This document shows positions 1 to 64,000 of a stretch of 64,000 nucleotides of DNA, piece after piece. The translations under genes were made by a program, and so were the position numbers. The stretch's first letter is position 1; the number at the start of each line of letters is the position of its first letter. The stretch is from Camelus dromedarius (Eukaryota). The stretch is from contig NC_087436.1 of the NCBI RefSeq assembly GCF_036321535.1, positions 46,378,001 through 46,442,000 of the forward strand, given 5' to 3'. A model generated the notes under the pieces. That model had not been told where the DNA came from and did not search any database. It saw nothing but the letters and a program-made list of their open reading frames with translations.

Positions 1-325
1 TTAAAAAAAAACCTCTAATGATCAAGTAATGTCAAGAATTAGAATCACCACCACAATTTGATGTAAGTAACTTTGACTCATTTAAAATATTTTAATAACA
101 ATTATTGAAATTTCCCTTTATTTAAAATTGGAAAAATACAGAAGTAGCTAGAATGAGAGTCCTGCTCTCAATGTATTTCATTGGAAAGATAGAAACATAC
201 TTTGCCAGAAGGGCATGCCTTGCTGCTTAAGAACTCTCCTAATGAGAAGTATATTCTGGAATAACTAGCCTATTTTCTTCTAAACTGTGGCTTTTAACTG
301 TTTTGGCTACTACCCCAAGTAAATA

Positions 326-810
326 CAGGCACACCTCAGAGACACGGCAGGTTTGGTTCCAGACCACTGCAGTAAATCGAATATCACATTAAAAAGAGTC
401 ACACAAACTTGCTGGTTTTCCTGTGCATATAAAAGTTACATTTATGCTATACTGTAGTCTATTAAGTGTGCAATAGCATTATGTCTAAAGAAAACAACGT
501 ACAGACCTTAATTAAAAAATACTTTATTGCCAAAAAATGCTAACCATCATCTGAGCCTTCAAAAAGCGAGTTGCAGAAGTAACATCAAAATCACTGACCA
601 GAGATCACCATAGCAAACATAATGAAAAAGTTTGAAATATTGCAAGAATCACCAAAATGTGAGACAGAGACATGAAGTAGGCAAATGCTGTTGGAAAAAT
701 GGTGCTGACAGACTTGCTTGACACAAGGTTGCCACAAATTTTCAATTTGTAAAAAACATAATATCTGTGAAGGATAATAAAACGAAGCACAATAAAACAA
801 GTTGTGCACA
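326..810 (-). mobile_element. Tigger1-derived non-autonomous DNA transposon (internal deletion derivative, Tigger1a-like)
   Basis: Starts TA|CAGGCACACCTCAGAGA...GGTTCCAGACCACTGC and ends ...CAATAAAACAAGTTGTGCACA|TA. Both Tigger1 termini are recognisable, with TA target dinucleotides, and the transposase region is absent. Confidence 0.85.
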
Positions 811-2831
811 TATGTGTTTTACGTTTAAACTGGTGTACCCATACAAGTCCACCCAGCTGGCTTTAGATGGCCTCATGTGCACACTGTTAATGTACTCAAA
901 CTATTAGCCACTGCAGAAAGTTCTTTTTCTCTTTTTATACCTTCCCTGAGTCACACTGTTTTATCCTCATTAATTGAACACATTTTCTGCATGTACTTTA
1001 TGCCTCATAAGTTTTACTTGGAATTATCAAATAGTTCTTGGTATAAAAGCTAGAAAATAAGCATGTTTATGAAAGAAACATTTATATAGTTATCTTAAAA
1101 ATTTGGTTTTTTAATTTGATTTTTAAAAATCCCCTCTAGAATTTGACAAAACAACTTTAACAACTAATCTTAGGGTGCCAGTACATTATAGATATTCATA
1201 GTCTGTTAAAATTATGATATGGCCTGGTCAGGGTATGAAAACAAAAATTTAGCAACTTCATATTTGTTGTTTATAACTAAAATACTAATGAACTATTTTT
1301 GCTAACTAACTGTTCATTTTTATATTTTGTTTTACTCTGGTAACTTGTAAGAATAGAATCCCTGAAACATTTGTAATTATATCTTGTGTTGTTAAAAAAA
1401 GAGGGGGAAATACTTTTTACAACGTTTCAGTGGAATTCATTGCCTTTAAAATAAATGCTATATATCTGGAAAATACTCTGTAGTGAGAGTTATGGAGCTT
1501 GGCTATTGTAAACTTAAATTATTACCTATTATTTATTATGATTAACTTTCTTTTATAAACTGACATTCCACAGAGATTAGAAACTTGAGGAAGTTTGAAA
1601 CAAAAACACACACACAAAAGATATTTAAAATAAACAAGGCTGCATATTATAGTGCAGTACATGCTGATTTAAAATATCTTGGGAAATGAATCTCCTGAAT
1701 AAGAAAAATTATTTCTTTGAAAAATAAATGTGGTATGAAATAACGTTGGTATGCATCAAATAGCCAGTAGGCTGAATTCTACAAAGGTTCATCAAGTGAT
1801 AAGCCCTGTGCCAGTTGCTAGAGACGTAAGGATGAACAAGATAATCCTACCCTCAAGAGCTTACAGTCTAGTGGGAGACTGTAGCGAGTAATAATACATC
1901 TGCCTAAGTAGCCTGTTGGGAGAATAGGAGGCAGGCCATTGATAGAATGAAGCAGTTCGGAAAGTTCGCTCTGGTTGTATCCAGTCTATCAGGAACTCGC
2001 ATGCAGTGTGAGTTCAAAAAGGAAGGGAAACATGGTGATTCAAAGAGCACTGAGTTTGGAATCAGGAAGTTGGCAGCTGCTGTGTGGGACCTTCCGCAGA
2101 TTGTTTCCACCTCTCTTGTCCTTAATTTTATGTCTGCAGGAATATGATTTATAAAGTTATTTTAGCCAGCAAACTTTTACTGCAAATAAGACAAATTGGA
2201 GCTGCTCTGATAGTCAGTATGAAGCACAGGGTGACAACCTTTGACCTGTATTACCTCCTGGGGATGTTCTATTTATGAGTATGGTGAAAGTAAATTTTAG
2301 GTAATATTCTACTTCTACCAGGCATTTGCTGTTTAAGACTTTTACTTCTAATTGTGGAATGCAAAGCTTTGGTCTATGTTGAAAGAATTTTAGTCATTAA
2401 GCGAGTAAGCAGGTGGGAGGACTTTGGGGAAGGCTCTGAAATTAATCTGTGTCTACTTGTAAGGTTAATCCGGAAGATCTGAAGGTAAACCTGGCTTAGT
2501 CTTCTGAACATAGCTGGACACTGGGGGACAATAGGTGGTTCAGAAAGGATGATCTGCAGTCTCCTCTGCGCCCAGACAGGTTCCTCCCTCCCCAGAGCCA
2601 TCTGCAGCTGTTGGACACTCATTCCTGGGATCAGTTAGTGTGGAGGGGCATCTGAGCTTTGCATACACTCACCTCTGGGGCTCCCTACCCCAGCATCTAT
2701 CTGCCCAGGGGCTTCTCCATCTGCTCACTGCTTCTTACTCACTCTTTCCCTCCCTGACCACAAGCTCAGTCTCCTGCTCTTTCCTTTGCCTTATCATTTC
2801 CATTTTTCTGCCTCCAGAATTGAGAAGCTTA

Positions 2832-3130
2832 CAGTCAGTGCTTCATATCATGGGTTCTGTGGATTCAAACAACCACGGACGGGAAAGATTAGGAAAAAAA
2901 ATTTCAGAAATTTCCTAAAAGCAATACTTGAAGTTGCCATACACCGGCAACTATTTACATAGCATTTACATTGTATTGGGTATTAAAAGTACTCCAGAGA
3001 TGATTTTAAAGTATGCAGGAGAATGTGCCTGAGTTATATGCAAATACTATACCATTTCACATAGGAAACTTGAGGATTCGAAGATTTTGGTCCTGGAACC
3101 CTTTCCCTTGTGAATACCAAGGGACAACAT
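2832..3130 (-). mobile_element. MER2/MER2B-like TcMar-Tigger MITE
   Basis: TA|CAGTCAG...GGATTCAAACAACCACGGA...CAACTATTTACATAGCATTTACATTGTATT...TTATATGCAAATACT...GGTCCTGGAACC...ATACCAAGGGACAAC, recognised as the MER2 family on the reverse strand. Confidence 0.8.
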
Positions 3131-3895
3131 TTGCTTTTTGGAATATTTACTGTTGTTTGCAATATTTATGGTATTTTCTCTGATGTCCTCTGGAGATGAA
3201 ACTTCTGACTAAGAAATTTTAGCTTTTTATTAGGATGTGTAAAATTGTTTAGAATCTTATTTTCATTGACAGTATGGCAGTAATATAGCATGGAAATAGT
3301 TTATAAGCTTTGCTGCAATAATGAAAAATGAAGGAAACGGTCAGTTCACATAATGTATATAGCACTTTACAGTTTTCATCCTCACGATAATCATATAAAC
3401 CTGGTAGAGCTAGTACGATTTACCAGATTTCCTGGCAGACCAAAGTCAAAGAGGTTAATTGGAAGTTGGCTCACTTCACACATTCGTGAAAACCTTTAAG
3501 TCTTTTAACTCTTTATTCCATATTCTTTTCACTATATTAAACTGCCTCTTTGATACGACCATTGGAAGGTGATGTTCATCTCTCTGTTTTATTCCCATAC
3601 ATATTTAACATTTCTTATCAAATACCCAAATATATTATGATCACTTAATGACTGAATATAAAAAAAGAGAATATAAATAAAGCAAAAGAGGGAACTAATA
3701 TTTATTGAGCTCCTAGTTTGTGCTTTCATATGCATTCATTACCTCCTTCATGGAAATTCAGTCAGGAATTAATTCCCTGATGACCCATGTCGTTAGTGAC
3801 CATTAGGTCATTTGTGTAATGAGATGGCTACATTTCTCCCTGTTCTTGGATTTTTATGACAGCACACCTAAGCACAGTCACCCAAGCCATGAGCC

Positions 3896-4355
3896 TTTTC
3901 TTTGTTTTAAAGCATTTTATTGAAGTACAATTGACATGTAAAAAGCTGTACATATTTAATACATACAACTAGATAAGTTTGGGATAGGTATACATTTGTG
4001 AAACCATCACCATCATCAAGGCATCGATACACCCCTCATCTCTGAAAGTTTCCTCCCACCTCCTTTATTATTATTATTATTGTGAAATAAGAACACTCAA
4101 TATAAGATGTACCCTCTTAGCAAGCTTTAAGTATTGAGTATAGTATTGTTAGCTAAAGGTTCTATGCTGTATAGTAGATCTCTAGAATATATTTACCTTG
4201 CATAATTAAAACTTTATACCCTAGACCATCACCTCTCCATTTTCGCTCAGCCCCTGTCAACCACTCAAGGAATTTTTTCCCTATGTTTTCTTCTAGGAGT
4301 TTTATGGTTTCAGCTTTTATAGTTAAGTCTTTAATTCATTTTTCATTGATTTCTT
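3896..4355 (-). mobile_element. L1 (L1MA/MB-type) 3' end plus a short ORF2 piece
   Basis: T-rich tail, TTTATTGAAGTACAATTGACA...GAAACCATCACCA...ATGCTGTATAGTAGATCTCTAGAA, then CCTATGTTTTCTTCTAGGAGTTTTATGGTTTCAG (antisense ORF2). Confidence 0.8.
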
Positions 4356-4559
4356 CCCTTTGTTTCTGTCCACCTTATTTCTTCTCTCCAAAACAGCTGA
4401 CACAGCCAAAAAAGTATGCTGAAATAGAAAGCAAGAGGTAAAAACAAAACAAAATACCCAGCCAATTATGAATCCTGAAACTTTTCTTAAATATTTCCTG
4501 TGTGTTTAGTTGCAGATGTGTGTAAGAGGTGAACACATTTTAAAAATACAAACAGAATC

Positions 4560-6241
4560 CTAGTGAAAAGAAATCTCTTCTCAGAGTACCCAGAAAAGTT
4601 ATGTTTAAGCTCACTTTGAAATACTTGTAGGAGTGGACAGTGAACAGATCCAAGTCATAAGAGAATTGACAGGGTTTGGTAAATTATATGATAAACCAGA
4701 TAAGGGTATTCCAGATACCTGCAATAACTACTCACCCTCAAGATCATGAGAAGACCTATGTATAGGCATATGTTTATCTCGGCACGTTTCTGACCTTAGA
4801 GGCTAGCCTTATCACAGGTAGGTACATCATTAGTGAGAAATAGAGTGCTCCAACAGTGTTGGTTGTGGGCCAAAAGAACTGGCTTGGCTTAAGAGCCCTT
4901 GCTATGATGTGTTTTGATGACCTTGATCTGCTGCAGTTGAGGTTGTCAACGCTGGTCTTTAAAGCATTGCCATTATGGCTAATTTTTACTAATTTCTGTC
5001 TCAGGCTGACAATTTGCACCATCTTTCAAGCGAAAACTCTTTCTGAAGCATGAACAGTATCAGTTGTCATGAATTTTCTCATCATGAAGAGCAATCTGGT
5101 TTTACAGCCTCCCTCTGTTTTCTATAATTTATTCTTTCGTTCATGAATTCTCTGCTTGTAAGTTTTCACTTCCTCTGTTGCTGATAGCTTCTGCTTTTTC
5201 TCTTCCCATTCATATTCTTGAACCAGCTTCTTTTGCAGAGTCATGCCTTTCTGCTAAGAGAATTCCTTTAGAATTTCTGCTACAAGGATCTGGCCAAGTT
5301 TAGTGAATAAGAGTTAGGTTCCAGCTTCTATATTTGTTCTTACAGCTCATGCCTGGCTGACACATCACTCAATTTGGAACAGAAACGGTCACTGTCTTTT
5401 TCAACTGTTAATTATTGTTAACATCAGTTTTGTCTGAGAAACATCTATCGCTTGACTTCTCTTATTTTTCACTCTGGTGATCTGCCAGCTGTCCATGGTC
5501 AAATTCATCCCATGTATATCATTTTAAAATTTTTTCTGCCTTTAGATTCAAAAGCAGTATCAAATTGTCTCATCTGCAGGTAGACATCTTCAAAACTTCT
5601 GTTCATTCTCTTTGCAAGCAAAACCTTTAATCTCTGTGAAACTGTGAGTTTTGTATAATGTACTAGTTCACAAGCTCTCGTATAATGCTCTCTCCAGTCT
5701 TCTGTTTCTAATAGCAGTTAGAACATGCTCTTCTCAAATCAGGTGTATTCTTTGTAAATCCAATAGAGTTTAGGTTCTCATCGTCTCACAACTTAGTTTA
5801 GCTTCATTTTTTCTCTCAAATACTATGAAATTCTTCAGAAAATTTTGTCTTGCCAAATATCTCTTCAGTTTCCTTAGATTTTATTTCTTCTCAGTTCTCA
5901 ATATAACAAGCAAATTTCCCACACCATTTGATCCATTTCTTTAAGTCTTCTAATTGAATATTTAAAGCAGACATGTTCAGAAATATTTTAATTTTGTTTC
6001 TTGATTTCTTCAGAAGATATCATTGCTTCTCTGATTATTTTTCATGATCTGCTATCTTTTAAATATTTTTTATGTTTATTTCAAAATATTTTTAAACATT
6101 TATGCAATCCATTGTTTTTACTTGATGATTTCTACTATTTAAAAGGAATATTCTTCAGAGGGACAGTGACAAATAAACTAATTCCAATAAACAAATATAA
6201 TTATAGGCTTCTAACACTCGTCATAAAAATCAGGACTGGGC
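4560..6241 (-). pseudogene. MIA3: Processed pseudogene (retrocopy) of MIA3/TANGO1, covering the transmembrane, coiled-coil and start of the proline-rich domains
   Basis: Manual minus-strand translation across frameshifts gives colinear TANGO1 motifs: PSPDFY..*KPII (cf. PGPDFYGLPWKPV), NLLVILRTEKK, NEAKLS, DVSQTK, EQI*KLE, EILKEFS*QKGMTLQKKLVQEYE, EEVKTYKQRI, KNQIALHDEKIHDN*, SLRQKL, MAML, GLLSQASSFGPQP (cf. GPLSQNGSFGPSP), RNVPR. No introns; many stops and frameshifts. The left (3') boundary is approximate. Confidence 0.88.
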
Positions 6242-7500
6242 CCTTCTGGCATCTTTGTTGTGGATGAGACAGCAGTCAGTTTAGGTACCCTCCATTGTAA
6301 TTTCCCTTTGGTAGTTCCTAACATTTTCTCATTGACCTTGACCATTTCTATGTTTCTCCTCCTGTGTGTTTAAGTGTGATTTATTTTTACTTGCCACTTG
6401 GAGTATAAGTTCAGTCTTAGGGCTCCTATGTTCAATTCTAGAAAATTCTCATCTATTACCTCTTAAACAAAGGCTTCTCTATCATTTCTTTCAGATTCTC
6501 TTTTTAATATAAGTAAAATTTTTCTTCTTAACATAGATGAGAAGATAGTTCAATAGTTAGATACATAGATAGATGTTGAATCTGTCTCTCTGGGCTACAT
6601 CCTACAGCTTCCACATCGATTCCTTCTTCAGCCACATCCAGGCTAGCATTTAATTGGTGTATCCTTTTTTTTCTATCTCAATGACCATTTTCAAGATTTC
6701 TAAAGGATTCTCTTTCAAATTTACCTGTTTTTTTATTTGTTTGTTTGCATTAAAATCACACCCTTTAACAGATGTTACTTCTTCATTTATTTCTTAAAGC
6801 ATAATTAACATACTAACATTTGTCTGATGATTTCTTTAATTAATTTACCTGGAAAGAATTCATGATCTTATTATTGAGTGCTGCCTTTCTTAGCATTAGT
6901 TTTCTCCATACGTTTTAGAATTTTGGTTTCTATATTCATTATGAGTCGGAGGTTTTGTTTGTGTGTGTGTGTGTGCGTGTGTGTGTAGTTTTCTATCTGT
7001 GTGTGTCTACCTTTCTTCCCTAATCATTTTATGTTTGTCTTTAGCTGACCTCTCAGCCTTCAAGACCAGACTTGTCTTAAAATGGCATTTCAATACCCCT
7101 GTCCCAGATTTACATGGGGAATATCGCAGAATTAGGCATCAAACCATTGGATGCTTGCTTCTTTTTCCAATTCAGAGATTATATCTATACTCCTCAGCCT
7201 TTAAGCCAGAGATCTAACTTCTCTTCAGCATTTGCAGGCCCCCAGCCTTCGGAAGTGAGTTTGGTTCTGATTAGTGAACTTTCGAGTGTTTATTCTTCAG
7301 GGATAAAACCCATGGCCATCATTCCTACTTCTAGAACCAGAGGCCAGCAGGCTTATGGTATATCTCTGCTCTCCACTTGCCTGTCTGGTCCATTTCTGGT
7401 CAGTGGACATGCCCATTTCTTTTCTGAATACAAATACTTACAAAGAATTTCCTCTTTTTATAACTGTGTGTTTAGAGTAGAAGGAGCAAATCAGAGCATA
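6242..7500 (-). mobile_element. Ancient L1 ORF1 / HAL1-like fragment
   Basis: CTTCTGGCATCTTTGTTGTGGATGAGACAGCAGTCAG (antisense of the ORF1 'LTAD-SS-T-DARR' motif) and TTCAATTCTAGAAAATTCTCATCTATTA, typical of degenerate antisense L1M/HAL1 ORF1. The right boundary is uncertain. Confidence 0.6.
6960..6986. repeat. (TG)n microsatellite
   Basis: gtgtgtgtgtgtgtgcgtgtgtgtgt. Confidence 0.9.
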
Positions 7501-9127
7501 CACTCCTTGTGCCAGCTCCACAACATACTACTAACAAATTTTTCATGCATATTATTTTAATCTTTTTAACTTCTTTGCTTCAGGGCAGATATACATGACC
7601 TATAACTCCTACTATGCAGACCACAGACATCATAAGTATCTAATAGTTGCTAAATACTTCTTAGTTTAAGTAATTTTGTAATTAAAAAAAACTGATTCCT
7701 AATCTTAAGGACATTGTATATTGTATATTGGAATATATCAATATATATTTCTATGTGTGTGTTTGAGCATGTGCATAAATATTTTTCATACCTATTAGGA
7801 CGCCATGGGTTTATTTACCTATTTATATGATTGTATTTCTGCTCACAATCTGGCCAAGGATACCTTGAATATAATGAAAATCTCTCTTTATTCCATAATA
7901 CAGAAGGAAATCTAAAATTTCAGATGACGATCTTGGACTCTGCTACAAAGCTGCTTCTCCTAATATTTTCAATTGATTTTATTGCTTAATTGTTTTTAAC
8001 CTTTTACAAAACACGGATGGGTAGACTTACTCTGTTTAAGGATTTGAGGGAAAACTGAATTGGCCCACTGATGTTTTTTATTTCCGTGTGGAAATCAGTA
8101 GTTCAGGATCATACTGAGGTCAACTGGGTGCTCAGTCCGTGCTGTTGTGCCTTGAATTTTCTAGGAGTTTGGAAGTCATCAGTCCAACTTTGCAACTCAT
8201 TCTTCAAAACCAGGCAGTTCTGTATTTTCCTTGGCCTCTTTTTTCCAGCAAATATAATAAGACCTCGGTTCTCATTGTGAGCTAATTATTCTGTTCTGTT
8301 TGCTGGGATCATACTTCAGTGGGAGCTATTCTTACCCAAGGAAACGAGAGCAGAAATTATATAATGGAGAATAATGGCTTGAAAGCCATGAATGTCTAGA
8401 AACTTGTGCTAAGTCTGATACACACTAGCTTGGTGGTCTTCATAGGCAACTCACTAAAAAAATGCTTTTCTCCATTTTTAAAACAGGATCATCATGAAGA
8501 CTAAACATTATTGAATGACAAAAATAAGCTAGCCCTTCAGAAAAATGAGACCAGTAGTTAACTACCTAAACACCTTCCACTTAAAAGGGTTGTGATTTTA
8601 ACCCAGCTGATTTTCAATTAAAGAAATTCCAGTATATGAAAATTCACATTTAATAAAACAGAAATATTTGTAAAGATTATTTCCATTATGAATATATACA
8701 TCTACTAACTGCCAACTAAATATTTTCAAGGGACTCATGATGGACCTGACTGAAGAGAAACTATAATCATTTGTACTTAGTCTTTTTAATTATTAATATA
8801 TGGAAACCTTCAGAAAAGAAATGTTCCTAAGAAACATGAAATCTCAGTACCACCAATTTACTTAGCAAAGCCTTTCTTATTAGTGAGATCCAGGCAGGGT
8901 GACCAAAATTTTGAATCTTTAGTGTTTCTGAGTAACGCTAGATGATCAGAGATCTAGTACAGCTTTTGTAATTAAATGAAGATTGAGAGTTATGCTGAAA
9001 TACCAAAGAAGATGTTGGCCTTTACAAATACCTGGTCCTTTTTCTTGTTAGCTAAAAACAGTGAAAAAACAATATAGAAATCATTTACTAGGTATTTTGG
9101 AACCAAAAATTATTCTTTGTATTTCAG

Positions 9128-9172
9128 GCCCTCCGGGGAAACGAGGTAAGAGGGGCCGAAGAGGAGAGTCTG
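9128..9172 (+). CDS. COL25A1: COL25A1 coding exon, 45 nt (phase 1-1), start of COL1: (G)PPGKRGKRGRRGES(G)
   Basis: Acceptor ttctttgtatttcag|GC and donor TCTG|gtaagt. Gly-X-Y translation matches the recalled collagen XXV sequence GPPGKRGKRGRRGESG. Confidence 0.96.
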
Positions 9173-10892
9173 GTAAGTCTCTCGTTCAGCTGTTCTGTGT
9201 CCTTCATGTTCTGAGCAGGTTCCCACATCTGTTCCTCCTAATTAATGATTATGTTGTCTTGTTGGATGTTGTCTGTATGCGCTCACAAGTATGTGTCTGT
9301 GTGTGTGGTGTTTAAATCTTCTCTGCTACACCTAGAAAGTTGTTTGTGATTTTTTAAAATCTTTCTCTTATTTCCATCAAATTATAGTTTGCAAAGAATT
9401 ATTAATTAAGTTTAATAACCTCTAACACCCAGTTTTGGCTTATTTATGGTGTCAAGGTCAATCTGTCCTTTCAGTGTAGTGTGGAGGGTTTCTTAGCCAC
9501 ACGCAGTGTGACAACATCACCCATCTTTCCATGTACGTATGTGGTCAGTAATTGCAGGGTCTCTGTGAAAACATCTACCTTGGAATACTGGGGCACATGT
9601 CTTGGAAACATTTTATTATTATTTTTTCCACCTGGTACAATTTTGTCATTCTTTTACTCTTTCTTTTCAAAATTGGAGAATTTAGATTCCTCTTGTATAA
9701 CCATAAAATTTTAGTGATGACAGGAGCCTGAGTAATCAATCCAGCTTTTTCATTTTGTGGTTGAGGAGATGGTGGCCTAGAGCAGTCAGGTGGTTCAGCC
9801 AGGGCCACAAAATTTTTTATGAGTAGAACTTGAAACACAACCAATTGTCTAACACCCATTTCAGTGAGATTTTGCTTTCAGGCCAAGTCCCTATATGTAA
9901 AGTCAAATAAAAACTATTCCTTTGAAACCAAGATATTCAAATGAATGTGTTCACTTTCAGCTTTACTAGTTTTATAAAGTCTAAGACTCCAAAAATGTAA
10001 ATGACCATATGAACTCTTATCAGACCATTAATTCTTCCTTGCAAAATAAGAGGAAGGTAATTTAAGGTTTGAGTCTAGAGCTAAGAAATGTTATTTCCCA
10101 GTATTTTCTACAAGTGTTTATCAGTATTAGAAAAAAAATCAATTACTGAGGGTTAAAACAGTAGAAATACTAACCTATCAAAAAGAGCAGACAGCAGATT
10201 GGGTTATTTTGTCTCAGTTTCCCTCCCTTTTGGAAAAATGATGTCAAAGTAAAAAGATTTTATGAAAGTGTAGCTACTTAATTCCTTTAATAGAATTCTC
10301 AAAAGTTATCTTTAAACCCTATTGCATCTAAATAATTGGAAAGTTGTATAGGAATCCTGTTCATGAATCGCAAAGTTTTATAATAGAGGATGCTTTATAA
10401 ATTTGTTTTGAGGAAATGGAAATGACAAAACATTGGTGGACCCAAATAATCACTGAATTGATATTTGTGTCAAAAGAAAGAGGCTGGAGAAAAAAATGGG
10501 AAAAGTTTGTACTTATGCAAAGTTTTATAGAAAATATGAGTCAATTCCCAACTTCCTGGCTACTGAAAACTGGTGTTTTAATTGAGCATATGGTGTGTAA
10601 AATATTGAAATTTTCTTAGACTTTGCCTTTGTGTTTTGATGAGAATACATAGTTTTAAAGAAAAATATACAAACATCAGGACTTAATCTCTTCTATATTG
10701 ACAATACTACCAAATGAGAAACATTCTTAGAACAAATAATGGGCACATTTCTGATTTAGCCATTTTACCAAACTCAAGAAAGTTATATATCAATTGTCTG
10801 TAATTAGTCTATTATAAATGCCCAAAGATCCTCCTGATTCATATTTTATCTAAATTTTTAGGTATATGAAGTAGACAGTCTTTGCTTAAGAT

Positions 10893-11044
10893 ATATGAAC
10901 CTCGCATTAATTCATATACAGGTTTCAGGGAATCTGATTATTCCCTGAAGTTTTATGTAAAGTTTTGTGTGCACACAGACGTAAATGCATTTTTCTGATA
11001 TGGTCTTACAGGGCACATGATCCAAAAAAGGTTAAGAATCACTG
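10893..11044 (-). mobile_element. MER103C-like hAT-Charlie MITE
   Basis: Ends ...CATGATCCAAAAAAGGTTAAGAATCACTG (hAT terminus CAGTG), with internal AAAGTTTTGTGTGC...ATGCATTTTTCTG. Confidence 0.65.
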
Positions 11045-11188
11045 AATTCTTAAGCTACCTGTGTATTCCCTGTACTGTGCTGATGATTATGATGATGCTG
11101 TAGTCTTTTATTTCATCTTACTATTTTGCATATTCACTAATTTATCTCTCCCTTTTTTCTTATTCTTTCTACCCACCCCCCACCCTAG

Positions 11189-11196
11189 GTCCTCCT
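11189..11196 (+). CDS. COL25A1: COL25A1 8-nt microexon (phase 1-0): (G)GT CCT CCT = GPP
   Basis: Branch-like cactaat, long pyrimidine tract, caccctag|GTCCTCCT|gtaagt. It supplies exactly the 8 nt needed to join the 45-nt exon to the 18-nt exon in frame. Confidence 0.93.
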
Positions 11197-12519
11197 GTAA
11201 GTATATTTGCTGCATTTTGGCTCTTCTACGTTAATCAGGATCACGTATGTTAAAACTTTGTTAAAACATCAAAATATGGTTATATTCCAATTATGAAAAT
11301 GTTGCTGACCTTTTAAGAGTATTTGACTTTGGGGAATTATTTTTTGAATACACTATTTTGTGGTCATTTGATATGTTGGAGTACAGTATGTATCAATTTA
11401 AAAAAAACTTCTATTTTTAATACGATCACAAACAAATTACTCTCTTGGGAATTTTGGAATAACTTATGAAGCTCCTGATATTAAATTCTTTTCTTGGAAT
11501 TCTGAGGTTTCTTTGGGAGCAAACCTCCGAGATCTTTCACACTTCTTTTTTCATCTGTTTAAGCTTGTATCTGAAATATTTGCATTTGCCAGTCTATCAA
11601 ATGTAGATGGCAACATGATCATGGAAGTGATACCCCCAGTGGGCTTGGTCCAGCACTCCCTCCATAAGCAACACTCCCTTTGAAGTCCCTTGGAGTTTTG
11701 CCTGCATAAAGAGCTTGAGTTGGATCCCTTGGAGAGCTGCACTTTTTTCTTTCCTTGAATAGGTCATAGCTGCAACATTCCAGTCTGCTTTGCACTCACA
11801 GGAACAGATTATCTTGTCAGCTTTGAGTTAGATGTGTTTTTGAGTAATATCCTGGATATCTGTTGTCTGACCCCAGTGCTGCACTGTGCACTATATGTTT
11901 ACGGTAGCGATGATCATTGGCCTTAAGATATTTTCTCATCCCAAATAGCCAGTTTGCTCCAGGGTTCACAGATTCCATATTGGCAACTTATCTAACAGGC
12001 CAGCATGAGGGAGAGGGGCTTAGCATATACTCGTTTACTTTATTCAGAGGAAGCATTGGCTTCCAAATATCTTTCGCAGTCTTCCTGCCACATTCAAGGA
12101 TGGAACATAAATCATGTTGGAAATGACTTTGCTTCTGTAACTGACTTTCAGCTCTTGCTTAATGCTAGGCAGGTGGCATGCCCCAGGTCTAGGGGCCTTA
12201 TTCTTTGACTTCATATTTAAGCCTCTGTTTTTAAAACTGGAAACAAACCACCACTACTCAGAGGAAACTCTAGAGATTACATCCAGAATAGAGTGTTTGA
12301 GGCTTCTTTTTGTGGATGTAAGTATTAGGCAGGCCAAGAGGTAGTTAAATCCATTTCTGTCTTATGATGATGTTCAGGATTCTAGTATTTCCTCTCTGGC
12401 CCTTCACAAGTTTAGACAACCATATGGCTCTTGCTTTTGGGGGGGGCATCTATTAGTGCAGGTTCTCTACATAGAAGATTTCAGTTGTTCTGCATTTTTT
12501 ATTGGATATTAAAAAAGAG

Positions 12520-12745
12520 GACTAATATGTTTTATGCCCCTAAGCAATATTCCAGGCACTTTACGTACATGTATATTTATTTTGTCTCACAACAACCTTC
12601 TGATACTACCATTCCCATTGTTCAATGTGAAAACTGAGGCTCAAAGATGCTAATTATCAATGGTTACACAGCTAAAGAGACTTTGCAGAGTTGAAATTCA
12701 GTTAGGTATATGTGATTCTAAATGCCTTCTGCTTACCACATTATC
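12520..12745 (-). mobile_element. MIR SINE
   Basis: CCAGGCACTTTAC...CTCACAACAACC...TGAAAACTGAGGCTCAAAGA MIR core. Confidence 0.75.
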
Positions 12746-12829
12746 CATCATCCTTGAAATCATAAGTATATTATAACATGGATAGATGTTGCACAGATTT
12801 GGCAGATCATGGGTCAAATCGTATTTCTT

Positions 12830-12909
12830 TCTTTTTTTTTTTTTTGATTGAAGTATAGTTAATTTATAATATTACATTAGCTTCAGGGGTACAACATAGT
12901 GATTCAATA
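12830..12909 (-). mobile_element. Very short 5'-truncated L1 3' end with 16-bp TSD
   Basis: poly-T plus ATTGAAGTATAGTTAATTTATAATATT...ACAACATAGTGATTCA, flanked by tcaaatc(g/a)tatttctt at 12814-12829 and 12910-12925. Confidence 0.85.
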
Positions 12910-15254
12910 TCAAATCATATTTCTTGATATAAATAATTACATATAGTAAAAGCATGACAAAAAAATGTAAAATGGCTAATTTATACAACAAGAATTAGTA
13001 ATATAGCATTTCAATTGCATTTTAAGGAAGTTATAATGTGTTTAGCAAATTGCATCAAATCCAAGAAATAAGCTTTAATTATGAGTTTTAATACTGACTA
13101 AAAGATAATTCAGGTTGCTCACATTTGTTAAGGTAAAAAATCATTGATTGTGAAAAAGAGAAAAAATTTATATTGATTGTGCTACCTTTACTAATACAAT
13201 GGAATCTTACCATGGTTCTTGTGACCCCACGTACATCATGGGAGCCCTTCTGGATGAAATACTTTGTATTGAAATCCTCTTAAGCCTTCAGTTTCTAGAC
13301 CTCTGTATATGATTTTCAAGAAGTATTTGCTTTTCATAGAACCTTGCTTTAGAGTAGGTGGCTTCATAAAATATTTCCACTATATTTCTTGCATCTGAAT
13401 AGAAATGAATAAACTGTGGTGTTATTATGATTAAATAGATTGATCAATTTTATATTTATTTAGATGCAATATCCAATTTTTGACAATTGTAACTTTCAGT
13501 GACTGTAGTCCTCTTATTTTTAGCATCATTTAATTTTATGTGTATTTTTCCTTCCACTGTTTCCCCATAAACTAAAATGGGAATGTTTCTATAGTTTTAT
13601 TTTTAGAAAATTTTATTTCCCTAAGTTTATGTTTAGCAAAAATGTTTATCTCTACAAGATATGTCATGGTTCTTGGCTTATCAACGCTTATGTGGCCATT
13701 TTAAATGGCCATTGCCCTTGCCTCCATTCTGTAAATTAAATGTAAATGTACAAAGGTAGTCTAAGAAGTTAAATAGTCTTGCTTCTGATGAGCAATCCAT
13801 GGCATAGAATCTGTATCAAGTAAATCTTGCCAACTTCCTTCCAACCATGAGCTTCTGTGGTCTTGTGGTTTCACATGTGCAGAAAGATTGTGAAGTATAA
13901 CCTTGTTGTCCTGATGTATATTTTCTTGTCATTCACTTTCACTTTGTTGTGAAATGTGCTCAATAGTGCAAAAGACAGCATTAGGGCACTCATTACAACA
14001 AACAAACCAATGAAAGACTGGTTTTCCCTGAGGGACAATAGCAGATCTCTTTGGTCACTGAGAGTCACCTTTTTTCATTTTCCTCCTGAAGTAATACTCT
14101 CAAATAAGATTAAAGAAGGAAAAACACTTAATAATAAAATGTAATTTAGGAACCTTACATTTACATCTTTATTTGATATATTTTGGAAAACTTGGCTGTA
14201 TCACACTAGAATTATTTGTAGCTACATTGTTACTGTTGTCAGTTTCTGTGTCTCGCATATTGAGATCATTTATAATTTAAAACTTGAAATACAACTTGAA
14301 TTAGATCACACATATCGATTTACTCTTTAGGAAGCTGTTCAGCTTATTACTCAGCCTTATCCATTTTGACAAAAAGGTATTGCTACCACAGGAGGCTTTG
14401 CCGTAAATGGCCACAATGGAGCAATTTTATGATAATGTATGTAATTTATTTCTATGTGAATATCAGGTATTTTTTTTCTATTTTCTTTCTCATAAAAGTA
14501 ATACGTATTAAAACACTTCTCTAAAGAAATCCATGCAAGTGCTTTGTGCGCCTAGCTTGGATTTCACAAATGTATTTGCTCAGATGATTTGCCTGATTGT
14601 TGTGTTACCTGACTCCAGATGGCGTGAAATTGTACCTTCTATTCTAGATATCTTAAAAACACATTTGTGTTTCAAAAACATGAAAAGAGCATGAGCAAAA
14701 GTTACAAAATGGCTTCAGGATTTTTAGAAGTAGGAAATGTTGCATTAGTTTTAACCTTTTTAAGAGTCGGCGAGGGATGCACTCTCTCTGTCCTTTTGTC
14801 CCCAAAGGAGGTACCATTCTAATATTCATAGGTAACAGAATCGAATAAGTCCTATAACTGTAGCCACAACAGAGTCAGGAGATCTGTTTTACCTGGCTTT
14901 TTATTTGAATCAATCTATTGAGCCCTATAATTGTGCTTGACTGACAGAGATATGATGTTATTGTTGGTAGTGTAGAACCCTCCGAGGTGTGAAATACGAT
15001 GCCGTTGGGCAGCCTGTTCTGTTCCATCCACCTTCAACCATTGTCAGCTCGATTTGAAGCCCAGAATCTTGCTGACAGATGAGTGAAGCAGCCTTAGCCA
15101 AGTTAAGCTTACAATGCTCTTTCTGCCAATGTGGTAGATGAATTAGGAAAAGAAGTCTCTGTAGAACTTTTAGATGAGAAACTCTGATATTGTTAACTTC
15201 TTATTGAAATGAACAGTATGACTTTTAAGTCAATAGTAAGTCTTTTCCAGATAT

Positions 15255-15470
15255 ATTAATAACTACAATTTGCAGTAACTGCCTAAGATGTGTCATTTTA
15301 TATACTAATTCTCATACCAGGCCTGTGAACTGGATATATTATACGCATTTTACAGAGGAGGAAACCGAAGGTTAAGCAGGTCAAGTAAGTTAGCCCAAGA
15401 ATTGTATTTAGTAGGAGGCAGAATCAGAACTTGAAGCCAGGTCTGCTGCTCTTCAAAGCCCATCTCCCCC
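15255..15470 (-). mobile_element. MIR SINE
   Basis: CATTTTACAGAGGAGGAAACCGAAGGTTAAGCAGGTCAAGTAAGTTAGCCCAAG...GAAGCCAGGTCTG. Confidence 0.8.
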
Positions 15471-16496
15471 CATATTCCTACAAGATATTTTTTAGACAAG
15501 TAAGCTTTAAGTGTCACCACCTTCTTTGCAGGTATCTTCTTTGTTGTGTCATCTCCTACCTTCTATTATCGAAGGTTCACTTTAGGCTTTTCTTAGTTAT
15601 CTGGAGATCTTATATCTTATATGTTCTCTTTCTTACCACTGCTTACTCAAAACAAACTTATAAATCATCTAATTCTCATCTAACAGCAGTAAATTGTGTG
15701 GAGGTGTGAGCTTTGGCTCTTGGGCTGAGAAAACTGACCATGAAATTGTAATGGTGTTTTTCAGCAAATGTTCCTTTAATTGCTTTTGTTATAGTCTTGC
15801 TTAATTATTAAAATATTTTGATTTTTATTTGGGCTCAAAGAGGATACTTCTGAATGTGGGGTTACACTTATTTTTTCTATGATAATGGGATATCATTGCT
15901 GACACAGGGCACAAATCACTTATCTTGTAGGAAATGATATCACTACAGAATGCCAGGATGGCTCAATAAATTCAGATCTGGTTACTGTAACAAACCAAAT
16001 AAACAGACTAAACAAACCTGGAGAATTAATTTGTGTTTAATGGCTGTTTGGGGACAGAGTTATAATAAGGTTACCATAGGCTGTCACAGATGGGTAGTTC
16101 ATTTTGGGACCCTACGCACAGGTCTGTCTCCTGTAACAAAAGGTAGAAAAAGAGACATAACCATAATTCTTACGTAGAATAGATTCTCCAGTGTCTTTTC
16201 ATGTCTTCTGTTTTGAGTGGTTCAAGCTGCCATGTTTGAAGAGGGAGCGTGTGTTCAGTGGCTATTTGTTTCGATGCTTCCTCTGATATTGTTTACATAG
16301 ATTTAGTGCCAGAGAGCAGAACTTTGGAATTCTTGACAGGGCAGAGTAATGAGTAAAGAACCCCAAAATTGAGATAAATAAAGGTGTTAAAGTAAAACAA
16401 GAGAAAAAAAAAGGAGGAGAAGAACAAGATATACAAAAATATTGACAATATATTTTTTGCAAGATTATTTTTTCTTGTGGTCTATTTCTGGATACC

Positions 16497-16900
16497 ATCT
16501 GTTTTAGAATAATGTTAGCTGTTATAACAGACAAACTCTGAGATGTTAGTGGCTTACCACAAGAGATATTTATTTCTTATACATGGTGAAGGGCAAGGGT
16601 TCTTGAAGGGATCCAGACTCACAGAGACTCTCCATCTTTCATATGTGTGCTCTGAGGTTACCCTGGGCAGAGGCATTCAGCCATCAGATAAGAGAAATAA
16701 AGATAATGGTCAGGTGGGAGGATTTTTTTTCCATCAGTGCTAGGAGTACAAGATTTTATGGTTTATATCACTTCTGACCACATTCCTTTGGCAAATGTCA
16801 AGTCACATTTTCACACCAAACTGCAAGGGTGAAAGAGAAATGTAGCTGTGGGCTCAGAAGGAAAAGTAAGCAGAGTTGGTGAACAGCCAATCCCTGCGGC
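16497..16900 (-). mobile_element. MLT1-type (MaLR) solo LTR
   Basis: TTAGCTGTTATAACAGAC...AGTGGCTTA...TATTTATTTCT and CACTTCTGACCACATTCCTTTGGC...AGTCACAT...AACTGCAAGGG, typical old MLT1J/K/L motifs. Confidence 0.75.
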
Positions 16901-18647
16901 TCTGTCTGGAAACAATTCCTTAAGAAATAGAAAGAACTAGAAATCCCTGGAGAGATGTACATAGGTATGTCACTTGGGGAATAATGTGACCTTTGTCCTA
17001 TTGCAAAATTTTAGAGAAGACAAATTTCATCAAAACTATTATCACTAGAAACTTTGAACAGAAAAAGAAAAAGGAAGAGAACTGTTTTTTCAAAAGAGCA
17101 ACATAAAAGTTAGGGGGTGTTTTGTAAGAAGAACAGGGTGTTACTACCTGGCCATGAGCCCCAGGCCTTCCTAGGTTACTTCATAATTTTATTGATAATG
17201 AAAGGTTTTTATCTTTAAGCACTTATAATATCTTTAAGCACCAACAGACACTGTTGTGTCTTTCTCTTTCTTCTTACTGTTTCTCATGCCACTCAGTAAC
17301 TTCATTACCTTGTCCCAGGATGACTTTCTCAACTAGGAACAATTCTGGTTACCTGTCTTGTTTCATATTCCCAGTTGTCTCACATGAAAGTTTACTTTTT
17401 AGTAGTGCTTTTGTGAAAAAATGACATACTTTGAGAGCCACTTTTATAAGGCTTGAAGAGTGAGCAACTGCCATTCTTGTGGTGGGAAACCTGATTAAAC
17501 CCAAAAAGTAAGAGTTTAGGGATGTATCCTCTCTCTTCCAAAGATTCTTAGAGAATGAAATAAGGGTGAGCTTAGGAAGTATTTCTTTTTAGACTAAAAC
17601 AGTAACAAAACAGGTAGCACTAGGCAGTCAGAATTATTAAAAAGGAACCTCTCGGTTTTAAAGTCTTTGGGTTGCTGATTGGATACCTGCATATTTTTCT
17701 AATATCCAGTCTACAAACAAATGGGGTGTCATGTCACTTCTTCCTGCTTGACTTTCTTCTGACCAAAATACTTAGTTGTGTGGCTGAATTCCTAGCACTG
17801 TCTGCTTATGCAGAGCTGTAATGCCTTATGGGACAAATTAGAGAAGTAATTATATGACTTCTGTGAGTTTGTGAGGCAATAACTAGGCATAGTCGAGAAA
17901 ACCACTCTAAAATAAAGTGCTATGAGGAAGCAGTTTGGACACATTTCTGAATATTAATGTTTTGAACAAGGTCAAATGAGTGGCTTAAGTGTACATTATT
18001 GTTTCCTCATGAATGGCTAAGCATTTAGTAATCTTTAACAGTACATGATTGCAGAGAAGACCTCACTGTCCCCATTCTTCCAAACTAGCTACTTAAAATG
18101 CTATGATCTCCTCTTACACAATGAGTGACTGCTGCTTAATTTCTGATCATGTGGTCACCATGTCATTGGCCTACATTTGGCCTAAGTTAGGTAAGTGACT
18201 TGTCTGATTTGAATTGGGTCCTGGACTATAATATAGAAATAATTCCCTCCTTTAGTTATTAAATTAACTTTAGTTCTTGCTTTGATGTAATTAAAAAAGA
18301 CAACAAACCCTGGAATCTAAAGTGTCCCAGGTTACCAAGATGTTCTTACTGGGTTATTTTTTCAGTCATTATGAAAGATATTTCTAATACACTTTTTATC
18401 TTCACAGTCCTAGTGCTTTCTTAAGTTTTACTTAGGGTTAAATAAAATAAAACTTCTTGTTTTCTTATTTGCTAATACTCTTAGTCTCAAAAAAATTCTA
18501 TGTATATTGTGTTTCTGTAGAATGTGTTATTAGAAAGTATTTCTGTATGCTTAAGGAAATGAATAAAGGATGGAATCATGGGACGTAGACTCAGGAGGGA
18601 TTTTAAAGGGTTAATAATTAGTTCATACAGTTATTTAAAGTAGCGCC

Positions 18648-20470
18648 CATTCATTCACTGATTTATTCATCAAACTTATATTGAGTGTCTTATATGTACC
18701 ATGCCCTCTGCTATATATGATGGGGTTAAATAGCAAGTAAACAGCCACTGTCTTCAAAGACTTTAAAGTCTAGTGGGAACAAAATGAAACAAAACAAAAG
18801 CAATCTTATGTGTGAAGTATGCTCAGGATGTGTCAAAGTACAATGGGAGAACAATAGAGGGATAGATCATCCAGATTTGGATGGGGAGTGGATCCAGATG
18901 CTTCTGGATCTGAGGTAGGTTGTTGAAGTGATTAGCAGATCAGGCTATTCATCTCATTGAGATGAACCTTCCTATCCACCACCCCAACTCCCACTTAAGA
19001 GTTTATCATTTAGGAAGTAGGTGGAAAAATTGGAGCCCTTAAGGGAAACTGAAATGAAGAGTGTGGAGAGGTAGAAGAAGAATTAGGGAACATTACTGTC
19101 ATGGGAGACTAGGAGGAAAAAGTCTCAAAATGTAGAGAGTGGGAAATAGTGTCAAATACTGCCAGTTGGCAAATAGGATAAAGACTGAGATGTGCCTGCT
19201 GTATTTGCAATAAAAAGGGCCCTGGTGCTGTTTTTCAGAGCATCCTCATGCACATTAATTAACATTGCTTTGTTCCTTGACTGTGGTAGCCAGGGTAGGT
19301 AAAAAGGATGTAAAACAAATCAACCACCACTGGAAAATGCATGCATCCTCAGAACAGCACATTTTATTGAAACGTCTCTTTTGATTATTCCCACAGTGAG
19401 AACTAAGAAGTCTAGCATTTGAATGAAAGGTGCACACAATGACAAGTTGCACCTTGCAGCTTGTGAGCAAAAAGGGAGGTCTCCCATTTAGTTTTTCCCT
19501 CTCTCCTTTCTTTCATTTCTTAAATTATTAAAATATATATATATTATATATAGTCTCTGTCTCAGACAGCTTCCAATCTGGTTGAAGAGGGAAGTCTTCA
19601 CCTATGTTTACTATTTATTAGTAATACAAGTCATGTTATGCTTAAATGTCAAATGAATGAGCCAGATAGTCACAGCACTGGTTCAGAAAGAGGAAGTTTC
19701 ATTAAACATATGATTGGCTAGGAAAATTGGAACTCGAGCTGAGACTTGAGCCATGGGAAATAACTGGATCAGTGAAGAGGAAGAGGATGGCCTGAGAGAT
19801 GGTATGCAGCCACTGGAGAGGCCAAGATGTCTGGAGTGGAAGACTCCTGATAGAAGAAGTAAAAGTTATCCTGGGAGATTGATCAGGATTCCACATGATG
19901 AGCCTTGATTGCCAGTCTGAGCAGTTTAAATTTTACTTGTAATAGGAAAAACAGTGGGCAGTCAGAAAGCAATAAATGAACGCCTATTTAGACTGATTGG
20001 TCTGAGAGTGATTTGGAGGATAGCTGCTGGAGGAAACATGAAGATAGTCTGGGCTGGACTAAAGGCATGCCCAAAATGGGCTCCATCTGAGAAAAGTTAC
20101 CAAGTAAATGTTATAGGGTTTATAGAGTGGATATGAGGAGTAAACCAGAGGAGAAGGGAAGAATGAGTCTACAGTGAAGATAGAGTTGGACGCTGCAGGA
20201 GCAGCAATTTGAAAAAGAAGACTTTTAGCGGGGGAAAGATTTAAGTGTGGAGTATTTTGAGTTTGAGTTACTGGTAAGATATCTAAGTGGAGATGTTTAT
20301 TGACTTGGAAAGATACCAAACTCTTCTTTCTGGGATCAAAAATGATTATTCACTTGGGGCAATATTCTCTCTACTCTGTATTGCCGGTGTAGCTGGAGTG
20401 TAGATGCTCCTGCAAAATGGCAAACAAGAGAAAGACTGAAAAGAATCCACTGGATTTTCCAGTAAAGACA
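18648..20470 (-). mobile_element. Fragmented L2 LINE
   Basis: CATTCATTCACTGATTTATTCATCAAAC...TTGAGTGTC (L2 3' end), AAAGACTGAGA, and AATCCACTGGATTT...AAGAC L2 motifs, with interruptions. Confidence 0.6.
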
Positions 20471-20481
20471 ACTTCGGTGAT

Positions 20482-20850
20482 TGCATCAGTTAGCATTCTC
20501 CAGAGAAGCAAAACCAATAGATAGTTGCAGAGAGAGAGCTTTATTTTAGGGAATTGGCTCACACGATGTTGGGGGCTGGTAAGTTTGAAATCTGTAGGGC
20601 AGGCCAGTGGGCTGGAAACTGAGACAGAGTTTCTGTATTACAGTCTTGAGGCAAAATTACTTTCCTCTCTTCATCTGCTTGGATGAAGCCACCCCATATT
20701 ATTGAGGGTAATCTGCTTTACTTAGAGTCAACTGATTGTAAATGTCAACCACATCTGTAAAATGTTGTTACAGCAACATCTTGAGTAGCTTTTGAATTAA
20801 ACAACCAGGCAACATAGCTTAGCCATGTCGACACAAAATTAACCATCTCA
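20482..20850 (-). mobile_element. MLT2 (ERVL) solo LTR
   Basis: TTCTCCAGAGAAGCAAAACCAATAG...GGAATTGGCTCACACGAT...GAAATCTGTAGGGCAGGCC...GAGGGTAATCTGCTTTACT...GACACAAAATTAACCATCTCA. Confidence 0.88.
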
Positions 20851-23800
20851 GTGTTGTTTTCAAATAAGCACTTCTTCAGATCCCTGCCAAGCATGAGCGG
20901 GTATCCCCTCACACTCATCCTTTATTGCTGTCTCCTTTCTTCTCTATAAATCCTTTCTCCTTTGTCCCTTTCCTTGATTCAGTTTTTATGTTCTGTATCT
21001 AGCCTTAAACCTTTGGCTGCAATGTGTAAATACACATCCTTCACTTGACAAGCATTCTTGGCTAATAATTTTGTAATATATTTGATCGGAAGTTAGAGAT
21101 CAAAAGCCCTTTCATATAGATCATTTATTGCAGCAATCCTGTGAAGGAGGCAGGGCTAAGAGGATTGCTCTGGTTTGCTTACTAGCTATAAGAGAAAAAG
21201 GAAGTGATGTATTTGAATTTCATGGCTCACAAGTGGTACGTGGGCAGCACTAAGTTCTAGAATGCTTATATTTGTTCTTTCTGTAGTAAATAAATACAGG
21301 CCTGAAAACTTTTAGAGAAAAAAAGAAAGAGAGTCTCCTACTTGACACATTTGAGGATGAAACGCCTATGAGCAACACTGGCATTCAGAAGCTATGTTAA
21401 GGAAAGCATTTGGTGATAACATTTCTGCTGCCCAGAGCCCTCATCCACATTGAGGGAAAGGACGAAAATGGAGCAGCACGGGCTGGCCAGGGACTGAGCA
21501 GAGCAGGAGTCAGGAGGTCCAGGAGAGGCAGCCTGGGCTGCAGACCAATCCAGAGGCAGGAGGCTTGCTCTTCCGAATCACAGCCCCACTGTGATCTCTC
21601 TTCCTCCTAGCTTTTGACCGGTCACATTTTACAGTGTCCTGTGCCAGGAGAGTAGACATAGAACACTGAGGAATCTACACAAAGCAGCTGAGTCACCACT
21701 TCCTTCTATTAATAAACAGATGAAATCCATATTTGTGTAGCTAACCCACAGAAAAGAAAGGAGAATGTTTGGCAGGCACAGTAGAAACCCAATCTGAAAA
21801 CTACAAATTTAAAAACAATTATTTTAAATTTCATATCACAAACTTCCCTTTGGAAGCTTCCGTTAGCTACATCTCTGTTAGGATTGTCCTCTGGGAGTAG
21901 AAATATAAGCACCCCAGAGCTTTGTGCTGCCCAGAGCCATGGATTTTAGAGGACACATGAAAGCATACTTTCGTCCTGAACTACAGCAGACACAGTCTTT
22001 TGTTCTGACATATCATTTCATTCAACAGCAGTAGACACACATACTTAGTCTCTTGATTTGCAGTTTGGGGAACAATTTCAACTTGCTCCCTCCCAGAGCA
22101 CATTATTAACAACCAATTGGCATACAGTTTCAGACTTTTTCACAGGTGAGAGTGAAAATTGAAAGCGTGGATTAGAGGGTTCTCTGCAGGCAGCCTGGAT
22201 AATTTATTGCCCTTCTGTTGTAAAGGCTGAACGTGTATGTCTTTCACCATATATAGCCTTTCATTTAGACTCCTAATCAATGGTAAAGAATAAGAGCTGG
22301 TTTTTAAAAACCATCCCTTGGAGTGGAACTAATCAGCTTGTGGTTTCCCTTCAGGTAGTCTGACCATTATCCATATGCCCTACGTATCCTCCGATAGGAA
22401 ATGACCTAAACTTCCACTTCCAGTTGTGTGGATTATTTGCCCTGATGGACCCCCTCCATCTCCATCCAACCCTCTAGTTTGCATATTAAAGTTAAGCCTC
22501 TAATCATTGAATCTTCATGTCTGGAAAGTTGATCTTGCTTTGCCATTGCATACAAACTTACTTTGTACCTTACACGCATGAGTTGAAAAGAAACTATTTT
22601 TGGATTCTTGTATTGTTTACCAGTTTGAAAGTTGTGTGAAAGATGAGGATTTATTCCTTTGCCTGACTAGATCCCCTGGGTTTTATTTGTTAAGAATGTT
22701 ATTTTCCCATAGGCATTAACTTCCCCATTTAGAAGGAAAAAATACTTATTTTAGCTTTAGTTTGGTGATGTTAATAGAGTTTAGGGGGAAAGACTTTGAA
22801 GAGCATAAACAAATTGATGGCAATTTCAGATTGTTGGAACATTTTGAACAAAATGGAAAGTTGCTTGACTTTCTATCAAAAATCATAATTTGTAAGAAAT
22901 TCAGTACAGAAATTATATATTCCTATAATATGATGTTTCCTATGTGTGTATATTTAATCCAAACCACAAGGCAAATGAATTTGGATTGGGAAACCTTGTC
23001 CTATTAATCATTGTAGGGCAGGGAAGCTTTTATTTTGTCATTAAAAAGTATCATTAAAGAGTAGGCAATTTCATTCTTACTCATTTCTATAGCTTCCAAT
23101 ACTTTCTAAAAACTCTAATAACTAGAGCACCTGGATCATTTTCTAGGCTTGTGTTCTGTTAAAAATAAATTAAATAGAAAGCTTGCATTTATGTAAATTA
23201 TTGAAAATTGACCTGAATTATCTGTCTGTAGTAGTAGGAACTCAACCTATTGCCCTAAAGTACAGTGATTACCAAGGTGTGACCTACTCTCGTACTTCCA
23301 GTTATTTATAATATCCTTATTCTATTGTCAGTAGATTAGACTCCACGGACAATATAAGAATTTCTTTGGAGAAGAGTTTTGATAACAGTCAGAGGGGATG
23401 GTTATATCAGAATGTTTCTGTCTGGGGACTGGAAGTCAGCAGCATTGCAGGTGTGAAATGTTTCCTTGCTGTATCCTGCTTTGCTCGCCTACAGTAGCTG
23501 CAGCAGGTGGCTTACTATTAAAATCAGCATGATAAATCTCTTAGAAAATGACATTTCTTTTGTTATGTATTTGTTCCCTCCTTGTCTCACCCTGTGCTGG
23601 CTAGCCTTTTAAATACCTTAGGTTACCAAGAATGGTATCTAAATAGTATCTTAAATTACAGATCTTCAAACTTCTTACTTTTAAACTGTAACCAAAGGTA
23701 GTTGAATGTTTGGTTTTATCCAACAAAGGCATCATCATATGAAGCCCAGTAAATGAATATTTGTACTTACTAAAACTAGTTCCTTGTCTAACATCCAAAT

Positions 23801-26487
23801 ATATATATAATGAGATACTGAAAGCCCCACAGTGAAGTATTAAATTTCCAATATTTGGCATATATAGGCTTTTAATTTCTTTCTAACAAATTTACAAATA
23901 GGGCATCTCTAACAATTGACCAAGGTATTGACTTTTCATTCAGAATGTCTTATAGCTCAAACTTTTCTGTTAAATAGAAAAACAAAGTATTTTTAGAAGA
24001 AAGATCTTTCCCTGAGATTTTAATCTTCAAATTATGAACAGTTTCAGAGTGCATAAAATACGAAAATTATAGAATTTTAGTTAGTGGGAACCTCAGAGAT
24101 AAAGTCCAAGCCTTCTCTTTACTTTTTAAATTAATTGACAAAAAGTGAAACCCAAACAGGAATTTGAAGGACGACATTGTCACTCATTGACACAGAACTA
24201 TTCTGCAGTGATGAAAATGAACTTATGAATGATGGTATACAATATGTTCTACCTAAGTTAATTTATTTCTAAGGGAATGTCTTTTAACATGCTCCATATT
24301 TTTAAAGGTTCAATTTATCAAAGCCATCATGTCACATCTGTTACAAAGATTAGTCCCTTGCTGATCTATAGCTAACTAATTTTCCAGAAATGACACTTTT
24401 CACAGTTTATTGTGTTCCCCTCATCATGGCACAAACCAACATCAAATGTATTTCTTGAGTGATGCTCAAGATGAATTAGCCACGTGCTTTCTGTTTCAGC
24501 ACAGAGAGGTTTCAGTTTCTTAAGAGAAATAAGAACTTGCAGGTAAAGATGTCTTTCAGGTTTCAGTCAGCCATGAAGTTTTACATTTTTGTTTTTTAAA
24601 TTCATGTGTGGTTAAGAAATAGAATAACACCAAGAAGGAAATCCGTTTTCTATTTTTAAATAATATTATCTTTCAATGACTTGAGTTAAATTTCAAAACT
24701 TTGTCAATCTTTCATTGCTTATGTTTTTACCTTAATTTAAATGAAAATAGGGTTAAGAGAAATTTTGAGAATCTACTTACTATTGAATGGAAGTATTTGA
24801 ATAATTGGCAGAATTTATGAACTTTACTTTTTCTTGCTCTTTTGGGTTCAAATATTATTTAGACAAGGTTAATATTTGTGCAAGTGAAAGAATAAAAATT
24901 CATTATGGAATGACATACTACTGAATGATATGTGTGTTTGTTGTAAAGGCTATTGCTGCAAAAACAGATTATGTTTTTTTCCTACAAACGTTAGAAGAAA
25001 ACATGATTCTACCACATTGTGAAATGGCTTTAATATTTCTCATTATTCTTTACTACTTTGGGCTCTTGATGAAAGTGAGATACTAAAGAATTTAGAAACC
25101 TGGGAAATGTCCACACCTGGAAATAGGCAGGTTAAAACTCTCTTCTCTGGGTTCACAAGGCAAAGAAGTTTCAAATGTGTTGTTTCCTTCAAAAATTTGA
25201 AAATGTGAATTATGGTTTGGTTGAGTTGCTTGAGCTCTCTCTTCTGATTGGGACCGCCTTTCGCTGTGCCTGTGGGCAGTCGCAACATGACTGTCCCAAG
25301 GGGACCAGGTTCCATTGTGGTACAGATGGTTCATGGGGGAGTAGACACGGGAGCTAAAGGAACCCGGAACCACACTACACCTGCCTTCTGACATCAGTGA
25401 AAAATCCTCTCTCAGCTTAATGGCAGAACCAGGGCCCTGATTTCCTCTGTGAATAAGGACAGTGCTACATAACTCTCATGTCCTGGTTCATGCTTCATAT
25501 ACCTGTACTGTGTATGTGCATGTGTGTGCGTGTGCATGTGTGTGAGCTTAACTGAAACTTCTCCCTAAACTCTCCTTTCAATACGAAAAGTAATAAATGG
25601 CTGAGGTTTGCAGTTTGTCAAAAGCTTTGAAAAGATGGCTTTAGTAGACTATTTCTGGAGATTTGTATTGCCTCTCCACCTCTTTAGGAAGGACCTGGTG
25701 GGTTAGCTTAATTTACTTCATGCACACCAATTATTAATACAAACGTCTACCTGGGCCTCCATCCTTTCATTTATACAGTTTCAAGGACGGCCAGTTGGCG
25801 TGCTCCAGGCAGGACACAGAACCATTTATGCATGGGGACTCGTGCTTTGTTCTCTCCCCAGTAGGCTCCTGGCATGCTGCAGCTATAGCCCGAGGAACGC
25901 TATCTTTTATCCCTCAGCAGTTATTTAGAATCATTCAGAAAGAACGTGCCGAGCCTCATCAATAGAGGTAATTTAGCCAGTGGCTCTAAAAATGCTAAGT
26001 TACATTCTCTGCCTCAACTGAGAACATTTCTATTATAGAAGAAATGAAATGTATTCAGGAAGCTCTTGATAACATTACAGCCTCTAATTTAGTCCCAGCA
26101 TCACTTAACTGCATAATGTTATCTGTTAAAATAAATTAAGGTAGTTTATTTTTCAATACAATCATTTTTACTGCAGTGAGAAGAGAGGATTTTAAGTAGT
26201 TTTTTTTTTGTTGTTGTTGTTGTTTTTTATCATTTAAGCCTTTGTGAGAAGGTCTTCCAGCTGCTTGGGAAGAAAAAGCCCAATAAAACATGGGAATCTG
26301 AAAATGTAGTAACTTCTCTGTGTCACTTGTGACTGCAAGTTCCCCCACTGAAGGGTCCATGCCTTATTTTCCCTTGTTCCTCTAGCACCATCACAGTGCC
26401 TTGGCATTTAGTAGGTTGATTGAATAAACATTCGTATAAAGATGAATTTTTAAAATATATATATAATATACCTTCCACAGTCCAAGG

Positions 26488-26712
26488 TGCAATATAGCGT
26501 AATAGTCAAAACTATCTGTCTGGAATAAGACAGATCCGAATTAATATTTCAGTGTTTCCACTAACTAGCTGTGTGACCTCGGGCAAGTCACTTACCCTCT
26601 CTTGTCTCGGTTTTCACAACTCTACAGTGGAGCTGATACAGATACCTACTAACGTCTGCAAGACCAAGAGCGCAGTGCCTGGCGTAGTGTAACAGCGTGT
26701 AAGTGTTAGCAG
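26488..26712 (+). mobile_element. MIR SINE
   Basis: CCACTAACTAGCTGTGTGACCTCGGGCAAGTCACTTACCCTCTC...CAGTGCCTGGC. Confidence 0.85.
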
Positions 26713-27689
26713 TTCAAGGAGCATACCATTGAATAGGAGGGGTAAGGCACCGCTAGCTGTAATTTAAGGCGGAATGTAACATCATAAAAGAATTAAGAAA
26801 ACGATCTGCGGCCACTCAGAAGAAATAAAGTTCGTATCTGCTGTGGGAAAGCAGGCAAATCTCTGTGAAAGAGATTAAAGCCCTAAAGCTTGGATGGGAT
26901 TTCGACCCGTGGAAGGGGCGGGAGGGCACCGGGCTGAGCAGATGGCAGGAGCAAGCCTGTGGGAGGGGTCGGGAGGCTGGAGCCACTGTGGGGAGGTCAC
27001 AGTGGCCAAGGGGCTCTTCAGAGCTGAGCCAAGGGCTTTGACTGCCAAGTCTAACTGAGCCTGGATTTGGGCAAAACTAGATGTCTTTACCTTTGATGGA
27101 GCAAAAATGCAGTTTTAAAATCGGGTCAGTCCATCCTGCTGGAACTGCCTGAGTCCTCTAAGTGCCATATTTCTTCCTCTAGCATTGCAGCGGCACTTTG
27201 TTTACCAACCACTGTACCCCTTAAAGTTCTGTGACTTGGTAAAGTTTCTTTGGCCTTGTTGCAGAAAACGTAGGAATGGGTGACTCATGGCAATTCCGTG
27301 ACAGCTCCTCATGAACAATTTCTAAAGACAAGAAGGATTGGGGAAATTCAGAGTATTGTAGGCAACGTAGTTTGCATCATTACTCTATGCTTTCAATGAT
27401 TTTTGAGTCCTAATTGAGTAAATATGGATATATTATCTTTATTATTGTTCAAGTATATGCTATTGAAATTGAATTCCTGCAACGAAGCCTAAAGAGATAG
27501 GAACATAATGAAAATAAGCTAAAAGTATGATTCAAAAACTGTTAAAACATCACTGGTTAAAAATATGATAATTGATCACACCAGACATAATGTGGATAGA
27601 ATAAAAAATTTATCTGACAAAGAAATAGAAAACACTGTCCCACAAACCTCCTGTATCCTCACTTCCCTCCTTAACAGATTAAGGGGCTC

Positions 27690-29430
27690 CATTGCTCCAT
27701 CACGGTATTCATGCTTTTACATGTGTACATTTCTGTAACTGCCTTCTCCCTCTCTCCTTCTGTCCTGGCCTGGGGAGGCCGCAAACCTACTTAAATCCAA
27801 CTCACCCTCAGCTCTGAACCTGCACCCACACTGCTGAATTTGGATAGAGAAAAACAACTCTGCTAACTGGTCTCATTTTAAACTCACCACCACTCATCTC
27901 AAGAGGATGCATAGTGCTTTCCGTGTCCATGACCCAGTCACTCTGTCCCTTTCTTAGCTATTTCAGACCTTTTTCTTGCTCTTGAATCCTCCAGCATCTC
28001 TTTCCCACTTAACTTTTCGAAAGTATTGTTTCTTATCTCTCTGAGACAATAGAAGTCATCAGACTATAACGTCTAAGTAGCGAGGTCTTACTGGATAGCA
28101 CAGGGAACTAAACTCAATATCCTGTAATAAACCATAATGGAAAAGAATATGAAAAATAATATATACATGTATAACTGAATCACTTTGCCGTACAACAGAA
28201 ACTAACACAATATTGTAAATCAACTACACCTCAATTAAAAATTTTTAAAAGACTATAACTTCTATACGCTCCCACCACCAAATCTGATAAGTTACTCAGA
28301 TCTGTACCCTCCTTTCCTTCTGCTACAAGGAGTGAACTGTCCCTTCACTTGTGCAGTTGAGGCAATCTCTTCTTCCTTGCTCAAGGTCATTGCACTTGCA
28401 ATTGCCTCTCTCCTATATCATCGATTTTTCCCTTTCTATTGGATAATTCTATTAACATAGCATAAGGTTATAATATCTTCCATCTTAAGGAAAAAAAACA
28501 ACGTCCTTGACTCCATATCTTTCCCCAGACACTGTTGCTTTTATTTACTCCCACTGCCCTTCACAGCAAAACTCCTGGAAAGAATTGTCCACAGTCACCA
28601 GACACTGTTTTCTCCCTCTTTTGACACTCACTCTGCTGGAATCGTTCTTGTCAGGGTCACTGAGTACCTTCACCATGACAAATTTAGGGGTCAGGGTTCC
28701 GTTCAAATTTTGGTGGACAATATTCAACACAGCCAGTTGCTCCCTTCTTGTTGAAACAAAGTATATGCAGAATCTAACCATTTTTACCTTCTCCACCGCT
28801 ACTATCCTGGCCCATCGCATCATTGACCTTTTACTTGAATGTTACAAAAGCCTCCTAACTTCCTACCAGGCTTATGCTCTTGCCTTCTTACACCCTTTTC
28901 CCCACAATGGACACGATCCTTTTCAAATATAATTCAGATTATGTCAATTCTCTGTACAAAATCTCCTCTCAATGGCTTTCTGTCTCACCTCAATTGAAAA
29001 CCAAGTTCTCATCATGACTTACAAAGTTCTATAAGATCTGCCTCCTCCATCTCCATGACTCCACACTTTACCCCTTTCCCATCGCTCCCTACAGTCCAGA
29101 CACATTGTCCGTTACGGTAACACCCTGTCTCTTTATGGGCCATTCCTCTTGCTGTTCGTTTCCCCTCTATTCCTCCCATGACCATCCTATAAAACAGTGC
29201 CCTCCTATTCTAGTTTCCTTATCCTTATCTATTTTCCTTTTTAGCCATTATTACCACCTGCCATGTGGTTATAAACATTCTCTCTTACAGTCTGTCTCCT
29301 CCAACAAGTAGATGGGACTTTGTTAGCAGGGATTTTGTTTTACTAATTACATTACCCATATTCCTAGGATTTGAAGAATGCCTGGCACACTGGAGTGGCT
29401 TAACAAACACTGATTGAACAAATGAATAAA
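27690..29430 (+). mobile_element. L2 LINE, interrupted by a younger L1
   Basis: Pyrimidine-rich L2 body (AAAAGCCTCCTAACT, TCAGATTATGTCA, AATGGCTTTC) ending ATGCCTGGCACA...TGATTGAACAAATGAATAAA. Confidence 0.7.
28071..28249 (+). mobile_element. Cetartiodactyl L1 3' end with 10-bp TSD
   Basis: ATAGCACAGGGAACT...TAATGGAAAAGAATATGAAAAA...ATAACTGAATCACTTTG...GTAAATCAACTA; TSD agactataac at 28061-28070 and 28250-28259. Confidence 0.9.
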
Positions 29431-30269
29431 CAATCAATCTTACTTTTCCCACCTCCATCCTGCATTCAGCAGACTTCTACTTCAGGATGCCTTGAGATTT
29501 AGGGCTTGGAACACTTCCATCTTCTGCCTCTGTGGATCCAAATGTATCTACATCTATCCTCACTTCCTTTCTCCTCTTCTTAGACAAGAGGATGCCCTTT
29601 CTCTTCACCCTGATTCTCTGACAGCACTTCCTTTTGTGTTCTCCTATACATTGATTTTGCTCTACAAGCCAGTTTCTTTCTTTTCAGCTAACAGTTTTCT
29701 GCCAGTTTGCAAACATTTTCAAGTCCTTTCCACCTTACTGCAAAAACAAACAAAAAAACTTCTCTCCAACTCTGTATCCCTTTTAGCTACTATCCTGTTT
29801 CTTTTCTCCTCTTTACACATAGTCACTCAAAATAACTGTCTACTGAGGCTGGCAGAGAATTGGTACACAGGCTTTCCACTTTTTGCCTTCTGTAGACATT
29901 GCTGATTAATCCCAGCGCCCTTCCCTGAAATCTCTAACCCAGCCTCAGAACCTTCTTTTCACACATTATTCCAAGTGGCCATTGGCAACCAGACTTGCCA
30001 CTTCGGGTGACACCTGCTTGCCACCTCTGGAGCTTATTCTTAATGTTCTCACCCACTGCTCAAACAATTAGAGTAAAGATTCTAACTTCCTAATGGTTAA
30101 ATGCAATGGATTCTTTGTAGTCCTCATTTTAATTTCTCTTTTCAAAATTCTCTCTACTCTTTGGCTTTATAAACTCGAGTTTGTTGTTGTTTCTAATTAT
30201 TTTCCTCCTCAGTTTCCTATTGGGGACACTCTTCTTCTGTTGCCCCTAAAATGTTTGTATTTGTCTACC

Positions 30270-30428
30270 CAGGGGCTCTTAGCTGGGATGGATGATTTGC
30301 TAGAGAACCCACAGATGGACTTGAGGGGTTTTTTTGTGTGTGTGCAAAATATTGTTTGATATATAGAAGTCTCTAGCTAGAGCAGCTACAGCTTTTAACC
30401 AATTCAGAAGAAGGTTAAGAATGATTGC
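30270..30428 (-). mobile_element. Degenerate MER103C-like hAT MITE
   Basis: GTGTGCAAAATATTG...AGCTTTTAACCAATTC...AAGGTTAAGAATGATTG terminus, resembling the copy at 10893-11044. Confidence 0.45.
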
Positions 30429-30489
30429 TATTTGCTTCTCTTGAATAATCTCACCATGATTTCAACCACCAGCGTGATACAAGTGAGAG

Positions 30490-30700
30490 CAAAAAAGTGT
30501 TCAAGACAGACAACCTCATGTCCAGATTCCAGCTTCACATTTTAGAAACTGTGACTGGGAACATTACCTCACTTCCCTGAAATTTGGTTTGCTCAACTAC
30601 AAAATGATGGAAATGGCCCCTAATTTGTAGAGTTGTTGTAACGGAGATGTCATTTGTAAAGCTCTTGGTGTCTTGTGGTGGTCAGTAAGGGATAGTTGCT
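30490..30700 (+). mobile_element. MIR SINE (degenerate)
   Basis: CTGTGACTGGGAACATTACCTCACTTCCCTGA...CTACAAAATG...AGTTGTTGTAA. Confidence 0.55.
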
Positions 30701-31904
30701 ATGATGCAGCCCCAAACATCTTGGTCCCTAAAGCACATCAGCCTCCCTGCTTGCAGAGCTTCTCCTCCCCAATTTTGAAATAGGTTTTCACTTTTAGGGT
30801 TCTATCTCACCAGAGCAAAAAGCATTATGCAACTCGTGCATGATCAATTAATTGACTCTGTTGGCATGCATTTATTAATGCAAACGTCTAATACAACTGC
30901 AGAGAATACTGTCAAGTTTATCTTTTTGCACGATATTTAGAAAATTGGACTTGGGCACTTGTATAAATTTAATCAGACTCAGAGATATTTGCAAATTGGC
31001 TTCCACTATTTATCTGGTGCAATCAAAATAGCTCTCTTTCAAAGATGTTAATAAATATGGCAGAAAACAAATTATTCATTGTATACAATTTAAGAAAAAT
31101 TGGCTGGACAATAAAAATTGCCTTTGCATTCTTTAAAAGACATGTATGTGTTTTCAAAACTGTGGAAGTTGAGCAGGTGTCTCTATTCACATGTATTCCA
31201 TGTATTTATTGTATCCTATTAAACACATGTTTGTAAACTTGTCATTTATTTACACCTTCCTGATTCCATGCCAGCTGGTGAAAAGACTTGGATATGTAGT
31301 ATATTTTAGAAGTTTGATACATATTTATATCCAAAAGCATAAGTTCTTTAAATGACTCTGTAGAATAATACAGCTAAATCCCCAAACCCAAATATTTCAG
31401 CCTGCAAAACAGCAAAGTTTCCAACAAGCTCTACTGAACAGGGATCCCTGGTCCATGTGGAGCCATGACTTCCTATACTCAGTACTTGACTCTAGAACTC
31501 TTCTGCCTCTGTCTCTACCCGAATCTGTTCCTAGAAATGATGTGGGGCACACACAGAAGGTGAATTAAAACCTTTACTTATTGAATTTCAAAGAATAGTT
31601 TTAAGAATTGTTCAACATTCTTCCAAGTAATTAAAAACACCCTGAATTGGGAGAAAGTTGGAAAATGGAATTCTAAATCACTGACCTAGATCTCTGCATG
31701 AATGAATCTAGTATGGAAAAAGTTTAAGACTTAATTAAGTTTCTGCTTAGAAGTTTTCTGCAGTGCATTCAGGAATCATGCTAAGTATTTTTTTTAATCA
31801 AGATGTGGACCTAATAAAATTTTGTGGAGTATGGAAAACTCTAAAGATAGAAATAATTGCTCACAATTCCACCACCCAGAGATAACCGGTATTTTCGTGT
31901 ACTA

Positions 31905-31985
31905 ATTTTCTCCTCCTCTCTCTCCCTTTCCTTTCCCTTCCTCCCTCCCTTCTTCCTTTCTTTTCTTCTTTTTTTCTCTCTTCCT
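31905..31985. repeat. CT-rich low-complexity tract
   Basis: About 80 nt of almost pure C/T. Confidence 0.85.
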
Positions 31986-34900
31986 ATAGATTTACAAATA
32001 TATATCTAATTAAATACATACATATACATATGTAGAATTAGATCCTAGAAAATAAATATTCTGTGTTTTATATACTATGATATAAATAAAATAGATGAAG
32101 TTTATAATTGGAATTGCACTGCATTTTCAGTGTTATATCAATAGGAAATAATCAGATATAGTCAAATATTTACATAGAAAGCTGTAAACATTGTTTATAA
32201 TAGCAAATATCTAAATCACCCTCAGTGGACTATTAGGCATCCAATACATTTTAATGATGTAAATTAATGCATAGAGTCTTTATCTTTCTTATGCTCTGTA
32301 TGTGAAAATTTAATGACAAAAAAGCACATAATAAAACTACTTTTTTTACGTACCCGTTATGAACATTTAATCATAAGAAAGAAAAGATAAATATAGTATT
32401 GTATTAGAAAATATAATAACGTTTCAAAGTTATTGTGGGAATGATAACTGTTAATCTGCTTAAATATGAGTAAATCTCTAAATACATCATATTATTTATT
32501 TATGAAAGGCAAATATGAAAGAAATCTTCCAAGTTTTGAATGAATTTTTGTTTTCTTTACATTGAGCCCAACAAAACCATCTCTGTGTTCTTGCTCTCTT
32601 TCTCTTTCAAATAATTAAAAAACAAAAAGACATATTCATCATGCTTGAGACTATAACTATTTATTGTCCTCTCAAGAAGAGTATGACTTTTCCTCCCCAG
32701 AATTAAAACTACTGAGGATTAAGTATTTTTCAAAAGAAAACCTTAAATTGAAATACTCTTATCTAAGTTATATTATGTGACTGTGGCTAAGGTAAGAATT
32801 ATTAATATCTATCCTATGGAGTGACACAACAGGCAATATAAATTATGAATAACATTTATTTCAGCCAAGCATATAAGAATCCTTGGAAGCAATGAGCAGC
32901 TGTAGACACTGAGAGATTATGCAGTCTTTGCAAAGCCATTTTTTAATTAATACACATAATCTGTAATGCTTTGTTTATTCAATTGCTTTTCTCTGTACTT
33001 TATCATTTACATATTAATTTGTTTTTAAAACTAATAGACACTTTTATCTAAATTTGAATTAGTTAAATGAATTGTTGGTGTTGGTTTTATAGCCTACTTT
33101 AAAATTGCCATGCTCAAATTGTATAGCATTTTATAATTTACAAAGCAATTTGATATAATATTCTCACATTAAATAGGTATGGAGGCTTAATCAAACTAGG
33201 GAGTGGTTTTTCTTCAGGATAGCACTCGCATGCTTTTTGTTCTGAGGCATGCATATAGGTATCTGAATCCTCCTCTGACACCTCTGCAAGCTTCTGCCTT
33301 GGTTCCACTCTATTATCTGAAGAAGATTCCATTGAGGGAGGAGACTTCCTCTTTGACGTAGATGTGTTTATTCTGCAGTGAATAGAAACCAATAGAACTT
33401 GTTCTGGGTTAGACTGAGAAGCTACATTTTAAAAATATTACCCTGTAATGTAAAGGTGGTCAACTTTCTAATGGTTCTCTAAAAATATTGTAAACCATCT
33501 TTGGAGCAGTCAAAATATTCTCACCTTTCAGCAATTCAGCTACTGTTTCTGAAACACGTTATAACTTGGGCACTGGGATATTGGGAGTTAAACGTGAATA
33601 GATTCACAGTGTAGGGAGGATGAGCAAGATTCCTGCTTCCTGGTGCTGCAGAGACTGCATCCGTTCTACTTAATCACACAGACTTGAGGTCAAACTGCAA
33701 CTCTTGAAAGGTTAGGGGAACCCATTGAGATGGCTCTATAATAGGATTCCTGTGGGTCCTCAGAACCTCTGCCAGCAGAACAGTCCTACCCCTACTCACA
33801 GTTCCTGTGATGCTGCTCTAAAGCTTTTTTATGGCTGGATGCTTGCTTCAGGTGCTATTTTCTCCTGAAGAGGAAAATAAGCTTGACATCCACATGTGTG
33901 GACTGGAGAGTTTTCAAGAGACAATGAAGTTACAGTGATCATCTTCAAATGATCTTTTTAGACTGTAAGTGTTCTAAAATGCACAGCATAAAAATTATTT
34001 ATTGAAGTTTTTTTTTTTTCAATTCAAGACAGTGAAATGAATCTGAATTTGAGGGTACTAAAAGTGGTGATCAAGCTTGGGTTTCTTAACGATGAGTTTC
34101 TAAGTTATTGAAGTGATTTCTTTCCAATTACCTCGAAGCAGAGGTAGCACCTTTTAGAGTTGCATAAACAATACTAATATTCCCTCAAGTTTTTGAAAAT
34201 GAAAGTGATTTTATTTACTATTTATCGCCGTAAAGATATATGTGGGTCTGCTATCCTAATCAGTATTTCAAAGTAAGGCCGTATTTTAAAAGTACAAATT
34301 TTGCATGCGTTTCTGTGCGTGTGCTCATAGAAAAGCAGCATTTGTCCCATCTGACAAGGAATGACACAGAATTACGAGCCATAAAAAAGTATCATGTAGT
34401 GAAACTAATTGCCTCAGTCAGAAATCTAAATGACTTTGTCGATTTAGAGAAGAGTGTTGGCACTTTCTGGCAACCATACTTGTGATAACAACTTAACAAA
34501 GAATGGCTCACATTGCTCTTTAATTGCCTCAAGGAACAATACACACTCCAGTGCCATGTCATCTCATTTATCATGTTGCATTGTGGTTTACTTGCCTCAC
34601 GAAACTTTCAGCTTTCTTTGAACACTTCGCTGTCAAACATCAGCTACTGGCTGATTGTTTTCCACCACACTGTTCTGATTACCACGTTTTAAAGTCAGCT
34701 CCTCCTGCTGTTTCTTTTTCTTCACACTGGTGCCTTAGCTGCCTGGAGGGCATTGCATCGAGCTGTTGACTACAGTAAATCAGCAACTCGGAGTATTCAG
34801 CCTTCTCCATCTTTACATGTATGTTCAAATTTCACTGTTTCTGTGATTTAATTATTTCCCTTGGCATGGCTCCTGATTGTACTAGACTCAGGTTTTTATT

Positions 34901-36460
34901 TATAGAAATGTTTTGGTGATCTGCTTGGGGAAAAGTTCCTTTTCAAAAATTCCATTTTTAAAAATTCAACTTGAGCTGTATTTTGTGAACCTTAATCATA
35001 ATTTATTACTACTAATTTAGAATGTATTTTAGAAAACCCAAAGAAATTAGGTTTTCCTTTTGACTACTAATAATGTTCACTATGTATACATTAGAATAGA
35101 TTTGAAAAATATCCATTAATGAATGAAAATACTTATTTTTCACAATGAACTATTCAGAGACAACTTAGAGCAATTCTGAGATACTTCTTTAGGTGATTTG
35201 TCTGTGGGGAGGTCTTCCTCACACAGTGCCCTCGGTCACCAGGGAGTTCCTGAGATGCTCTTCTTGGGCTCTCTTCACTTCACCTTCTATGCTCTGCACT
35301 CCCGTCGGGGAAGCTGACTCTGCCATGCCCACGGAAACCTCTCCTTTGATCATTTCTCCTACTTGGCAGATGGCTCTATTTCCAGAACTACAAGGCTGCA
35401 GCTGCTAGACTGTTTTCTTACAGGTATTCTAGGGGTCTGCTAGTGAATAGTTTGTTACATCACATTGAGTGAGAAGACTTGGGGTCAGCAATCCTGGAAT
35501 CTTGTGTAAGATTTGTAAGGTTTCCATTGTGTAATCCACGTTTTAAGGAGAGTTACCAAACTTGTCATGTTGTATGCATCGTTTTCTGGGAAGCCTCTCT
35601 ACCAACCTACTTCCGTCTCTCTGTTTCATGTTCCCCACCCTACACATATGCACCTGCCTGCGCACACATCATGCACACCTGAAATTCATACCACAGGTTA
35701 GGGTAATCTGAGTCCCTGGTACTATATACTTTCCAATGCCGATGTAGAAGTCGACTTTTTAATCTTACCATTATTTACTATTTGTTCACACTATCACTAA
35801 CATAAAATTCATAATGCAATGTATATTGGTATATAATAACATACAAATTTATACGCACATTGTGCTAAAATCATTTGTTCAGTGTAATGGCAGAAATGCC
35901 ACATATTGAAGATAAACAGAAAAAGCCTGTAATTTGTAAAACAACCATAGGAATCAAAATGTCTCAGCAATGATGCTCAAATATATTCTTTTGAAGAGAT
36001 TCTTTCTGATCTTAGAGAATTCTACATTTTAGTTTCCACAAAAAAAAAGTATATAGGAGATGTATTTTGAGTTTCTATGAAAGATGTATGTTTGCATTCC
36101 TGAGTATGTGTTAGTTTAAAACTTCAGAAAGAGAAGCTTAAAGCATCCAGAGACAGAGCGAGAATGCAAGTGAGAGTGAGCACACACTGTAATTTCATCC
36201 ATTATGTGGATCTGGGAAGATCCAGATTTACATGTAGGTGAACAGCCCAGTACTTTGAGGCTCTCCATGCTTAGGGCTGATGTCAGGGCTGTCTGTTACC
36301 CTCTAGAATCTTTGCTGACCTGGTTTCTATACAGGTGTCAGTTAAGAGGCTGGATGCCTGATGGTCCTAGGTCTGCATCTAGAAGCAGAGATTCACACTG
36401 TTGAAGCTTGGGAGTGGTTGGGAAGTTTAGTGTCGACTCACATGAAGAGTGCTCTGCTAC

Positions 36461-36829
36461 AGACAGAGACAGATATCATATGAGACCACTTATACATGGG
36501 ATCTAAAAAATGACACAAATGAACTTATTTATAAAACAGAAAGAGACTCACAGACATAGAAAGCAAACTTACGGTTACCAAAGGGTAAAGAGGAATGGAA
36601 GGATAAATTGGGAGTTTGGGATTAGCAGATGCACACTACTATATATAAAAGAGATAAACAACAAGGTCCTACTATAGAGCACCGGGAACTATATTCAATA
36701 ACTTGTAATAATTTATAATGGAAAAGAGTATGAAAAAGAATATAAATATATATAACTGAATCACTATGCTGTACAATAGAAACAAACACAACGTTGTAAA
36801 TCAACTATACTTCATTTTTTTAAAAAAAT
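36461..36829 (+). mobile_element. Cetartiodactyl L1 3' end with 16-bp TSD
   Basis: CACTTATACATGGGATCTAAAAAATGACACAAATGAACTTATTTATAAAACAGAAAGAGACTCACAGACATAGAAA...GTAAATCAACTATACTTCA; TSD aagagtgctctgctac at 36445-36460 and 36830-36845. Confidence 0.93.
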
Positions 36830-36904
36830 AAGAGTGCTCTGCTACCGTTGTTGATCTGAGTGAGTATGCATATAGCTGTGAGCTTAAACTTCCAGAGTGA
36901 AAGG

Positions 36905-37105
36905 CAGAATAACTTGGTGGAAAATGCATGAACTTTGGAATCAGTTTTGGGTTTAAATTCTGGCTTTTCTATCCATAGACTGTGATTTTTAGCTTATTTC
37001 TATGAGCCTCAGTTATTTCACTTATAAAATGCAGAGTAGGTATAAGGAATAAATGGAGGAATGTATCTAAAACTTCCTGGAATGCAGTAAGAAATTAATG
37101 AATGG
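36905..37105 (+). mobile_element. MIR SINE (degenerate)
   Basis: GAACTTTGGAATCAG...GGGTTTAAATTCTGGC...TGAGCCTCAGTT...TAAAATG. Confidence 0.6.
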
Positions 37106-38214
37106 TGTTCTCTTTCTCCCTCCCCATCACTTAAGAGTACAGAAGTTGGGTGTGTAATCCTGGTTTGACTAGATAAAACCAAGCCACCCACATTTTCAGA
37201 CAAAGCTCTTGAAAATCATTTGTTCTCTCCCCAGTCAGAGAACAAGTACCTAGAGAAATTCCAAGCCTGGAGAGGGGCTGAGAGAGAAAGAGAGAGAGGG
37301 TCTTCTCTGGGAGCTGTATTAGCGCCATGCTTTCATGTAATACCCAGTGGCATGCAGCTGATACAGTGAGATTATACGTTATTTATTTTTTAAGTTTCTC
37401 TAACTCAGTGTGAACTTTTTCTTTCATCTCATCTTACACAAAACCCAATTGGAGATTTTAAGAAGGTTATACGTAATCAATACTTTTATTCACAGGTGAT
37501 TTGCATTTGTGAGAAGCATTTGCAATTACTGCTGCTTTGAAATTTTTATCAGCTTAAGCAACAAGAAAGTGACATTTAAAATGAATCAGATTGACCAGAG
37601 GTTACGTAATCTATTGATTGTGTGAGGAGTTATGATGCGCTGTAATTGAGCCAAAGACCTCTTATATCCTTTGGAAATGCCCTTAGGTTGAATTCTGCAG
37701 AGTACAAGATATATGTTTATTTTTAAAAATCAATAAAATACTATTGAAATAGTGAGAAATTCAAAGAGCTACTGAATTCTGAAACTAAAATATCTGCCTC
37801 TTTTTTTCTTAACTCTGTGCCATCTCTGAATATGTAGCTCATAATAATAATCTGTGCTATAGCACAGATGATGTAACCCACTCATCATGATAATGTGAAG
37901 TGTATTTCACCTTTTGCCTTCTCCTTCTCCATTTTAATTCCAGAACATACTAAAACCCTTGAGTCATTTTGGAGTTACATATAACAGATCCTAGTGTCAA
38001 GATTTTCAAAAAATAGGATAAGAGTAAAAATATTAAGATATAGTATAATTTTTTTAAAAAACACAAAGTGAAGTTTGTCAGTAATTAGGTATTATTATCT
38101 TCAGAAATATTTTGAAAAGATGTTCAGAACTAGTTGAAGTTTTGGGAATGAAAATATTCACTTAAGAAAACAATTTCGTAATTGTTTTCCTTTTCTCTTT
38201 TTTTTAAATTTCAG

Positions 38215-38232
38215 GGTCAGCCCGGTCTGCAG
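38215..38232 (+). CDS. COL25A1: COL25A1 18-nt microexon (phase 0-0): GQPGLQ
   Basis: Long pyrimidine tract, tttcag|GGT CAG CCC GGT CTG CAG|gtaagt; continues the Gly-X-Y register. Confidence 0.93.
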
Positions 38233-39599
38233 GTAAGTGAACTCTTTTCTTAACAGATTAGTTCCAATTTAGGATTTTCTCAGTGTGGAGGTTTTACTGC
38301 AATTTTTTTTCAAAGGATATAAAAAAGCTATGAACCAGTAATCATGACACCACACAGGAGACCAAATCTTCCCCATGAGTAAAGCTCTGGGGCCTCTTCA
38401 GGGTTTTGTGAGCCACGTCAGCTGTTGGACCAGGTGGCAAGTGTGACAATGTACTGTCATATAAAATAAAACTCTTAACTGATCTGAAACAGTGCCACAA
38501 GACTTTAATGAAAGATAAAATGGCTTAGCAGTAGACGTCAAGTATGAACTGGTTTGCATTAGGCACTGATTAATCTTGTACTAGTCATGTTGTTGTAAAT
38601 CCACACAGACTGATTATTTAGATTGTAGTCCTACCAGCTACTTGTGGTTCATTATAGACAGATATTGAATCCATTCTACATTTTCAGCATGAACTAACTG
38701 CTGAAGACATGATTTATAATTAAATGTGAAGCCAGTCAGCGGACAATCTTTCGAGCCCTAAGTCATATTGAAGAAAATGAGGAAATACAAGAAGGGGAGG
38801 AATGTGTATCGAGCTGAAAGTACAAAAGAAGGGAGTTGTCAAAAGTGGAGATTCAGTAAAAACTAAGAAACTCAATATTAATACCTATTGTAGTCAGTAG
38901 GAAGCTAGAGAGAAGGAAATACTGTTATTAATGTTTTACCTTTAACACCATAATGCCTATAAATAACATAATTATTTATTGAGTGCCCCTTGTATCTCTT
39001 TCCCCTCAGTACGCTGAATGCTATTTCTGTCCCAGATTGTCTTATAAATAAGTGATTTTCATGATCTCCTTGTTAGTCAATATTCTAAATTGTCTATTGC
39101 ATGCTAATTCTCATACTAGACCATGATAGTATTATTTATAGTTTTTATGAGCTCTGAATATAAGGAAGTTTAATGGAACAAACAGAAACCTCTACTTTCT
39201 TCAGCAGAGCAGTCCTCTTCATACTACTCAAGAGGAATAGCTTCACAAGTAGTTAATTTATATTCATGTCAGAGAATACTCTCATTATTTATAATTTTCA
39301 CTCTTACAGTCTAAGTTGCCTCAAGGTAATAATTGGAGAGGAAAAAAAAAAAACAAGAAAAAGTTATAGCCTATTCCCTAAATTTCAAACTGCTACATTG
39401 TAATGAGATGAATGAAAGTAAAAGGTGCTTTGCATGCTTTACTTGATTTAATGCTTACAACAGCCATGGAAATATTATTATCCTAGATCTAGATCTAGAT
39501 ATATAGGATATATTTATAAATCTCTTCTTATTCTGTATTTATGTGTATATATATCTATATACACAGAACCTATGAGAACCTATATATATGTGGAACATA

Positions 39600-39872
39600 T
39601 GAGGAACCCACAAGAGACAGCATAGAGCATGCCTCAGAATTTCCCCACTGAGAGGCACGGAAATTGATGCGTTTATCCACTGATTTCCCATTCTTCATTG
39701 TTGAGAGTCATGCCTGAGTGTGGACTCCCTGGCACTTCTGGCTTGCCCCAGAAGGTACAGCACGTTCCAGCTGCTTGAGGAATGCAGGAAGCCATAGGAT
39801 CATCTGCGACCCGTATTCTAGCACTGTCTTGGAAGGAGGCAGTGGTGTGGGCTGGCATGTATATCTACTACA
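39600..39872. mobile_element. Old ERVL-type LTR fragment (LTR33-like)
   Basis: TTTATCCACTGATTTCCCATTCTTCATTGTTGAG...ACTCCCTGGCACTTCTGGCTTGCCC motifs, ending ...CTACTACA. Confidence 0.45.
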
Positions 39873-42311
39873 ACGTCCAAGTGCAAGTGTCCTATAGATA
39901 AAACCTAGTGGAAAATTCAGATATGGATAGAAAGACTTGGAACACTGGACAAAATGCTTTACAAGTACATTCGTCAATGAGATATTGAAGAGGATAACTG
40001 TAAAAAGAAGAACATGATCATAATAAATCTTGAGTACACAGCCACAGTGAATGAGCAGAAGAAAGACAACAAACCAGCAGAGGAAGCCCAGAGTGGTCAG
40101 AATCGGGAACATTGTAGATGAATCACTGCAGCTAAGATTTGAAAGTATATCATGGCACTTCAGAGTACCTTCACTTCAGGTCTTATGTTTACTATGGCTC
40201 TTCAGAAAAATCGTCTACCTAACTGCCTATACTTGAACGTTTTGGAAGCTTTCAAGAGGGATAGGGCTGTCATTTTCAAAAGGTGACCTGCTCTGGTATT
40301 CCTTCATTTTGGCTACGAGTTTGCCTTTAATGGATACCCAATTCACAAGATCATTTCTTTCAAAATGCCTTCCTCATGTCACACAAAATGAAAACAGTGG
40401 ATTTAGGAAGGATAGGTAGATCAATAGGATTCCAGATTAATAGGATGTTATTTTGCAGACCAGTGGTAAAAGGGGAAAATGTCTAATAATCAAGGAGTTC
40501 TGACCATCTTTCTAAAGCTGAAGATGGCTTAAATTGTTTAAAAAAATAATTGCAAAAACTGGAAAGTGAACCCTGTTGCAGCGATGGTATGAAATTAACT
40601 ATGAAAATAGGCCTTAGGGAAGACAGGTAAATCTAAGCCCTTACCTAAATTGGTGAGAAAATGGTTCTTGATAAGGGAAATGCAGTGGTGAAAGGGTATT
40701 AGAAAGAAAAAAAGGCAATGCTGGCATCTGTGGTTAAGATGGGAAAAGAGGCAGGGGAATGAATGGAGAGGATATTGCTGTGAATCCACCAGTCAAAGGA
40801 AATCAAATTCTTAGAGAAGAAACAGGATGCATTAGAGTGAATAATATCACAGAGACCTGAAAAAATGGTTGAGTAAAAAGAGAAAAAATAACGGGAGACA
40901 ACAAAGAGTATGTAAGGGAAGAAAGAAGAAAGAATTAGAAAAAACACAGATGAGCATTTGTATTTCAACCTAGAGGTAATGAGAATTATTCAGGGGGATG
41001 GGTCAAAATTAATCTATTGAAATGAAAGTCACCCTGATATTTTTTTCATTAATTCATATTAACATAATTCAGTCTAATAACTCAAGTATCTATTTTGCCC
41101 CTCTTAGGTACAAGACACAACGATAAGGTTGTAAAATTGTGGTGAACAAGACAGACTCAGTCTCTGCTCTTTTAATAGTTTTCATGTTGGTAGTAAAGTA
41201 CAGTTGCAGGCCCACCATTCTGAGGGTGACTTTAAGCCTCCTGCAAGCCCTGCTCTGCGTCTGCACATCTGCTTAACCCTCAGGTTCTGTTGGGACCTTA
41301 GACATGAGGCATTTAAGGATCCCTTTTTCTCACATGCTGGTGACCCAGCCTCAGTGCCACTGCTCTAAGTGTGGTACTGGCACCGTGCCTTAGTTCCAGT
41401 CATCGGGTTTCTGCCCAGATCCAGGCACCCCTGTTCTGGTGACTGAGTCCTTTCCTGGCTCCCCATGCCTCCACTCCCTTTCTGCATTACTGTCTTCATC
41501 CCAGGTCCTCTTTTTCTCTTTGCTCTCTACTGTCCAGTATTAGAGTCATGGTGTGCATGCTCTGTGCAGCCTTGCTACTGACTGACAGAACAATTAGATG
41601 CTTCTAGCCCATTGCCTACTTGAAAGGACTCCATGTTTCTTTCTTTTGACTCTGACTTCCCATTGCTGTTCTGCACACCATGGAAGACTTGCCTGTTGCC
41701 TGGCCAGTCACTGCTGTAGAGGAGCTGAGTCAGGAAAGTGAACATTTAGCTTTTTCCTGTCTCTATAATGGAGATGTCAAGGGTTGGGATTGAATGTAGC
41801 ATCAACCAGTATCAACCTATCTATGTCTTCCAGGTAAAGTTTTTCTATCATGGTTCTGATTGTCATTCTTCTGACCCCTCCAAACTTTGAACCTCAATAT
41901 GATTACCATTTAGAGGGAAATAAAATCCAGCTCCTTGTCTGACATTCAAATCCTTTGATTTGGTCTGTTTTTGTAGCACTATCTCCCACCAATTTTTTAT
42001 TAATGTTCTTTCTGGACACAGTGTTTCATCCAAACCAAATCAAACCAGTTAATTTTTTTCTCTTCAAATCTGTTTTTCTTCATTTGTCTTTTCTTAAACT
42101 ACTCTTTTCTCCAGAACTGCTTCCTGCCTAGCCCCTAGTCATGCTCAGTTTCCACACATCCAAATATAATAGCCCTTCATACTTACATGTCGCTTCTTCC
42201 ATCAGGATGCCATCAGTCTCCCTGAGCTGAGTGTAATTTCTCCCTGTTGCTGTATCCCCACAGCACTTTATCTGTACAGCTTTTTATATTACTTTACACT
42301 TAAAATAGAGG

Positions 42312-42545
42312 GGGCATAGACAGCAAAGCCAGACAGACTGTAAGTCAAATTCTAGCTGTTCCACTTACAAGCTTTGTGATCCTGGGCAAGTTATTCAATC
42401 ACTCTGAGTCTCATTTTCCCCATCTGTAAAAGCAAAGATAATAATGTCTTATTTCAACAGATGGTGTGAGGATTAAAATGAGATAATACATGTATAACTT
42501 CTAACACAGTGTCTAGTATGTGGCAGGCACTCAGTAAACATTAAT
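42312..42545 (+). mobile_element. MIR SINE nested in an L2 fragment
   Basis: CCACTTACAAGCTTTGTGATCCTGGGCAAGTTATT...CATCTGTAAAA...GTGAGGATTAAA...GGCACTCAGTAAA. Confidence 0.88.
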
Positions 42546-43943
42546 TTCCTCCCTCCCTTTTCCTCTTTCTATTGTATCATAGCTATTTATAAACATCCTT
42601 TCTCTCTTTACTACTAGCTTTCATGACCTTCAAGAGTGGGATCTATGCTTTCTTTAATCTTTAGTATCCTCCACAACACCTAACTCAGTTCCTTGTCTGT
42701 AGCAGAATTTCAACAAATCTTGTTGAGTTGCGTATAGTACATACAAAATCTTAAGGAAAGGGAAGCTGAAAAGGAGAGAAAATTATCAGCTTTTAATAAT
42801 TCTAAATGCCAGTCAGTAATACCATGTGTCATCAGTAATGCCAAGTAAAACAGTTCTGAGGTTTCTAAGCTCTGAGATTTTACTGAACATTTATTAATGT
42901 CAATGTCTCACATCCACATGGTTTGGAGGGTTTGGATACCTTTGTTTCCCTTCATTATAGTAGTTTATTCATATATATTTAATCTTTGGTGAAAATAAAC
43001 AGATAGCCTAAGCCCAGGGTCATACCTATGATATGTTACTTTATTTTGTAACAAGTTATTTGTAGGGTTCAAAGTTTGGATTTGATTTTTAACAGTCAAG
43101 ACAACTATAGAAAGTAGTTTGTAGTGGTTGTGTGTAACGCCAATTGCTTATGCAATAATATTCCTCCACTAATAGATAATTTAATACAAATTATAAAAGC
43201 TAGTTTTTAAAAAACCTTCTCAGGGTTCAATTTTGTACACTTTATAAAAATATATTGGCCTTCTCTTTGCCCTAAATAGCTCCATAAGTATATCAGGATA
43301 ATGAAATAGTGGAACCATTATATTAAGTGAAAGGTACCCCTTCCATACCAAGGGCATTTTCTTTTGCATGAAAGTTTTAGAGTTTTAAAGTCCTCCTCAT
43401 AACTCCCCTTTGGCGTTGTATGTGAACATAAAGGAGGTATAATTCCCTTAGGAATTTGGAGGACTAAAGTTGTGTGTGTGGTGTAATTCTGTATTACTCA
43501 GTGAGAAAAAAATGCAAGAGAAAAACCACAAGCAAATACCATCAGACAACTGCACATGGAGGCGTGTGGCTTTCATTTGTACTTGTTCAGATGCACTTGA
43601 GAAGAAGTGGACCATATCACTTTGCCTTTTTCCCCAAATCCTTTTTTACTTTGTTGTTGTTCTGATATTGTTGTTGCCATTTCACAACATTTTACTAAAA
43701 TTTACAAAAAACAAGCTCTGTGTGCCTTATAAGGAATTATTCCTGAAAAAAATACATTTGGTGGCAGTATTTAACTTTCCGTTCATATGTTTTAAATTAT
43801 ATATTAAGCTCCTTCTAACCTAACACTTTAGCAATTCCCATATTTCATGTTTGTGCTCCAGTCCAGCCTTTGTCAGATCCATATAATCTGACTTGGGGGC
43901 AAGGAGAGGACAAATACACTCTCCAAGAAATTTAAAATGCATG

Positions 43944-44000
43944 TGTCGGTGTGTGCATGTGTATGTGCGTGTGCCTGTGTGTGTGTGTGTGTGTGTGTGT
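43944..44000. repeat. (TG)n microsatellite
   Basis: Imperfect then perfect TG run. Confidence 0.9.
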
Positions 44001-44739
44001 AAAGAAAGTCCTTATTTTACTTACCACATAATAGAACTGCCATATTAAACTAGTAATGTATTCCATCCTGAATAAATTGTGTCAGACTTAATAAAGTATT
44101 ATCATTCTCTGTATATCATATAAATAATTGATGTGGTGGTTATATGATGAGGAGAATGATTATTAATGTCTTAACGTTTTGGGTTTTTTTTTTTGTATTT
44201 TATTAAGTAAATGGTTAACATGATATAAAAGACTCCACTGTACTCCAAATAGCTTCTATCTTAAAGAGTACACACAATAGAACAGCTTATTTATTTTACT
44301 ATAATCCATATTTCTTTATTTTTACATGGTCATTTGTATATTGAAATGGTTGGTATAACATTATCTCAAAGTTTAATTTTAGCTTAGAATTCTTTTCTAC
44401 TGAAATTAATTGAAGACCTTCTATTGCCAATTTTTTGTGCTTTGTTTTCTATCAAATATATTCCTTTAAATTCTATCTGAATAGAGGTGAATAACATACA
44501 GTCTTTCATGAATAATTAATCTGACATTGATCAGCGTATGTGGAAGATGTTATCATTCCCAAACTAACTCATTTTTGTATCTCAGTTTTTAAATAGTGTT
44601 GATATATAGAAAATGCACAAGGTTTTGATGAGTAAATGTATATATTTAACAATTCAGATTTAAAGATAATTTTATATTCATTTGGTGATGAAATGACTGA
44701 AACAACTGAAAATATCAGCTTTTAAGAGTTCATTTTTAA

Positions 44740-44962
44740 GGCAGTATATGGAATACATTGGATAGGGTTAAGGCAGGGTGGGCTCCACGTGTGGACACTG
44801 GGGCTTAAATGCTGGTCTACCACTTGGAAGCTGTATGACTTTGGGCAAGTTATTTTTTTCCTTCAGTTTTTCAATATAAAATAAGGATGGATGGTTTGAC
44901 TTAATACATGACTTAATGAAGCACTTGGAACAGGGTATGGCACACAAAGGTGTTATTGTTAA
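44740..44962 (+). mobile_element. MIR SINE
   Basis: CCACTTGGAAGCTGTATGACTTTGGGCAAGTTA...CTTCAGTTTT...AAGCACTTGGAACAGGGTATGGCACA. Confidence 0.75.
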
Positions 44963-45850
44963 ACATGTATTCATGCACATATAAACACCTACATACATAC
45001 CTTCTCACATATGCATTCACACTGAGACAGAGCCATGAAGACATATTACCTTATAGTAATATTTCTTCTGCTGGATAGATAGCCTATAGAATAATGGCCT
45101 CAGAACATACAGAGATTTAGGATAAGTAATTCAATCTTAAAATTAAGAAATTCATGAAAAAGTGTTATCACTCTTATACTTATTGTATAGATTCTCTATC
45201 TAAAACAAACATTTATGTGCACATTTGTATGTGTATCTTATTCTCTTTAAAGATATCAGAGTTTTAGTTAGAAATATTGTTCTTCAGTGAATTCAAACTA
45301 ATTCAGTTTGAAGTGTTTCAAATTTTAAAATTTTGTTTACAAATTTTCTCAAATTTATTATATATGGACATGTAATTTCACAAATAATGTTCTTATGGAT
45401 TTCTTTGGTAATTTTGATATCCAGCAGAATTCTTAATTGGCTAAATTTATTTTCTCCCTAAATATCTCCAGTCATATTTCAATTGATACCACATTTTTAA
45501 TACAAAATATATTCCTTTGTTCATGTAGAGATTAAAACAGTGGAATGCTATAAAATAGTAGGTAGAAGGATAGCTCCAGAAACATTTTATTCTATTTTTT
45601 CTCTTTTATCCAAACCGCATATAAACCTAGTCTTAACAATGACTGTAGGAGACCTCACTACCGCCTAAGTTAATGTAAGTCTTTGCATTTCAGGTTTGTT
45701 TTTTACAGTCAGTTCATTCAGTATTAATTATTTGAGATCTTAAACCAGGCAGAATCTATCACAGTAATTTACATTCAGGAAATATTTTTCTAAAAAAATA
45801 CATGGAATTAAAGATAAATCAAAGGTGATACATCTTCAATTGATATAGTT

Positions 45851-46009
45851 GAATAAATATCATCAATTATCATTTTGCTTAAAATAGTTATGGCACAGCT
45901 TCCCTGAAACTTCTTACCTGGCAACCTGAGCTATGGAGCTATCTGTAAAAGAAAAATTAACACAGTGAGGTTTTGAGTTCCTGAAAGAAATGTTACTCCT
46001 TGCAACAAA
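45851..46009 (-). repeat. Copy 1 of a ~155-bp ancient interspersed element (inverted partner of 47561-47712)
   Basis: Aligns by eye to the reverse complement of 47561-47712 at roughly 80% identity, with one short indel. Confidence 0.9.
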
Positions 46010-46011
46010 CT

Positions 46012-46204
46012 CAGGGCCACCATTTACATTTGTGCAGGTTGTGCACTGCACAAGGCTACTCGGCCAAGGGGCCGGTGTGGTCTCAAAGTGAAGCTCATGC
46101 TTCACTTGCCAAGGCTGTGTGCCCTCTTGGGGGCTGCATCTGCCTGGAGGAAAGCCTCCTTATCTAATTAGTACAAAGTCTCAGTTTGGGTCATCAGAAC
46201 TCTG
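46012..46204 (+). mobile_element. MER91A-like hAT-Tip100 MITE
   Basis: CAGGGCCACC...TTGTGCAGGTTGTGCACTGCACAAGG...GGGGCTGCATCTGCCTGGAGGAA...TCTAATTAGTACAAAG. Confidence 0.8.
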
Positions 46205-47124
46205 AATGAAGTGCCTGCAGTTTAGTCTGAAGAAAACTAACCAGCGTTTTAGTGGTGGGCGTCATGATCTGAGATGAGAGCTGTACATCCAGGAGGAAAT
46301 GTGTGGGCGGCAGAAGGCGTTGTCCTGGAGGGCAGCCACAGCTGGGCATAGGGTGGACAGATAGGTAGTAGCTGAAACTGTGGCAATGGGTGAGATGCCC
46401 AGGGGAAGAGAAGTCGTGGGGCGGTAGTGGGGCAGGTTAGTTATGAAGTACAGGAGAGGAAGAGGAAAAAAAGCCCTATCAGACAGTGGAAGACCCAGGA
46501 AGCTTTGCCAAGAAGCTGAAGGAAGAGTGGTCCGCATGTGAACTCTTGTCATTGGGTTTGCAATCGGGAGGTCAGTGAGTAACTTTAGTCATCTGTGGTT
46601 TCAAAGCAGTATTGCCGTGGTTTCAGGAGTAACTCAGTGTTGAAAAGGTCGGGAGAGTGAAATTAGAGTACTCCTTTTCTAAAAGTTTGGAGTCACAGGC
46701 AGAAGGGAGAAAGGAGCCAAAATTATCTGCCCGCGTTTGCAATGTGAGAAAAAAATCTTTCATTGAATAGCATTCATTTCATCTTGAAGAGATTGTGTGA
46801 AGTTGTTGATTCCTTTTGCTATTAGTCTGTACTCTTCTGAACTAGAGTCATCTGAGTCAACAAATGAGAAATGGTAGTAACCTTGAAAGGCACAATTTCA
46901 AGCCCAAGTCAAATAAATCCTCATAAGCATTAATTGGGAGTGTGTTGGACATAAAATGTCTGAATTTTTGATTGTCTACAGGCTATTCGGGGAATATTAA
47001 TTTTAGCCCTGATGTCTTGTTAGAAACCTCTGTTGTGGGAAATACGCTAATAAATTTATTGGACACATACCATGTATAAGGTACAAGGCTACACATTTAA
47101 ATTAGGAAGAAAAGAGGGGAAGGG

Positions 47125-47300
47125 AAATAATATTTATAGAAGACCATATGTTCTTTTAATTACATCCTACTATTCCCATGTGAGGTAAGCATTGTTTTTT
47201 CCATCTTACAGAGGTGGAAACTGAGGCTCAGAGAGGTTAAGTGACCTGCCAAAGATCACGTGCTAGTACATATTAAAGCCTCCAACGTTGGTGCTTATTA
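47125..47300 (-). mobile_element. MIR SINE
   Basis: TTACAGAGGTGGAAACTGAGGCTCAGAGAGGTTAAGTGACCTGCCAAAGATCAC. Confidence 0.85.
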
Positions 47301-47329
47301 CCTTTCCCTCTCTTACGTATACCTCACCT

Positions 47330-48510
47330 CTCTTCCTGCCCTCAAGGCTCCTGGTAGTTCAGTGTGAAGCATACATCTTAAACCTAGCAAGCATGCACTA
47401 ATTTTTTATAAAGAGCTACAAGTGCTTAAGGAGTTCAAAAATGAGGAAAAAACATACCCAGAAGAGAGTCAAGTAAAGCTTAGGCCAGAGAGGTCACTGA
47501 GGTGAGTCAGCAGTGACTGGCAGTAATGATAGGGATTGTATAGGAGGTGGAGATGGGGCTTTTACTGCAGGGACTAATATTTCTCTCAGAAACTCAAGTT
47601 CTTACTGTGGTTTTTTCCAATTAGCTCCGTAGCTCAGGTTGCTAGGTAAGATGTTTCAAGAAAAGTGTGCTAAAATTATTCCAAGCAAAATGATAATTGA
47701 TGATGTTTATTCTGCAGAAAGAATGACATGAGCAAAGATACAGAAAGTGATGAGGGGAATTCTGACAACAGCTGGTGTTCAAGGCTGACTGGAGGAGAGG
47801 ATCCTTATGAGGAAGGAGGCAGGAGTGGGTTAGAGATAAGGCAAAAAAGGAAAGTTAGAAGCATATTATAGAGGACATTGGACACAGGCAGATTTCCCAC
47901 AACGTGTCACCTATTAGCTGTTGCATCCATGGAGGATCATGGCCTGTAACAACTTTTTCATTGCAGATTACAAATGAGCCCTTGACATTTTTTAAGCTGA
48001 AGAATGATATACAAAAATGCGCTTTAGAAAACATAGCCTGACAAGAAGTATGTAGGATGGAGTTGAGTAAGGGAAGACGAAAGAGGATGGTGGGCTATTC
48101 TTGTTTTCCAGGAACAAGGGTGCTAGCAACAAACATGGAAAGATAGATTCAAGGGATTTGAGGGAGAATAAAATCTATAGGACTTGCATAGGATTCCATT
48201 TACTGAACCAGACATAACATTGAGGCTTTAGGCTTGGAGGAGCAGCAGTGTGTTAAACAAAAATATGGAAGTCAGAAGCATGATTAGCTTGCAGTAGAAA
48301 CTGGGAAGTTTGAGCTGATGATGGCGTATCTTGGCTTAGACATCTGGTAAGCAGTTGTAAATGCAGGACTGCAGCCTGGAAAAGAATTTAGGACATAAGT
48401 CAGGTAATAATTAAAGCCAAATAGTATATTTGATAGCTGATGAAGGGAGTAAAGTGAAAAGACAAAAGGTTTAGACACAAATTTGGGCAATCCTGACATT
48501 TATGGGCTTT
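47330..48510 (-). mobile_element. L2 LINE, interrupted at 47561-47712
   Basis: Purine-rich antisense L2 motifs (GAATGACATGAGCAAAGA, TTTAAGCTGAAGAATGATAT, AATCTATAGGACTTG, GGTAAGCAGTTG). Confidence 0.6.
47561..47712 (+). repeat. Copy 2 of the ~155-bp element, inserted into an L2
   Basis: TTTACTGCAGGGACTAATATTTCTCTCAG...TAGCTCAGGTTGCTAGGTAAGATG...ATGATAATTGATGATGTTTATTC; L2-like sequence resumes on both sides. Confidence 0.9.
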
Positions 48511-50719
48511 GTCAGCCCTCCCTCCTCCAAGCTCTAGTTTATTTAGTTTTATTTTAGCCCAGGGTAACTCCTTTCCAGAGCCCCGTCCACTGGCTCAGCA
48601 GTTTCCCTTGCCATAGCTCAGCTTTCTTCTTCCTAATGGAAAGAAATGCCCTCAAGACCAATATGTATTTCAACTCATGTTACTTTATTTTTCCCCAAAC
48701 CAGAATGTAAAAATAGGACTTCTACTCTGCTACCTCCTTCCTCTTTGCTCAAATTCAATTTCTGTTCTTTCTATGACCAGTCTATTATTTGAAGTTTAAT
48801 GGAGATGGTAAGAAGTTAGGAACTTAGAATGAGGGTATAGAGGGCAAAGACAACTTTTCTTCCCTTTGACTTTAGTGGGGAGTGAATGAACATGTTTGGA
48901 GACCAGGGGGAAGAATCCAAGGGGCCCGTAATTGTTGAAGAGACAAGTGAGAACAATGATAAAGAGCAGGGCGAGGTGGGGTGGTATGTACCAACATTAC
49001 CTCCAGTCCCACGAGAGAGGAGGTAAGGATACAGGAAAATCTGGAGATGGAGAGCATGGTGGTTGTAGAAGCCTGCATTAAAAGCTTTTGATCTGTTTAG
49101 TCATCAGCTGAGGAAGAGGGAGATCAGGCTTCTAATTTACACAGGGAGCTCGAGAACTACAGACAAACCTAGCCCTTGTTTTTTCCATTCCATCTGCCTA
49201 TCCCCTTAGACTCAAAGGGATATCCTAATCCTCATCCCTGGGTTGTGTTCAGTTGTCATTCGCAAAACCAATATTGCTCTATAAGATACTACCAGTGAAC
49301 ATAGAATCAAAGTAACCTTCAAACCAGGCTTTCTTAAATAATGTGGGCAAAATTATTTGGGGACACTATATTAGGAAAAATGCAGAAATAGACAATTGCA
49401 AATTAAACCCATCGTTTAAAGATGACTGTACCTCTGAATACATTTGAATTATATTGAGGACACTAAGGGTATTGTAGGATAGTTTACACCATTAGCTGTA
49501 AAGTCACAGGGGCTACTGTGGGCATTTAGAGAGCAAGTTGATACTTTCTTTCAACACAAGGAATGTTTAGGATTCCAAGTCTTTCACCATGGAGTTCATT
49601 TTATTTGACCTCTTAAAAATAAGTTTTTTTTTTTTAAAAAGCAAAGTTAAACAACAAAAAAATAGTTTTAGCAATCTCTTAAAATATTTAGATGTAAGGA
49701 ATGGTTCTACAAAGAAGGGACCTCTTGGTTTTGATTGGCAGGAGCCGTAATTTGGCTGTATTTAATTTGTATTGTGTTAGAAAAGAAAGCCAGAGTGAGC
49801 TTCCCTGATTCCTGCTGTTTTATAAGCCCTTAACTCCATTGAGCTACATCAGCCTTACTTTTGAGAGACCTTTTTTAATGTTTGGTTTTTCTAAACTTTC
49901 TTTTAGTGCTAGCCCTCACTAATTGTTTCCTTATGGCAGCTGCTTATGATTTAAGACTGATCATGGGTACATATAGTCCCTTGTCCAAGGCTCAAACTGA
50001 CATCACAAGAGAACTTATAGTTACAATCTTACTACAGAAAATGTCTAGAAAATAAGAGCTGTAAAAATTAGTTTTGCAATAAGTGGGGCTGGTTTTCAGA
50101 TTTTAAGTTTGTGTTTATACCGACCCCCTTTTCTGCTGGATTTCTTTTAATCTTCAATACAAAACGGAAGGTGTAAAGTCTGAAGCTATAAATCTGTTTA
50201 TAGCTATAATTCCCTTCCCTGGCTTAGCAGAGTTTGACACTATAATAAACACGGTTCTTCTGCAGCAACACTGAATCTGGTTCTTGTATAATTCTTTTGT
50301 ATGTTGCTGCTTTGAACACTGAGTTTTATGGCATTCTTCTCTTTCTGGGTGTTTCAGTTCGGCAAGAATTGAGCACCTACTATATGCCAGGGATGACTAG
50401 ATAGTTCTAAGGCCTAAAGTTTAGTCTTGTTTTGTCATTAAAGTGATGTGACTAAAAGGACAATGAAGTGTTTTTGTCTTGCTTTGTTTTGTTTGGGAAT
50501 AGTCCTTGAACACTGAAGTAAATTATATTAAACCTGTGTATTCTCTAAAAGTTTTTGATCATTCACCTCATACATTTCTCACCACATTGCCTTTTGAGTT
50601 TAGGAAATCAATATGTTTACTTTCTTAATCCTCAGGTCAAGTATTTGAAAAATAAATTTTATTTTGTGTTTTCCATGATTTAAATATTTAAAATATTGAG
50701 TGTGTGCTTCATAATCATT

Positions 50720-50925
50720 ACCATCGGTAAATCAGGCATTCTACAAGTTTCTTTGTGGACAGTGTTCCATTTTAGCTAAACAGTAAGCATTGTTTTCCCC
50801 ATTTTACAGATGAAGAAACTGAGGCTCAAAGAGCTTAATGAACCTGCTAAAGATCACACAGGTGATCACAACCAAGATTTCAGTCTGGATCTGTTTTACT
50901 TCAAACTTTGAGCTCTTAATCACCA
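50720..50925 (-). mobile_element. MIR SINE
   Basis: CCCCATTTTACAGATGAAGAAACTGAGGCTCAAAGAG...AAGATCACACAG. Confidence 0.88.
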
Positions 50926-51034
50926 ATATAATTCATTTTATGAACTTTATTTTTAAGTAACTCCCCCAAATTATACTTTTCCTTATTATTTTTACTCTTT
51001 TCTGAAGCATTTTAAAAGAGATTATACATAAATC

Positions 51035-51060
51035 TACACATACACACACACACACACACA
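51035..51060. repeat. (CA)n microsatellite
   Basis: acacatacacacacacacacacaca. Confidence 0.9.
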
Positions 51061-51956
51061 GAGTGACCTATGCCTGTATATAGGAATGCCTACATTTTTA
51101 CATCAGATTTTCCATAAAAGGTTTTAAACTTCCAAATTACTAGCTGAAGTTATTTGCAAAGTTGGGAGTCTATGAAACAAACAAAAAAAAGATTGATGAT
51201 TTGAGGAGGAAATGTCCCTAAAAATATATTATGCTAGTAAAGCAGAAAATGATGTATATGAGTTCAGTGTTGAGGTGTATACTTCGAAGAATACACGTTC
51301 ACATTTTAGTTAGAGGTGAACCTATGCTAAATGCATAAAACATTTTATTCAGTAACAAGGTAGATTTATCCACATGTAAATACTAGATTTTTCCATGATT
51401 AATACTATTTGCAATATGATTTTGTGTAGTGTCCAATACATGCTAAGAACCACAATACCAAATTCAGTTTCTTCATGCCTGTACGGTTTGAGTATCTATC
51501 TCAATTGGCACAGTGGGCCAAGTTAGTGGTAGAGTCAGGGAGAAGACGGAAATCTTACAATCAGCAGAATTGAGGCTTATATCGTACTTGAACAAGAGAA
51601 CACTGGATAGTTCGTGTTTCCTTCCTCCCTGGGAGACTGTGAACTTTGATAAAGCAATGTTTGCAAGAGTGCCTGGGCACATGGACATCAAACATGCAGT
51701 GACCTCTGAGGTTGTGCTGGGCTCCCAGAGGACAGCTGTGCAGCACACTCTGACTTCCTTATCTTTAAAAGAAGAAGGAAATTATAGCTTTTAAAATATA
51801 GTAAGTCCATGTTCAGTTTACAGTGGAAAAAGTAGAGTGAGGGAAATGTACTTTGTTCATAAGTTAACATAGAAGGATGGCCTGTGTGTGGTGGCAGCAC
51901 AGCATGGCGAGCGTACATCATCCATGCTGCTTTTACCCAAGAGTGATGACAGAGAA

Positions 51957-51998
51957 TTCTCTCTCCTCTCTCTCAGTCTCTCTCTCTCTCTCTCTCTC
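51957..51998. repeat. (TC)n microsatellite
   Basis: tctctctcctctctctcagtctctctctctctctctctctc. Confidence 0.9.
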
Positions 51999-52199
51999 AG
52001 CTATTTCTGATTAGGTCAGCCAAATCTGCCAGCCCTCTGTTTGGATTTGAAACGCATCCCTAAAACTAGATTTTACACTGGGCTCTGGAGCTACTGTGTT
52101 TACCAGGGTTGAACCAGCTTAGGCCAACACTTTTATTCAATTGCACTGAATTGTGAGGTTCAAATGAATAGGACTTCTTAAACTATGTTGATCATCTGT

Positions 52200-52820
52200 C
52201 AATGGCCCCCATATTCAATCAGGTAGCCAGTCTTGTTCGTTCTGCCTCAGAAATGCCTCCTAAATCTAGGGCTTTCCCTGTGTCTCCACTGTTGTGATCT
52301 TAATTCAGATCTTTGCCACCTCGTTCTTGGACCAAGGCAACAACTTCTGAAGAAGAGCAGCATTCCATGCTCTCAGAGTTCCATAAAGCACACTTGATCT
52401 CACAACCTCCTTGTTAAATTGCCAACAGAATCCAGCCCAGGGACCTGGGTATTGTTAGCCAGTCTTCCCAAATCTCTCTTTCCTGCTATTCCCCATCACG
52501 ACTCTCCACACCACATATGTTCTGACCACTCTGAACTCCTCATCTTTCTCTGATCCAGGACGCCTTCCACACATCTGCATGTTCATTCCTTCTGCCTGAA
52601 CTGCCTCACTCCTCCCCAGTCCCCCTTATCCCTGGACAACTTTCAAGAGCCAGTTCCAATGTCATCTTTGTAACTCCAGCTCTCCTACCTTTATTCCTCT
52701 CTGTACTCCCACCACACGGCATTTACTCCACTAGTTGTAATTATATTTGCATGTCTGTCCTCCAGACTCAGAGCACACCGCCTGGCTCATATTTGGCCAT
52801 AAATGCTTAGAAAATGAAAC
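52200..52820 (+). mobile_element. L2 LINE 3' fragment
   Basis: TTCCTTCTGCCTGAACTGCC...CAAGAGCCAGTTCCAATGTCA...GCACACCGCCTGGC...ATAAATGC. Confidence 0.55.
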
Positions 52821-55800
52821 TAGCTTGTCTTTATAATTCTATAGTTATGAAAAGATTAATCAGAAAAAGGTTTGTTAGATTTCAGAAATAAAAATGATCT
52901 ACACTTTTCTGGGATAGAAATGATGACCCTATTCTTATTTCAACAGCTGTGGCTGCCAAGAATTTCCAAGGTTTGCTCCTTTCCCATTTTTCTACCTCTA
53001 GCAAATTGAACTTTGTTTTTTGATTGCTGTCTTTTAAAAATCATTCCCTCTTTAGCTTTTGCCAGTTCAAAGGAAGCAAAATTTACGGTTCTTGTGAATA
53101 AAAGACCTTTACTGAGATATCCAACTCCTATGAATATATCTGTCCTTTCCAGCTATATTTCAATAACTTTTATGTAGATTGAAATCCAGTATTTTCCTGA
53201 ATTGCATTTATTGTGCCTCTTATTCATTGTGCTTTTAATTTGCTTTTATCATTTAATTGAAATAGATAATAGAGCATGGAAAAAGAGCTAAAACCTTAGT
53301 TATTTGGACAGAAATAGAATTTGGGAGACTTAAATTGTTACAGACCCATGTTAAAGGCTTGTTACAAATAGGCAGTTACTGTAAGTTCTGTACTTGAAGT
53401 CATTTGAATAGGAGTTAATTTGAAATTTGCCAGTGAAATTTGTAAATACATTGGTAGTAAATGAATAACACTCTAACAATGCTCTAAAAGAAGCGCTCCA
53501 ACTACTGAGTAACAACACTAATAATAAAGACTTTGTTAGCACCTTCAAATTGTGTGTGATTAGAGCTAATTACATAAAACTAATTAGAAATATAATTTCA
53601 AATAGTCTTATTTATTTATGAAAGTGGACATTATAAAATATCTGACTGCAACATACTAGACCAGACAAGAAGGACAGGAATCCCAAAAGAAGCCTTCTAC
53701 GAAACTCTGACTCACTATTCACATATTTATAACCAGTAATTTTACCATATTTCTTTCCCACTGATCTCAACCCAGTTTTAGCAACGGGCTTTTATTTTCA
53801 AATAGTTACCAACCAGCCATTGACACTAATACCTGAACAACATATATGTCCACTAAATATTAGATTGTTAGCTTGGTGTAGTTGGAAGCAGCAAAACACC
53901 ATTGTTAAATACTCTCTAATTCAAATAATTCATTAATTTGTATAGCTGCCTATCCCAAGCATAGGGGGGTGGTTTTCTTGCAAGACAAAGAAAGTAACTT
54001 AAATCATGACCCAGCTTTAAGTTTAAAAGTTAATAATCAAAGATACCTTTTTTTGATTATAATATTTTGACTGAAAAAGAATCATGGCTCCTAAATTTTG
54101 AAATACTGTGTTTATTAAGGTAACATTTTTCTACATGTTCAACCCATATTTGCAGTGAAGAGGGTCCAGTTTGAAAAAAGAGTGGGATTTCAGTCAGAGC
54201 AGAAGAAAACACCTGCCATTAATCCCGAGAGCACAAGTGCGGTCTGGAGTGTCCTAAGCAGCCGCCACAGCTGTGAATGGAGGCTGACCTCTGCTTCCGT
54301 TCTCTCTTGGGCTGGCAGGTGCCAGGACGCCATTCTGTCTGCTCAGAAACACCCCCTTTTGAAGCAGCAGTCTTTATTGCTCAATTGCAAATGCAGATTT
54401 TCATGTGTTCATGAATTAAGCGTCCTTGCTTATGGCAAGCTGTCTTAGGGCTCTAGTGGACTAATGCTTTGGCATTAGTGATGGGACTGTGGGGAAAAGA
54501 TTCCTCTCTGTCCTCCTTAAAATAGTTTCGTAAAAGCTTTGACCTCAAACATTCCATATCACCTAACTAAGTGCCTTCAGAGGACTGATACAATAAGAAG
54601 CTTGGCCTCTGAAATCTCACCAGCAAAAACAAAATGTTAAGAGGAGAAGCTTTTCCAGGGAGGGGAAGCTGGGGACAGGTCCACAGTAACTGTGAGTGAC
54701 CTTACAGTAGCTGGATTTTCTAGGCGTCATTTTTCTTAACACTAGTATATAGAAGTGTCTGACGTTAGCTTTTCCAGAACAGACTGTTTAGTTTTTCTAA
54801 ATCAGCATATCCCACCATATCCTCCACCAGTGCATAGAACATTGCCAAACTCTTTATAGGCATTCACCAAATGTATATAAAAATCTAATTAGAGTTAAAC
54901 AACATGCTACTTAATTAAATCAAGACTGGAATCACCATTGTATTTCTTAAACTTGAGGGTTAGTATCCTCTCCTTCTTTTCTTCGGGTTTCCTCTGCCCC
55001 ACCTAAAATAAAATCCTACTTGTAGGGCATTTGTGAGCATTTTGTGTGTGTTAAAAATGATCAAATAAATTTCCTAAACAATTTTACAGAGGTGTGCAGA
55101 CTACTCATTACTCACTACTTGATTCACTGAAAACATTAATAAAAATGTTAAGAAAAATCATTTTCTTAGCTTCCCTTTTTTTAATGGCAAAATTATTTTG
55201 GAGGGTAAGAAAGAAAAGAGTTTGTCTAGTTGATTCCATTACCCTAGCCCCCTCTCTGTCTCCCAGATTCTCTATAATTCCTCTTTCTCTGATTTTGAAC
55301 TTGCGATCTTGAGGCCACTGTCCATGACACCATGAAAAATGCAACCAGGGGGCATTTGAGAGCAGGCACGAGGTACACGGATAGCAGCCTCTCTGAGCAT
55401 CTAGTTCTGGAACTGCATCCCAGCACTTAGCATCCCTTAGACTGCACTCAGTCACACCGATGAGGTTAGAGTCCTGGCTAACTCACTTACAAGAGGCCTA
55501 ACCTTGATAATCTTTGAGTTTTATTTCTGGCATCTATAAAAGGAATATCATAATAATTTCCTCATTAGTTTGGGAGAAGATTAAATGCAGTAACAGGTGA
55601 AAGTTCTTAGTTGATGGCAAAATACACAAAATATGACATGATGTTGTCGCTATTATTAATATCATGATAACCTCACAACTGTTACCAGACATGCTGCAAC
55701 CGAGAATGGGAATTTGGTACAGTTCCTCTGTAGCTGGTATTAGCAGCAGATGTTTTGGTAGGTGGAGCACTCCTACATTCCCACCTGAAGTGACAAAGCA

Positions 55801-56084
55801 CTCTCCACTGGGAACTCAGAAGCAGTACTTTGCTAGGACCTTGGCTTTACTCCTGTCTAGACTTGTCCTTGTCCCCCGACCCTGCCAAAGACGAAGGTGA
55901 GAGATTGAAGGTAACTCTGAAAGGCTCCAATTCCTCAGGTAGGCTGAGCCCTGAGACATGACTTCATCTTCAAGAGCCAGAAAAAAATATATTGATGCCT
56001 CTAGAGTTCATATTTTCTGCTACTATTTCTGTCCAAAGACAAAGAAAATCTTACTATGGCTCAAGAATAGAAAGCTGCCCAACA

Positions 56085-57390
56085 AAATAGCAATTCCTTA
56101 AAAGATCCACTTATGAAAGGTCATCTGATTTATGACAAAGGTACGGTGTACTATGATGAGGAAAAGAAGCATTTTCAATAAATGGTGTTGGGTTAATTTG
56201 ATATCCACATGGGAAGACAAAGCATCTTGACTTCGACCTCACATCCTACCCAAAATCAATTCTCCATGAATTCAAATCTAAATATGAAAGATAAAATAAT
56301 AAAGCTTTTAACTTTTAGAATAAACATAGAAGAACCTCTTTATGACCTTGGAGCAGGCAAAGATTTCTTAAGTGGAACAATAAAAGAGGTAACTATAAGG
56401 AGAAAAAATGTTAAATTGAGCTTGAGAACTTCTGTTCATCAGAAACACCTTTAAGAGAATGTAAACACAATATGCAGAATGGGAGAATATATTTGCAATA
56501 AATATACTTTTGTAACAAAAGACTCATTCAGAATATGTAAGAAACTTTCATCTATCTACCTATCAATACAATGTATAATATATAAAGAACCCTAGTAAAT
56601 AATAGGGCAACTCAATAGAAAATGATATGAACAGATACTTTATGGGATGCAAAATGGCCAGGACATTTATTTAAAAAGAGTTCAGCTTAATTATTGGAGA
56701 AGTACAAATTAAAACACAATGTGAAATTACTACACCTCCCACCAGAAAGTCTAAAATGAAAAAGATGGAAAATACCAAGTACTGGTGATGATATAGGGAA
56801 ACTGAAAATTCTCATACATTGCTGATGGGAGTATAATTGCTAGAACCACACTGAAAAACTATTTGGCAAAATCTACTAAATCTCAATGTATGTGTATTCT
56901 CTATAACATAGCAGTTCCACTCCTAGATATACACCCGACAGAAATGTATACAATTTTTCACCAAAGGATATCCCTGGGATGTTTTTAGCAGCACTATTTG
57001 TATAATCAAGACCTTAAAACTCCTGGAAACAAACAGCCATCAACAGTAGGATAAATAAACAATGCTTCACTCACACGGTAGACTACTAAAACCACACACA
57101 AAATTTGGCATGAATTTCACACATGCTAAGCAGAAGAGACTAGACACATGATGGATGGTTCCACTTGTATTAGTACACTTATATAAAGTACAAATGCAGG
57201 TAAACTAATCTATTCTGTCAGAATAGTGATTGCTGTTGGTGGTGGGTAGTGACAAGGAAATGGCACAACAGGAGCTTCTGGGTTTCTTTAGTGGGGTTCT
57301 ACCTGCATTAAGTGTGTTCAGTTTGTGAAAATCAATTCAGCGTGATATATACTTATGACACATATACTTTTATGCTTATATATGTGTGTA
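56085..57390 (+). mobile_element. Old L1 (L1MD/ME-type) ORF2 3' part and 3' UTR
   Basis: TGATTTATGACAAAGG...TTTTCAATAAATGGTGTTGG...GGCAAAGATTTCTTAA...CTCATACATTGCTGATGGGAGT...GCAGTTCCACTCCTAG...TCAGTTTGTGAAAAT. Confidence 0.88.
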
Positions 57391-57591
57391 TATATATACA
57401 CACACACACATATGTAATACCATTTTCACATTGTAACCATATTATAGTTTAGAACCTAAAATTCCTTGAGAAACTTCATTGACAGCTGTAAACCTGTGTC
57501 CTTTGTATGAATCTTGTGACCAGTCTTAGCTAATCTATTCAAGCTACAATGTTTTTTCAATTTACTAAAAATTTTTTTCTCTTTATTTCAG

Positions 57592-57618
57592 GGCCCTCCT
57601 GGTCCAAAAGGTGATAAG
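57592..57618 (+). CDS. COL25A1: COL25A1 27-nt exon: GPPGPKGDK
   Basis: ttttttctctttatttcag|GGC CCT CCT GGT CCA AAA GGT GAT AAG|gtaaga. Confidence 0.96.
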
Positions 57619-57762
57619 GTAAGAAAATATGTAGCAGAAACAAATTAAGTTAGTGGAAATCCATACTGGCATGACTTATACTATGTAATATTTTTATCTT
57701 TTTAATGAGCATTACCTACAGACTTTGTGCTAAAACTATCTTCTCATTTTCCAACTCTACAG

Positions 57763-57789
57763 GGAGAACAAGGTGATCAGGGACCTCGG
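57763..57789 (+). CDS. COL25A1: COL25A1 27-nt exon: GEQGDQGPR (end of COL1)
   Basis: ttttccaactctacag|GGA GAA CAA GGT GAT CAG GGA CCT CGG|gtaagt; 144-bp upstream intron. Confidence 0.96.
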
Positions 57790-60191
57790 GTAAGTTGTAC
57801 TCTTCCAGTCCTGGGCAGAAAATTACTTTTCAGCTCCAAACTCATTGCATTAAAATAGCCCTGGCTTCACAACTGTGTTTTGTCATGTGGTTTAGTAATG
57901 GCTGACAAAAATACAATACCACTTATAACTGAAATAGTCTTAATTATAACTAATGTTTATATCTTGTTGCATTATCTTAACTTGATACCTGTAAACAAGA
58001 GACTCTGCAATAATTAGCCCTACTCATTAAGGGCCAGAATCACTACTAAAAGTCAACAACAATCACCTTTCCATTGGCTGTTGGGTCCTTCAGATTTGTA
58101 CGCTCTGTTTTGTAATATAGAGGTCATGTGGACTCCTATTGAATTTTTCTGCAGTTAAACTTTATGTGCTATTGCATAAATATGTTGTATTATAGACAAA
58201 AAATATTAATGCATTTTATATTTTAATTTTTCATCATAAGTTTGAATAATATTTTTTTGAATTTTTAATTCTTTGTAGATTTTTAAGCAGATAAAAGGTA
58301 TAATATAATTTAGTATTCCAAAGAGGAGGGGCATTCTTTTATTCTTCTCAACTGTGGCTCTTTTAACCATTATAACACAATGGTGAATGCTTTGTTATTA
58401 CCTTGGTAGTGCCAAGTCCTCTGCTTCACATCTGTGCCTTATTACCCAAATGTTCAGACATACTGTTCCAATGATGTAGTGGCTCCGTGCAGACATACCT
58501 CTCAATTTTCTCATGTCACTATGCACAAAAGCGAGTATTTGGTTGAAGAGGGTCATTTTTTATAGTGGAAAAGCACATTTAAAACTTTCAGGTTGAAAAC
58601 AGGCCCTGTGTATGCTTTTTGTAAAATGCACTCTGTGGGGTTAATTACTGAATTCATTTACACTGTAATAGAGGTTTTGTTGCAAAAGATGTAGTCAGTG
58701 CAAACTTGAAAAGTTTAAAGTCTTATCCCTCATGTTTATTCAACTAGGTGAAAGTTATGCTGTGATTTACTTTCCTTTCTATTCTTTTCTTCAAATAGAA
58801 ATAATGATTATGCCTCAGAGCATTCTGTTTCCTGTGGTAGTTATTCTATCTGATGACTAGTTAAAAGCTCATCTCAGTGGTCAAGAAGATTAAACATTAT
58901 GATATCTGTCATGGATGCAAATAGAATAGAATGATCATAACCTTAAATGGTTAGAATGTAGCCACTTACTCTGTATGTGGTAATTACTTCACATGGCATG
59001 TCTCCATGTACTGAGTATCATTTCTTTCTACATGCAATATCAAAATCATTCAACTTGCCCTTTCCAGGTAAGAGGGAAACTGTTTCCATTCTGAGAAATC
59101 TTCTTTTGGCAAAGGAAGTCAAGGGGTGGTTCACAGCTTAGCTGTCATCAGTATGCATGCAATTCTCATTTTCAAAAAGGTGTGTTGGCTTTCATCGTTC
59201 CAAAAAGTGATGATTGATTATAAAGCGAGGCCAAATTTTTAGGATGAAACCCGAAACCATGTGAAATTCACCTGGTTTCATGTTGCATTACAAACTAAAA
59301 CTTGGACCAGGTTCTTCGCAAGTTTGGCCAAAGTTCATGAACTACTTTAACAAACCCAGACTGCCTTTCATATAGATTTCAGCCAGTTTTCACACTGACT
59401 GGGGCCAACTTTCACACGATTCAGGGGCCACTTAGCATTTCAGATGGAAGTGACAAAAATTGATACCATTTTCTTCTGGATTTTTCTTTGTATTGAAAGA
59501 ATTTGGATTGAATTAATAATGCCGGATGAATCTTTATGGATAAAAATTTAAATGTCATGGGAAGTACATGTGAATGTGAGAATGAAAACTTATCGAATTG
59601 CCTATCTTTTCTCAGATTCTTAATTTAGAAACAAGGCAGATCACAGTGATCTTAGAATTTTAATACAAGGATTGTTAGCTACTTATTAGGAAATTCACAT
59701 ACCAAGATAGAAAATGAAGATTTTATATTTCCAGAAAAGTCATAAGTTAGTTAGAACTGGAAAACTCTTCAATTTTAATAAAAATTAACTTTACCCACAT
59801 CCTCCATGGGCACACTATTCCAGCTGATGCTGACAGAGGCTTTCTTTTTTCAAATGTAGATCTTTGTGTTTAAATACCCTGTCTATTTTCACCCTATCAT
59901 AGATTTTGAATTCCACTTTTTATCATTTGTTCCAAGTAATTTATTTCTTTTCATAATTAACAATTTGATCTTCAATCATTTCAATTCTTTGTTAGCTGGC
60001 TTTCCATTATGGGATCTATACTGTTTTCTTGAATGTGAGATCCTTTTTGAATTTTTGCATGCCCAAATGCCAGACAGGAATATATTAAGCCATAATATGT
60101 GAATCAAAGGAGGAAAAATTTGAAGATAATATAGAAATTAAGAAGATGAAATTATCTGGAAACACTGGGACATATATTTATCCATATATAT

Positions 60192-60327
60192 ATTTGGTTT
60201 GTTTTATTGGAGGGACATAATTAGGTTTATTTATTTATTTATTTATTTTTAATGGAAGTACTGGGGATTGAACCTAGGACCTCGTGCATGCTAAGCACAC
60301 ACTCTACCACTGAGCTGTACCCTCCCC
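60192..60327 (-). mobile_element. Camelid tRNA-derived SINE (Vic-1 type) with 13-bp TSD
   Basis: Reverse complement GGGGAGGGTACAGCTCAGTGGTAGAG...GGTCCTAGGTTCAATCCCCAGTAC (Pol III A/B boxes) plus (AAAT)n and AAACCTAATTA; TSD tatccatatatat at 60179-60191 and 60328-60340. Confidence 0.9.
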
Positions 60328-60394
60328 TATCCATATATATTGAGCATCTACCATGTTCCAGATACCATGCTTAATACTGCAGAGACTATATATA

Positions 60395-61017
60395 AATGTG
60401 TTCATTTCTCTTTCTCTCTTCTACCACCACCAAATTCAGCCTAGTAATATCTCATGCTCTTGATCACTGCAGTAGTCTCCCAATTCATCTTGCTTCCACT
60501 CTTATCCTGTACAGTCCATTTCCTAAACAGCAGCCAGAGAACATTTTATGCTATAAATCAGATTATGTTACTCTCTGATTTAAACCTTAGAATGAAATCC
60601 AAACCACTTTGCTTGGTCTCCAAGAACCTTCAAGATCCGGTCCTTGCCTACCTCTCCCTCATATCACACTAGTCTTCCCCTCCACCCACTGCACTCCAGC
60701 CACATTGTCCTCCAGGTGTTCTTTAAATACAGCACACTCCCAACTTGATGACTTTCCATTTGTTCTTTTCTAGTCTTCTTGTGATTGGGTTCTTCTTATC
60801 ATTGAGATTTTATCCTAAATACATCCTTGGTGAAAACTTCCTTATTCTAAACCCAATCTAAATCTGAGATTATCCTATTTTATTTATTTATTTACTTGCT
60901 TCTTATCTGTAAAACATTCTACTCCTCAGAACTTAACTCCATGAGAGCAAGGACTTTGTCTTGTTCAAGCCTCCAACACCTAGAACAGTGAGGAGTCAAT
61001 AAATGTTTGTTGAATAA
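60395..61017 (+). mobile_element. L2 LINE 3' end
   Basis: AAATCAGATTATGTTACTC...CACTCCAGCCACA...CTCCATGAGAGCAAGGACTTTGTCTTGTTCA...AATAAATGTTTGTTGAATAAA. Confidence 0.8.
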
Positions 61018-62006
61018 AATAAAATATTATTTCATTATTATTTCTCTCAAGGAGCTGATAATCTCACGGGTGCCTGAATAAGAAAACTATGTGGTTGTAT
61101 GTTATATGCCTTAAATAGCTCTAAGAGATGCTAGATAAGTGAACATACTTCCATTTTAAATAATCACTGGAGACTGTAGAAAAGGTAACACTTGAGCTAG
61201 GATTTGATAAATGGGTAATCTTTAAAAGATAAAATGAAGGACAATAATATTGCATTTGCCAAGGAAATGGGTTAAATATAGAAAAATTGTATCATATATG
61301 GCTGAAATTTTTTATTGAAGTTATGGAACATTTTGAAGTTCTTGTGTGGCGGACAATAAGGAACAACTGAAGATTGTTTAGTATATAATTTGCTGTATAC
61401 TACCACCAGACTACTTGGTGTTATTACCAAATGTTCTTTATGAAAATCTATACTGTAATAGTGTCCAATATGGAAAGAAGTTCAAAGAGACTGAAAGCAG
61501 GGATACCAAATAGGGCAGAAAACTATGTCAGTCATCTGGACAAGGTCATGAAAGTCTGGGCTATAAGGATAATATCCAGTCCTCAGTGGAGAGGTGAGCA
61601 GAGGGGATGAGCTGGCTCAACCTGGAGCATCAGGTATCATGGAGGTGCAAGCCATACTGAGCAGAAAGTTCAGTGGCAGAATGAGAAGCTCAGCAGTGGA
61701 GAGGGACTAAATTGGTGAGCCAAGCAGAAGTTCCAAAAGGGTCACCAAAACATTAGAAAAAAGCTCTATGTTTTAAATGGTGTTGAGAAGGGAAGTTGGA
61801 TCATCTCACCAATAGGGTTCACCACAAATACCAAGCAAAAACCTGGGCAAAGAGGGAGAAACAGGGACTAATAGAGGAGAAATCGATAAAAGTGAAATCT
61901 TGAAGTGGAAGGTGAGAGATGAATTTGATCTCTCTTGGATTTACATCCAGAATCTGTGACCATGGGTGGAGTCATGACCACATTAAATTTAAAAAAAAAA
62001 AAAGAA

Positions 62007-64000
62007 AAGGAAAGACAAGGATGCCCACTATCACCACTCCTATTCAACATAGTCTTGAAAGTCCTAGCCACAGCAATCAGGCAAGAGAGAGAAATAAAAG
62101 GGATTCAAATTGGAAAAGAAGAGGTAAAAGTGTCGCTATATGCCAACGACATGTTACTATATGTAGAAAACCCTAAAAGGTCCACACAAAAACTACTAGA
62201 GCTGATCGAAGAATTCAGCAAAGTAGCAGATTACAAGATTAACGTTCAAAACTCAGTTGCATTTCTTTTCACTAACGATGAATCAACAGAAAAAGAAAGT
62301 AAAGAAACAATCCCCTTTACAATAGCACCCAAAGTAATGAAATACCTAGGAATAAATCTAATCAAGGAGGTGAAAGAATTATACACAGAAAACTATAAGC
62401 CATTGATGAAGGAAATTAAAGAAGACTTTAAAAACTAGAAAGATATCCCATGCTCTTGGATTGGAAGAATCAATATTGTTAAAATGGTCACACTACCCAA
62501 GGCAATCTACAGATTTAATGCAATCCCTATCAAATTACCCAGGACATATTTCACAGAACTAGAACAAATCATAATAAAATTCATATGGAACCATCAAGGA
62601 TCTAGAATCACCAAAGCGTTACTGAAGAGAAAGAAAGAGGCTGGAGGAATAACTCTTCCAGACTTCAGACAATACTATAGAGCTACAGTCATCAAGACAG
62701 CATGGTATTGGTACAAAAACAGACATATAGACCAATGGAACAGGATAGAGAGCCCAGAAATGAAACCACAAACTTTTGATCAACTAATCAATGGAATAAA
62801 GACAGTCTCTTCAGCAAATGGTGTTGGGAAAACTGGACAGCAGCATGTAAAGCGATGAAGCTAGAACACTCCCTTATACCATACACAAAAATAAACTTAA
62901 AATAGATCAAAGACTTGAACATAAGACAAGATACAATAAACCTACTAGAAGAAAATATAGGCAAAACATTATCTGACATACATCTCAAAAATGTTCTCCT
63001 AGAACAGTCTACTCAAGCAATAGAAATAAGAGCAAGAATAAACAAATGGGACCTAATGAAACTTACAAGCTTCTGCACAGCAAAGGAAACCATAAGTAAA
63101 ACAAAAAGACAACCTATGGAATGGGAGAAAATTTTTGCAAATGAAACAGACAAAGGCTTGATCTCCAGAATATATAAGCAGCTCATATGACTTAATAAGA
63201 AACAACCAAACAACCCAATCCAAAAATGGGCAAAAGACCTAAACAAGCAATTCTCCAAGGAAGACATACAAATAATTAATGGGCACATGAAAAAATGCTC
63301 CATATCACTAATTATCAGAGAAATGCAAATCAAAACTACAATGAGGTATCACCTCACACCAGTCAGAATGGCCATCATTCAAAAATCCACAAATGACAAA
63401 TGCTGGAGAGGCTGTGGAGAAAGGGGAACCCTCCTACACTGCTGGTGGGAATGAAGTTTGGTACAGCCACTGTGGAAAACAGTATGGAGATTCCTCAAAA
63501 GACTAGGAATAGACTTACCGTATGACCCAGGAATCCCGCTCCTGGGCATTTATATAGAAGGAACCCTACTTCAGGATGACACCTGCAGCCCAATGTTCAT
63601 AGCAGCACTATTTACAATAGCCAAGACATGGAGAAGCCTAAATGTACATCAATGGATGACTTGATAAAGAAGAGGTGGTATATTTATACAATGGAATACT
63701 ACTCAGCCATAAAAACCAACAACATAATGCCATTTGCAGCAACATGGATGCTCCTGGAGAATGTCATTCTAAGTGAAGTAAGCCAGAAAGAGAAAGAAAA
63801 ATACCATATGAGATCGCTCATATGTGGAATCTAAAATACAAAAACAAAAACAAACAAACAAACAAAAACAAAGCGTAAATAAAGGACAGAAATAGACTCA
63901 CAGACAGAGAATACAGACTTGTGGTTACCAGGAGGGTGGAGGGTGGGAAGGGATAGACTGGGATTTCAAAATTGTAGAATAGACTACACTGTATAGCACA
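62007..64000 (+). mobile_element. Young lineage-specific L1, 5'-truncated: ORF2 RT C-terminal part and start of the 3' UTR (runs off the window)
   Basis: ORF pieces [73 protein letters not shown]...SLICGI*. Disabled by a TAG at 62436-62438, further stops and frameshifts. Confidence 0.97.

Follow-up and report, generated by a model that had tools for sequence, protein, structure and literature searches.

An intron of a collagen gene in the dromedary holds a decayed, intronless, partial copy of MIA3/TANGO1, and comparison with living TANGO1 sequences supports an age greater than that of the crown placentals. MIA3/TANGO1 is an ER-export gene. The account that we consider probable is a dead partial retrocopy that L1 would have made from spliced MIA3/TANGO1 mRNA early on the placental lineage and that has drifted neutrally since. 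The features are collected in Table 1, where the window is the whole 64-kb stretch of DNA that was analyzed.

Table 1 Features of the window in and around the TANGO1 copy
Feature	Position	Strand	Basis
Decayed intronless MIA3/TANGO1 copy	4777..6240	-	Frameshift-aware alignment, 430 vs null maximum 53
5′ block with mostly placental-type residues, spanning the membrane exon and the beginning of coiled coil 1	6075..6240	-	Diagnostic sites
Possible weak continuation of the copy	4620..4776	-	Uncertain, noise-level score of 52
Unassigned stretch of 266 bases that separates the L1 ORF2 fragment from the copy	4354..4619	-	No poly(A) or target-site duplication recognizable
L1 ORF2 fragment, copy's orientation	4252..4353	-	Score 76 vs null maximum 41 (fetched ORF2 proteins)
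3′ end of an L1, probably inserted separately, with poly(A) signal	3900..4270	-	Read from sequence
Probable very old L1 ORF1 remnant, copy's orientation	6242..6930	-	Colinear to L1 ORF1 residues 48–290
Collagen (Gly-X-Y) exon, 45 nt, 2.9 kb from the TANGO1 copy	9128..9172	+	ag/gt boundaries, translation
Collagen exon of host gene, 27 nt	57592..57618	+	Proper splice sites

Identity and extent of the copy

Frameshift-aware local alignment matched the copy in colinear order to residues 48 to 584 of the 811-residue Tasmanian devil TANGO1S with a score of 430; the maximum was 53 in 20 local shuffles and 52 in 63 other stretches of the window. Plain tblastn also recovers the copy (E = 1e-17), and 209 of 491 aligned residues are identical in dunnart TANGO1. 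No further TANGO1 match was found anywhere in the window, and Pfam gave no match in the copy's three frames. Relative to devil TANGO1S, there are 16 frameshifts, 15 stops, and 11 deletions of 1 to 12 codons. The only insertions are of 3 and 6 nt, and 537 residues are covered by 1464 nt. A largest insertion of 6 nt means that the copy has no intron, and it spans the exon junctions implied by isoform gaps at residues 180–240 and 277–324. The intronless, colinear, antisense TANGO1 copy proposed in an earlier note on this DNA is thus borne out.

The alignment covers the membrane exon, coiled coils 1 and 2, and only the start of the proline-rich part, and the last 180 to 230 TANGO1 residues are absent from it. 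The earlier description of the copy as transmembrane, coiled-coil, and proline-rich parts is therefore right for the first two and too generous for the third. Its length of ~1.7 kb was likewise overestimated, as the firm match is 1.46 kb, 4620–4776 is at noise level, and 4560–4620 gave no TANGO1 alignment with four guide proteins. The possible weak continuation would reach about devil residue 630 and appears with one of the four guide proteins under lenient penalties. An ORF at 4774–5025 had been attributed to the copy; it follows the TANGO1 frame at its two ends but not between them. The noise-level continuation ends (4600–4625, minus strand) near the junction of an alternative 24-residue exon (devil residues 634/635), and a donor-like motif adjoins this end.

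Roughly the first ten codons of the membrane exon are missing from the copy, along with the start codon and the 5′ exons. The membrane exon is exon 7 of MIA3 and is common to the long and short isoforms, as described in the available text of PMC8524724, and a start inside this common exon leaves the source isoform indistinguishable. At the other end of the copy, near 4600–4625, the RNA that was copied may have extended into an intron. Colinearity with the spliced mRNA, the absence of introns, a disabled frame, and a location among collagen exons away from the parent locus all fit a processed pseudogene. No poly(A) tail or target-site duplication is recognizable at the copy, and neither is expected to outlast 0.3–0.4 substitutions per site.

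Genomic setting

The collagen exons are on the plus strand, so the copy lies antisense to the host gene, which we take to be COL25A1. L1 pieces with the copy's orientation occur on both sides. The ORF2 fragment matches the young L1 of the window (76% over 72 nt, E = 7e-10). The ORF1-like stretch on the 5′ side stops exactly at the start of the TANGO1 match, and three of four ORF1 proteins exceed all 40 shuffles against it with lenient penalties only; the likeness is not significant with default penalties, at the DNA level, in Pfam, or in PDB. Pfam searches of the two flanks returned one irrelevant coiled-coil match only (E = 0.067), and a PDB sequence search of the 5′ flank found no L1 ORF1 match. 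The L1 3′ end at 3900–4270 is presumed to be such from its family likeness.

In the account that we favor, spliced MIA3/TANGO1 mRNA would have been reverse-transcribed by L1 early on the lineage to placentals, and the inserted copy would probably have been broken from the start (dead on arrival) and then left to neutral drift. L1 is the presumed copying enzyme because it is the established mechanism for mammalian processed pseudogenes and because L1 pieces flank the copy. One chimeric event and insertion into an older L1 explain these pieces equally well; as to a chimera, the ORF2 piece is firm, the ORF1 piece is only suggestive, and no shared target-site duplication is seen.

Relation to living TANGO1 proteins

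One reading frame of the copy, with stops given as X, was searched without a profile against 1.84 billion representative proteins and gave 26 matches at E ≤ 0.001, consisting of five short ORFs (61–90% identity) and 21 longer proteins. Tasmanian devil TANGO1 was the best long match. Names were available for 14 of the 21, of which 12 are TANGO1/MIA3 and two are unnamed or hypothetical products from a bird and a frog, and all 21 are 47–97% identical to devil or dromedary TANGO1. The results support an MIA3-type copy among the matches found, with cTAGE5/MIA2 compared only indirectly, and agree with the source named in the earlier note.

Fifty-three proteins were scored against the copy. The five marsupials scored 410–430, the ten sauropsids 313–389, and the 26 placentals 187–312 (dromedary 296); scores were 267–341 for five amphibians, 225 for the coelacanth, and 155–341 for six unnamed proteins. 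Another 77 proteins, each entered with its first 660 residues or with the first 660 of its last 850, left the rank order unchanged, and the best placental among them scored 314. A best match to a marsupial protein means that a search with the host's own gene underrates the copy. Seven segments had been singled out as resembling non-mammalian TANGO1; six do lie nearer to the marsupial or turtle sequence than to those of dromedary and snub-nosed monkey, but the seventh, HDN, also occurs in dromedary.

Many divergent TANGO1-like proteins occur on different contigs in Callospermophilus, Ictidomys, Sciurus, Urocitellus, and Marmota (P0110–P0164), and one cluster of these squirrel proteins has 104 members. 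These paralogues score lowest against the copy (163–204) and are therefore not its relatives. P0009 and P0018 are strongly diverged placental-type TANGO1 proteins (53–63% to dromedary) that score 179 and 155.

Placement on the placental stem

Guide bias was controlled by restricting the analysis to 351 columns in which the codon reading was identical with marsupial, sauropsid, and placental guides, with 45 references. Eight of the 53 proteins were left out before sites were counted (six unnamed, one human isoform lacking 59 residues, and one snake), and 18 more were left out before trees were built (fast rodents, shrew, hedgehog, sengi, frogs, and near-duplicates). Polarity was set by the marsupial and sauropsid sequences, in a set that contains neither opossum nor monotreme.

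The copy has the ancestral residue at 22 of 48 sites that changed on the placental stem, the placental residue at 10, and another residue at 16. Six marsupial-derived sites divide into two marsupial, two ancestral, and two other residues, and seven therian sites into three therian, one sauropsid, and three other. In its residues the copy thus stands between marsupial and placental TANGO1. The ancestral, non-mammalian-like sequence postulated earlier is recognizable in the 22 old residues, but the closest living proteins are marsupial and some residues are placental; the best interpretation of a mosaic with some placental residues is an intermediate from the placental stem, not a non-mammalian sequence. 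There is no need to invoke horizontal transfer from a marsupial, as the marsupial-derived sites split 2:2 and the burst of change on the placental stem explains the ranks.

A neutral codon mixture was used to estimate the share (f) of placental-stem changes present in the copy. The estimate was f = 0.17 (0.05–0.34), with values of 0.32 for the placental-guided reading, 0.13 for the marsupial-guided reading, and 0.16 both under HKY and with a misalignment term. The strictest filter (29 sites) gave f = 0.10 (0–0.30), an interval that includes f = 0. A value of f = 1 is rejected (2ΔlnL = 112; range 77–147), and f = 0 is rejected less strongly (2ΔlnL = 8.4, simulated p = 0.004). Decay simulated from a purely therian sequence yielded a mean of 2.8 placental matches and reached at least 10 in none of 1000 simulations.

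Tree placement was assessed with AU tests on a fixed tree of 27 references and with a free maximum likelihood tree. Camelid, artiodactyl, and boreoeutherian placements were all rejected (p < 0.005) in all three read-throughs, which disposes of a branch inside camelid or artiodactyl MIA3 and sustains the great age that had been proposed. The placental stem was best in two read-throughs and the marsupial-guided read-through preferred the marsupial stem; the therian node was never rejected (p-AU 0.11–0.38 across read-throughs). The frameshift-aware alignment and tree suggested in the earlier note nest the copy inside amniote TANGO1, where it groups with all 13 placentals as their sister (bootstrap 82); it leaves the placental stem 0.068 above the therian node, with 0.311 of the stem remaining.

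There is next to no chance that the copy only looks old through an artefact and really derives recently from camelid or artiodactyl MIA3, or from cTAGE5/MIA2. Nothing was found in favor of it, and long-branch effects, the sole route to such an artefact, would have to overcome AU p values below 0.005 for all crown placements, the placental-guided reading included, as well as the rejection of f = 1 and the TANGO1 type of all 21 long matches. The AU test and the rejection of f = 1 already refute a young MIA3 copy.

In the free tree, the placental stem of the cytosolic half of MIA3 measures 0.38 substitutions per site compared to 0.05 for the marsupial stem, and the distance from the placental root to the tips is ~0.07–0.11. 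We infer that the copy branches at ~15–20% of the amino-acid changes up the placental stem, and most of the MIA3 burst on that stem (0.31 of 0.38 substitutions per site) would have followed its departure. The marsupial-like look of the copy would then result from fast change of MIA3 after copying and not from a non-placental source.

A mosaic 5′ block

Placental residues are concentrated at one end of the copy. The 5′ block has six placental residues and one ancestral residue at seven diagnostic sites, and the rest of the copy has four placental, 21 ancestral, and 16 other residues at 41 sites. A change-point permutation test on the placental residues gave p = 0.003 under two filters and p = 0.056 under the strictest (29 sites). 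All of the placental-stem evidence falls within this one 165-base block, and elsewhere f = 0.02 (0–0.18). The block still has 1 to 5 ancestral residues, depending on filter and guide, and one of its six placental sites is less secure because a frameshift adjoins it.

Decay has gone equally far in the block and in the remainder (8 of 17 compared to 100 of 204 invariant residues kept, p = 1.0, a small sample), and equal decay indicates that the mosaic was already present in the source RNA. The same counts stand against a chimera in which the 5′ end of an old copy was overwritten later by a younger MIA3 cDNA; such a chimera would account for the change point in residue types and is highly improbable. 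We infer instead that stem MIA3 changed in order, the membrane-proximal part first and the coiled coils later. The alternative to ordered change is that MIA3 and a duplicate underwent gene conversion.

Decay and age

The copy keeps 108 of 221 invariant residues and has changed the other 113, compared to 0–9 changes in living genes. The distance between copy and parent at invariant sites is 0.40 (0.34–0.47) under K80 and 0.38 under HKY, and falls to 0.29 (about 0.20–0.39) when 10% misaligned codons are allowed. Camelids lie ~0.2 from the placental root, the placental stem is ~0.23 long, and the camelid-to-therian distance is ~0.43. The upper decay estimates (0.40–0.47) reach this last value, as they would if the copy came from the therian ancestor or slightly earlier and the placental-type residues of its 5′ block reflected misread polarity or chance. 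This quite unlikely origin also draws on a therian node that the AU test does not reject and on an f of about 0 outside the 5′ block, but it leaves ten placental matches where 2.8 are expected by chance, a number unmatched in the simulations. It further needs five or six reversals in Australian marsupials, because marsupials and sauropsids agree at the 5′-block sites.

The horse lies 0.15 substitutions per site from the boreoeutherian root according to the accessible part of PMC3526296, and the decay distance of the copy (0.29–0.40) is well above this figure. At 2.6e-3 changes per site in a million years, a rate that the available part of PMC8081666 gives for monotremes and describes as similar to that of other mammals, the copy would be ~110–155 million years old. 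This range falls between the calibrations of 85–94 million years for human–mouse and of 150–167 million years for human–opossum found in the same part of that paper.

Related sequences were recovered by a profile search: among 51 candidates, 12 short ORFs match the copy, and these come from other assemblies. A shared frameshift is present in all ten related ORFs that reach it. The same 8-codon deletion is seen directly in nine of the 12, two more agree in another frame, and one is further changed. Lesions common to the related ORFs mean that the copy was dead before those lineages split, and the copy would be present at the orthologous site in them. The related ORFs are 0.03–0.21 from the window copy and up to 0.28 among themselves, distances that are biased low because the ORFs were found by likeness. 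In a block of 42 sites, the window copy has lost the ancestral residue at 13, compared to nine for the majority of the relatives; at the window copy's six placental-derived sites in this block, the majority of the relatives has the ancestral residue at four and the placental residue at none. These counts indicate that most of the decay is common to the copy and its relatives. A metagenome scan for related loci gave 492 pattern matches, none of which was confirmed. A 56-residue ORF (P0191) clustered with an unrelated 603-residue viral-labelled protein (P0200), which looks like an artefact.

Function and a possible second gene

The copy is probably not a working gene. Twelve stops are seen in the 351 columns compared to 11.6 expected under neutrality at a distance of 0.40, or 9.8 at 0.30. 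The 130 TANGO1-type proteins that were scored contain no intact relative, and neither these nor the protein-search matches include the intact ORF that the earlier note thought worth looking for. A word-indexed protein search with the best block among proteins of 308–982 residues gave nine candidates, none with E ≤ 10, and is weak as a negative because it also missed true TANGO1. The suggestion of a once-functional retrogene is not supported, given the missing start and 5′ exons, the neutral stop count, the shared lesions, and the lack of an intact relative in these searches. The lower distance estimate of 0.29 leaves room for a working phase, and a brief one, or a divergent paralogue as source, may be accommodated. 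A comparison of codon positions was set aside as a selection test, as both classes are non-synonymous in the parent. Sampled words of the copy are all present in six DNA-type sequencing runs; no RNA run is among those listed as containing them, which is no evidence on expression.

The source could instead have been another working TANGO1 gene of the placental stem, formed by duplication or retrocopying. Such a gene would have retained the ancestral coiled coils during the rapid change of MIA3, exchanged its membrane exon with MIA3 through gene conversion, and afterwards either died or turned into a fast-evolving family. We regard this source as unlikely but worth weighing. A sharp mosaic is what partial conversion between duplicates is expected to leave, the decay estimate of 0.29 allows time between branch point and death, and duplication could explain the placental-stem burst; but the top long match among the 1.84 billion representatives is marsupial, the divergent squirrel paralogues are at the bottom of the scores, and no intact relative appears among the 130 TANGO1-type proteins or the word-sharing proteins of 308–982 residues. 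The 5′ block keeps ancestral residues, as an intermediate would, and the stop count sits at its neutral value. In its fullest form, also unlikely, the fossil would be the trace of a second working duplicate that had the ancestral coiled coils, and with them the ancestral ER-export job, and was dead before the placental orders split. On this view duplication released the sixfold MIA3 burst as a rebuild of the collagen-export machine, and this intron would be its sole record.

The pairing of a TANGO1 copy with a collagen gene had been called probably coincidental, and nothing beyond position links the two; a dead copy that lies in a collagen intron by chance is most likely. A present role of the dead copy in connection with MIA3 or the host collagen gene, whether as antisense RNA or as a regulatory element, is very improbable. 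Its position on the opposite strand of a collagen intron and its retention in several lineages are all that speak for such a role, but the divergence to related copies is in the range of neutral DNA, long pairing with MIA3 mRNA is hardly feasible at 0.29–0.40 from the parent, and large introns gather insertions.

Comparison with known systems

By its sequence features, the copy is a processed pseudogene of a rare kind, older than the placental radiation, and the mechanism is ordinary. It resembles L1-made processed pseudogenes, as characterized in the available sections of PMC5470649, in being intronless, 5′-truncated, colinear with the spliced message, and interrupted by many stops and frameshifts. 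The same sections put such pseudogenes at thousands per placental genome. Unlike most recognized ones, the copy is much older, has no poly(A) or target-site duplication, and finds its best match in a marsupial protein. It shares with ancient pseudogenes that predate the human–mouse split (accessible text of PMC1456316) that it was disabled before the sampled lineages split and that its lesions are common to species. That survey, by Svensson et al. (2006), reports 30 human–mouse cases, many read as possibly functional, and MIA3 is absent from its main text (PMC1456316). Unlike many of those cases, as far as the accessible text describes them, nothing at the TANGO1 copy indicates conservation.

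The domain order of the copy is that of the MIA3/TANGO1 short-isoform region in the available text of PMC8524724. Unlike MIA3/TANGO1 as presented there, the copy lacks a start, the lumenal part, and the C-terminal proline-rich Sec23-binding region and can encode no protein. L1/mRNA chimeric insertions (bioRxiv 10.1101/2025.02.02.635956, available portion) are similar in that the mRNA copy is bordered at either end by L1 or L1-like pieces in its own orientation. In the chimeras known from that portion, the mRNA lies 5′ of a 3′ part of L1 and a single target-site duplication encloses both (bioRxiv 10.1101/2025.02.02.635956); the TANGO1 copy differs from them in having ORF1-like sequence 5′ of the copy as well and no visible duplication. 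The present copy follows MIA3 and is thereby set apart from the cTAGE retrogenes, which have a different parent gene and are much younger or still open. The cTAGE genes are likewise retrocopies, derived from MIA2/cTAGE5, an ER-exit-site receptor that belongs to one family with MIA3. No literature on an MIA3 retrocopy in COL25A1 or on a placental-stem MIA3 burst was found at the level of titles and abstracts, and prior annotation of the copy as a pseudogene is quite possible.

The order of changes on the placental stem is normally unreadable because the stem is a long branch without living side lineages. A copy frozen early on this stem would split the branch for one gene. The suggested order is that the membrane-proximal residues of TANGO1 became placental first and that about four fifths of the coiled-coil burst came later. 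The copy is thus of value as a molecular fossil, and no new function is indicated. Very old retrocopies of this kind would be better found with marsupial proteins than with those of the host.

Other observations

A contig from a viral collection (L001:1709-3509) carries 1.8 kb of mammalian L1 ORF2 among phage-like and glycosidase-like ORFs; its L1 has no ORF1, and the contig is likely a chimeric assembly. In the window, a younger L1 3′ part with an RVT_1 match occupies 61900–64000 (plus strand) and is presumably of camelid type. An internally deleted, presumably Tigger-like, DNA transposon lies at 330–800 (minus strand). A tRNA-derived SINE at 60253–60324 (minus strand), which we take to be camelid from its appearance, is called tRNA-Ala by ARAGORN and Rfam.
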